From positions 868,001-932,000 of the forward strand of contig JAPDFW010000092.1 of assembly GCA_028826165.1 (NCBI GenBank): a stretch of DNA of 64,000 bases, given 5' to 3'. Made by a program: the position numbers and the translations under genes. Below the pieces are notes generated by a model. It saw only the letters and a program-made list of their open reading frames with translations, did no database searches and was not told where the DNA came from. This DNA comes from Anaeramoeba ignava BMAN. Lineage: Eukaryota > Protista > Anaeramoebae. How positions within the stretch are numbered: the stretch's first letter is position 1; each line of letters begins with the position of its first letter. This document shows, one piece after another, positions 1-64,000 of this stretch.

Positions 1-360
1 CATATAAATAAAATTTTATAAATAATTTTATAAATAAATAAATAAATAATTATATAAATAAATATATAAATAAAAATTTTATAAATAAATATATAAATAA
101 ATATATAAATAAATATATAAATAAATATATAAATAAATATATAAATAATTAAATATATAAATAAATATATAAATAAATTTATAAATAAATATATAAATAA
201 TTTTATAAATAAATATATAAATAAATATATAATTAAATATATAAATAATTTTATAAATAAATATATAAATAATTTTATAAATAATTTTATAAATAATTTT
301 ATAAATAAATATATAAATAATTTAATAAATAATTTTATATTTAATTTTATATTTATTTTT
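1..360. repeat. AT-only minisatellite (~12-bp ATAAATAAATAT-type units) filling VTI1 intron 1
   Basis: Direct inspection; lies downstream of the GT donor at 374 on the minus strand. Confidence 0.8.
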
Positions 361-374
361 GTTATTAAATTTAC

Positions 375-524
375 CATATCAAAAGCTTCTTCTAATTCTT
401 TTTGTGCAGAACGAATATTTTGTCTTCTTTCATCTCCTGAAAGTGTTGGTATTTTTGTATTTTTTTCTTGTATTGTTTTTGCTAAAGAAAGAAATTCTTC
501 TTCATAATTTTCAATCATATCCAT
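375..524 (-). CDS. VTI1: Exon 1 of a Vti1-like Qb-SNARE (N-terminal Habc domain); gene continues off the left edge
   Basis: Manual translation MDMIENYEEEFLSLAKTIQEKNTKIPTLSGDERRQNIRSAQKELEEAFDM (50 codons) followed by a GTAAAT donor at 374. Matches the Vti1 N-terminal pattern (ExYExxF...I..L.G.ER......A...L.EA). Absent from the ORF track. Confidence 0.75.
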
Positions 525-721
525 TGTTTAAAATTGTTTAAAATTTGTTTAAATTTGGTTAAAATTGTTTAAAATTTGGTTAAAATTTAATGTTAATTTC
601 AAATGAAATAATGTAAAATTTATTCAAAAAAAAAAATGAAAAAATGAAAAATGAAAAATGAAAAACGTTTTTTTTTTTAAATTCCAAATTTAATCGCTTT
701 TTTATTTATTTTCTTTCAAAT

Positions 722-2119
722 TCAGAAATACATTTGTATAAACTGAATTAATTGCTGTGATTGAACAATGCAATTATCTTCAAGAGGAACAAAGGAAGAT
801 ATTCTATATTGACGAGATAACTTTTCCATATAAGAATTCTCGTAAATACTTATAAAAAATAAAAAACGTCGATTTTGGATTTTTTGGAAAACTTGTTCAT
901 ATTCTTGAGTTTTTTGAGATTGAAAAAGATCATTAAGATAAGAAGCTTTAACGGAAAGTAACTCTTCAGCAACATCATTAAAAGCAGTAGTGAAAATGAA
1001 ATTTGAAGAGTCAGCAATATGAACTTTGAGGATGTATTTATACTCACAATTAGGATAATCCTGGTCGCATTTCTCGCAATACCAACGGTCGCCAATTTGT
1101 TTCATTTTCTTCGAGCAATTCTCAGAAGGACAAGAAGGATATGCTACTTTGTCAAAGTTGGATGAAGTAATATTTATAATAGTCCCGGCAATAACAAAAC
1201 TTTGCGACTTTTTTTCGCCCAAATCGATGGTCATAATATCCTGAATCATAAATCGTGGTCTTGTGACCCAATTGTAATTCTTTGTGACGATTTTTCCTGC
1301 AAGCGGGAGATCCGTATCATTTCCGTTTTGTGTGAAATGGCGAATCAAATCCCGAGCAACAGGAAGATTTGGATTGAAATATAATTGAGAAGTTGATGAA
1401 ATTGATAAATTTTTTGTTTGATATTCTCCAATTTTCCCGCTTTTAATTGCAAGTACAATTGGTTCTTCAAAGTTTGAGATGTCGATATTTTTTGCAGATT
1501 CACCCCAAAAAACAAGATCGATTTTCGAGTTTTTATCGCAAAGAAAACCCGATCTTTTTGATGTTTCTCCATTGCGAGTATTTATAACGGAAATGGGGGA
1601 TAAATTTTGCAAAACACCAACCATATCGACAGTTGATCCTTTTGGAAATTGGTCAATCTGCACAAGTGGCAAAAAGTCAAAGTGAAATTTCGCAATATTT
1701 TCATCGTCCTCTTGAAGCGTTACTGAGCTGTTGCTATTCAAATTGATTTGATAACCGCTGTTTCCATGTGAAAACCCAGGCTTAGAATCCTTCACTATTC
1801 CTTTACTTATTAAATATATTTTTCCCACTTGGAATTGATTATAAAATAAATCGACATCATCGTTAAAAATTGTTGCACGAATTTCAGTCCCAAATTTATC
1901 CAGTAAATCGATAGAAAATAATTTTCCATTTTGTGATCGATTTGCAAAATTTCGAATGTCACTTTTTTTTAAAACTCGAACTTTAATAATCCAATCTTTG
2001 GATGAGGGATTTAATTGTGATATTGGTGTGTATTGTGAATCTGGATCGTTTTCTTTTTCTAATTTTTCTAAAAAATCTCCTGAAAATTCATTTGTTGGAG
2101 GTTCATATTCATCTTCCAT
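722..2119 (-). CDS. RPA1: Replication protein A large subunit (DBD-A/B/C with Zn finger), lacking the N-terminal RPA70N domain
   Basis: TPISQLNP...WIIKVRV..KS.IR.F.N....GKLFSIDLLD..G.EIRAT.FN (DBD-A); YPSCPSENCSKK...WYCEKC...YKYIL...IAD (DBD-C zinc ribbon). Single exon. Confidence 0.93.
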   Translation of the reverse strand: MEDEYEPPTNEFSGDFLEKLEKENDPDSQYTPISQLNPSSKDWIIKVRVLKKSDIRNFANRSQNGKLFSIDLLDKFGTEIRATIFNDDVDLFYNQFQVGKIYLISKGIVKDSKPGFSHGNSGYQINLNSNSSVTLQEDDENIAKFHFDFLPLVQIDQFPKGSTVDMVGVLQNLSPISVINTRNGETSKRSGFLCDKNSKIDLVFWGESAKNIDISNFEEPIVLAIKSGKIGEYQTKNLSISSTSQLYFNPNLPVARDLIRHFTQNGNDTDLPLAGKIVTKNYNWVTRPRFMIQDIMTIDLGEKKSQSFVIAGTIINITSSNFDKVAYPSCPSENCSKKMKQIGDRWYCEKCDQDYPNCEYKYILKVHIADSSNFIFTTAFNDVAEELLSVKASYLNDLFQSQKTQEYEQVFQKIQNRRFLFFISIYENSYMEKLSRQYRISSFVPLEDNCIVQSQQLIQFIQMYF

Positions 2120-2335
2120 TGTTTTTGTTTAAAAAATTTATAAAGAATAAAGAATAAAGAAAAGAAAAGAAAAAAATGAAAAAATTAAAAAAATTTTTTT
2201 TTGATTTATAGTTTATGTTTAACGGTTTTTTTTTTTATGTTTTTCTCCTTATGTTTTATTTTTTCTCCTTTTTATTTTTATTTTTTTTCATTTTTTTCTT
2301 TACTTTTTTTTTACTTTCCAAATTAAAAAATATAA

Positions 2336-5269
2336 ATGCATTCTTTAACTGAAATTGAAAATTCAATTAAAAAATCTCATTCTTGTTCAATAAGTGGAGA
2401 ATTTGTTTCAGAATCAAATTTTGAATTTATTTGTCAAATCATCACACAAAACAAAAACATTGAAAGTTTAACACTTACAAAATTCAATCAAGAGCAATTT
2501 AAAAAATTATCAACTTCAATAATTAAAAATCACAACATTGAAGCTTTAACACTTGATTTATGCAATATGAATAAAGAAACTTGTCGAATTTTTTCTCAAT
2601 GTTTAAAATTCCAACCAAATAAATTTCGAATTATTCGTTTTATGAGATCAGATTTTGATCATGGTTTCCATTTCTTTGCAAAGGCGTTACAAAAAAATTA
2701 CAATTTGAAAGAAATTTATCTACAAAATTTAACTCAAGAATTTGCCAGTTGAAAAAGAAAATGAAAATGAAAAAGAAAAAGAAAAAGAAAAAGAAAAATT
2801 CGAAAAATGATCCAAAAAATAAATCACTTTCTTCTTTGCCTTCTTTTAATAATAAAAATGTTGATGAGCTTATTCGATTACTTGCGAATGTGAATCTTCT
2901 TTCCTTCTCATTAATCAACACAATTGAAAATTCTCAACATCTTTTGGCAATCACTAAAACTTGCTTGAAAAATCAATCAAAACTGCAAAGTCTTTGTTTA
3001 AATGGTTCCTTTTTTGAACAAAAAGAATTGAATCAAGTTATTGATTTTTTAATGGAATCCCAAAAAGAACTGAAAATCAAATCTTCTCATTTTAAACGCA
3101 TTTGTTTATCAAATCTTTCCAAAATCTCAAAAGAAACACTTTCTCTTCTTCCACTTTTTCTTCAAGTAAATTCAATTCAAGAGCTTGATATTTTGGGAAA
3201 CTCTTTATCAGAAGAACAACTTGTTTCATTTACGAATCATTTATCCAAAAATCAATCATTGAAAGTGTTTAAATTTACTCTCAATAGTGGGATTCCTGAA
3301 AAAATTGTCTCTCAATTTTTCAGCACTTTAAAACAACACAAAGAAATAAGAAATCTTGTAATTTCAGGCAATCTTTCTGAATACACTTCATTCATTGGTA
3401 ATATGCTTGCAGACAATTTCAATATAGAAACTTTGAACTTGTCAAATGCAAATCTTACTTCCCAATCAATTAAGAATTTTCTTTCAATATTCCCCACTTC
3501 AAAGACGATCCAAGAAGTATCCAAAAACGATCTACAAAATAACGAGAATATCACAAATGAAAACAAGAATGAAAATCATGATTCAGATTTTGATTTGGAA
3601 GATGATAATCAACAAAATGAACAAAATCAAAATAATCAACAAAATCAACAAAATCAAAATAATCAAAATAATCAACAAAATGAAAAAAATCAACAAAATC
3701 AAAATAATCAACAAAATGAACCTAAATTCATGCTCAAAACTTTAATTCTTTCTCAAAATCCAAATATTGGCAATGATGGCGCGATAGAAGTTCTCAAACT
3801 CATTTCCCAAAACAAATTTTTGGAAACTTTGGATCTTTCCAACTGCGGGATCGATGATGACAAATTGAAAGATATTTTCGATTATTTATCCCAATGCAGA
3901 TATCTTGTTGCTCTGTTTATTCTAAGAAACAACATAAGTCTGAATCTTTTGGGTGCTTTGGAGAGTTTTATTATGTCAAACACATTTTTGAAACGATTTT
4001 ATATTGATATGGGATTGAAAAATGAACTAATTACTACAGAAAATGAAAATTCTCTATTAAGAGCCTTAAAATGGAATCATTCATTAGAAAGATTCATCAT
4101 TTTTTGGAAAGGACAAATTAGCATAACTTTTGAGATGAATTCAGCTCCTCATTTGCAGTTTAATAGAGAGAGGCAAGTTGTTAATTCTCCACTCACAAAA
4201 GGTCTTCTTAGATTGTTTAAAACTCAACAATTTTGCGATATAAAAATCACTGATAATATTCAAGCTCATAAATCAATTCTATTTGCTCGATTGTTCCAAT
4301 TTCTCTCAAAAAATAATCAAATTCTCAATCAACCCCAAACCACAAAAAAACAAAAGAAAAAACAGAAACATTTGGATCAAGAACCTCCGCTTAAAATCAA
4401 AATATCAGATTTAGATTTCTCTTCTATTGTTAAATTTTTAAAATCTAAAAATCATGAAACTATTATTCATTTAATGAATTGGATTTATGGAGGAGTTATT
4501 CCACAAGAGGAATCACCTGATATTAATGAAGAGTTATATAGTATAGAAAAGGAATTTTGTGAGTATTCAACCCAAAAATATTTTATTTAATTTAATTTAA
4601 TTTTATTTAATTTTATTTAATTTAATTTAATTTTATTTAATTTTATTTAATTTTATTTAAAAAATAGCAATTGCTTTCACAAAAAAATCTCTTCAACAAA
4701 AATTATTAGCAAATTCTGGAAAAAAACACGAAAAAGCAATTATTCAATTAGAATTTGAAGAAGATATTAGAAAACTTTATAAAGCAGAACCAAATTTCAC
4801 AATTGTATTAAACTCAGAGAATATCGGAGTTCATTTAGAAATAATAACAGCAGTTTCAAGAAAAATATCCGTTCACGTTTTACGGACAAACAGCAAAGTT
4901 TTCAACGATTTAACACCAGCAAAACCAACTCAATTGAAAAGTTTTATTGAATTTCTTTATCATTATCAATTATCTAATTTTAACGTTGGTTTAGCTGATT
5001 ATTTTTTTCATGCTTTAAATTATTATGAAATTGAAAATCAAATTTTATCTCAAATTATCACAAAAAAACTTGATTTTATTATCAATGAAAAAAATGTGGA
5101 TAATATTTTGAGTCTTGCTGAAAAACATCATTCGGATTCTTTGGAAAAACTTGCTAAAGATTTTTTGGCTCAATCAATGAGTGAATGGATCTTTTTAGAA
5201 AATGATACTCAAAAAATGAATGAAATTGAACTTTCTTTAAAATCTAAAAAAAAATGTGTTTGCTTTTAA
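2336..5269 (+). CDS. LRR (RNI-like)-BTB-BTB protein with C-terminal polybasic CaaX motif; apparent frameshift(s) at ~2740-2800; intron 4559-4667
   Basis: LxxLxLSxN..IG.DGA repeats; FCDIKI...AHKSILFAR (BTB1). The GTGAGT..AAATAG intron splices in frame into a second BTB (NFTIVL...GVHLEII...FIEFLY). Ends KSKKKCVCF*. Confidence 0.75.
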
Positions 5270-5424
5270 ATCAAAAATTGATCTTCTTTTTCAAATAAGA
5301 TTTATTTTCCAATTTTTTTTTTTTCTTTAAAAAAGAAATTCAAGAAAAAAAAAAACACTTTTTAAACTTTTTCATTTTAAAATATTGATAATCAAAATAC
5401 AAACTTAATGAAAAGATATTTAAT

Positions 5425-6905
5425 TTTTGATTAATAAATTTATTCCATTTTTTATTAATAAATTTATTCCACTTTTTATTAATAAATTTATTCCACTTTT
5501 TTTATTAATAAATTTATTCCACTTTTTATTAATAAATTTATTATATTTTTTATTAATAAATTTATTATATTTATTATTAATAAATTTATTCCACTTTTTA
5601 TTAATAAATTTATTATATTTTTTATTAATAAATTTATTATATTTTTTATTAATAAATTTATTATATTTACTATTAATAAATTTATTCTATTTATTATTAA
5701 TAAATTTATTCTATTTTTATTAATAAATTTATTCTATTTTTTATTAATAAATTTATTCTATTTTTTATTAATAAATTTATTATATTTTATTATTAATAAA
5801 TTTATTCCACTTTTTATTAATAAATTTATTCCATTTTTATTAATAAATTTATTATATTTTTATTAATAAATTTATTCCACTTTTTTATTAATAAATTTAT
5901 TATATTTATTATTAATAAATTTATTCCATTTTTTATTAATAAATTTATTCTATTTACTATTAATAAATTTATTCCATATTTTTTATTTATAAATTTATTC
6001 CACTTTTTATTAATAAATTTATTATATTTTTATTAATAAATTTATTCTATTTATGATTAATAAATTTATTCTATTTATTATTAATAAATTTATTCTATTT
6101 TTATTAATAAATTTATTATATTTTTTTATTAATAAATTTATTCCACTTTTTATTAATAAATTTATTCCACTTTTTATTAATAAATTTATTCCATTTTTAT
6201 TAATAAATTTATTCCACTTTTTATTAATAAATTTATTCTATTTTGATTAATAAATTTATTCCACTTTTTATTAATAAATTTATTATATTTATTATTAATA
6301 AATTTATTATATTTATTATTAATAAATTTATTCCACTTTTTTATTAATAAATTTATTGCACTTTTTATTAATAAATTTATTATATTTTTGATTAATAAAT
6401 TTATTCCATTTTTATTAATAAATTTATTCCATACTTTTTATTAATAAATTTATTATATTTTTATTAATAAATTTATTCTATTTTGATTAATAAATTTATT
6501 ATATTTTGATTAATAAATTTATTATATTTTTTATTAATAAATTTATTCTATTTTTATTAATAAATTTATTATATTTATGATTAATAAATTTATTATATTT
6601 ATTATTAATAAATTTATTCCACTTTTTATTAATAAATTTATTCTATTTTTATTAATAAATTTATTCCACTTTTGTTAATAAATTTATTATATTTTTATTA
6701 ATAAATTTATTCCATTTTTGATTAATAAATTTATTATATTTATTAATAATAAATTTATTCTATTTTTATTTATAAATTTATTCCACTTTTATTAATAAAT
6801 TTATTCCACTTTTTATTATTAATAAATTTATTCTATTTTGATTAATAAATTTATTATATTTTGATTAATAAATTTATTCTATTTATGATTAATAAATTTA
6901 TTTCA
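5425..6905. repeat. Tandem minisatellite, ~24-26-bp unit (TTATTAATAAATTTATT + CCAC/CTAT/ATAT + T-run), roughly 60 copies
   Basis: Core starts at 5431, 5455, 5479, 5505 and onward; intergenic, upstream of RPS5. Confidence 0.92.
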
Positions 6906-7209
6906 TTTTCCTTATTAATTTTAATTATTAAAAAATTGAATACAATTGATTTTAAAAGAAAAAAATATTTATATATATTTTATAAATATATAAAATAATA
7001 TGAAAATAATTATTTATATAAATAATAAAAAATATAAATATATAAAAATATAAATATATAAAAAAATATAAAATAAAAAAAAATAAAAAAAAATTTTTTT
7101 TCTTTTTAATTTTAATTTTTTTTTTTCATTTTTTTTCTTTTCAATTAAAAAAAAATTTTAAAACAAAAAAAAAAAAATATAAAAAATAAAGAAAAAAAAA
7201 AAAGACAGA

Positions 7210-8913
7210 ATGGAAAATCAAGAACAAACAGAAATAATAGAAGAAAAACCAGAAAAAGTAATAAATTCAGCAACAGAAATCAAGTTATTTGGAAAATGGA
7301 GTTTTGAAGGAATCAAAGTAAAAGATCAAAGTTTAGAAGATCAAATAGCAGTTCGAGGACAAGACGCGCGTTTTCTTCCGCACTCAGCAGGACGTTGGAA
7401 CCGAAAGCGTTTCCGCAAAATTCAGTGTCCAATTGTAGAAAGACTTACAAACTCATTGATGATGCATGGAAGAAACAACGGAAAAAAATTACTTGCTGTT
7501 AGAATTGTTAAACACTGCTTCGAAATTATCTATCTTGTTACTGGTGAAAATCCTATTCAAGTTGCTGTAAATGCTATCGCTAATGCTGGCCCTAGAGAAG
7601 ATACTACTAGAGTAGGTAAAGGTGGTGTCGCAAGAAGACAATCTGTTGATGTTTCTCCTTTGAGAAGAGTTAATATGGCTATCGGTTTTATTACTTCTGG
7701 TGTATGTTTTTTTTTCAATTAAATATAAATATAAATATAAATATAAATATTTAAAATATAAATATAAATATAAATATAAATATAAATATAAATATAAATA
7801 TAAATATTTAAAATATAAATATAAAAATAAATATAAATATAAATATAAATATAAATATAAATATAAATATAAATATAAATATAAATATAAATATAAAATA
7901 TAACATAAATATAAAATATAAAATATAAAATATAAATATAAATATAAATATAAAATATAAATATAAATATAAATATAAATATAAATATAAATATAAATAT
8001 AAATATAAATATAAATATAAATATATAAATATAAATATAAATATAAATATAAATATAAAATATAAATATAAATATAAATATAAATATAAACATAAACATA
8101 AATATAAATATAAATAAAATAAAATAAAACATAAATATAAATATAAATATAAACATAAAATAAATATAAAATATAAATATAAACATAAACATAAAAATAA
8201 AAATATAAACATAAACATAAATATAAACATAAAATATAACATAAATATAAAATATAAATATAAATATAAATATAAATATAAATATAAATATAAATATAAA
8301 CATAAACATAAAAATAAACATAAATATAAATATATAATAATAAATATAAATATAAATATAAATATAAATATAAATATAAATATAAATATAAAATATAAAT
8401 ATAAATATAAATATAAATATAAATATAAATATAAATATAAATATAAATATAAATATAAATATAAATATAAATATAAATATAAATATAAATATAAATATAA
8501 ATATAAATATAAATATAAATATAAATATAAATATAAATATAAATATAATAAATATAAATATAATAAATATAAATATAAATATAAATATAAATATAAATAT
8601 AAATATAAATATAAATATAAATATAAATATAAATATAAATATTCAAAAAATTAATCAAAAATATAATTATAATAAAAATTATAATTAAAGGCAAGAACAT
8701 CCGCTTTTAGAAATACTAAAACAATTGCTGAATGTTTGGCAGATGAGATTATTCTCGCTGCTCAAGGTTCATTGAATAGTTCCTCTATGAAAAAGAAGAA
8801 TGAAATTGAAAGAGTTGCTAGAAGTAACAGAGTAATTATTTCTTTTTCTTTTTCTAACAAAAAAAATAATTCATTTCTAATTTTTATTTTTATTTTTATT
8901 TTTATTTTAGTAA
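7210..8913 (+). CDS. RPS5: 40S ribosomal protein S5 (uS7); exons 7210-7701, 8691-8831, 8911-8913 (stop codon only)
   Basis: KLFGKWS...[34 protein letters not shown]...DVSPLRRVN; exon 2 [19 protein letters not shown]...ERVARSNR. Introns GTATGT..AAAG and GTAATT..TTTAG. Confidence 0.97.
7720..8640. repeat. (ATATAA)n microsatellite filling RPS5 intron 1
   Basis: Direct inspection. Confidence 0.95.
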
Positions 8914-9236
8914 TTTTTTTTTTGCTTTTTTAAACATTTTTACTTCAATAAGATTCAACAAGTTTTTAATCAACAAAATGAATACTCAACAATTAAAAGT
9001 CATCATTTAATTCTAAAATTTACTTTTTTTGAAACAAACTTTTTAGCAATTTTCTTTTTTTACTTTTTTTTTTTTTTAAACAAAGAAACCTAAAAAGAAA
9101 AATAGAAACAGTTTCAAATTCAAATTAAATTGATTTTTAAAATTTTTTAAAAAGAAAATTTTTTATTTTTTTTTATCAAATTCAAATTCAAATTCAAAAA
9201 AAGAAAAGAAAAGAAAAGAAAAGGAATTTTTTTAAA

Positions 9237-13930
<4,694 letters not shown>

Positions 13931-14022
13931 AATTTATTAAAAGAATGAAAAATGAAAAATGAAAAATGAAAAATGAAAAATGAAAAATGAAAAATGAAAA
14001 AAATTTAATTTTAATTTTAATT

Positions 14023-15831
14023 TTAATTTTGATTATTAAATTTGTTAATTAATAAATCAATTAAATTTGGATTTGTTTGATTTAATTGAAAATAATCAAT
14101 TCCTGTTTCTAATTCATCAATGATTTCTTGTGTAATTTCAATTTCATCTTTAATTTGATTTGAATAAATCCAATATTCAAATATTTGAAATGATTTATTA
14201 CTTAATTCACTATAATCTGTAACTTTGTTAGATTTATCTTCTGTAACAGATAAAAACATTCCTCGATATAATTCACTTCTCATTATTAATATTAATTTGG
14301 GAAATTTATATTGTTTTTCTTCTCTTTCAATAATAAAATCTTTTTCATTTTCATTTTCATTTTCATTTAAATAAATTCTTTTAATTATTTCTTCAATTTT
14401 TTCATTTGAATTTATAATTTCTTTAATTTCTGAATATAATTTTGGATTTATTATTCTGTTTGAATAAATCATTTCAAATATTTGATTTGATTCTTTAATT
14501 GATTTATTTGAAATAATTTCTTGAAGTTTTTCAATTTCATTTTGATTTTGATTTAATCTATATTTTAATATTAATTTATGAGCTTCTATTATTTCTCCAT
14601 TTTCTGTTTTAAATGAAATATTACAAAATTCTTTTCTTTGAAATAGTTTTATCAAATCTTCTTCAAGATTAGAAAAAGAATGAGGAGAATAATAAAGAAA
14701 TGAATTGAAAGATCCACAATAAATATGATAATTGGAAATATTTTCATTAAATCTTAATTTAGGAAGTTCAATTTGTATTGGAATTAGTTGATCATTTGTT
14801 GTATCTCCAGTTCCTAATTGACCAAAAAAATTATCTCCAAATCCAATTACTTTTGAATTAGAAGTTAAAATCAAAGTATGATCAAATCCAACAGAAAAAT
14901 CAAGAATATTATCATCATTTTCAAATAAAGATGATTTGATTTCAGTAAATTCATAAGTATTTTCCTCAAGTGCATTATAGAGATAGTTTCCACATGAATA
15001 AAGTTTTCTTTTTTGATTTTCATTTTCATCTTCATTTCCATCTTCAATCAACATTATTGAATGATAAAAGCTAGATTGAATATCAATTATTTTACCTTTT
15101 GGAATATTTTGGATTTTAGTTAATTTTTTGATTTCTGTTTCTTCTTTTCTTAATTCTCCTAATCCAAGTTGACCATATCCATTATCACCGCATCCAAATA
15201 ATTCTTGATTTGAATTTAAAAGAAAAACATGATTTGAAGAATTTCCTGAAAATATTTTAGAAACATTTTTCATCATTAAAATTGGTTTTTCTGTTATTTC
15301 AAGTGTTTTAGAATCAAAACCAAGTTGACCATATTTATTTGAACCAATTCCATAAACATTTTGATTTGAAGTTAATAAGTAAATTGAACCATCACCAGAA
15401 ACAATATCTTGAATTATTCTATCATTTTTATCTTCAATTAATGATGAAATATTGATAAATTCTTTTGGATTTTTTGGATTAATATTATCTCCTTTGGCAA
15501 ATACATTTCCTTCTTTTGTTAAAATAGCTTCATTATCATCACCAACAGTTACTTTTTGAATATTTTCAATTTGGATTTTTGAAGGATTTTGTTTTGAATC
15601 ATTTTCATCTGAATATTCTATTGCTTTTCCATTTTTAAAAAGGAAAATTATTGAAAATAAACCTGTTGAAATTTGTTTAATTTGTTTTTCATTTTCATTT
15701 TCATTTTCATTTTCATTTTCATTTTCATTTTCATTTTCAAATTTAAATTGAATTGGTTTTGTTATTTTATCTGGTTTATTTTTGATAAGTTTTGGTTCTT
15801 CATTTCTTCCAAAAAATATAATTTCATTCAT
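14023..15831 (-). CDS. RCC1-repeat beta-propeller + tandem BTB protein (copy A)
   Basis: G.N.YGQLG / SVG..HTLIL RCC1 repeats; FCNISF...AHKLILKYR and KDF.I......FPKLILIMRSELYRGMFLSV...F.YWIYS (BTB-like). Intronless. Confidence 0.88.
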   Translation of the reverse strand: MNEIIFFGRNEEPKLIKNKPDKITKPIQFKFENENENENENENENENEKQIKQISTGLFSIIFLFKNGKAIEYSDENDSKQNPSKIQIENIQKVTVGDDNEAILTKEGNVFAKGDNINPKNPKEFINISSLIEDKNDRIIQDIVSGDGSIYLLTSNQNVYGIGSNKYGQLGFDSKTLEITEKPILMMKNVSKIFSGNSSNHVFLLNSNQELFGCGDNGYGQLGLGELRKEETEIKKLTKIQNIPKGKIIDIQSSFYHSIMLIEDGNEDENENQKRKLYSCGNYLYNALEENTYEFTEIKSSLFENDDNILDFSVGFDHTLILTSNSKVIGFGDNFFGQLGTGDTTNDQLIPIQIELPKLRFNENISNYHIYCGSFNSFLYYSPHSFSNLEEDLIKLFQRKEFCNISFKTENGEIIEAHKLILKYRLNQNQNEIEKLQEIISNKSIKESNQIFEMIYSNRIINPKLYSEIKEIINSNEKIEEIIKRIYLNENENENEKDFIIEREEKQYKFPKLILIMRSELYRGMFLSVTEDKSNKVTDYSELSNKSFQIFEYWIYSNQIKDEIEITQEIIDELETGIDYFQLNQTNPNLIDLLINKFNNQN

Positions 15832-16121
15832 TTTTGAAAAGAAAAAAAATGAAAAATGATTTTGGAATTTTAATTTTGATTTTGATTTTAATTTTAATTT
15901 TTATTTTAATTTTGATTTTAATTTTAATTTTGATTTAAATTTTAATTTTAATTTCAATTTTAATTTTGATTTTGATTTTGATTTTGATTTTAATTTTAAT
16001 TTGGATTTTAATTTTAATTGGAATTTTAATTTTAATTTTAATTTTAATTTTAATTTTAATTTTAATTTTAATTTTAATTTTAATTTTAATTTTAATTTTG
16101 ATTTTAATTTAAATTTTGATT

Positions 16122-17882
16122 TTAATTTTGATTATTAAATTTTTTAATTAATAAATCAAATAAATTTGGATTTGTTTGATTTAATTGAAAATAATCAATT
16201 CCAATTTGAAGTTCATCAATAATTTCTTGTGTAATTTGAATTTCATTTTTAATTTGATTTGAATAAATCCAATATTCAAATATTTGAAATGATTTATTAC
16301 TTAATTCACTATAATCTGTAACTTTATTTGATTTATCTTCTGTTACAGATAAAAACATTCCTCGATATAATTCACTTCTCATTATTAATATTAATTTGGG
16401 AAATTTATATTGTTTTTCTTCTCTTTCAATAATAAAATCTTTTTCATTTTCATTTAAATAAATTCTTTTCATTGTTTCTTCAATTTTTTCATTTGAATTT
16501 ATAATTTCTTTAATTTCTGAATATAATTTTGGATTTATTATTCTGTTTGAATAAATCATTTCAAATATTTGATTTGATTCTTTAATTGATTTTGTTGAAA
16601 TAATTTCTTGAAGTTTTTCAATTTCATTTTGGTTTTGATTTTGATTTAATCTATATTTCAATATTAATTTATGAGCTTTGATTATTTCTCCATTTTCTGT
16701 TTTAAATGAAATATCACAAAATTCTTTTCTTCGAAATAGTTTTATCAAATCTTCTTCAAGATTAGAAAGAAAAGGAGAATAATAAAGAAATGAATTGAAA
16801 GATCCACAATAAATATGATAATTGGAAATATTTTCATTAAATCTTAATTTAGGAAGTTCAATTTGTATTGGAATTAATTGATCATTTGTTGTATCTTCAG
16901 TTCCTAATTGACCATAAACATTATTTCCAAATCCAATTAATTTTGAATTGGAAGTTAAAATCAAAGTATGTTCAAATCCAACAGAAAAATCAAGAATATT
17001 ATCATCATCTTCAAATAAAGATGATTTGATTTCAGTAAATTCATAAGTATTTTCCTCAAGTGCATTATAGAGATAATATCCACATGAATAAAGTTTTCTT
17101 TTTGGATTTTCATTTTCATCTTCAATCAACATTATTGAATGAAAATATGCACATTGAATATCAATTATTTTGCCTTTTGGAATATTTTGGATTTTAGTTA
17201 ATTTTTTGATTTCTGTTTCTTCTTTTCTTAATTCTCCTAATCCAAGTTGATCATATCCATTATATCCGCATCCAAATAATTCTTGATTTGAATTTAAAAG
17301 AAAAACATGATTTGAAGTATTTCCTGAAAATATTTTAGAAACATTTTTCATCATTAAAATTGGTTTTTCTGTTATTTCAAGTGTTTCAGAATCAAAACCA
17401 AGTTGACCATATTTATTTGAACCAATTCCATAAACATTTTGATTTGAAGTTAATAAGTAAATTGAACCATCACCAGAAACGACATCTTGAATTACTCTAT
17501 CATTTTTATCTTCAATTAATGATGAAATATTGATAAATTCTTTTGGATTTTTTGGATTAATATTATCTCCTTTGGCAAATACATTTCCTTCTTTTGTTAA
17601 AATAGCTTCATTATCATCACCAACAGTTACTTTTTGAATATTTTCTTCAATTTGAATTTTTGAAGGATTTTGATTTGAATCATTTTCTCTTAAATATTCT
17701 ATTGCTTTTCCATTTTTAAAAAGGAAAATTATTGAAAATAAACCTGATGAAATTTGTTTAATTTGTTTTTCATTTTCATTTTCATTTTCAAATTTAAATT
17801 GAATTGGTTTTGTTATTATATTTGGTTTATTTTCGATAAGTTTTGGAGATTGATTTATACCAAAAAATATAATTTCATTCAT
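16122..17882 (-). CDS. RCC1-repeat + tandem BTB protein (copy B)
   Basis: Close paralogue of copy A. Confidence 0.88.
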   Translation of the reverse strand: MNEIIFFGINQSPKLIENKPNIITKPIQFKFENENENEKQIKQISSGLFSIIFLFKNGKAIEYLRENDSNQNPSKIQIEENIQKVTVGDDNEAILTKEGNVFAKGDNINPKNPKEFINISSLIEDKNDRVIQDVVSGDGSIYLLTSNQNVYGIGSNKYGQLGFDSETLEITEKPILMMKNVSKIFSGNTSNHVFLLNSNQELFGCGYNGYDQLGLGELRKEETEIKKLTKIQNIPKGKIIDIQCAYFHSIMLIEDENENPKRKLYSCGYYLYNALEENTYEFTEIKSSLFEDDDNILDFSVGFEHTLILTSNSKLIGFGNNVYGQLGTEDTTNDQLIPIQIELPKLRFNENISNYHIYCGSFNSFLYYSPFLSNLEEDLIKLFRRKEFCDISFKTENGEIIKAHKLILKYRLNQNQNQNEIEKLQEIISTKSIKESNQIFEMIYSNRIINPKLYSEIKEIINSNEKIEETMKRIYLNENEKDFIIEREEKQYKFPKLILIMRSELYRGMFLSVTEDKSNKVTDYSELSNKSFQIFEYWIYSNQIKNEIQITQEIIDELQIGIDYFQLNQTNPNLFDLLIKKFNNQN

Positions 17883-18029
17883 TTTTGAAAAGAAAAAAAA
17901 TGAAAAATGAATTTTGGAATTTTAATTTTAATTTTGATTTTGATTTTAATTTTTATTTTAATTTTAATTTTAATTTTAATTTTAATTTTAATTTTAATTT
18001 TGATTTTAATTTTAATTTTGATTTTGATT

Positions 18030-19646
18030 TTAAATGAAATAAGTTTCAAGTTCATCAACAACCCATGAATTATAAGAACCAGCTAAATAACTTTTAGATT
18101 CATCTGTTTGATAAGTGATTCCATCAGGTAGATTATAACTATAACCAAAATTTGACCAACCAGGTTGTAAATTAGAAATTAAGAAAAAATCACCACCTCC
18201 TCCAAAAATTGGACCATGACTTGAAAAATTATAATAAATTGAATTTGGTTCTTGTCCCGTTTTAATTGAGAATTTCTTAGCCTCTCGATCATTCTTGTCA
18301 TTTCTTAAGGAAAAAATAAAAGCATCTGGATCAATGATATATCCAAAATCTTTATTTCTATAATCTTCATTCCATTGTGATTTATCAGTTGTAAATCCAA
18401 TTTGAGTAAATCCTCCAAAAATGAAATTATCTTTTGTTTTGATAATAATTAACGTTTTTCCTTGATTATCCACATATTTATGCCAATTTCTACAATCAAA
18501 TCCATTTGTTTTTGCTGAAAATCCTTTTTTCATTTTAGAAAAAAAATCATTATCATTTATCCATTCTCTTAATTTCTTAATATACTCAATTTCTCTAATA
18601 ATTTCGGAATCGGCAAATTGTGGAAAACTTTGTTTCATTTCTGCAAAATATTTATCATATCGATCGAAAACAGGTTTCATTTTCTCAATTTCTAATTTCA
18701 TTTTCTGATATTTGGATTTCAATTCTTGATTTTCTTTGTTTTTTTCTTTGATTTTCTTTTCCGTTTTCTCAATTTCTTTTTTCCATTTTTCTTCCAATAG
18801 AATTTCTTTGATCTCAATGCTGTCTGGGAATTTCTCTTCAATTTCCTTTTCTTGTCTTTGAAAAATTGTGCAATGGAGATTAATTAAAAAAGATTTGGGA
18901 AAAAAATCAAATTGTTTTAATTTATCAAAATCTTGTTTTGAAATTGAATCTTTATCAAATAACGAAAAAAAAGAATGAAATTGTCTTTTCTTCTCAATAA
19001 TTCTTTTCTGAAAATTAGTCCCTATTAATCCCTCATTTCTTTTTTCAATCCAATTATTTAAAAATTGAAAAAAATCAAATTGAAAAATTTCTTTTTTTTC
19101 TTGTTTAAATTGAATAAATTTGATAATTTCTTCTTTAGTTAAATTGAATAAATTCTCATTATTCTGAATTTGGGAAAAATTTTGATTTATTAATTCAAAA
19201 CATTTTATTTCAATTTCATTTAATTTTAAATTTCGATTTTGGAATAAAAATTGGAAAAAATTTGAATAATTAATTGAATTTGAAATTTTTTTTTGAATAA
19301 TTTCTTTCAATAAATTTAATTTAAAATAAATTGAAATTTCCAATAATTGGAAAAGATTTTCTTGATTCTCAAAAGAAATATTTCCATAATAAATATAACT
19401 CAAAATTGATTCCATTTCTTTTTTATTAAATTGTTTTAAAGAAATTGAATTTGTCTCTTTCTTTTTTTCTTTTAATAAAACGTTAAAAAAAGGAGATCTT
19501 GAAGATAAAATTGATTTATGAACTTTAATTTCAAAAGGATTTGGTTCATTCTCAACAAAAATTGAAAAATCTGTAAATGAATTTTCATTTAAAAGGTTTG
19601 AATAATCTTCAATTAAATTTTCTATTACTTTTTTTTCTTGATTCAT
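18030..19646 (-). CDS. BTB - coiled coil - TLDc protein (subfamily I)
   Basis: FTDFSIFV...IKVHKSILSSRSPFF (BTB); GFSAK..GF....WH..VD.QGKTLIIIKT....IFGGFT...AFIFSL...GPIFG...VDELETY (TLDc). Confidence 0.88.
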   Translation of the reverse strand: MNQEKKVIENLIEDYSNLLNENSFTDFSIFVENEPNPFEIKVHKSILSSRSPFFNVLLKEKKKETNSISLKQFNKKEMESILSYIYYGNISFENQENLFQLLEISIYFKLNLLKEIIQKKISNSINYSNFFQFLFQNRNLKLNEIEIKCFELINQNFSQIQNNENLFNLTKEEIIKFIQFKQEKKEIFQFDFFQFLNNWIEKRNEGLIGTNFQKRIIEKKRQFHSFFSLFDKDSISKQDFDKLKQFDFFPKSFLINLHCTIFQRQEKEIEEKFPDSIEIKEILLEEKWKKEIEKTEKKIKEKNKENQELKSKYQKMKLEIEKMKPVFDRYDKYFAEMKQSFPQFADSEIIREIEYIKKLREWINDNDFFSKMKKGFSAKTNGFDCRNWHKYVDNQGKTLIIIKTKDNFIFGGFTQIGFTTDKSQWNEDYRNKDFGYIIDPDAFIFSLRNDKNDREAKKFSIKTGQEPNSIYYNFSSHGPIFGGGGDFFLISNLQPGWSNFGYSYNLPDGITYQTDESKSYLAGSYNSWVVDELETYFI

Positions 19647-19730
19647 TTTTCTTTAAAAATTGGAGAATGAAAATGAAAAAAATGAAAAAAATGAAAATTT
19701 ATTTTTTTTTCTTTTCAAATTTTAATAAAA
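19647..19730. promoter_or_regulatory. 84-bp bidirectional promoter between divergent BTB-TLDc genes
   Basis: Left half has repeated ATGAAAA (TTTTCAT on minus), right half TTTTCTTTTCAAA; both start codons flank it directly. Confidence 0.65.
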
Positions 19731-21203
19731 ATGGAAACTTATTCAAATTTAGAAAAACTTTCAAATGATTTAAAAAATTTATTTCAAAATCAAAATCAAA
19801 ATGAAAATTATTTTGATTTTGAAATAATTTGTGAACAAAACAAAACTTCATTTAAAACTCATAAATCAATTCTTTCTTCAAGAAGTCAATATTTTAAATC
19901 TCTTTTTAATTCTAAAATGAAAGAATATCAAGAAAATAAATTAGTTTTAAAAGATGTTTCAAGTTCAATTCTATCTTCAATTTTGAATTATTTTTATTCA
20001 GGAAAAATTGAAATTAATTTAGAAAATGCAATTCAAATTTTAATTTTTTCATCAAAATATTTAATTGATGAATTAATTGAAATTTCTTCAAAATTTATCA
20101 AAAATAATTTTCAATTTGAAACTGTTGTTGATATTCTTAAATTATCTGAAAGAATGAGCTTAAATCAATTACTAGATTCTTCTTATAAATTTATTTTGGA
20201 AAATTTCGATGAATTTATCAAAACTTCTCATTTTTTTGAACTTGAAGAAAATCATTTAAATTCAATATTATTAAACGATAAAATTCCAATAAATGAATTT
20301 GAACTTTTTCAATCAATAATAAAATGGGGAAAATATAAATCAAATATTAATCAAATCAAACATAATAAAAAATTAAAAAAGAAAGAAAAAGAAAAATTAA
20401 AAAACCAAATTTCAAATATTATTGAAAAAATCAGATTTATTGATTTCTCAAAAAAAGAACTTACAGATACTTTGAAAGAATATGCAATTCCAAATCAAAT
20501 TTCACAAAAATTAATTCAATTTCAAAAACTTCAAAACCAAAAAAATGAAACAGAGCTAAATCAATTTACTGAAAAAGAAGATTCATTAATTTTCAAATCA
20601 AGAAAAAGATTTAAATTTCAATCATCAATTCTAACTCAAGAAAAAAAATATTTCAAGAAATTAAGAGAATGGATAAATGATGATAGCTTCTTTTACAAAA
20701 TGAAAATAGGATATTCAGCCAAAAGAGATGGATTTGATTGTTATAAATGGCATGAAATCTGTGATGATAAAGGAAAAACATTAATTATTATCAAAACAAA
20801 AGATAATTATATTTTTGGAGGATTTACTCAAATTGGATTTACAACTGATAAATCACAATGGAATGAACGTTTTAGGAATTTTCCATATGGATCAATTATT
20901 GATTCAAAAGCATTTATTTTCTCATTAAGAAATGACAAGAATGATAGAAAACCAGAAAAATTTTCAATTCAAAAAGGAGAAGAAAAAAACTCTCTTTATT
21001 ATCGCTTGGAATATGGTCCAACCTTTGGAGCGAATTCATCTTCTGATTTATGGTTAGATTCTCATTTAAAATCTGGGATGTCTAACATTGGAGTTAATTA
21101 CAATATACCTAAAGGAATTACTTACAATGCAAATGAAGCAAAAGGCTATTTAGCTGGATATGGTAATTGGAAAGTTGATGAACTTGAATGTTTTTTCATT
21201 TAA
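19731..21203 (+). CDS. BTB-BACK-TLDc protein (subfamily II)
   Basis: DFEIIC...FKTHKSILSSRSQYFKSLF; F.ELEE..L..IL..D.I..NEFELFQSIIKW...IRF (BACK); TLDc motifs. Confidence 0.9.
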   Translation: METYSNLEKLSNDLKNLFQNQNQNENYFDFEIICEQNKTSFKTHKSILSSRSQYFKSLFNSKMKEYQENKLVLKDVSSSILSSILNYFYSGKIEINLENAIQILIFSSKYLIDELIEISSKFIKNNFQFETVVDILKLSERMSLNQLLDSSYKFILENFDEFIKTSHFFELEENHLNSILLNDKIPINEFELFQSIIKWGKYKSNINQIKHNKKLKKKEKEKLKNQISNIIEKIRFIDFSKKELTDTLKEYAIPNQISQKLIQFQKLQNQKNETELNQFTEKEDSLIFKSRKRFKFQSSILTQEKKYFKKLREWINDDSFFYKMKIGYSAKRDGFDCYKWHEICDDKGKTLIIIKTKDNYIFGGFTQIGFTTDKSQWNERFRNFPYGSIIDSKAFIFSLRNDKNDRKPEKFSIQKGEEKNSLYYRLEYGPTFGANSSSDLWLDSHLKSGMSNIGVNYNIPKGITYNANEAKGYLAGYGNWKVDELECFFI

Positions 21204-21267
21204 AAATTAAAATCAAAATTAAAATTCAAAATTCAAAATTCATTTTTCATTTTTTTTCTTTTCAAAA

Positions 21268-23061
21268 ATGAATGATTGTTTATTTTTTGGTTGGAATAGA
21301 TATCCAAAACTTATCAAAAATGAACCAGATGAAATAACAAAACCAATTCAATTTAAATTTGAAAATGAAAATGAAAATGAAAATGAAAATGAAAATGAAA
21401 AACAAATTAAACAAATTTCATCAGGAGATTATTCAACAATTTTCCTTTTTGAAAATGGAAAAGCAATAGAATATTTAAGAGAAAATGATTCAAATCAAAA
21501 TCCTTCAAAGATCCAAATTGAAGAAAATATTCAAAAAGTAACTGTTGGTGTTCAAAATGAAGCTATTTTAACAATAGAAGGAAATGTATTTGCCAAAGGA
21601 AGAGATATTAATTCAAATAATCCAAAAGAATTTATCAATATTTCATCATTAATTGAAGATACAAATGATAGAATAGTTGAAGATATTGTTTCTGGATGGG
21701 ATTCAATTTACTTATTAACTTCAAATCAAAATATTTATGGAATTGGTTCAAATCAAATTGGTCAACTTGGTTTTGATTCTAAAACACTTAAAAAAACAGA
21801 AAAACCAATTTTAATGATGAAAAATGTTTCTAAAATATTTTCAGGAAATAATTCATTTCATGTTTTTCTTTTAAATTCAAATCAAGAATTATTTGGATGC
21901 GGATATAATAGTGATGGTCAACTTGGATTAGGAGAATCAAGAAAAGAAAGAATAATACAAGAATTAACCAAAATCCAAAATATTCCAAAAGGCAAAATAA
22001 TTGATATTAAATGTGAAAATTTACATTCAATAATGTTGATTGAAAATGAAAATGAAAATCCAAAAAGAAAACTTTATTCATGTGGATATTCTCCATATAA
22101 TGGACTTGGCAAACATGAATATGAAAATACTTATGAATTTACTGAAATTAAATCATCTTTATTTGAAAATGATGATAATATTCTTGATTTTTCTGTTGGA
22201 TATGTTTATACTTTGATTTTAACATCTAATTCAAAATTAATAGGATTTGGAAATAACACCTATGGTCAATTAGGAACTGGAGATACAAAAACACAATATA
22301 TCCCAATTCAAATTGAACTTCCTAAATTAAAATTTAATGAAAATATTTCTAATTATCATATTTCTTGTGGATATTCGAATTCATTTCTTTATTATTCTCC
22401 TCCTTCTTTTTCCAATCTTGAAGAAGATTTGATAAAACTATTTAGAAGAAAAGAATTTTGTAATATTTCATTTAAAACAGAAAATGGAGAAATAATCAAA
22501 GCTCATAAATTAATATTGAAATATAGATTAAATCAAAATCAAAATCAAATTGAAAAACTTCAAGAAATTATTTCAAATAAATCAATTAAAGAATCAAATC
22601 AAATATTTGAAATGATTTATTCAAACAGAATAATAAATCCAATATTATATTATGAAATTAAAGAAATTATAAATTTAAATGAAAAAATTGAAGAAACAAT
22701 GAAAAGAATTTATTTAAATGAAAATGAAAATGAAAAAGAAAAAGATTTTATTATTGAAAGAAAAGAAAAACAATATAAATTTCCAAAATTAATATTAATA
22801 ATGAGAAGTGAATTATATCGAGGAATGTTTTTATCTGTAACTGAAGATAAATCAAATAAAGTTACAGATTATAGTGAATTAAGTAATAAATCATTTCAAA
22901 TATTTGAATATTGGATTTATTCAAATCAAATTAAAGAAGAAATTGAAATTACACAAGAAATTATTGATGAAATTCAAATTGGAATTGATTATTTTCAATT
23001 AAATCAAACAAATCCAAATTTATTTGATTTATTAATTAATAAATTTAATAATCAAAATTAA
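21268..23061 (+). CDS. RCC1-repeat + tandem BTB protein (copy C)
   Basis: Paralogue of copies A/B in the opposite orientation. Confidence 0.88.
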   Translation: MNDCLFFGWNRYPKLIKNEPDEITKPIQFKFENENENENENENEKQIKQISSGDYSTIFLFENGKAIEYLRENDSNQNPSKIQIEENIQKVTVGVQNEAILTIEGNVFAKGRDINSNNPKEFINISSLIEDTNDRIVEDIVSGWDSIYLLTSNQNIYGIGSNQIGQLGFDSKTLKKTEKPILMMKNVSKIFSGNNSFHVFLLNSNQELFGCGYNSDGQLGLGESRKERIIQELTKIQNIPKGKIIDIKCENLHSIMLIENENENPKRKLYSCGYSPYNGLGKHEYENTYEFTEIKSSLFENDDNILDFSVGYVYTLILTSNSKLIGFGNNTYGQLGTGDTKTQYIPIQIELPKLKFNENISNYHISCGYSNSFLYYSPPSFSNLEEDLIKLFRRKEFCNISFKTENGEIIKAHKLILKYRLNQNQNQIEKLQEIISNKSIKESNQIFEMIYSNRIINPILYYEIKEIINLNEKIEETMKRIYLNENENEKEKDFIIERKEKQYKFPKLILIMRSELYRGMFLSVTEDKSNKVTDYSELSNKSFQIFEYWIYSNQIKEEIEITQEIIDEIQIGIDYFQLNQTNPNLFDLLINKFNNQN

Positions 23062-23270
23062 AATTAAAATTAAAATTAAAATTTAAATCAAAATTAAAAT
23101 CAAAATCAAAATTTAAAATTTAAATCAAAATTAAAATTAAAATCAAAATTAAAATTAAAATTAAAATTAAAATTAAAATTAAAATTAAAATTAAAATTAA
23201 AATTAAAATTAAAAATCAAAATTAAAATTAAAATTCCAAAATTCATTTTTCATTTTTTTTCTTTTCAAAA

Positions 23271-25055
23271 ATGAATGATTGTTTATTTTTTGGTCAAAAT
23301 GAAGAACCAAAACTTATCAAAAATGAAACAGAAAAAATAACAAAACCAATTCAATTTAAATTTGAAAATGAAAATGAAAATGAAAATAAAAAACAAATTA
23401 AACAAATTTCAACAAGTTATTTTGGAACAATTTTCCTTTTTAAAAATGGAAAAGCAATAGAATATTTAAATGAAGAATATTCAAAACAAAATCCTGAAAA
23501 AATCCAAATTGAAAATATTCAAAAAGTAACTGTTGGTTTTCAAAATGAAGCTATTTTAACAAAAGAAGGAAATGTATTTGCCAAAGGAAAATATATCAAT
23601 CCAAATAATCCAAAAGAATTTATCAATATTTCATCATTAATTGAAGATAAAAATGATAGAATAATTCAAGATATTGTTTGCTCATATAATTCAATTTACT
23701 TATTAACTTCAAATCATAATGTTTATGGAATTGGTTCAAATTATTTTGGTCAACTTGGTTTAGATTCTGAAACACTTGAAAAAACAGAAAAACCAATTTT
23801 AATGATGAAAAATGTTTCTAAAATATTTTCAGGAAATTCTTCAAATTGTGTTTTTCTTTTAAATTCAAATCAAGAATTATTTGGATGCGGATATAATCAA
23901 TATGGTCAACTTGGATTAGGGAAAGTAGAAAGAAAAGAAACAAAAATCCCAAAATTAACCAAAATCCAAAATATTCCAAAAGGTAAAATAATTGATATTC
24001 AATCTGGATTTTATCATTCAATAATGTTGATTGAAAATGAAAATCAAAATCAAAATGAAAATCCAAAAAGAAAAATTTATTCATGCGGATATTCTCCATA
24101 TAATGGACTTGGCAAAAATGAATATGAAAATACTTATGAATTTACTGAAATCAAATCATCTTTATTTGAAAATGATAATGATATTCTTGATTTTTCTGTT
24201 GGATATGTTTATACTTTGATTTTAACATACAAAGGGAAGTTGATAGTATTTGGAGATAACACTTATGGTCAATTAGGAACTGGAGATACATATGATGAAT
24301 ATTATCCAAATCAAATTGAACTTCCTAAATTAAGATTTAATGAAAATATTTCCAATTATCATATCTCTTGTGGATATTCCAAATCATTTCTTTATTATTC
24401 TTTTTCTTTTTCCAATCTTGAAGAAGATTTGATAAAACTATTTAGAAGAAAAGAATTTTGTGATATTTCATTTAAAACAGAAAATGGAGAAATAATTGAA
24501 GCTCATAAATTAATATTAAAATATAGATTAAATCAAAATCAAAATCAAATTGAAAAACTTCAAGAAATTATTTCAAAAAAATCAATTAAAGAATCAAATC
24601 AAATATTTGAAATGATTTATTCAAACCGAATAATAAATCCAAAATTATATTCTGAAATTAAAGAAATTATAAATTTAAATGAAAAAATTGAAGAAACAAT
24701 GAAAAGAATTTATTTAAATGAAAATGAAAATGAAAAAGATTTTATAATTGAAAGAAAAGAAAAACAATATAAATTTCCAAAATTAATATTAATAATGAGA
24801 AGTGAATTATATCGAGGAATGTTTTTATCTGTAACTGAAGATAAATCTAATAAAGTTACAGATTATAGTGAATTAAGTAATAAATCATTTCAAATATTTG
24901 AATATTGGATTTATTCAAATCAAATTAAAGAAGGAATTAAAATTACACAAGAAATCATTGAAGAAATTGAAACAGGAATTGATTATTTTCAATTAAATCA
25001 AACAAATCCAAATTTATTTGATTTATTAATTAAAAAATTTAATAATCAAAATTAA
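23271..25055 (+). CDS. RCC1-repeat + tandem BTB protein (copy D)
   Basis: Paralogue of copies A-C. Confidence 0.88.
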   Translation: MNDCLFFGQNEEPKLIKNETEKITKPIQFKFENENENENKKQIKQISTSYFGTIFLFKNGKAIEYLNEEYSKQNPEKIQIENIQKVTVGFQNEAILTKEGNVFAKGKYINPNNPKEFINISSLIEDKNDRIIQDIVCSYNSIYLLTSNHNVYGIGSNYFGQLGLDSETLEKTEKPILMMKNVSKIFSGNSSNCVFLLNSNQELFGCGYNQYGQLGLGKVERKETKIPKLTKIQNIPKGKIIDIQSGFYHSIMLIENENQNQNENPKRKIYSCGYSPYNGLGKNEYENTYEFTEIKSSLFENDNDILDFSVGYVYTLILTYKGKLIVFGDNTYGQLGTGDTYDEYYPNQIELPKLRFNENISNYHISCGYSKSFLYYSFSFSNLEEDLIKLFRRKEFCDISFKTENGEIIEAHKLILKYRLNQNQNQIEKLQEIISKKSIKESNQIFEMIYSNRIINPKLYSEIKEIINLNEKIEETMKRIYLNENENEKDFIIERKEKQYKFPKLILIMRSELYRGMFLSVTEDKSNKVTDYSELSNKSFQIFEYWIYSNQIKEGIKITQEIIEEIETGIDYFQLNQTNPNLFDLLIKKFNNQN

Positions 25056-25074
25056 AATAAAAATAAAAATAATT

Positions 25075-25750
25075 TTAATATTTAATTTATAAATTAATTT
25101 AAAAATATAATTTTATATTTAATTTTATTATTAAAATAATAATTTAATGTTTTAAATTTAAATATTTTATTATTTAAATATTTAACATATAAATATAAAA
25201 AATAAGAATAGGTTTAATTTAATATTTAATTTATAAATTAATTTAAAAATATAATTTAATATTTAATTCTATTATTAAAATAATAATTTAATGTTTTATA
25301 TTTAAATATTTTATTATTTAAATATTAAACATATAAATATAAAAATGAGAATAGTTTTAATTTAATATTTAATTTATAAATTAATTTAAAAATATAATTT
25401 AATATTTAATTTTATTATTAGAATAATAATTTAATGTTTTATATTTAAATATTTTATTATTTTTATTATTTAACATTAAAATATAAAAATGAAAATAAGT
25501 TTAATTTAATATTCAATTTATAAATCAATTTAAAAATATAATTTAATATTTAATTTTATTAAAAAAATAATAATTTATTGTTTTAAATTTAAATATTTTA
25601 TTATTTAAATATTTAACATTAAAATATAAAAATAAAAATAAATTTAATTTAATATTTAATTTATAAATTAATTTAAAAATATAATTTAATATTTAATTTT
25701 ATTTTTAAAATAATAATTTATTGTTTTAGATTTAAATATTTTATTATTTA
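25075..25750. repeat. AT-rich tandem repeat, ~143-144-bp unit, ~4.7 copies
   Basis: Anchor TTTAATTTATAAATTAATTTAAAAATATAA recurs at ~25081, 25225, 25368, 25512, 25655. Confidence 0.85.
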
Positions 25751-26139
25751 AAAATATTTTGAAAATTGATTTTTAAATTAAAATTTTATCTTTTTGAATT
25801 AAATTAAATTAATATTAATTTGAAATTTGTTTTAAAATTTAAATTTATTAGTAATTTTTAAATTCAAAAATTAAATTAAAAATTAAATTAAAATAATTTT
25901 CCTTTTTTTAATAAAAAAATTAATAAAAATAATAATAATTTATTAATAAATTAATTTAAAATAATAAATTAAAAAGAAAATTAAATTAATTATTAATTTA
26001 AATTTATTCTTATTTTTTATATTTTTATTTATTTTCAAAATCCACTTTTTTTATTTATTTTTTTTTGCTTTTTTTTTTCATTTTTTTCCTTTTTTTTTTA
26101 AAAACACAAAACAAAAAAAAACAAAAAACAAAACACAAA

Positions 26140-27729
26140 ATGGATAATAATAACAATAATAACCAAAATGAAAATCAAAATCAAAATCAAAATGAAAATG
26201 AAATGAAAAATTTAGAAAAAAAAGTAACAAAAAATTTAATTAAAAATTATTCAAACCTTTTAAATGGAAATTCATTTAAAGATTTTTCAATTTTTGTTGA
26301 GAATAAATCAAATCCTTTTGAAATTAAAGTTCATAAATCAATTTTATCTTCAAGATCTCCTTTTTTTAATAAGTTTTTAAGAGGACAAAACGATATTGAT
26401 AAAATTTCTTTAAATCAATTTAATAAAAAAGAAATGGAATCAATTTTGAGTTATATTTATTATGGAAATATTTCTTTTGAGAATCAAGAAAATCTTATTC
26501 AGTTATTAGAAATTTCAATTTATTTTAAATTAAATTTATTGAAAGAAATTATTCAAAAAAAAATTTCAAATTCAATTAATTATTCAAATTTTTTCCAATT
26601 TTTATTCCAAAATCGAAATTTAAAATTAAATGAAATTGAAATGAAATGTTTTGAATTAATAAATCAAAATTTTTCCCAAATTCAAAATAATGAGAATTTA
26701 TTCAATTTAACTAAAGAAGAAATTATCAAATTTATTCAATTTAAACAAGAAAAAAAAGAAATTTTTCAATTTGATTTTTTTGAATTTTTAAATAATTGGA
26801 TTGAAAAAAGAGTTAAATCATTAAGATTAAGGAAATATAAACACAAAATGAATGAAAAGAAAAGATTATTTCATTCTTTTTTTTCATTATTTGATAAAGA
26901 TTCAATTTCAAAACAAGATTTTGATAAATTAAAACAATTTGATTTTTTTCTTCCAAATTCTTTTTTAATTAATCTTGAAAGAACTATTTTTGAAATTCAA
27001 GATCAAGAAAAAGAAAAGAAAATTGAAGAGAAATGGAAGAAAGAAATTGAAAAGAAAGATAAAATTCTCAAACAAAAAGATGAAGAAATTCAAAATCTTA
27101 AATTATCATTTGAGAAAGAAATTGAAAAAGAAAACCAAAATCAAAATCAAAATCAAAATCAAAATCAAAATGAAAATCAATTGTTGAATATTTTTGCAGA
27201 TTCAGAAATTATTAAAGATATTGAATATGTTAAGAAATTACAAGAATGGATAAATGATAATGATTTTTTTTCTAAAATGAAAAAAGGATTTTCAGCAAAA
27301 AGAGATGGATTTGATTCTCAAAATTGGCATAAAGCAGTTGATGATAAAGGAAAAACATTAGTTATTATCAAAACAAAACAAAATTTTATTTTTGGAGGTT
27401 TTACTCAAGTTGGATTTAATGGAAATACAGGAAGCATTAATGACTCAAATGCATTTATTTTTTCATTAAGAAATGATAAAGGGGATAGAATACCTGCAAA
27501 GTTTACACATAAACAAAATCGTGCAATTTATTCTGGTTTAAGTTATGGTCCAATGTTTGGTAATTATGATTTTGTTTTAGGTTCTAATTTACAACCTGGT
27601 TTATCAGATTTTGGTTATAGTTATAATCTACCTAATGGAATTACTTATCAAACAAATGAAGCTAAAAGTTATTTAGCTGGTTCTTATAAATCATGGGTTG
27701 TTGATGAACTTGAATCTTATTTCATTTAA
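26140..27729 (+). CDS. BTB - coiled coil - TLDc protein (subfamily I)
   Basis: Paralogue of 18030-19646. First ATG at 26140; the ORF-track start at 26065 is a TTG in the T-rich promoter. Confidence 0.87.
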   Translation: MDNNNNNNQNENQNQNQNENEMKNLEKKVTKNLIKNYSNLLNGNSFKDFSIFVENKSNPFEIKVHKSILSSRSPFFNKFLRGQNDIDKISLNQFNKKEMESILSYIYYGNISFENQENLIQLLEISIYFKLNLLKEIIQKKISNSINYSNFFQFLFQNRNLKLNEIEMKCFELINQNFSQIQNNENLFNLTKEEIIKFIQFKQEKKEIFQFDFFEFLNNWIEKRVKSLRLRKYKHKMNEKKRLFHSFFSLFDKDSISKQDFDKLKQFDFFLPNSFLINLERTIFEIQDQEKEKKIEEKWKKEIEKKDKILKQKDEEIQNLKLSFEKEIEKENQNQNQNQNQNQNENQLLNIFADSEIIKDIEYVKKLQEWINDNDFFSKMKKGFSAKRDGFDSQNWHKAVDDKGKTLVIIKTKQNFIFGGFTQVGFNGNTGSINDSNAFIFSLRNDKGDRIPAKFTHKQNRAIYSGLSYGPMFGNYDFVLGSNLQPGLSDFGYSYNLPNGITYQTNEAKSYLAGSYKSWVVDELESYFI

Positions 27730-28488
27730 AAATTAATTAATAATAAGAAAATCAAACTTTTTTTTTTAATTTTTTTTTTCAAAATTTAATTCAATTTTAA
27801 TTTACTTTTAATCAAATTAATTTCTTTAAAATAATAAATAAGAAACAAATTTAATTTTAATTAATTTAATTTTAATTTAAAATATTTATTAAAAATTTAA
27901 TTAATAAAAATAATCCAAAAATAATAAATTTTAAAAATTGAATATTTTTAATATATAATAAAAATAAAAATAAAAATTGAAAATAGAAATTAATAATAAT
28001 TAAATTTAAATTCATTAATTAAAATAATAAAATAAAAATCAAATAAAATTTATTATTAATTAATATTTAAATATTAATAAATTATAATCAAAATCAAAAA
28101 TAGAATAATTATTAAATTATTTTTAGAAAGTTTATCTTATTCAATCATGTTAAATTCAATTTATTTAAAATTTTTAATTTTTAATTTTATTTTTAATATA
28201 TTTTTTATTATAATTAAAATTGGAATAATAAATAATCAAAAATATTAATATAATAAGTAAAATTATCATTTGAAATTAAAATAAAATAAATTTAAAATAA
28301 ATTATTATTAAATATTATTAAAATTAAATATTTATATTTATTAAAAGATTTTATTTATTTTATTAAATTATTGGGAATAGTTTTATATTATTTTAAATAA
28401 AGAAATATTAATAAAATATATAAAATATAATTAGTTTTAAATTTAATTATTTAATATTCTTTATTCCATTTTTGAAATAAATTAATTA

Positions 28489-28805
28489 AAAGATTTTATA
28501 ATTGAAAGAAAAGAAAAACAATATAAATTTCCAAAATTAATATTAATAATGAGAAGTGAATTATATCGAGGAATGTTTTTATCTGTAATAAATGATACTT
28601 CTAATAAAGTTACAGATTACAGTGAATTAAGTAATAAATCATTTCAATTATTTGAATATTGGATTTATTCAAATCAAATTAAAGATGAAATTCAAATTAC
28701 ACAAGAAATTATTAATGAAATTCAAATAGGAATTGATTATTTTCAATTAAATCAAACAAATCCAAATTTATTTGATTTATTAATTAACAAATTTAAAAAC
28801 AAATT
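28489..28805 (+). pseudogene. 5'-truncated fragment of an RCC1-BTB gene (last BTB only; stop codon lost)
   Basis: KDFIIERKEKQYKFPKLILIMRSELYRGMFLSV...NLFDLLINKF starts abruptly after AT-only DNA; no RCC1 portion upstream. Confidence 0.8.
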
Positions 28806-28855
28806 TTTTTTCATTTTTTTTCATTTTTTTCATTTTTCAAAATTTTTTAATAAAA

Positions 28856-30271
28856 ATGGAAACTTATTCAAATTTAGAAAAACTTTCAAATGATTTAAAA
28901 CATTTATTTCAAAACCAAAATCAAAAAGAAAATTATTTTGATTTTGAAATAATTTGTGAACAAAATAAAACTTCATTTAAAACTCATAAATCAATTCTTT
29001 CTTCAAGAAGTGAATATTTTAAATCTCTTTTTAATTCTAAAATGAAAGAATATCAAGAAAATAAATTAGTTCTTCAAGATGTTTCAAGTTCAATTCTATC
29101 TTCAATTTTGAATTATCTTTATTCAGGAAAAATTGAATTTAATTTAGAAAATGCAATTCAAATTTTAATTTTTTCATCAAAATACTTAATTGATGAATTA
29201 ATTGAAATTTCTTCAAAATTTATCAAAAACAATTTACAAATTGAAACTATTGTTGATATTCTTAAATTATCTGAATCAATGAACTTAAATCATTTATTAG
29301 ATTATTCTTATAAATTCATTTGTGAAAATTTTAAAGAATTTATTAAAACTTCTCATTTTCTTGAACTTGAAGAAAATCATTTAAATTCAATATTATCAAA
29401 TGATAATATTTCAATAAATGAATTTGAACTTTTTCAATCAATAATAAAATGGGGAAAACATAAATTAAATATTAATCAAGAAAAAGAAATTGATAAAGAA
29501 AAATTACAAATTCAAATTTCAAATATTATTCCAAAAATCAGATTTATTGATTTCTCAAAAAAAGAACTTAAAGATATTTTAAAAGAAGATTTAATTCCAA
29601 ATCAAATTTCACAAAAACTAATTCAATTCCAAAAACTTCAAAACCAAAAAAATGAAACACAAAGAAATCAATTTATTGAAAAAGAAGATACATTAATTTT
29701 CAAATCAAGATTTAGATTCAAATCAGAAATTATTCAAGAAAGAGAACATAAGAAAAAAATCAGAGAATGGATAAATGATGATTATTTCTTTTCCAAAATG
29801 AAAAAAGGATATTCAGCCAAAAGAGATGGATTTGATTGTAAAAAATGGCATGATATTTGTGATGATAAAGGAAAAACATTAGTTATTATCAAAACAAAAG
29901 ATGATTTCATTTTTGGAGGATTTACTCCAGTTGGATGGAGTAGAGGGAATAGTAGATTTATTCGAGATCCTGAAGCATTTATTTTTTCATTAAGAAATGA
30001 TAAAAATGATAGAAACCCAGAGAAATTTCCAATTAAAAAAGAAAGAGAAGCATATGCTCTTTGGTATAATTTCGAGGAAGCACCAATATTTGGAACTCAA
30101 AATGCAAATGATATTTATTTGAATACCGATTTAACTCGTGGTTGGACAGATTTCGGAGCTAATTACAAATTACCTGAAGGAATTAATTATCCTACGCGAT
30201 TATCTCAAAGATACTTAGCTGGTACTCGTAATGAATGGAAAGTTGATGAAATTGAAACTTTTTTCATTTAA
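28856..30271 (+). CDS. BTB-BACK-TLDc protein (subfamily II)
   Basis: METYSNLEKLSNDLK start, paralogous to 19731-21203. Confidence 0.9.
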   Translation: METYSNLEKLSNDLKHLFQNQNQKENYFDFEIICEQNKTSFKTHKSILSSRSEYFKSLFNSKMKEYQENKLVLQDVSSSILSSILNYLYSGKIEFNLENAIQILIFSSKYLIDELIEISSKFIKNNLQIETIVDILKLSESMNLNHLLDYSYKFICENFKEFIKTSHFLELEENHLNSILSNDNISINEFELFQSIIKWGKHKLNINQEKEIDKEKLQIQISNIIPKIRFIDFSKKELKDILKEDLIPNQISQKLIQFQKLQNQKNETQRNQFIEKEDTLIFKSRFRFKSEIIQEREHKKKIREWINDDYFFSKMKKGYSAKRDGFDCKKWHDICDDKGKTLVIIKTKDDFIFGGFTPVGWSRGNSRFIRDPEAFIFSLRNDKNDRNPEKFPIKKEREAYALWYNFEEAPIFGTQNANDIYLNTDLTRGWTDFGANYKLPEGINYPTRLSQRYLAGTRNEWKVDEIETFFI

Positions 30272-30289
30272 AAATCCCAATTAAAATAA

Positions 30290-31310
30290 AAGAAAAAATA
30301 ATAATATTTTTATTCCACTTTTTTTTGATTTAATAAAAATATAAAATAAATAAATAAAAATAAAATATAATTAAAATTAAATGAAAAAAATTTAATTTTA
30401 ATTTAAAATAAAATTAAAAAAAATTAAATTAAATTATTAATTAATTATAATTAAAATAAAAGAAAAAATAATAATATTTTTATTCCACTTTTTTTTGATT
30501 TAATAAAAATATTAATAAATAATAAATAAAAATATATAATTAATCAAATAAAATTTAATTTTAATTTAAAATAAAATGAAAATTAAATTAAATTATTAAT
30601 TAATTATAATTAAAATAAATTTAAAAATAAATAAAAATATTTTTATTCCACTTTTTGATTTAATAAAAATATTATAAAAATTAATAAATATAAAAATATT
30701 TATAATTAATCAAATAAAATTTAATTTTTTAAATTTAAAATAAAAAAAAAAAATAAAAAATTTTTTTAATTATTAATTAAAATAAATTAAAATAAAAGAA
30801 AAATAAATAAAAATATTTTTTTATTCCACTTTTTGATTTAATAAAAATATTAATAATAAAAATAATTAAAAATATATATTTAATCAAATAAAAATTTAAT
30901 TAAAAATTTTAATTTAAAATAAAATGAAAATTAAATTCAATTATTAATTAAAATAAATTAAAATAAATTTAAAAATAAAAATAAATAAAAATATTTTTAT
31001 TCCACTTTTTTTGATTTAATAAAAATATAAATAATAAATAATTAAAAATATATAATTAATCATATAAAATTTAATTTTAATTTAAAATAAAATAAAAATT
31101 AAATTAAATTATTAATTAATTATAATTAAAATAAATTTAAAAAATAAATTTAAAAAATAAATAAAAATATTTTTATTCCACTTTTTTTTGATTTAATAAA
31201 AATATTAATAAATAATAAATAAAAATATATAATTAATCAAATAAAATTTAATTTTAATTTAAAATAAAATGAAAATTAAATTAAATTATTATTAAAATAA
31301 ATTAAAAAAA
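30290..31310. repeat. AT-rich tandem repeat, ~165-178-bp unit, ~6 copies, each containing TATTCCACTTTTT(T)GATTTAATAAAAATAT
   Basis: Anchor recurs at ~30311, 30481, 30645, 30823, 30998, 31174. Confidence 0.85.
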
Positions 31311-31366
31311 AATAAAAATTGAAATTTTGATTTTCATTTTTTTTTCATTTTTTTTCAAAACACAGA

Positions 31367-34300
31367 ATGACAACAAAAGGAAAATTTGCAGTAGCACTTT
31401 TTAATTACAAACCCGAAGAAAGAGGAGAATTAGAATTAAATGAAGGAGATGTAATACAAGTTTTAGAAGAAGATGACAGTGGATGGTGGAAAGGGGAAGC
31501 AGATGGAAGAATAGGATATTTTCCAAGTACTTATGTTGAATACGTTGATGATGAAACAATTCTAGAAACTCAAGAAATTGAAGTTGATAATTCTCAAAAT
31601 CAAGATACAACTTCTCAATCAGAAAATGATTCAAATACTCCAACTCATGAATTGGATTCTGAAAAAAATTCTCCTTTAACTCATCATGAAAGTTCTTCAA
31701 TCAGTTTTGATAAGCTTTATGATCTTGAAACTACTATTATTAAAGTATTTTTAATTAAAAATATTTAAAAAATTTTTTTTTTGAATTTGTTTGATTCAAA
31801 ATTTTTTAAAAGGATGGTTATTTATATGATACAAGTGATGAAGAATTTAAAATTACTGTTGAAAAACCAAGAAAAGAAGGAAAATTTAAAGGAATGAAAA
31901 AATATATTTCTTATGAAATTAAGCATGCTGTATTTATTGCAATTACAATTAAAATTCATTTTTGAAATTAAAATTTCAATTAAAATTAAAATTAAAATTA
32001 AAATTAAAATTAAAATTAAAATTAAAATTAAAATTAAAATTAAAATTCATTTAAAAATTCAAATTACAATTAAAATTAAAATTAAAATCAAAATTAAAAT
32101 TATAATTAAAATTAAAATTACAATTAAAATCAAAATTAAAATTATAATTAAAATTAAAAATAAAATTAAAATTCATTTATAAATTTAAAATTAAAATTAA
32201 AATTAATATTTAAAATTAAAATTAAATTAAAATTAAAATTAAAATTAAAATTAAAAATAAAATTAAAATTCATTTATAAATTTAAAATTGAAATTAAAAT
32301 TACAATTAAAATCAAAAAATTAAAATTAAAATTAAAATTAAAATCACAATTACAATTACAATTCATTTTAAAATTATAATTAAAATTAAAATCAAAATTA
32401 CAATTCCAATTAAAATTAAAATTAAAATTAAAATTAAAATTAAAATTAAAATTAAAAATTAAAATTAATATTTAAAATTAAAATTAAAATTAAAATTTAA
32501 ATTAAAATCAAAATTAAAATTAAAATTAAAATTAAAATTAAAATTAAAATTAAAATTAAAATTAAAATTAAAATTAAAATTCATTTTGAAATTAAAATTA
32601 AAATTAAAATTAAAATTAAAATTAAAATTAAAATTAAAATTAAAATTAAAATTAAAATTAAAATCAAAATTAAAATAAGCAATTTTGTGTAAAAAGAAGA
32701 TACAAACATTTTTTATGGTTGAGAGAAAGATTAGTTGATAGATTTGAAAATATTCCAATACCACCAATGCCTGAAAAACAAGTTGCAGGAAGATTTGAAG
32801 AAGGATTTGTTGAAAAAAGAAGGAAATCATTAGAAGGATTTCTCAACAGAATAGCAAAACATCCAATTTTAAGAAGATCAAGAATATTTCATCATTTTTT
32901 AGAAGCTCAAGATTATAGAGTATGGAAAATGGGGAAAAGAGCAGCTGAAAAAGAAAATCGAGCAACAGAATTCTTTTATAAATCAGTTTCTTGTTCTCTT
33001 CCTCCTCCTGAAGATAGACAACATGAAGAAGTCAGTGATTTTAAAAGAGCTTTATATTCTTTTGAAAAAAATTTAAAAACAGTTCAAGTTTTACATACTG
33101 AAATTGGTGAATCAAATTATCATGATATTGTTACTTCTTTATCAAAATTAAGTGAAGCTTATAAAGGAATTGCAGAAAATGAAAGTCTTGGTTTGTGTTT
33201 CAAAATTCATTTTAAAATTGATTTTGAAATTAAAATTTAAAATCAAAATTGATTTTAAAATTAAAATTTAAAATCAAAATTCATTTTAAAATTAAAATTA
33301 AAATTAAAATTAAAATTAAAATTAAAATTTAAATTAAAATTAAAATTAAAATCAAAATTCATTTTGAAATTAAAATTAAAATTAAAATTAAAATTAAATT
33401 AAAATTAAAATTAAAATTAAAATCAAAATTAAAATTAAAATTAAAATTCATTTTGAAATTAAAATTAAAATTAAAATTAAAATTAAAATTCATTTTGAAA
33501 TTAAAATTAAAATTCATTTTGAAATTAAAATTCATTTTAAAATTAAAATTAAAATTAAAATCAAAATTCATTTTGAAATTCATTTTGAAATTCATTTTGA
33601 ATTTAAAATTAAAATTCATTTTAAAATTAAAATTAAAATTAAAATCAAAATTCATTTTGAAATTCATTTTGAAATTCATTTTGAATTTAAAATTAAAATT
33701 CATTTTGAAATTAAAATTAAAATTAAAATTAAAATTAAAATTCATTTTGAAATTAAAATTAAAATTCATTTTGAAATTAAAATTCATTTTAAAATTAAAA
33801 TTAAAATTAAAATTAAAATCAAAATTTAAAATTAAAATTAAAATTAAAAATTAAAATTAAAATTAAAATCAAAATTAAAATTCATTTTAAAATTCATTTT
33901 GAAATTGAAATTTGAAATAGGATTGAAATGGAGAAAAGATTGTGAATCTTGTAAAATTTTAGAAGAATCATATACTACAATTGGAAACAATCTTCTTGAA
34001 TTATCCAAAATGTGGGAATCAAAATCAGAAAATGAAATTGTCATTTTGGCAAGAGAATACAAAGAATATCTTAGAATTATGAACGTTTTCTTAGACACAA
34101 TCAAAATTCGAGATCAAGCATATTCTTCATACATTTCTGCAAATATAAAATTCCAAAAATCAATGAGTGAAAAAGATAAAGAAAATGCAGAATCTAAAGA
34201 TAAAGTTTTCCTTTTAAAAGACAAATCAGACAGAATGACTAACATTACTTTGGCTGAAATTGAATTATTTCATTTTAATAGATTGAAAGATTTTAAACAG

Positions 34301-34426
34301 AATTTAAGAAGATATGTTGATTCTCAAATTGAATTCTCAACTAAAGAAATTGAAAATTGGGAAAATGTCTTAAAAACTGTTAATTCAATTCCTGTTTTTC
34401 TTGGAAGAGATAAAAATCAAAATTAA
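31367..34426 (+). CDS. SH3-PX-BAR sorting nexin (SNX9/18/33 family); exons 31367-31744, 31813-31929, 32680-33190, 33921-34426
   Basis: SH3 ALFNY....GELEL.EGD.I......SGWW.G...G..GYFP..YV; PX KFKGMKKYISYEI..VKRRYKHFLWL..RL..RF..IPIPPMPEKQVAGRFEEGFVEKRR..L...HPIL; WKMGKRAAEKE; BAR end ITLAEIELFH..RL.DFK..L..Y...QI.F. All introns GT..AG and in frame. Confidence 0.88.
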
Positions 34427-34554
34427 TTCTAATTCTTATTCTTTTAATCTTTTAATCTTTTATTCTTTTTCTTTTTTTAATTTTTTTTTATCCGAAATTC
34501 TAAAAAGAAAAAAAAAAGAATGAAATTTTTAAAGAAAAGAAAATTTTAATTTTT

Positions 34555-35961
34555 TTAAATGAAAAAGCATTCAATTTCATCAACAATCCATTTATTATAA
34601 GAACCAGCTAAATAACTTTTTGCTTCTTTTGTTCTAAATTTTAAACCTTTAGGAAGTTTATAAGTTTTTCCAAAATTAGAAGATCCTCCTTTTAAATCAG
34701 AATCTAAATCAAAATCAGGACCATCTCCAAAAATTATTGATTCATCTTCTGAACAATAAAAAATTGCTTCTTCTTTTTCATCTTTTTTAATTGGAAATTT
34801 CTCTGGTTTTCTATCATTTTTATCATTTCTTAATGAAAAAATAAATGCTTTTGAATCTTTAATGTATTTATCATCATTCCCTTTTTTCCATCCAACTGAA
34901 GTAAATCCTCCAAAAATAAAATTATCTTTTGTTTTGATAATAATTAAAACTTTCCCTTTTTTCATTATTTTTGTATGTAACTTTCTTCCTGAAAATCCAT
35001 CTTTTTTTGCTGAAAACCCTTTTTTCATTTTGGAAAAGAAATCATCATCATTTATCCATTCTTTTAATTTATTTGAATGTTCTCTTTCTTGAATAATTTC
35101 TGATTCAAATTTGATTCTTGATTTGAAAATTAATGAATCTTCTTTTTCAATAAATTGTTTTAATTCTTTTTCTTCTTTTTGGAGTTTTTGGAATTGTGTT
35201 AATTTTTGTGAAATTTGATTTGGAATTAAATCTTCTTTCAAAGTATCTTTAAGTTCTTGTTTTGAGAAATCAATAAATCTGATTTTTGGAATAACATTTG
35301 AAATTTGATCTTGTAATTTTTCTTTATCAATTTCTTTTTCTTGATTAATATTTGATTTATGTTTTCCCCATTTTATTATTGATTGGAAAAGTTCAAATTC
35401 ATTTATTGAAATTTTATCATTTGATAATATTGAATTTAAATGATTTTCTTCAAGTTCAAAAAAATGAGAAGTTTTAATAAATTCTTTAAAGTTTCCACAA
35501 ATGAATTTATAAGAAGAATCTAATAATTGATTTAAGTTCATTGATTCAGATAATTTAAGAATATCAACAATAGTTTCAATTTGTAAATTGTTTTTGATAA
35601 AATTTGAAGAAATTTCAATTAATTCATCAATTAAATATTTTGATGAAAAATAAAATTTGAATTGCATTTTCTAAATTAATTTCAATTTTTCCTGAATAAA
35701 GATAATTCAAAATTGAAAATAGAATTGAACTTGAAACATCTTGAAGAATTAATTTATTTTCTTGATATTCTTTCATTTTGGAATTAAAAAGAGATTTAAA
35801 ATATTCACTTCTTGAAGAAAGAATTGATTTATGAGTTTTAAATGAAGTTTTATTTTGTTCACAAATTATTTCAAAATCAAAATAATTTTCTTTTTGATTT
35901 TGGTTTTGAAATAAATTTTTAAATCATTTGAAAGTTTTTCTAAATTTGAATAAGTTTCCAT
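34555..35961 (-). CDS. BTB-BACK-TLDc protein (subfamily II) with two homopolymer frameshifts (~35918, ~35648); sequencing error or pseudogene
   Basis: Family start ATGGAAACTTATTCA at 35961; A/T runs are shorter than in the intact paralogue 36052-37518. Confidence 0.72.
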
Positions 35962-36051
35962 TTTTATTAAAAAATTTTGAAAAATGAAAAAAAAATAATT
36001 TGTTTTTATAGTTTTTCCTTTTTGTTGTTCTTTTTAAAATAATTTGTTTTT

Positions 36052-37518
36052 TTAAATGAAAAAGCATTCAATTTCATCAACAATCCATTTATCATAAGAA
36101 CCAGCTAAATATTTATCAAATTTAACTAAATTTTTTTCCAGACTTTTAGGAATTTTGTAACTAAGTCCAAATTCAGAAGAACCAGATTTCATATTTGGAT
36201 TTAATATCAAATCACCAAGTCCAAAATATGGACCATAGTTTGAATAATCATAACAAAGAGCAAATTTTTTTTTTGTTGATTGAATTGGAAATTTTTCTGG
36301 TTTTCTATCATTTCGATCATTTCTTAATGAAAATAGAAAAGCTTTTGAATCAATAATATATCCATCTTGTTCATCAATATCGTCTTGATTCCATTTTGTT
36401 TTATCAGTTATCCATCCAACTTGAGTAAATCCTCCAAAAATAAAATTATCTTTTGTTTTAATAATAACTAATGTTTTTCCTTTATCATCACAAATATCAT
36501 GCCATTTTTCACAATCAAATCCATCTCTTTTGGCTGAATATCCTTTTTTCATTTTGGAAAAGAAATCATTATCATTTATCCATTCTTTTAATTTATTGAA
36601 ATATTCTGTTTCTTCAATAATTGTTGATTCAAGATTTGTTCCTTTTCTTGTTTTGAAAATTAATGAATTTTGATTTTCAATAAATTGATTTCTTTGTGTT
36701 TCATTTTTTTGATTTTGAAGTTTTTGGAATTGTGTTAATTTTTGTGAAATTTGATTTGGAATTAAATCTTCTTTTAAAATATCTTTAAGTTCTTTTTTTG
36801 AGAAATCAATAAATCTGATTTTTTGAATAACATTTGAAATTTGGATTTGTAATTTTTCTTTATCTTTCTTATCAAGTTTTTGTGTTTTCTTTTTTTGAAT
36901 AATATTTGATTTATGTTTTCCCCATTTTATTATTGATTGGAAAAGTTCAAATTCATTTATTGAAATTTTATCGTTTGATAAAATTGAATTTAAATGATTT
37001 TCTTCAAGTTCAAGAAAAAATGAAGTTTTAATAAACTCTTTAAAATTTTCAGAAATGAATTTATAAGAAGAATCTATTAATTGATTGAAATTCATTGTTT
37101 CAGATAATTTAAGAATATCAATAATAGTTTCAAATCGGAAATTGTTTTTGATAAAATTTGAAGAAATTTCAATTAATTCATCAATTAAGTATTTTGATGA
37201 AAAAAATAAAATTTGAATTGCATTTTCTAAATTAAATTCAATTTTTCCTGAATAAAAATAACTCAAAATTGAAGATAGAATTGAACTTGAAACATCTTGA
37301 AGAATTAATTTATTTTCTTGATATTCTTTCATTTTAGAATTAAAAAGAGATTTAAAATATTCACTTCTTGAAGAAAGAATTGATTTATGAGTTTTAAATG
37401 AAGTTTTGTTTTGTTCACAAATTATTTCAAAATCAAAATAATTTTCTTTTTGATTTTGGTTTTGAAATAAATTTTTTAAATCATTTGAAAGTTTTTCTAA
37501 ATTTGAATAAGTTTCCAT
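36052..37518 (-). CDS. BTB-BACK-TLDc protein (subfamily II)
   Basis: Intact 488-aa ORF with all family motifs. Confidence 0.9.
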   Translation of the reverse strand: METYSNLEKLSNDLKNLFQNQNQKENYFDFEIICEQNKTSFKTHKSILSSRSEYFKSLFNSKMKEYQENKLILQDVSSSILSSILSYFYSGKIEFNLENAIQILFFSSKYLIDELIEISSNFIKNNFRFETIIDILKLSETMNFNQLIDSSYKFISENFKEFIKTSFFLELEENHLNSILSNDKISINEFELFQSIIKWGKHKSNIIQKKKTQKLDKKDKEKLQIQISNVIQKIRFIDFSKKELKDILKEDLIPNQISQKLTQFQKLQNQKNETQRNQFIENQNSLIFKTRKGTNLESTIIEETEYFNKLKEWINDNDFFSKMKKGYSAKRDGFDCEKWHDICDDKGKTLVIIKTKDNFIFGGFTQVGWITDKTKWNQDDIDEQDGYIIDSKAFLFSLRNDRNDRKPEKFPIQSTKKKFALCYDYSNYGPYFGLGDLILNPNMKSGSSEFGLSYKIPKSLEKNLVKFDKYLAGSYDKWIVDEIECFFI

Positions 37519-37577
37519 TTTTGCTTTTTATTAAAGAAAAAAAAATGAAAAAAATGAAAAAAAAATAATTTGTTTTT

Positions 37578-39056
37578 TTAAATGAAAAAACATTCAATTT
37601 CTTCAATTTTCCATTTATTATAAGAACCAGCTAAATAATTGTCAGCTTCATCTACATTTTTTTCCAGATTTTCAGGAATTTTGTAACTATTCCCAAATTC
37701 AGAAGAACCAGATTTCATATTTGAATTAATTATAAAATCACCATCACCAAAATATGGACCATATTGTGAATAATTATAAAAAAGAGCATATCTTTTTTCT
37801 ATTGGTTGAATTGGAAATTTTTTAGGTTTTCTATCATTTTTATCATTTCTTAATGAAAATAGAAAAGCTTTTGAATCAATAATATATCCATCTTGTTCAT
37901 CAACATCTTCTTGATTCCATTTTGTTTTATCACTTGTAAATCCAACTTGAGTAAATCCTCCAAAAATGAAATTATCTTTTGTTTTAATAATAACTAATGT
38001 TTTTCCTTTATTATCACAAATATCATGCCATTTTTTACAATCAAATCCATCTCTTTTGGCTGAATATCCTTTTTTCATTTTGAAAAAGAAATCATTATCA
38101 TTTATCCATTCTTTTAATTTATTGAAATGTTCTGTTTCTTCAATAATTGTTGATTCAAGATTTGTTCCTTTTCTTGTTTTGAAAATTAATGAATTTTGAT
38201 TTTCAATAAATTGATTTCTTTTTGTTTCATTTTTTTGGTTTTGAAGTTTTTGGAATTGAATTAGTTTTTGTGAAATTTGATTTGGAATTAAATCTTCTTT
38301 CAAAGTATCTTTAAGTTCTTTTTTTGAAAAATCAATAAATCTGATTTTTTGAATAACATTTGAAATTTGGATTTGTAATTTTTCTTTATCTTTCTTATCA
38401 AGTTTTTGATTTTCTTTTTCTTTTTCTTTTTCTTGATTAATATTTGATTTATGTTTTCCCCATTTTATTATTGATTGGAAAAGTTCAAATTCATTTATAA
38501 AAATTTCATCATTTGATAAAATTGAATTTAAATGATTTTCTTCAAGTTCAAGAAAATGAGAAGTTTTAATAAATTCTTCAAAATTTTCAGAAATGAATTT
38601 ATAAGAAGAATCTATTAATTGATTGAAATTCATTGATTCAGATAATTTAAGAATATCAACAACAGTTTCAAATTGTAAATTGTTTTTGATAAAATTTGAA
38701 GCAATTCCAATTAATTCATCAATTAAAGTATTTTGATGAAAAAAATAAAATTTGAATTGCATTTTCTAAATTAAATTCGATTTTTCCTGAATAAAAATAA
38801 TTCAAAATTGAAGATAGAATTGAACTTGAAACATCTTGAAGAATTAATTTATTTTCTTGATATTCTTTCATTTTGGAATTAAAAAGAGATTTAAAATATT
38901 CACTTCTTGAAGAAAGAATTGATTTATGAGTTTTAAATGAAGTTTTATTTTGTTCACAAATTATTTCAAAATCAAAATAACTTTCTTCTTCTTTTTGATT
39001 TTGAAATAAATTTTTAAATCATTTGAAAGTTTTTCTAAATTTGAATAAGTTTCCAT
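37578..39056 (-). CDS. BTB-BACK-TLDc protein (subfamily II) with frameshifts (~39013, ~38726); error or pseudogene
   Basis: Family start at 39056; -1 and +1 changes in homopolymers relative to the paralogues. Confidence 0.72.
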
Positions 39057-39067
39057 TTTGTTTTTTA

Positions 39068-40585
39068 TTAAAGAAAAAAAATGAAAAAAATGAAAAAAAA
39101 ATAATTTGTTTTTTTAAATGAAAAACATTCAATTTCTTCAATTTTCCATTTATTATAAGAACCAGCTAAATAACTTTCAGCTTCATCTACATTTTGATCC
39201 AGAGTTTCAGGAATTTTGTAACTAAGTCCAAATTCAGAAGAACCAGATTTCATATTTGAATTAATTATAAAATCGCCATCACCAAAATATGGACCATATT
39301 GTGAATAATTATAAAAAAGAGCATATCTTTTTTCTGTTGTTCTAATTGGAAATTTCTTAGGTTCTCTATCATTTTTATCATTTCTTAATGAAAAAATAAA
39401 AGCATTTGAATCAAAAATATATCCATCTTCTTCATTCTGATCTTCATCATTCCATTTTGTTTTATCACTTGTAAATCCAACTTGAGTAAATCCTCCAAAA
39501 ATGAAATTATCTTCTGTTTTAATAATAACTAATGTTTTTCCTTTATCATCACAAATATCATGCCATTTTTTACAATCAAATCCATCTCTTTTGGCTGAAT
39601 ATCCTTTTTTCATTTTGAAAAAGAATTCATTATCATTTATCCATTCTTTTAGCTTAGTAATATACTCTTTTTCTCGAGCAATTGTTGATTTGAAATTTGT
39701 TCCTTTTCTTGTTTTGAAAATTAATGAATTTTGATTTTCAATAAATTGATTTCTTTTTGTTTCATTTTTTTGATTTTGAAGTTTTTGGAAATCGTTTAAC
39801 CTTTGTGAAATTTGATTTGGAATTAAATCTTCTTTCAAAGTATCTTTAAGTTCTTGTTTTGAAAAATCAATAAATCTGATTTTTTGAATAACATTTGAAA
39901 TTTGGATTTGTAATTTTTCTTTATCTTTCTTATCAAGCTTTTGATTTTCTTTTTCTTTTTCTTGAATAATATTTGATTTATGTTTTCCCCATTTTATTAT
40001 TGATTGGAAAAGTTCAAATTCATTTATAAAAATTTCATCATTTGATAAAATTGAATTTAAATGATTTTCTTCAAGTTCAAGAAAATGAGAAGTTTTAATA
40101 AATTCTTCAAAATTTTCCAAAATGAATTGATAAGAAGAATCTATTAATTGATTGAAATTCATTGATTCAGATAATTTAAGAATATCAACAACAGTTTCAA
40201 ATTGTAAATTGTTTTTAATAAAATTTGAAGCAATTCCAATTAATTCATCAATTAAGTATTTTGATGAAAAAAATAAAATTTGAATTGCATTTTCTAAATT
40301 AAATTCAATTTTTCCTGAATAAAAATAACTCAAAATTGAAGATAGAATTGAACTTGAAACATCTTGAAGAACTAATTTATTTTCTTGAAATTCTTTCATT
40401 TTAGAATTAAAAAGAGATTTAAAATATTTACTTCTTGAAGAAAGAATTGATTTATGAGTTTTAAATGAAGTTTTATTTTGTTCACAAATTATTTCAAAAT
40501 CAAAATAACTTTCTTTCTTCTTTTGATTTTGAAATAAATTTTTTAAATCATTTGAAAGTTTTTCTAAATTTAAATAAGTTTCCAT
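39068..40585 (-). CDS. BTB-BACK-TLDc protein (subfamily II); probable true end ECFFI* near 39114 obscured by a 1-nt homopolymer deletion
   Basis: Reads GAATGTTTTTCATTTAA versus GAATGTTTTTTCATTTAA in the neighbouring paralogue. Confidence 0.85.
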   Translation of the reverse strand: METYLNLEKLSNDLKNLFQNQKKKESYFDFEIICEQNKTSFKTHKSILSSRSKYFKSLFNSKMKEFQENKLVLQDVSSSILSSILSYFYSGKIEFNLENAIQILFFSSKYLIDELIGIASNFIKNNLQFETVVDILKLSESMNFNQLIDSSYQFILENFEEFIKTSHFLELEENHLNSILSNDEIFINEFELFQSIIKWGKHKSNIIQEKEKENQKLDKKDKEKLQIQISNVIQKIRFIDFSKQELKDTLKEDLIPNQISQRLNDFQKLQNQKNETKRNQFIENQNSLIFKTRKGTNFKSTIAREKEYITKLKEWINDNEFFFKMKKGYSAKRDGFDCKKWHDICDDKGKTLVIIKTEDNFIFGGFTQVGFTSDKTKWNDEDQNEEDGYIFDSNAFIFSLRNDKNDREPKKFPIRTTEKRYALFYNYSQYGPYFGDGDFIINSNMKSGSSEFGLSYKIPETLDQNVDEAESYLAGSYNKWKIEEIECFSFKKTNYFFFIFFIFFL

Positions 40586-40656
40586 TTTTGCTTTTTATTA
40601 AAGAAAAAAAATGAAATTTTTATTTTTTCATTTTTTTTTTCATTTTTTTTTTTAAA
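40586..40656. promoter_or_regulatory. 71-bp bidirectional promoter (BTB-TLDc / TMX3-like)
   Basis: Mirror-image AAAATGAAA...TTTCATTTT elements between divergent ATGs. Confidence 0.65.
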
Positions 40657-41933
40657 ATGAAATTTTCTTTATTTTCAATTTTCTTCCTTTTTTCAATTTC
40701 TTTTTCTTTTTGTCAAGTTGAAATTTTAACAACAGAAAATTTTGCAGAAAATACAAAGAGCGGTTATTGGTTGATTAAATTTTATGCAGATTGGTGTCCT
40801 CATTGTAAAAAAGTAAGTAAAAAAAAAGCGAATCAAAAAAAGCAATTTAAAAATTAATTTAAATTTTTTAATGAAAAAACAATAAGTTGAATCCAATATT
40901 TGAAGAAGCTGCGAAAAAATATTCAGGAGGAGTTACTTTTGGATCTGTTCACTGTCCCGATGAAGGATCTGTGTGCAATAAACAGAATATACGCGGATAT
41001 CCAACTGTTAAATTATATGAAAATGGAATTGAAAAAACAACTTTTAATGCTGAAAGAACAGTTGAATCTTTTAGAAAATTTTTAATTAATGAAATTCAAC
41101 CTGTTCATCAAATCAAGTCATTCAAAGATTTAGAAAAAGAAGAGGTTCAATTTCTCCTTTTAATTGAATCATCAAATTCACAAAAAGAACAACTTATTCG
41201 AAATTATCAAAATTCTGCTTTGGAAAATTTTCATTTTCGAAAATTTTCCATTTTCGAATATGATTCTTCTGATGTTTTAAAAGAAACAGATTTTGATGCG
41301 AAGATAATTGAGGAATCAATTAAATCTGGCGGATCTTTAGTTATTTTTTATAAGGATTTATTTGAAACCTTTGAAGAAATTTTTTATGATCCAGGAAATC
41401 TTGAGGAATTAATTGATGAAGGATTATTTCCGCCAATGAGTGAATTGAGTCGGAGTTACTATCAAAAACTGAAGAAAGATAAGCAAACATTTGCACTGGC
41501 AATTCTTGATAGAAAACACGAGGATAGCGAACTTTTTAAAGAAACTATGATTACATTTTCACAAACTCAAAAACATTTAAATTTTGTTTGGATCGATTGG
41601 GAAAATGTGGAGAATTTCTTCTTAAATTTGCCTGTTAAAAAGCAAGATCTTCCTACAATTATAATCTTAACTCAACCCGATCATGATCTATATATTCAAC
41701 CCAAAGATATGGGAATTGCAAATTTTTTCAAACAATTTTCAGATGGCAAATTGAAAAAACATCAAGAAGATATTCAAGAAAAACCTGAAGTATTTTTTTC
41801 TGATGATCCTCAAAATTCTTTTGAGTTTTCACCTTTTATATTGTTAATTGTAGTTGGATTTTTTGTTGGAGTTGGTTTTATGGCATATAAATTATACAAT
41901 AGAAAGAGAGAAGAGCGAGAGAAATTCGATTAA
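40657..41933 (+). CDS. Membrane-anchored protein disulfide isomerase / thioredoxin family (TMX3-like); intron 40813-40886
   Basis: Signal peptide, WLIKFYADWCPHCKK|LNPIFEE, IRGYPTVKL, b/b'-like domains, C-terminal TM (FILLIVVGFFVGVGFMAY) and short cytosolic tail ending EKFD. Confidence 0.87.
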
Positions 41934-41934
41934 A

Positions 41935-42410
41935 AAATTTAAAATCAAAATTAAAATCAAAATTAAAATTCATTTATAAAATTAAAATTAAAATTAAAAT
42001 CAAAATTAAAATCAAAATTAAAATTCGATTAAAAATTTAAAATTAAAATTAAAATCAAAATTCATTTATAAAATCAAAATCAAAATTAAAATCAAAATTA
42101 AAATTAAGATTCGATTAAAAATTTAAATTAAAATTAAAATTAAAATTAAAATCAAAATCAAAATTAAAATTAAAATTAAAATTAAAATTAAAATTAAAAT
42201 TAAAATCAAAATTAAAATTAAAATTAAAATTAAGATTCGATTAAAAATTTAAATTAAAATTAAAATTAAAATCAAAATCAAAATTAAAATTAAAATTAAA
42301 ATTAAAATTAAAATTTAAATTAAAATTAAAATTTAAATTAAAATTCGATTAAAAATTAAAATTTAAAATTAAAATTAAAATTCGATTAAAAATTAAAATT
42401 AAAATTAAAA
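41935..42410. repeat. (TAAAAT/CAAAAT)n microsatellite with interspersed TTCGATTAAAAA units
   Basis: Direct inspection. Confidence 0.85.
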
Positions 42411-42455
42411 TTTTTTTCACTTTTTCATTTTTTTTCTTTAATAAAAAAAATTTTA

Positions 42456-43367
42456 ATGAAATTATCAACTAATATTTTAGTCACGTTTTTCCTTGGATTT
42501 TTAACAATTATATTTATAATTTACGAAACAAGTTTTCATTCAAATGCGATGAATGAAATAAATAACGAATGCCCACAAGTAATAATTAAAGAAAAAGAAG
42601 AAAGAATTATAGAAAAAATCATAGAAAAAAGCGTTCCAGTAAAATTAAAAATAGCGGTTGTATCAGCAATGCATGATTTATCATTTGGAGAAATTGCACA
42701 AGATAATTTTAAAAAATATTGTGATTTGCATGGATATTCACTTCATGTTCACACAAAAAGAACAGCAGAAGGAAGATCACTTCCATGGGAAAAATTAACG
42801 GCAATTAAAGAAGCAATGATAGAAGGAAATTATGATTATATTTTTTGGATGGATGCAGATAGTTTGTTTATGAATATGAGCAAGAGATTGGAGGATTTTA
42901 TTGTGAATAATAATTTTCCCGATTTGCTTTTTTCGGGTGATTTGAATTTTTGTTTGAATTCGGGACACATGATTATTAAAAATAATTGGTGGAGTTTTAC
43001 TTTTTTTGAGGATGTTTGGAATTCATATCCTGTTCCTCAACCAAATCACGATGATCAAACTGCAATGCTTTTGATACTTCTTGGAAAAACCCCTCAAGAA
43101 ATTAGAACAATGAATAGAGTTGATAGATCAATTGGTGGTCATTGTCTTACCCCTCAAGAGATTGAGGTTTGCAAAGGCAGATTTCATCCGAGATTCAATG
43201 GTCATCTTGCTATGGTTCCTCAAAGGGATATTAATTCTTATTCTCCTTATCCTTGGTTTTCTCGTGTTGAGGAACTTTATCAAGAAGGTGATTTTATTAT
43301 TCATTTTGCTGGTTTGCCTGAAAAGCTTACTCGAATGAGGGATTATGCAAAGAAAACAACTGTTTGA
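42456..43367 (+). CDS. GT34 family (GMA12/MNN10-like) type II Golgi glycosyltransferase
   Basis: N-terminal TM anchor; YC..HGY, W.KL, YDYIFWMDADSLFMN (DxD), LNSG, DQ, INSY, YQEGDFIIHFAG. Confidence 0.88.
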   Translation: MKLSTNILVTFFLGFLTIIFIIYETSFHSNAMNEINNECPQVIIKEKEERIIEKIIEKSVPVKLKIAVVSAMHDLSFGEIAQDNFKKYCDLHGYSLHVHTKRTAEGRSLPWEKLTAIKEAMIEGNYDYIFWMDADSLFMNMSKRLEDFIVNNNFPDLLFSGDLNFCLNSGHMIIKNNWWSFTFFEDVWNSYPVPQPNHDDQTAMLLILLGKTPQEIRTMNRVDRSIGGHCLTPQEIEVCKGRFHPRFNGHLAMVPQRDINSYSPYPWFSRVEELYQEGDFIIHFAGLPEKLTRMRDYAKKTTV

Positions 43368-43429
43368 AACAAGTTGTTTAATTTTTTCTTAAATCAATAA
43401 ACGAATCAATTTTAATTTTTAATTTTTAT

Positions 43430-44610
43430 TAAGATTTATATTTATATTTATAATTAGATTTATATTTATATTTATATTTATAATTATATTTGTATTTATA
43501 TTTATATTTATATTTATATTTATATTGATATTTATATTTATATTTATATTTATATTTAGATTTATATTTATATTTATATTTATATTTAGATTTATAATTA
43601 TATTTATATTTATATTTATATTTATATTTATATTTATATTTATATTTATATTTATATTTATATTTATATTTATATTTATATTTATATTGATATTTATATT
43701 TATATTTATATTGATATTTATATTTATATTTATATTTATATTTATATTTATATTTATATTTATATATTTATATTTATATTTATATTTATATTTTATATTT
43801 ATATTTATATTTATATTTTATATTTATATTTATATTTATATTTATATTTTATATTTATATTTATATTTATATTTATATTTATATTTTATATTTATATTTA
43901 TATTTATATTTATATTTTATATTTATATTTATATTTATATTTATATTTATATTTATATTTATATTTATATTTATATTTATATTTTATATTTTTATATTTA
44001 TATTTATATTTATATTTATATTTATGTTATATTTATATTTATTTATATTTTATATTTATATTTTATATTTATATTTTATATTTATATTTATATTTATATT
44101 TATATTTATATTTATATTTTATATTTATATTTATATTTATATTTATATTTATATTTATATTTATAATTTATATTTATATTTAGATTTATAATTTATATTT
44201 ATATTTATATTTATATTTATATTTATATTTATATTTATATTTATATTTATATTTATATTTTATATTTATATTTATATTTTATATTTATATTTATATTTAT
44301 ATTTATATTTATATTTATATTTATATTTATATTGATTTATATTTATATTTATATTGATATTTATATTGATATTTATATTTATATTTATATTTATATTTAT
44401 ATTTATATTTATATTTAGATTTTAATTTATATTTATATTTATATTTATATTTATATTTATATTTATATTTATATTTATATTTATATTTATATTTATATTT
44501 ATATTTATATTTATATTTATATTTATATTTATATTTATATTTATATTTATATTTATATTTATATTTATATTTATATTGATATTGATTTTGATTTTAATTT
44601 TAATTTTAAT
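43430..44610. repeat. (TTTATA)n microsatellite, ~1.2 kb, intergenic
   Basis: Direct inspection. Confidence 0.95.
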
Positions 44611-44713
44611 TTTAATTTGGTTTATTAAGGATTTAAAAAGTGGAAAAATTTCAAAAAAAAAAAAAAGCAAAAAAAAAAAATTTTTTTTCTCCTTTTGAAA
44701 TCATTTTTTTTCA

Positions 44714-45379
44714 ATGTCTGGGCATTTATTCAAAAACATTGGATTTGTTATTTCAAAAGAGTGTGAAAAAAAGTACAAAGAAAAGATTGAAAAAGAAGGA
44801 GGGCAAGTCAACCAAAAAATTACAAACAAAGTAAATTATTACGTTTTAAATCCAACAGAATTTGAACATGAAACTGAAAACAAAAAAGAAAGTATTGAAA
44901 AGTTTGGAGTTAAGTTAGTTAGAGGAAAATTCATTGATCATTGCATTAAAGAAAAAAAAATTCTTGAAGTTGGAACCAAGTATATTGTCACAAGTGAAAC
45001 AGCCAAGAAAAAAGATGGAAAAAAGAAAAAAGATGAAAAACATAAAGATGAAAAACATAAGGATGAAAAACATAAGGAGAAAAAAGATGAAAAACATAAA
45101 GATGACAAGAAGAAAGATGAAAAACATAAGGATGAAAAACATAAAGATGACAAGAAGAAGGATGACAAGAAGAAAGATGAAAAACATAAGGATGAAAAAC
45201 ATAAGGATGAAAAACATAAAGATGACAAGAAGAAAGATGACAAGAAGAAAGATGACAAGAAAAAAGATGACAAGAAAAAAGATGGAAAAGACAAAAAAGA
45301 CAAAAAAGACAAAAAAGACAAAAAAGATAAAAAAGATAAAAAAGATGAAAAAGACAAAAAAGATAAAAAGAAAAAATAA
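44714..45379 (+). CDS. Single BRCT-domain protein with long K/D/E/H repeat tail
   Basis: LFKNIGFVIS......K..IEKEGG.V...IT.KVNYYV...GVKLVRGKFIDHCIKEKK.L (BRCT pattern), then (KDEKH)/(KDDKK) pentapeptide repeats. Confidence 0.72.
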   Translation: MSGHLFKNIGFVISKECEKKYKEKIEKEGGQVNQKITNKVNYYVLNPTEFEHETENKKESIEKFGVKLVRGKFIDHCIKEKKILEVGTKYIVTSETAKKKDGKKKKDEKHKDEKHKDEKHKEKKDEKHKDDKKKDEKHKDEKHKDDKKKDDKKKDEKHKDEKHKDEKHKDDKKKDDKKKDDKKKDDKKKDGKDKKDKKDKKDKKDKKDKKDEKDKKDKKKK

Positions 45380-45937
45380 AAATTGCTTCCATTCCTTTTA
45401 CTTCGGATTTTCCTTTTCCTAATTTCTTTCTATCTTTTAATTCTAATTCTAAATTTGAAATTTTTTTTTTGATCCACTTTTTTTTTTTCAAATTTTTTTT
45501 CTTCAAATTTTTCAATTCAAAAAAGAAAACACTTTTCTAAAAGACAAATTAAAGAAATTTCTTTCAAAACAAACAAATAATTTTGATTTTGATTTTTATT
45601 TAAAAAAAATAAAAAGGAGAAAAATAAAAAGGCGAAAAAAAAATAAATAAAAAAAATCAATTATAATCAATTAAGTAAAAATAAATAAACCCCCAAATCA
45701 ACGTTTCACAATTTTTGGATAATTTATACGAAAGAAAAGCGGCACTCTTTTAATCAAGGAAAGCTCAGAAATAAGATTTTTAGAAGACTCATTTCAAAAA
45801 ACATTTTTTGATTCTTTTTTTCTTTATCTCTTTCATATTTTCTTTTTTTTTTTGTGTTAAAATTTGCAACAAAAACAAACAAACAAACAAAAAAAACAAA
45901 AACAAAACGAATTTTTTTTTTATAAATTAAATTTAAA

Positions 45938-46957
45938 ATGGAAAAAAAAACAAAGGATCCAAAAATAAAACTTGAAGAACCTAAACACCCATTAAATGCT
46001 TATTTGCTTTTTTGCGCAGATAAACGTGAAGCTATTCTTCAGTCCAATCCACGTATAACAATAGGTCAATTAGGTAAGACTCTTGGAGCGATGTGGCGCA
46101 AATGCAATGAAACAGAAAAAGAAGTAAGTTTTTTTTTTCTTTTTTTTTTTTATTTATTAAAATCACAAATAAAATCAATAATAAAATCACAAAAAAAAGC
46201 TTTTATTTTTTTGAAATAACAAAAAATTTAATTAAAAAAAATTTTTCAATTAAAAAAAAAAATATTTTTTAACAAATCAAAAACTATCAATTATCTTTTT
46301 ATCTTTTTATCTTTTTATCTTTTTATCTTTTTATCTTTTTATCTTTTTATCTTTTTATCTTTTTTATCTTTTTATCTTTTTATCTTTCAAAAATAAATAG
46401 AAATATAATCAATTAGCAAAAAAAGAACGAGAAAGATTTGAAAAAGAACAAAAAATTTATGAACAAGCAAAAGAAATTTTTAGAATTGAATCATCAAGTG
46501 AATCTTCTAGTGAAGAAGATCATCGTATCCAAACTAGAAGTCAAACAAGAGAAATTAGAGAAAATGAAGAAAAAGAAAGAATTAAACGCAAAATTGAAAA
46601 AGAAACAAAACAAACTAAAAAATCTCCAACTGGTTATCTTCTTTTTGTTCAAAAAGTTTTACCTCAAATTAAAAAAGATTATGAACGTTTGAGAGTTGCT
46701 GAAATGGGAAAAATTATTGGAAAAATGTGGAGAGAATTACCTAAAGAAGAAAAAGATGTAAATTTTATTTAAATTTTTTTATTTAAATTTTCCTCAATTC
46801 TCCTTTTAAATTAATTTAAAATAAAATAGAAATATATTCAAGAAGCAAAACAATTAAAAGAAGAAGAAAAAGAAAAAGAAGAAAAAAAGAAGAAAAAAAA
46901 GAAGAAAAAGAAGAAAAAGAAAAAGAAAAAGAAAAAAATTTTTTCTTTTCAGATTAA
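45938..46957 (+). CDS. Two-HMG-box protein; exons 45938-46123, 46401-46757, 46830-~46957 (3' end uncertain, A-run frameshift)
   Basis: PKHPLNAYLLFC...R..I...NP.ITIGQLGK.LG.MW....E.EKE|KY..LA..E.ERF; second box KKSPTGYLLFV.......K......VAEMGKIIGKMW.ELP.EEKD|KY..EA. Confidence 0.87.
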
Positions 46958-47164
46958 TAAGCAAATTTTTGTTGAAATAATTGTTTTTTTTTTTTCAAAA
47001 TTTGATGAAAAAAATTGTTCTATTTGAATTTTCTTTTTTTTTTTAAATAAAATCTATTGGATTTTAAATTGAATTTTTAATTTGTTTTTTGAATTTTTTA
47101 TTTGTTTTTTTTTTTGGAAAATGAATTGATTTGAAAAGAAAAAAAAAGAACAAAAGAAAAATTT

Positions 47165-47980
47165 GCCAAAATTAATTAAAATTGAAATTAAAATTGAATT
47201 TGAAATTAAAATTGAAATTGAAATTAAAATTAAAATTGAAATTAAAATTGAATTTAAAATTAAAATTGAAATTAAAATTAAAATTGAAATTAAAATTGAA
47301 ATTGAATTTAAAATTGAAATTGAAATTGAAATTGAAATTGAAATTGAATTTAAAATTGAAATTAAAATTGGAATTGAAATTGAATTTGAAATTAAAATTG
47401 AATTTAAATTTGAATTTGAATTTGAAATTGAAATTAAAATTGAAATTGAATTTGAATTTAAATTTGATTTGAAATTGAATTTAAAATTAAAATTAAATTT
47501 AAAATTGAAATTGAAATTGAAATTATAATTAAAATTGAAATTGAAATTAAAATTATTTGAATTTGAAATTGAAATTGAAATTAAAATTGAAATTGAATTT
47601 AAATTTAAAATTGAAATTGAAATTAAAATTATTTGTATTTGAAATTGAATTGAAATTGAAATTAAAATTAAAATTGAAATTAAATTTAAAATTGAATTTA
47701 AATTTGATTTTGAAATTAAAATTGAAATTAAATTTAAATTTGATTTTGAAATTAAAATTGAAATTAAATTTAAATTTGATTTTGAAATTAAAATTGAAAT
47801 TAAATTTAAATTTGATTTTGAAATTAAAATTGAAATTAAATTTAAATTTGAATTTGAATTTGAAATTAAAATTGAATTTAAAATTGAAATTAAAATTTAA
47901 ATTAAAAATTAAAATTGATTTTGAAATTAAAATTAAAATTATTTAAATTTGAATTTGAATTTGAAATTGAAATTAATTGT
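47165..47980. repeat. (GAAATT/AAAATT/GAATTT)n microsatellite between convergent genes
   Basis: Direct inspection. Confidence 0.9.
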
Positions 47981-47982
47981 GA

Positions 47983-50900
47983 TTATTTGAGATTCACATT
48001 CGAATTAGGCAAATTATTTTTTCTCCACTTTACCAAATTAGGATTTCTTGATAAAGTAAGAAGAACCAAAAAGCGACTTTTAACTTTTTGATGAAGAATA
48101 AATTCAGGTTTTGGTTCAATTTGATCTTCAATTTGGTCGATTTGTTCATCAGGAATTTTCTTACAACAACCAACAGATCTTTTAGCAAGTTGAAGCCTTT
48201 TTTTGTTTTTATCCTTAAGAATACGAGTAAACATGTTTCCAAAAGTAAAACGAATAGGATTATTATGGATGTGGTCCATATAGATCATTCCGACATATGA
48301 TCTGAAGGCTCTTTTGAGGAACCTGATGTTATGAAGGGTGTCGAGATCAACTCTGACATAATGGAACAGCGTGTAGTATAAGACTCTAAATACTCTTGCG
48401 GATGCAAAAGCGACGCCATAGAAGAAATTCAAGATTGTCCAAATAAATTCCGCACTTGCGAACCATTTGGGTTGAACAACGGAATTCCTGCGAACAAAAA
48501 CAGCCATCATGATCTCCCAGATCCGGAGCAAGAAAAACCCAACCATGAATATATAAAAGAACCACTTGAACAAGAACCAAATGATATCGAAAAACGGAAA
48601 GTAAAGAAGAGTCGAAACGATCGATGCTGTGATCAGCCAAAGAACCACGAATCCGTACGTAAAATGCGCCGCTGCTAACCCCGCAAATGAGGTAGCCCTT
48701 CCGGTGTTGGGTCTGTGCTTGCCGAACCTTACTCCTTGTCTCATCCACATGATTCTGCGGCGATAAAGTCGGAAAATCAACCACCAGATGAACAACATGA
48801 CCAAAAATAAAACAATTGCGCAGAACCTTCCCGAGAACTTCATAATGTTGATGAGTCGGGTAATCTGGCTCTCTGACACCCTGAAGAGATTCGACACCGA
48901 GTCGGGCACGCTTTTGATCTTCGCAGGATTCAGCGAGCTTGATCGGGTCACGGTGTAAAGTATGGATTCGTTGATCAACTGAATGATGTAATCCAATTTG
49001 TTTTGATAACTATATATATCATCCCGCCATTTCTTCAAATAGAACACAAACCACTCGATCAGAAGAAACGCGCCTGCCACGAAGTAAATGAGCAGCAGGA
49101 TGGATAAGCTCAAGGCAAGAAGCAAACGTTGTGGATAGAAGAATGAACACGATGGTTCAAATTTGTGATGTTGTGTTTTTTCTCGCGGCGCTAACCATGT
49201 CACAAGTCGCGATCGTGTGCTCAGCAGCATGTCTCCGAGCGATGCAAGCATCCCTTTCTGGACGCTTTTCTCGTCTTTCGGTTTGAAATTGTCTCGAGTT
49301 CTTTTCACTTTATTCCCTAAATTATCAAGTTCAATTTCCGATTCCGTTTCTATTTCCGAATCGAAGATGTCAACTTCCCCGATCTGGTTCGCAAACATTG
49401 CGTCCTCGTCCTTCTTGAAAAGATGCTTGACAAACTTGATATATGCGATTGTTTTGCGGTCGTGGAATTGCCATTTTCTTTTCATGAAAATGCCGAGAAT
49501 AGCGTTGATCCCAAACAAAAGAGCAAGAACATTAATGCAAATGATGAACAACGAAGTTACAAGTTGCAAGTACGGATTATCTCCGTCTTGATCCTGCTTG
49601 AAAGACAGTTTCTCAAGCGCCACATATCCGAAAAATTCTGGGACGCCGCATGCAAGAAATCCGATAACCAAAAAAATGTTTGCAGTTTTTGCTTCATTGA
49701 AAAAGAACAACGGAATAAGAGCAAGCACTGTAAGTGCAATGATTGTTTTCCATTTTCCAATGTATGAAAACGACGGTTGTGTTAATCCAATTACTGCAAA
49801 GTTGCTTTCATTAATAGAATGTATTCCATCACATACAAATATCAATTGGCAATCTCCTCCATTTCCTGATACTATCAAATCCGTGAACTGATATTCTCCG
49901 TTAGAATCAGTTTTTGTATTGTCTTCGTATGTTATAGACCCTCCTAAACATGACCCATTAAATTCAACACTGATTGTCTTGTTTGCTAATCCAGTGCCGT
50001 TTATTGATACAGCTTTGACTTTTGGTTGTTGTGGAAAAGGTTCTCCTGTTTTTGTCTTTTTTATTTTAAATCAAAATTAAATCAAAATCAAAATAAAATT
50101 AAATTCAAATTAAATCAAAATTAAATATTCAAATAAAATAAAAATATTCAAATTAAATCAAAATTAAAATAAAATTAAATTAAAATATTCAAATCAAAAT
50201 TAAATCAAAATAAATATTAAATTAAAAATAAAAATATTCAAATTAAATCAAAATTAAAATAAAATACTTACTTTTTTGGAAGGTGTTATCAATACATTAA
50301 CACCAACTACATCATTCGTTAAATTCACATGAATTCCTGTTGGTGTAATTTTATCATCAGCTTTGAATTTTACACAATAAAATCCTGATATTCCTGCTGT
50401 AAATTTCAATAGATTAAATACAGCAGTTCCCATACTTGATTCTGTTCCATAATATTGAAAAAGTAAAACAAAATTATTTGATTTTGTAATTTGAGTAGAA
50501 TGATATGGATCTAATTGTACAAAAGTATCATCTGGAACAGTTGCATTACTAGCACAAGCCATCTCTGAATTGTCAGAATGATACTGTTTTTTTTTTAATT
50601 TAAAAATAAATTATTATATTTAAATTTAAATTTAAATTTAAATACTGAAAATTATTTTTATTTTTATTTTTATTTTGATAATAATTTATTTACTCCTGAA
50701 ACAAATGCTGTTACTGATTTTCCATTCAATTCAGATTTTGTATAAATTTTTACAACTACTTCATACGATTCTGGAATATATTCACCAACAGTTGCATTAA
50801 CACTTGTTTGATTTTCATATTCAACAATATCAATATAAGCAGCTTTATCACTTAGTTCTACATAAAACAAAGTTGAACTACAAAATATTTAAATAATTTA

Positions 50901-53900
50901 ATTAATAATAAAATAAATAAATAAAATAAATAAATAAATATTCAAATAAAATAAATTAATAAATAATATTTAAATAATTTAATTAATTTAATTAATATTA
51001 TTCAAATAATTTAATTAATAATAAAATTACGCATTAACACCTCCAATAGAGGCAACAAAACTATATTTTCCAGTAACACAACCCTCATGTAATAAAATCC
51101 AAATATAACATTGGCCTTGATCATCTGTACTAAAATATTGCCAACTCCAAGAGCAATAAATGAATCCAGGAGGTTTATCAACCAAAGTAACATCTGGAGC
51201 AAGCCCTGATATATAACTGCCAAGAAGAGTTTCAGTTTGAAGAATTGCAGCAGATTCACTGTATGATTCAATAGTAAGATAAGATGAAATATCCGATAAA
51301 GCAGTCACATTAGTGATATAATTTTGCATACAAATTTTAGGAGTTAAACCTGAATAAATTTCATAACTTTCTCCTTCAGCAAAAACAAAATAAAGTTGGA
51401 AACAAGGATCTGGTGATTCAAATTCAACAATCATGAAATCATAAAAATACATTAACCCAGAATAGGTATATTCATATGAATAACAATCTTTATCAGGTGA
51501 TGTATCAGTGTGTTCATCTCCACAATAAAATGTAATTGTATATTCATCTTCATCTAATCCTTCAACATATGTTTTTAGTTTGACTCGCTGCAAATCCATA
51601 TAATTAGATGATTCATCTATAAGTGCAAGTATTGGAAAATAATCAAATTCTCGATTTAAAGTTGGTGTTCCAATATATGGAATTTGGACATAAGTAAGGG
51701 AGGATGCTATTTCGATATTTAAATTAAAATATTTAAATTAAAATATTTAATTTGAAATAATTAAATTAAAATATTTTTTATTTTGAAATATTTATTTTTA
51801 TTTTAAAATTATTTACCAACATTTGAAATTTGAAGATTATGATAACCTTCAAATCCTTCCATAAATATCCCATCAACCATAAAAAAATATTTGTAAATTC
51901 CAGGTTGATAAAAAATGAAGTTATCAAATTCAACAGTTCCTTTTTATTTTGAATAATAAAAATAATTCAAATAATTTGTTTTGATTAGAAACACATTATT
52001 TATCAAAGAAAATTTTTTTGTTAAAATTTGAAATAAAATAAACCATTATCATCAGTTTTATCAGATGTTTGAAATCCAAAAAATTGTCTTTCATTTGTGA
52101 TTCTATTTTCAACTAGATTTGCAGAACCACCTGATGTTAAAAAAGCAGATAAAGTCATATAAGAAACAAAAGTAGGATAATAATAAACGTAGAAAATAGC
52201 AGTTTTATTAGCAACAGGATTTGAATATTGATCTAATGCTCGAATCTAAGAATATAATTGATTTAAATTAAAAATAAAAATCAAAAATTAAAATTAAAAT
52301 TAAAAATTATCACTTTGAAATTCCCATTTGTGAAAAAATTTGTTGCTTTGGATTGAAGTGGAGCTTGTAATAATTCCATTTTTGTAACAGGAGTTCTAAT
52401 ATCAATTTTAATATCTTTTGAATAACATATATAATGACGATCATAAACACCAGATAAAACAAAACTTCCAGTAATATTATATCTAAATAATAAAATTAAA
52501 TAAGAAAATTAAATAAGAAAATTAAATAAGAAATAATTTACCCTTCAATAATCAAGTTATCTAAAACAGCAATTCCACTTGAATTTGTTGTAACATAAAG
52601 CCAATAAGGGAAAATTGTCATTAGAAGATTTGAAGGAGTTGAAAAAAGAATGTATATATCATTATTAGGTAAAGGTCTTCTTGCAAAATCAAGAACTCTA
52701 ACTGTTATTGGCGCAATATTCTTTCCAGATTCAATAGATGTTGGAATTTCTGATAAAATTTCACATGTCGACATGTATCAACGTATACTGTTGATGATTG
52801 AAAAACTGTCAAACTCAAATTAACACCAAGATCTATTGCCAAATCATCAATAGTAATTTCAATTCTAAATTCATTTGTTCCATTTGCTGCAGATCTAGCA
52901 AGAATTTCAGTGCTACAAATTCCATCAAAACTAATTTGAATTTTAATTTTAATTTTAATTTTAATTTTAATTTTAATTTTTAATTTTAATTTTAATTTAA
53001 ATTTGAATTTTAATTTAATTTTTATTTTTAATTTTTAATTTTAATTTTAATTTTAATTTTAATTTTAATTTTAATTTTAATTTTAATTTTAATTTTAATT
53101 TTAATTTTAATTTTAATTTTTAATTTAATTTTAATTTTAATTTTTAATTTAAATTTAATTTTAATTTTAATTTTAATTTTAATTTTAATTTTAATTTAAA
53201 TTTTAATTTTAATTTTAATTTTGAATTTTAATTTTAAATTTAATTTTAATTTTATTATAATTTTAAATTTTAATTTTAATTTTAATTTTAATTTTTAATT
53301 TTAATTTTAATTTTAATTTTAATTTTAATTTTAATTTTAATTTTGATTTTAATTTTTAATTTTAATTTTAATTTTAATTTTGATTTTAATTTTAAATTTT
53401 AATTTTAATTTTAATTTTAATTTTAATTTTAATTTAAAATACTCTGAAACTGTATCAATTGTTTGAATAACAACAACGGAATCATTTTGATCATAAGTAT
53501 TAATAGTTCTAAAATGAGGAACTTTTCCAGAAACTGGATTATCTTGAGAATCTAAAACACGAATTTGTAAAGAAGGATGCATCAAACCAGGTTGAGTTAC
53601 ATTATCACTATTAGGTGGCCATTCTTCATCAGGATCAAATAAGAAATCAAAAACAAATGTATCTCCTAAAATTTTAATATGATCCACTTTTGATTTCACA
53701 TAAATTAAGTTTGTTTCACTTGAAGATACTCCATCACAAACAAATGTAATTCCAAATGGTTTGCTTTGATTTGTACTTCCATCCATTGAAAATGCAAGAT
53801 TTTGAAATGTTGCTCTAATTATTTATTTAAATTAAATATTTATTTGAATTAAATATTTTTATGAATTAAATATTTATTTGAATTAAATATTTATTTGAAT

Positions 53901-56900
53901 TAATTATTTATTTGAATTAATTATTTATTTGAATTAAATATTTATTTAAATTAAATATTTATTTGAATTAAATAATTATTTGTAAATTAATTATTTATTT
54001 GAATTAAATGTTTATTTGAATTAATTATTTATTTGAATTAAATAATTATTTATAAATTAAATATTTATTTGAATTAAATAATTATTTATGAATTAATTAT
54101 TTATAAATTAAATATTTATTTGAATTAATTATTTGAATTAAATATTTGAATTAAATATTTGAATTAAATATTTATTTGAATTAAATATTTATTTGAATTA
54201 ATTGTTTATTTGAATTAAATATTTATTTGAATTAAATATTTGAATTAATTATTTATTTGAATTAATTATTTTTTTGAATTAAATATTTATTTGAATTAAA
54301 TATTTTTATGAATTAAATATTTATTTGAATTAAATATTTTTTTGAATTAAATATTTTTTTGAATTAATTATTTGAATTAAATATTTTTACCTTCCATTTG
54401 AATCTGTTTCTGTACTAATTGCATTGATTAAATGTTTTGTTTCTTCTTCTGGTAAATCAGAAATAAAATATGGAAGAGTTGAATTTAATTGAGTTGATAT
54501 CATTGCAATAACCCTTTTTCCTGCAATTCCAAATCCTATTTATAAAAAAATTAAATCATTTATTAAATATTGATTTTATTTTTCTTTTTTAAAAAAAATA
54601 TATATTTATGATTTTTACCATTTGAATCAAGAACTTCAACAACTGGTTGAGTTTCGAATGCTTCATCCTCAGAAATATTTGTTGGATAGGGTTGTGTGAT
54701 AATATTAACAGAATCAACTAAAATATTTCAAAATTAAATAAAAATATTATTAAAATAAAATCAAAATATTTCAAAATAAAATCAAAATATTATTAAATTT
54801 AAATCAAAATATTATTAAATTTAAATCATAATATTATTAAATTTAAATCAAAATATTATTAAATTTAAATCAAAATATTATTAAATTTAAATCAAAAATA
54901 TTAAATTTAAATCAAAATATTATTAAATTTAAATCATAATATTATTAAATTTAAATCAAAATATTATTAAATTTAAATCATAATATTTTTAAATTTAAAT
55001 CATAATATTATTAAATTTAAATCAAAATATTATTAAATTTAAATCAAAATATTATTAAATTTAAATCAAAAATATTATTAAATTTAAATCAAAATATTAT
55101 TAAATTTAAATCAAAATATTTTTAAAATTAAATCAAAATATTATTAAATTTAAATCAAATATTATTAAATTTAAATCAAACTATTATTAAATTTAAATCA
55201 TAATATTATTAAATTTAAATCAAAATATTATTAAATTTAAATCAAAATATTATTAAATTTAAATCATAATATTATTAAATTTAAATCATAATATTTTTAA
55301 ATTTAAATAAAAATATTATTAAATTTAAATCAAAATATTATTAAATTTAAATCAAACCATTTGTTAATATTTTTGTTGATTGATAAAAATTATCTTCAGA
55401 ATAAACCCAATTCATTAAATTTCCTTCACATGCAACTTGGAAAAATAGTTTTTTTGTATTTGTTGCTGTTACATTAATGTCAATAGTAATAATACCATCA
55501 TCATCAGAAGGTCCAAGTATTTCTTTTCCCATTAAATCTTAAATAAAATCAAAATAAAATAAAATTAAATAAATTTTTTTGTTATTTTTTTTAAAAAAAA
55601 TAATTGAAATTAATACAAAATCTTTGATTCATAAAATCACCAAAAATTTCCAAATCATTTAAAGCAAAAATTCTTAAATATTTTCCTGATAATAATTCAC
55701 CTGTAGTATCTTTAATTGTTGCATAAATTGGTTGATTAAGAAAAGATTCTCCGATTGTAATATTTTCTGGAGGATTTGAACTAAATTCGATTGAAGAAAC
55801 TAAAGTATTTTTTTTTTCAAAAATTAAATCAAAAATTTTAATATTTTTTTTTGATAATTTGAAAAAAAAATGATTTCTTTATTTCTAATTTATACCAGTT
55901 CCTTTAACTGTAATAAGTATTTCTATATCTGATAAAGTTCCGTTTGATTCAAAATATATAATATTTATTCCAGGATAAGCTGCAGCAAATGTTAAATTAT
56001 CAAAGTTAGCAACTCCTTCCTAAAAAAAATAAATATAAAATTAAATCAAATATAAAAATTAAATCAAATATAAATTAAATAAAATATAAAAATTAAATCA
56101 AATATAAAAATTAAATCAAATATAAAATTAAATCAAATATAAAATTTAAATCAAATATAAAATTTAAATCAAATATAAAATTTAAATCAAATATAAAATT
56201 TAAATCAAATATAAAAATTAAATCAAAATATAAAATTTAAATCAAATATAAAATTTAAATCAAATATAAAAATTAAATCAAAATATAAAAATTTAAATCA
56301 AATATAAAATTTAAATCAATTTTACTTCATTTGAATAAGAATAAGTAGTTCCAGAAAGAATAGGTTGATAAATTTTAAGTTGATTCATTGTTGTTAAAGC
56401 TACATCTTCTTCAATATATTCATCAGATAAAAGATCTTCTAAATAAACTGCTTCAAATCTTTTTGCCTGATTTGGATCATAATAATAAGCTTTTGCATTA
56501 ACTAAAACTCCTTCAACTCCTCTTTTTCCATCTTGTCCATAAACTTGAATCTTTTTGTTTAATTTTAATTTTAATTTTAATTTTAATTTTAATTTTGATT
56601 TTAATTTTAATTTTAATTTTGATTTTAATTTTAATTTTGATTTTGATTTTAATTTTTAATTTTGAATTTAATTTTGATTTTAATTTTAATTTTAATTTTG
56701 ATTTTAATTTTAATTTTAATTTTGATTTTAATTTTAATTTTGATTTTGATTTTGATTTAGATTTTGATTTTAATTTTAATTTTGATTTTGATTTTGATTT
56801 TGATTTTGATTTTGATTTTGATTTTGATTTTGATTTTGATTTTAATTTTAATTTTGATTTTAATTTTAATTTTAATTTTAATTTTAATTTTAATTTTAAT

Positions 56901-57865
56901 TTTGATTTTAATTTTAATTTTGATTTTGATTTTAATTTTAATTTTAATTTTGATTTTAATTTTGATTTTGATTTTGATTTTGATTTTGATTTTAATTTTA
57001 ATTTTAATTTTAATTTTTGATTTTAATTTTAATTTTAATTTTAATTTTAATTTAGATTTTGATTTTAATTTTAATTTTAATTTTAATTTAAATTTTAATT
57101 TTAATTTAGATTTTGATTTTAATTTTAATTTTAATTTTAATTTAGATTTTGATTTTGAATTTAATTTTGAATTTAATTTTAATTTTAATTTAAATTTTAA
57201 TTTTGATTTTAATTTTAATTTTGATTTACACTTGGTTGTGAACTAAGAGGAACACCAATAGTTGCGTCTGTAGAAGGAAGTTTAATAACTTCAACCTTTT
57301 TTAAGCAAAAAACAAACAAAGAAAAAAATTTTTTAATCAATTTCTTTATTTTGAATAAAATAAATAAATACTTTTGTTGGTTTGAAAGGAGCTGTTTCTA
57401 ATTTTTCTGGTCGATTCATAACTTCCCAAAATAATGTATATCCAGCAAAAGTAAAAACAGAAAGAAAAATAGTGATTGTTAACAATCTGCTTTTAACTCT
57501 ATCTCCAACTAAATCAAGAAGATACTATTTCCAAAATTTAATTCATTTTTAATTTTAATTTTAATTTTAGTTTTAATTCTTATTTTTAAATTAATTTAAA
57601 TTTGACTATTTCAAAAAAAAATAATTAAATTTTTTTGATTTTTAATAAATTTTAAATAAATTTTTAATAATGATCAAATTGTATTTGTTTTATTTTGTTT
57701 TATTATTTTTTAATTGAAAAATTTCTGTTTATTTTCTTATTTTGTTTTATTTTTTTATCTTATTTTGTTTTATTTTTTTTATATTATTTTATTATTTACA
57801 GGTGATCGAAGTTTCCCACAAGTTTTTGTTTGTTTATTATAAACAATTCCACAACACTTCCTCAT
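47983..57865 (-). CDS. Giant membrane protein (~1,900 aa, 18 exons): N-terminal TM anchor, ~10 Ig-like (Big/invasin-type) repeats, STRA6/RBP-receptor-like multipass C-terminal domain; one frameshift at ~52765
   Basis: Manual splicing from exon 1 (57800-57865, MRKCCG...) to exon 18 (47983-50055) through GT..AG introns. Repeat consensus V..I.I...P......G..F..QP.V.V.D..G....GK...TD.NG.A.F..L.F...F.CDG. C-terminus has FFYPQRLL, RVDL..L, Y.GM.Y.DH.HNNP...F and KSRFLVLLTLSRNPNL..WRK. Confidence 0.8.
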
Positions 57866-58055
57866 TTAACGAAAAAAAGAAAGTAAATTAAGAAAAAAAA
57901 AGAAAAAGAAAAAATGAAATTTTTTGGTTTATAAATTAAAAAAATAAATGAAATTTTTTTTTTAACTTTCTTTCTCTTTTTCTTTTATTTTTCTTTTATT
58001 ATTTTTTTTTATATCATTTAATAATTAATATTTTAGAATCAAAAAAAATGCTAAT

Positions 58056-61000
58056 TTAAAACCATAAACTACTTGGAAGAAGAGAATTTTCATACTCAAA
58101 AATAGAAGTATTTTGACGGAAAAATTCAAGTAAATCGGAAAAAAATTGATTTAATTTTTGTGTAACATTTTTTGTATTTGATTTGAAGATATGAAATTGA
58201 TTGTAGAAATTATCTAAAGATGGTGATTTAAGAATGTTATGCAAGAAAAAATTATGTTCATCATAAATTTCTTTTTGTGTGAAAATATTGATAATAGGTG
58301 ATAATTGAGAAAAGCAAAATGTTCTTTCCTGCTCTGAAGAAAATCCCAAAATAATTTGGCCTCGTTTTCCCAATTGATCTGCAATTTCAAATCTTATCAA
58401 AAACGGAAAATCACATACTAATTTTTCTGGTTTGAAATGGATCATTTTAAGCGAAAAAACATTATTGAGAGATATTTTGATTACATTCGGGTGTTTTTTC
58501 AATTTCTTCACAAGCTTGCGAGCCTCTGTCCTGTGAGGATCAGGAATATTTCTGGTCTTATTATCTATATTTTGTGGGGTGATTAAATAAGACTCGAGAA
58601 CTGCTTTGTTGACTTTAAACTGTTTCGACACAATAATAATGTGTGTTGAAGTTATAAATATCTGGGAAATGTTTTGTTCTTTCGATTCTATTTCTCCAAT
58701 GTCTTGGATCATGTTAGCATTCCAGATAAAAAGAAGATCATTAGAAAATTCAAATTTAATTTTTAAAAAAATCAATAAAGAATCAATCAATTCATTTTTT
58801 AAATCTCTATTTGCAAGAAAACGGTAATAAAGAAGAGCTGTAGAAAGTGCTCTGAAAAAAAACACTGGATTGTATTCAGCACTAAGATAGTATAAAAAGG
58901 ATACTGCAAATTGCAAAATTTCTGTTGACAAAATATTGATTTCTAAAGATTCAAAAAAAGATTTTTGAATTTGAAAAAGTCCATTTTGGATTGCTTCAGA
59001 AATTTCGTTTTTGGAATCGCAAAAGATTAATTGAATTTGAGAAATTGTTGCTTGACATTTTGAATAAAAAAATTTTGCATATAACTCTAATTGTGGGAAA
59101 AAGTGATCTGAATAAACAAAAACACTAAATAAAAAAAGAAATCAAATTAAAGAAAAAAAAAAATTTTTTTTTTCGTTATTTTTGTTCCACTTTTTTTTTT
59201 TCTTTTCTTTTAGGGTTATAAAATTACTGTTGAAAATGTGAGACTATTAATCTCAAATATTCCAATATTGTATTGTAAATCTCTTTTTTTGAATTGACTA
59301 AATGTTTTGAATTTAAAAATTTAAACAAGTTTTTTTCGTTTTGATCAACTTGATAAATTTGAAGTTTATCAGAAAATTCAAAGAACTCAAGAGCAGAAAA
59401 ACAAGCATCACCAATAATCATAGCAAATATTAATCTGATCAAAATCTCCTCTCGCGAAACAGAAAACTTTGATTTTTGAATAGAATCCGAATTTAAATTT
59501 GAGTTATTTTTAGCTTGATAAAAGATAATTTGATTTTCAAAAGTTCTGATAATTTCAGACATTAAAAAGTGGAAAGAATCTTGAGAGAAGAAAAGTTTCT
59601 GGATAATTTTGCCGAGTTCGTCCTTGAAGGAATTGAACTCAGAAAATTGCTGTTCAACTGGCATCAATAAAAGACAATTTATAGTTGAAACAATTAAAGA
59701 TAAAAAACTTGAAATACACGGAAAATTTGATAAAATGGAAACTTCCAAAACTCTTTTTGTTTTCCAAAGAGAATAGAGATTTGGATTTTTATGGATCACA
59801 TCGTTGATTTCCTTTATGGAATCGTAAAAAAGTTTTGCCTTTCTTGTTGCATCTTGTGGATCATTTAATTGAAGAAGATTTGCAATTGCAACAAGTATGG
59901 TTGAATAATCCGTTACTAAATACAACATTTGGCTCTTCGGAATATTCTCTTGATCCTGTTGGAACAAAACTTGGAAATGTTTCTTGAACATTTCAATTAA
60001 ATGAAAAGTGATTGTAATTCGATAAATAAATTTTTGTGAATTTTGAGAAATTAATTGATTTTTTTTCAATATTGAATATATTAGACTTCCAAGCCAGTTT
60101 GCAAATCTGAGTCGAAGAACAGTGTTCAATGGGTTTTGTTCTTCGATTATTGTTTCTAGTGTTTGATTTGCTTCCACAATATCAAATAAATGTGTATTTG
60201 TATCCATAACTGAAAAATTTGCTATTTTCAACATTGCAATTAAGAATGTAATATATTTATTTTCTGGGCTGAGTTTTATAGCTTTTCTTGAATATTCTAA
60301 TGCTTTTTTCACAACAAAAATATTTGGAGGTTCTTCTAAATTTAAAATCCATAAACAAATTGTTTCGATATAACAAATATAAAGTTTAATCAATTGATTT
60401 TCATTTTCAATTTGATTTTGATTTTCATTTTCAATTTGATTTTCATTTTCGTTTTCATTTTCATTTTCATTTTCATTTTCATTTTGATTTTGAATTTGAT
60501 TTTCAATTAAATTTTGATTTTGATTTTGATTTTGATTTTGATTTTCATTTTCAATTTGATTTTGATTTTGAATTTGAATTTGATTTTGATTTTGATTTTG
60601 ATTTTGATTTTGATTTTGATTTTGATTTTTAATTATATTTTGATTTTGATTTATATTTTGATTTTGATTTTGATTTTGATTTATATTTTGATTTTGATTT
60701 TGATTTTGATTTTGATTTTGATTTTGATTTTGATTTATATTTTGATTTTGATTTTGATTTTGATTTTGATTTTGATTTTCATATTGAATTTGATTTATAT
60801 TTTCAATTTGATTTTGATTTTGATTTTCATTTTGATTTTCATTTTGATTTTGATTTTGATTTTGATTTTCATTTTGATTTTCATTTTCATTTTCATTTTG
60901 ATTTTGATTTTGATTTTGATTTTGATTTTGATTTTGATTTTGATTTTGATTTTGATTTTGATTTTCATTTTGATTTTGATTTTCATTTTCATTTTCATTT

Positions 61001-62113
61001 TCATTTTGATTTTGATTTTGATTTTCATTTTGATTTTGATTTTGATTTTCATTTTGATTTTGATTTTGATTTTGATTTTGATTTTGATTTTGATTTTGAT
61101 TTTCAATTTCATTTATATTTTGATTTTGATTTTGATTTTGATTTTGATTTTGATTTTGATTTTGATTTTGATTTTGATTTTCATTTTCAATTTGATTTTG
61201 ATTTTGATTTTGATTTTGATTTTGATTTTGATTTTGAATTTGATTTTCATTTTGATTTTGATTTTGATTTTGATTTTGATTTTGATTTTCATTTTGATTT
61301 TGATTTTGATTTTGATTTTGATTTTGATTTTCATTTTGATTTTCATTTTGATTTTGATTTTGATTTTCATTTTGATTTTGATTTTCATTTTGATTTTGAT
61401 TTTGATTTTCAATTTCATTTTCATTTTGATTTTGATTTTCGTTTTGATTTTGATTTTGATTTTGATTTTCATTTTCATTTTCATTTTCATTTTTAATTAT
61501 ATTTTGATTTTCATTTTCATTTTCAATTATATCAAAATAGCTTTTAAAAAGTTCATCATTTGATAAATTTTGTTTGCTTTTATTTTTTTTCTTGATTTTG
61601 CTTTTGTTTATTTTTTGGTTAATTAAAAGTCCAATTTCTTGAATACACCAATTAGCATGAGTTGAAGAAATCAACTCAAAATTATCCAAAAGAATTAATT
61701 TCAGATTTTGTTGAATAACTTTTCTTCTTAATTTTGAGTGTTTAAAATTTTTTCTGAATTGGAATAAAGAAGACATATAATTTCTATAATAATTTAATTT
61801 TTTTTGGAAAAAGTTGAGCAATTTTATTTGCTTTCATTGTTTCATTATTCATCACTTTAATTAATCTCCAATTTTCTGATATATAAATTTTACACTCTGA
61901 AATATATTCAACTAAATTAAAATATACTTTCAAAACTTTTTCAAAATTCAATTCTTTTTTGTTATTATTTTTATCTTCAAGAAATTTAAGTAATTTTTCT
62001 TGATATTCAATACTTTTTTGAAGATTTATTTTATTTGGTAATTGATTTTTAAGTTCTTTAGATTCTAATATAATTTGTTCCAAATCATTTTTTAATTCCA
62101 TTTTTAATTCCAT
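58056..62113 (-). CDS. Large hypothetical protein: ~370-aa (QN/EN)n tract, helical region, possible C-terminal PH-like domain; frameshift ~61810; intron ~59125-59227
   Basis: ORFs 61784-62113 and 59224-61821 overlap across a T-run. GTAATT..TTTAG splicing joins them in frame to 58056-58931. C-terminal IFITSTHIIIV...LGFSSEQER..C...L resembles a PH fold. Confidence 0.62.
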
Positions 62114-62236
62114 TTTTATTTAAAATTTTTTAAAAAATAAAAAGAAAAAAATGAAAAAAAAATTTTTGAAAAAGAAAATAAAAATTTTTCAATTTAAATT
62201 TCAATTTTAAATTTAATAGACTTTCCACATTTTTTC

Positions 62237-64000
62237 CTACAAATGATGATATTCTATTTGAATAAAATGAAGTAAATCAGAAACTGCGAATTGAATTGAG
62301 GAATTTTTTATTGCCATACAATCACATAAAATTGGGAAAAGAAAATATAAATGAAATTTTGATCCATTATATTCAAGTGGAATTTGAAAATTTGAATTTT
62401 TAATCACATTTAAATTTTTTGTAAGTGTTCCTTGTAAATATTTTGGGTTTAAAGAAAGGTTTTTGAGTTCTTTAAGTAAATAAATGATTGTATTTTGAAG
62501 ATTTCTAAAAAAGAGAAAAGAATGAAAAAAATTATAAATAAATTTAAATCGGAAATAAATTTAAATTAGAATTTACTGTGGAATTGGAATTGATAAACTC
62601 CTTGATTCATAATTAATCAAATGATCTAATAAACCAATTGTTTTAACAATCAAAGAACCAACTAAATCTTCTAAAATTAATTTACTTTCCTTCAAATTTT
62701 GAGAAGATAAAAATTTAATCCAATCAAAAATCAACGAAATGGATTTAAATGATAATTTAGATCTAGTAAAATGTTTATTAACAATAAAAGAAGAAGATTT
62801 ATGCAAATCAATATATGGAATTGTAATAAAAGCACCTTCAAAAAGTATTCCTTGAATTTTACAAACTAAATTTTCATCATAAAATTTCAAAACATTTTCA
62901 AACATAAATTTCTTGAAAATATCAAATAAATTCATTTGAGTTTTTTCTTCTTCTCGAGCTTCTTTGATGGAAAATAATTTGATTTTTCTATTCAAAATAA
63001 GAAAAAATAAGAAAAAAATATAAGAACAATTTTAAAAGAAATAAATTACTGAGAGGAAAGAACAAATAATTGAATCATATCAACAACAATATTCTGGAAT
63101 GAATAAATATCACGAACGCTTTTTATTTGATCTCCACGAAGATCAAGCTCTTGAAAAGTATGAGTAACGATAGAAAGAAAAACTTTGTTTGCCTTTTTGC
63201 GTATTTGGTCATTTGTGATTGAATCTTCATTTAAATTTTCATTTTGCGATCGAATCTCCATAAAATATGACTGAGGAAGCATAAGAAGCATAATAACTTT
63301 AAGCAATCTGGGAGATAATTTAATTGCAATTTCAACAGGGCATCTCTCGCAATACATCTTGCGAACAATTTTGAGTGCATATGTACCAATATACACATTG
63401 TTTGTAGCGGCAATTTGCGGGGAACTTAAGTCCAGATCGAACACTTCGTCTCCCGCAAATAAAGTAAGAAGACCCTTTTTTGAAGGATCATTACCAAAAG
63501 AATTTTCTTCTTGAAGCTTCTCGTGTTTTGGATCAATTACATTTGAGATTAAGGACTCATTTTCAAGAAAAGGGTTGTCATTCAAAGTGTTTAGATCAAA
63601 AGGTGAAAAATTTTTTGATTTTTGGATCGAAAAAATATTTGTTAAAGGAAGAAGAACAAGATTGAAAATAACAGGCCAGAACTGCGGAGACTTTTCAGGA
63701 ATCATAACAAGGATCAGATCCAATATTTCTCTTGTCACAGGAAACAATTTGTATGAGGATGAAAGTTGATAATTTTTTTTTTGCTCGGTTAAGGATAAAA
63801 GAAGAAACATTCGGAAAAATCTTTTGAGTTCGTTCATTGTGAACGCGGATATTCCCAGTCGGAGAATAACCTTCTTAATCACCAAAATAAAAGTTTTCAA
63901 TCCGTCCATAAGAAAAGGATGGTCCTTGTTTATAAAATCGTTAAGAATTCTCCCAAAAACGCTCCAAGAATATTTCCATAGAGTTGGAGTTGAAATTTTT
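62237..64000 (-). CDS. MON2: C-terminal part of Mon2-like (Sec7-family-related) Golgi/endosome trafficking protein; introns 62988-63049, 62505-62576; 5' end beyond the window
   Basis: Spliced tail ...LIVKTIGLLDHLINYESRSLSIPIPQNLQNTIIYLLKEL..L...HLYFLFPILCDCMAIKNSSIQFAVSDLL matches the Mon2 C-terminal pattern (L..Y..DE....PLP.....E..F.L...HL..L.P.L..C). Confidence 0.65.

Follow-up and report, generated by a model that had tools for sequence, protein, structure and literature searches.

We found positions 47983..57865 of the window—that is, of the whole stretch of 64,000 nucleotides analysed—to be occupied on the minus strand by one gene, M0811_01983 of the anaerobic amoeba Anaeramoeba ignava, the host being a non-animal organism, as had been stated in an earlier note made from the sequence alone. 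The public protein of this gene, KAJ5071001.1 (1890 aa), bears the label "hypothetical protein." A frame-consistent GT..AG model of the coding region, extending on the minus strand from the ATG at 57865-57863 to the stop codon at 47985-47983, gave a translation identical to P0001, which entry is KAJ5071001.1. In addition, the complete transcriptome-derived ORF P0138 from EukProt, of 1913 aa, was colinear with KAJ5071001.1 over the full length, initial Met through stop codon, and across all the junctions: 1889 of the 1890 residues match, the sole other difference being an insertion of 23 residues in P0138. Since this colinearity extends across the gene, the exons of the Ig-like repeats and the exon of the multipass domain constitute one message. 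M0811_01983 is a real, transcribed gene of 18 exons that encodes a membrane protein of ~1913 residues; and all the elements described in the earlier note, including that number of exons, were found where the note had placed them.

The public model contains 19 exons, the difference residing in exon 11 (52542..52930, minus strand), which is a single exon as transcribed, with the 23 extra residues of P0138, and is divided in two by that model through a 68-nt "intron 11" (52788-52721). P0138 reads through this segment, which leaves 18 exons in the true model and shows a base to be missing from the assembly at 52761/52762: relative to the transcript, one G is absent between 52762 and 52761, directly after a 14-nt palindrome (52763-52776), and the P0138 peptide ...CRHV|EILSEIP... 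requires one extra base with respect to the assembly. Moreover, the segment has a GC content of 32%, versus 1-13% in the other 17 introns. On the basis of that read-through and GC content we rejected the public intron 11 as a pseudo-intron, in reality coding, which bridges the 1-nt gap. If the frameshift were instead real in the genome, the locus would be a decaying copy that was no longer functional, into which explanation the missing base and its bridging by an artificial intron would fit; nevertheless, the transcript ORF is complete with its 1913 aa, no other stop or frameshift occurs in 5.7 kb, every splice site is intact, and the gap adjoins the palindrome, a plausible site for an assembly error. 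We therefore consider a pseudogene to be very improbable.

Bacterial contamination was rejected because M0811_01983 contains 17 AT-rich spliceosomal introns and the genome has ~20% GC.

Exon structure and layout of the protein

The encoded protein begins with a basic N-terminus that bears Cys residues; a single anchor helix, the ten Ig-like repeats, and three further helices follow in this order, and a STRA6-like core completes it. The exons given below, all on the minus strand, were established from the GT..AG model and P0138. Exon 1 (57800..57865) encodes the N-terminus (MRKCCG...), whose composition—9 K/R versus 2 D/E, with 3 Cys, in residues 1-35—would suit a cytoplasmic segment. A juxtamembrane motif, P.(F/L)LDL..DRV.R, begins in exon 1 at 57802 and is completed in exon 2 (57372..57524), where, according to the hydropathy, it is followed by a single N-terminal hydrophobic helix, the anchor TM0 (57429-57485; residues 36-54); the motif is conserved in the long forms of Anaeramoeba, Pelomyxa, Luapelamoeba, Cantina, and Sulcionema. 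Both the MRKCCG start and the single N-terminal helix had been recognized in the earlier note. The repeat alignment places the start of Ig repeat 1 in exon 3 (57230..57295), and the array then proceeds through exons 4 (56326..56550), 5 (55896..56019), 6 (55617..55799), 7 (55358..55537, with the donor GTTTGA), 8 (54619..54717), 9 (54391..54535), and 10 (53443..53814); and, beyond exon 11, through exons 12 (52314..52482, with the donor GTGATA), 13 (52044..52245, with the donor GTTTAT), 14 (51817..51939), 15 (51031..51706), to which the alignment assigns repeat 7 and the greater part of repeat 8, 16 (50694..50877), and 17 (50272..50583). The last exon, number 18 (47983..50055), by itself contains an open frame of 695 aa, which frame comprises most of repeat 10 along with the entire STRA6-like core.

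The array of Ig-like repeats

The middle part of the protein (49786..57295, minus strand), of ~1250 residues, is composed of ten repeats of 104-141 aa, in agreement with the approximately ten announced previously. These repeats, as delimited by alignment, start at 57295, 55896, 55358, 53690, 52788, 52388, 51817, 51317, 50846, and 50313, for R1 through R10, respectively, and have in common the pattern V..V.I...P..N.T.G..F...P...V.D....L.GK ... TD..G...F..L ... F..DG. A profile of the ten repeats found exactly ten domains in the M0811_01983 protein, which result is circular here because the profile was built from them; the same profile, however, found ten domains in each of five Anaeramoeba paralogues, thus providing an independent check, and all the Anaeramoeba paralogues tested had ten repeats. 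The array is acidic and contains 25 N-glycosylation sequons versus 12.9 expected.

With respect to the class of these domains, the ten-repeat HMM recognized 15 domains in the metagenomic protein P0010 (300 bits) and 14 in P0014 (221 bits), both of which are assigned by Pfam to Invasin_D3, Big_1, and CarboxypepD_reg. The hhalign comparison of the repeats with domains of the Big_1/Invasin_D3/CarboxypepD_reg type yielded values of 91% (E 1e-6) and 64% (E 7e-5), and the Atlas features of the repeats pointed to the Big_1, Invasin_D3, and Ig_SMCHD1_6th clusters at 0.88-0.92. No repeat passed a Pfam gathering score, the best in the protein being CarboxypepD_reg with 22 bits (cut-off 32.3) and MG4 with 18.5 (cut-off 24.7); the translations of ten single exons, when scanned with Pfam, returned no Ig family, with faint CarboxypepD_reg and MG4 matches on the last repeat only; and the repeat profile found nothing significant among the PDB sequences, the only matches being to S-layer proteins at E 0.06. 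Hence, the bacterial-type Ig character that the earlier note had attributed to the repeats held at the profile level—in HMM, hhalign, and Atlas—whereas no Pfam cut-off was reached. As judged by these sequence comparisons, the ten repeats are homologous to the Big_1/Invasin_D3 class.

The bacterial adhesins of the invasin/intimin type (Big_1, Invasin_D3), on whose metagenomic relatives built of such domains the repeat profile attains 220-300 bits, with the same matches also scoring CarboxypepD_reg and MG4, have in common with the present repeats the pattern V.D..GNP..G..V......T.TD..G.A.F..L....G. In contrast to those adhesins, M0811_01983 has longer repeats, of 104-141 aa, with variable inserts, and its array, encoded in an intron-rich eukaryotic gene, would form a loop flanked by a membrane span on either side instead of a free stalk.

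The STRA6-like membrane core

The C-terminal part matched the Pfam family RBP_receptor (PF14752) over 48019..49173 (minus strand) with 36.7 bits versus a gathering score of 25 (E 2.8e-9), along positions 232-604 of the 605 of that profile; the match, obtained on P0001 as well, starts with the FFYPQRL helix, at 49087-49143, and takes in the motifs W..F..YR..I..MRQG and RVD...MDHIHNNP. Among 52 relatives, 46 were above the cut-off for PF14752. Two family profiles reached zebrafish STRA6 (5sy1_A; 5SY1): profile A2, made up of 14 long forms of at least 1167 aa whose named members are all protist, at E 2.2e-30 over STRA6 residues 341-653; and profile A1, made up of 52 sequences, at E 2.2e-45 over residues 106-650. 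A single-sequence search arrived at a brachiopod STRA6 with E 4.7e-4, and a language-model search returned STRA6 clusters at 0.94.

The AF2 model of the core had a pLDDT of 78.9 and a pTM of 0.75, the pLDDT of the single-sequence AF2 being only 49. When that model was submitted to Foldseek, 5sy1_A was the sole match below E 0.001 (E 1.2e-6, TM-score 0.41), and VIA-align superposed the core on the same chain with Z 14.4 over 434 residues at an rmsd of 7.3 Å (model 37-603 versus chain 89-630), the next matches being generic four-helix bundles with Z 10 and ~120 residues; the global TM-score of the core versus 5SY1 was only 0.41, with an rmsd of 7-11 Å. The comparison with STRA6 was accordingly positive for both profile and structure, as anticipated in the earlier note for the multipass domain, and we conclude that the C-terminal ~590 residues are homologous to STRA6 in sequence and in predicted fold.

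The segments FFYPQRLL, RVDLDTL...MDHIHNNPIRFTF, and KVKSRFLVLLTLSRNPNLVKWRK, to which the earlier note had drawn attention, are present and sit on family-conserved columns aligned with zebrafish STRA6, and the family-conserved residues P229, Q230, R231, W345, Y352, R360, G362, D491, D515, N519, and P521 are kept. The homology with STRA6, the animal receptor for retinol-binding protein (5SY1; PF14752), covers STRA6 residues ~106-650, with the TM3 equivalent at one end and the C-terminal BP2 helix at the other. Three motifs are common to both proteins: F.(Y/F)P.(R/K)L, where the TM6 equivalent begins; R.D...D.G..Y......NP; and R.RW.L..TL.NNP.L..RK. In the D.G(F/Y) motif, the nearly invariant D is replaced by K in M0811_01983 and the G by A, so that D-x-G reads K-R-A. 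The two proteins also differ in size and arrangement: STRA6 has ~670 aa versus the ~1913 residues here, where a conserved N-terminal motif, an anchor helix, and the 1250-residue ten-Ig array precede the core and where there is, furthermore, a long acidic loop, predicted to be cytoplasmic.

Two genes might have been wrongly joined, with the Ig exons and the multipass exon belonging to separate units—an eventuality considered in the earlier note itself—or the likeness to STRA6 might be a matter of chance among helical membrane proteins. Nothing that favored either notion was found, although the search of the PDB by phmmer with the single sequence and the word-index protein search with the last exon both gave no match; P0138 spans both parts, repeat 10 and the core lie in one exon, the same fusion is present in paralogues and in distant protists, the profile E values range between 1e-30 and 1e-45, and no fold other than STRA6 shares the top rank. 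On the transcript, shared-exon, profile, and fold evidence we rejected both possibilities, whose likelihood we consider negligible.

Predicted membrane topology

Three helices encoded at 49495..49752 (minus strand), recognized by hydropathy and located before the long cytoplasmic loop, align with STRA6 residues 106-206 in the profile alignment to 5sy1_A, a placement with which the range superposed by VIA-align agrees. We take these helices to correspond to TM3-TM5 of STRA6, for which they would stand in after the Ig array. For TM1-TM2 of STRA6 no counterpart was detectable either in the profile alignment to 5sy1_A or upon comparison of a profile of the N-terminal module with the PDB; in their place are an unrelated N-terminal module and the anchor helix. 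Chen and colleagues reportedly described in 2016 a nine-helix topology for STRA6, with an extracellular N-terminus and an N-terminal domain of five helices, of which five only three align in the M0811_01983 protein, which thus departs from that topology.

The three helices that the earlier note had counted before the TM6 equivalent were recovered as those aligning with STRA6 106-206, whereas the count becomes four upon inclusion of the N-terminal anchor. Since four helices precede the TM6 equivalent, the N-terminus would be cytoplasmic, unlike that of STRA6. We infer that the basic N-terminus is cytoplasmic and TM0 a type II anchor, that the Ig array forms a giant extracellular loop fixed at both ends, and that the long acidic loop lies in the cytoplasm, as do the C-terminal helices. 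The hydropathy, the distribution of charges and sequons, and the conservation of the N-terminal anchor are consistent with the tethering of the array at both ends, which arrangement had likewise been proposed beforehand.

The BP2-like helix

The C-terminal helix KVKSRF..TLSRNPNLVKWRK (48019..48087, minus strand) emerged as the counterpart of BP2 from a profile match to 5k8q_B and from an alignment block: the profiles A1 and A2 matched 5k8q_B, the 29-residue calmodulin-binding BP2 peptide of STRA6, at E 6e-5 and 1.8e-4, respectively. BP2 sequences are quoted in PMC12714816. In M0811_01983 this helix carries F at the position occupied by W in STRA6 and in the majority of the aligned long forms, F or I being present in a few other paralogues; the C8 paralogue shares with M0811_01983 both this substitution and the K-R-A. 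A canonical calmodulin was not found in a search of the genome that covered intronless ORFs, and an intron-split calmodulin is possible; two intronless ORFs with four EF-hands that were inspected proved to be calmodulin-like, with one of them scoring 78 bits versus calmodulin. The sequence of the BP2-like helix suggests that the protein may be coupled to calmodulin, and a role in lipid uptake may likewise be envisaged.

Paralogues and relatives in other protists

The genome of A. ignava contains ~24 paralogous loci, and the survey of protists that had been recommended along with the original observation uncovered the same architecture in Amoebozoa, an apusomonad, a stramenopile, and a diplonemid. 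The long forms, unnamed or designated "hypothetical," include KAJ5076061.1 and KAJ5069899.1 of A. ignava, KAJ3425534.1 of A. flamelloides, KAH3755904.1 of Pelomyxa schiedti, and XP_013756640.1 of Thecamonas trahens, together with transcript ORFs from Luapelamoeba, Cantina, and Sulcionema. These proteins have the whole architecture in common—the N-terminal motif, the anchor helix, 5-10 detectable Ig repeats, the three helices, and the core—whereas the identity of the M0811_01983 core to those of the protist long forms is only 15-30%, versus 61% for the C8 paralogue. In a quick tree whose deep branches were unresolved, and from which we claim no placement of the animal STRA6, M0811_01983 and the C8 paralogue formed a divergent pair on a separate long branch, with a stem length of 1.41.

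Proposed function

The explanation that we favor as a whole, and hold to be probable, is that M0811_01983 encodes a STRA6 relative equipped with an Ig array, having the topology deduced above and a mechanism resembling that of STRA6. Since RBP is not known outside the vertebrates, the cargo cannot be the same and the donor cannot be the vertebrate RBP4. The core might work as a dimeric membrane domain with a cleft opening sideways into the bilayer, as in STRA6, which cleft would allow hydrophobic molecules to be exchanged between the membrane and a donor outside the cell. For vertebrate STRA6 that donor is RBP, which carries retinol in the plasma (PMC4584289); here, docking of a soluble carrier would give way to direct binding of the donor, be it a particle, a bacterium, or matrix, by the Ig array. 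Regulation of the core would fall to a calmodulin-like protein seated on the conserved helix of the BP2 type. This mechanism in its entirety, with the array as the donor binder and a calmodulin-like regulation, we put forward tentatively, as a possibility about which we are more doubtful than hopeful.

Counted against the favored explanation were the K-R-A together with the Phe in BP2, the divergence of the C8 pair, the lack of a counterpart of TM1-TM2, the TM-score of 0.41, the failure to find a canonical calmodulin, the restriction of known RBP, the vertebrate donor, to the vertebrates, and the frameshift in the assembly.

Alternatively, the protein might be a receptor for adhesion or particle recognition whose Ig array bound prey, symbiont bacteria, or substrate and whose core served only to anchor it in the membrane or to pass signals on to calmodulin-like proteins, transporting no hydrophobic ligand. 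An ectodomain homologous to bacterial adhesin-type Ig domains, a set of ~24 diverged members, as expected of a recognition repertoire, and the loss in M0811_01983 of the nearly invariant D-x-G of the core would all suit such a receptor. Across supergroups, however, the core has kept its motifs all the way from the FYPQRL helix to the BP2-like one, which conservation is more than an anchor needs and would suit signaling and transport alike. We regard this second explanation as rather unlikely.

Significance of the protist proteins

Published work regards STRA6 as a specialized component of the vitamin A physiology of animals. Our search of a paper library for STRA6, or for its Pfam and InterPro identifiers, in combination with protist terms found no paper linking STRA6 to a protist; what was already known is that KAJ5071001.1 is public as a hypothetical protein, whose Pfam match can be found automatically. 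These protist proteins reveal the STRA6 core to be old and widespread in unicellular eukaryotes, being there contained within a far larger protein with an adhesin-like arm. M0811_01983 is one divergent member among ~24 in its genome; the protist family as such offers a way to ask what the STRA6 fold did before the retinol-binding protein and whether the calmodulin switch is ancestral.

As a speculation that we ourselves consider quite improbable, the form with the Ig array might be the ancestral one in the STRA6 family, with the animal STRA6 being a stripped-down derivative. The ancestor would then have been a surface machine of early eukaryotes whose invasin-like arm gripped bacteria or particles and whose membrane-open cleft, of the STRA6 type and under the control of Ca2+ and calmodulin, drew hydrophobic molecules from them; and the two dozen diverged Anaeramoeba copies could form a repertoire with which lipids or quinone-like compounds are taken from prey or sulfate-reducing symbionts.

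Finally, only one sequencing run contained the stretch, with a word share of 0.56, the exon fraction of the stretch being 0.55 by count.

Gene Model and Transcript

Within the extremely AT-rich window (19.6% GC), the open segments that the minus strand carries from 57865 to 47983 join into one reading frame through canonical GT..AG sites, and our initial splice model comprised 19 exons and 1890 codons. An exhaustive protein search returned P0001 (KAJ5071001.1/A0A9Q0LD70, "hypothetical protein M0811_01983"), which entry has the same length and sequence as the translation of that model and whose source, the anaerobic free-living amoeba Anaeramoeba ignava, bears out the earlier note's description of the host as a non-animal eukaryote. 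Work on the entire protein drew on public sequences such as this one; joining the exon coordinates served solely to confirm identity and to map positions. The protein is already public, but unnamed, and a literature search that paired protist terms with STRA6 or the corresponding Pfam/InterPro identifiers found no paper connecting STRA6 with Anaeramoeba or any other protist.

The same 90% cluster contained P0138 (EukProt EP01156), a complete transcriptome-derived ORF of 1913 aa that matches P0001 in 1889 of 1890 residues, from Met1 to the last; the differences are one substitution and an insertion of 23 residues that separates ...VFQSST from NIAPITV.... The 68 nt at 52788-52721, treated as intron 11 in both the public and the initial models, encode this insertion and have a GC content of 32%, whereas that of the other 17 introns is 1-13%. 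The P0138 peptide ...CRHV-EILSEIP... calls for an additional base, absent from the assembly, between 52762 and 52761, which site lies directly after a perfect 14-nt palindrome, ACATGTCGACATGT (52763-52776). Because P0138 reads through the 68-nt stretch, and because the GC of that stretch is exon-like, the gene has 18 exons—the number first counted from the sequence—and a product of about 1913 residues; the "intron 11" of KAJ5071001.1 is artificial and masks a 1-nt gap in the assembly, which gap represents either an error or a frameshifted allele. The alternative that the Ig exons and the multipass exon belong to separate genes is likewise answered by P0138, in which both form one message. The last exon (50055-47983, minus strand), uninterrupted over its roughly 690 codons, holds by itself and without splicing most of repeat 10 and the entire membrane core. 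In the sole sequencing run containing the stretch the word share was 0.56, and the exon fraction, by our own count inside 49500-55400, was 0.55.

Tandem arrays, different in each case, occupy nearly the whole length of five of the 17 introns: 52932-53435 (period 6 nt), 53816-54386 (17 nt), 54720-55356 (22 nt), 56027-56319 (18/55 nt), and 56558-57227 (6 nt). Copy numbers are 16-111 and the copies match at 85-93%; no other intron is longer than 275 nt, the range being 59-275 nt. The long ORFs listed at 47163-47946 and 56595-57246 are translated AT-rich microsatellites (KLKL.., ILIL.., NFNF..) and not genes. As to base composition, the last exon has a GC of 40%, rising to 46% in 500-nt windows, the gene's other exons being at 25-38%; the core of most paralogues (loci L002-L026 of the genome) is at 22-29%, with only three other loci at 35-41%.

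STRA6 Homology of the Membrane Core

Neither a word search nor a PDB search with the single sequence gave any match. The Pfam RBP_receptor profile matched the last exon with 36.7 bits (cut-off 25) over positions 232-604 of 605. The exhaustive HMMER search gathered 137 proteins, including a brachiopod protein named STRA6 (E 4.7e-4), and an alignment of 52 core sequences (A1), 46 of which pass PF14752 on their own, matched the zebrafish STRA6 structure 5sy1_A at 2.2e-45 over residues 106-650. Because A1 includes at least one animal sequence, we repeated the search with A2, a set of 14 sequences no shorter than 1167 aa, in which the source-named members are all protists and the rest unnamed; the match to 5sy1_A was still 2.2e-30, and the 29-residue STRA6 calmodulin-binding peptide BP2 (5k8q_B) was matched at 1.8e-4. 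An AF2 model of the core, with A1 as the alignment, was usable (pLDDT 78.9, pTM 0.75), and in Foldseek a single PDB chain fell below E 0.001, namely 5sy1_A (1.2e-6; next 0.8). VIA-align superposed 434 residues (model 37-603, chain 89-630) with a Z of 14.4, the runners-up being generic four-helix bundles (Z 10, about 120 residues); the global superposition on 5sy1_A is loose (TM 0.41). A search with language-model features independently recovered STRA6 clusters at 0.94. From the Pfam, profile, fold, and language-model matches together, the membership of the gene product in the STRA6 family is therefore established, and the profile and structural correspondence expected in the earlier note is present, with the motifs quoted there falling on conserved family columns.

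The gene and a 61%-identical paralogue on another contig (C8) form a divergent pair in a quick tree: both carry K-R-A where the family has a nearly invariant D-x-G, and in the BP2-like helix both have F at the position of the W present in STRA6 and in most aligned long forms.

Protein Layout and the Ig Array

The N-terminus (residues 1-35) is basic, with nine K/R against two D/E, and contains three Cys; an anchor follows at residues 36-54, and ahead of residue 1325 there is no other hydrophobic helix. Residues 74-1313 form ten repeats that align on a shared pattern and measure 104-141 aa, an acidic array bearing 25 N-glycosylation sequons versus the 12.9 expected from shuffling and the one found in the core. 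Past the array come three helices, with a strongly basic stretch behind the third; a disordered acidic loop then leads to the conserved core. The distribution of charge is consistent with an N-terminus in the cytoplasm and an Ig array outside the cell, tethered at both ends, the loops past the third helix being again cytoplasmic. Where three helices were originally counted ahead of the TM6 equivalent, the total is four with the anchor.

Directly ahead of the anchor, the putatively cytoplasmic segment contains the motif P.(F/L)LDL..DRV.R (residues 22-35; window 57486-57802). Long-form proteins of Anaeramoeba, Pelomyxa, Luapelamoeba, Cantina, and Sulcionema conserve it, as seen in the N-termini of the relatives P0003, P0006, P0016, P0033, P0076, and P0144; this module had no match in the PDB and no detectable STRA6 counterpart.

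None of the repeats reached a Pfam cut-off; the homology shows at the profile level. The label "bacterial-type Ig" is fair for the domain class but is no evidence of recent transfer. At the profile level, phmmer with the last repeat alone retrieved multi-repeat proteins down to E 1e-22, carrying CarboxypepD_reg, Invasin_D3, Big_1, and Big_2 domains, on two of which proteins a ten-repeat HMM scored 300 and 221 bits; hhalign gave 91% and 64% against Big_1/Invasin_D3/CarboxypepD_reg-type domains, and repeats 3-6 found Big_1, Invasin_D3, and Ig_SMCHD1_6th clusters in the language-model search. With the same HMM, five Anaeramoeba paralogues showed ten repeats apiece, and 5-8 were counted in Luapelamoeba, Pelomyxa, Thecamonas, Cantina, and Sulcionema, in every case between anchor and core.

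Distribution in the Genome and Among Protists

The family matches the 42.8-Mb A. ignava genome at 26 places, which amount to about 24 loci; at about a dozen of these loci the core lies within an open frame of more than 1,000 codons. Long forms with this architecture are also present in A. flamelloides, Amoebozoa (Pelomyxa, Luapelamoeba), an apusomonad, a stramenopile, and a diplonemid, and shorter ones in Soliformovum and a cryptophyte, whose protein is already named STRA6 in UniProt. In the quick tree the Anaeramoeba sequences come together, though with a support under the 95% mark, and the deep branches are not resolved. Among the A. ignava paralogues, P0033 (KAJ5068224.1), of 2009 aa, combines Ig repeats with a STRA6-like core; its public name, "RNA polymerase iii transcription initiation factor b," looks like a misannotation.

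Possible Function

If the analogy with STRA6 is a guide, a hydrophobic ligand would move through the core between the bilayer and a donor outside the cell. Binding of that donor would fall to the Ig array, and regulation of the core to a calmodulin-like protein seated on the conserved C-terminal helix. We consider this combination the most likely mechanism, though with a probability well below even; its main rival is a pure adhesion or signalling receptor. The A. ignava genome encodes many calmodulin-like 4-EF-hand proteins; no canonical calmodulin was identified, the two intronless ORFs that were inspected being calmodulin-like. Elsewhere in the same genome, four or more open frames, each of about 300 codons and with several EF-hand pair matches, are packed into 10 kb at G000:C131:79524-89348, a cluster that looks like a tandem array of multi-EF-hand proteins.
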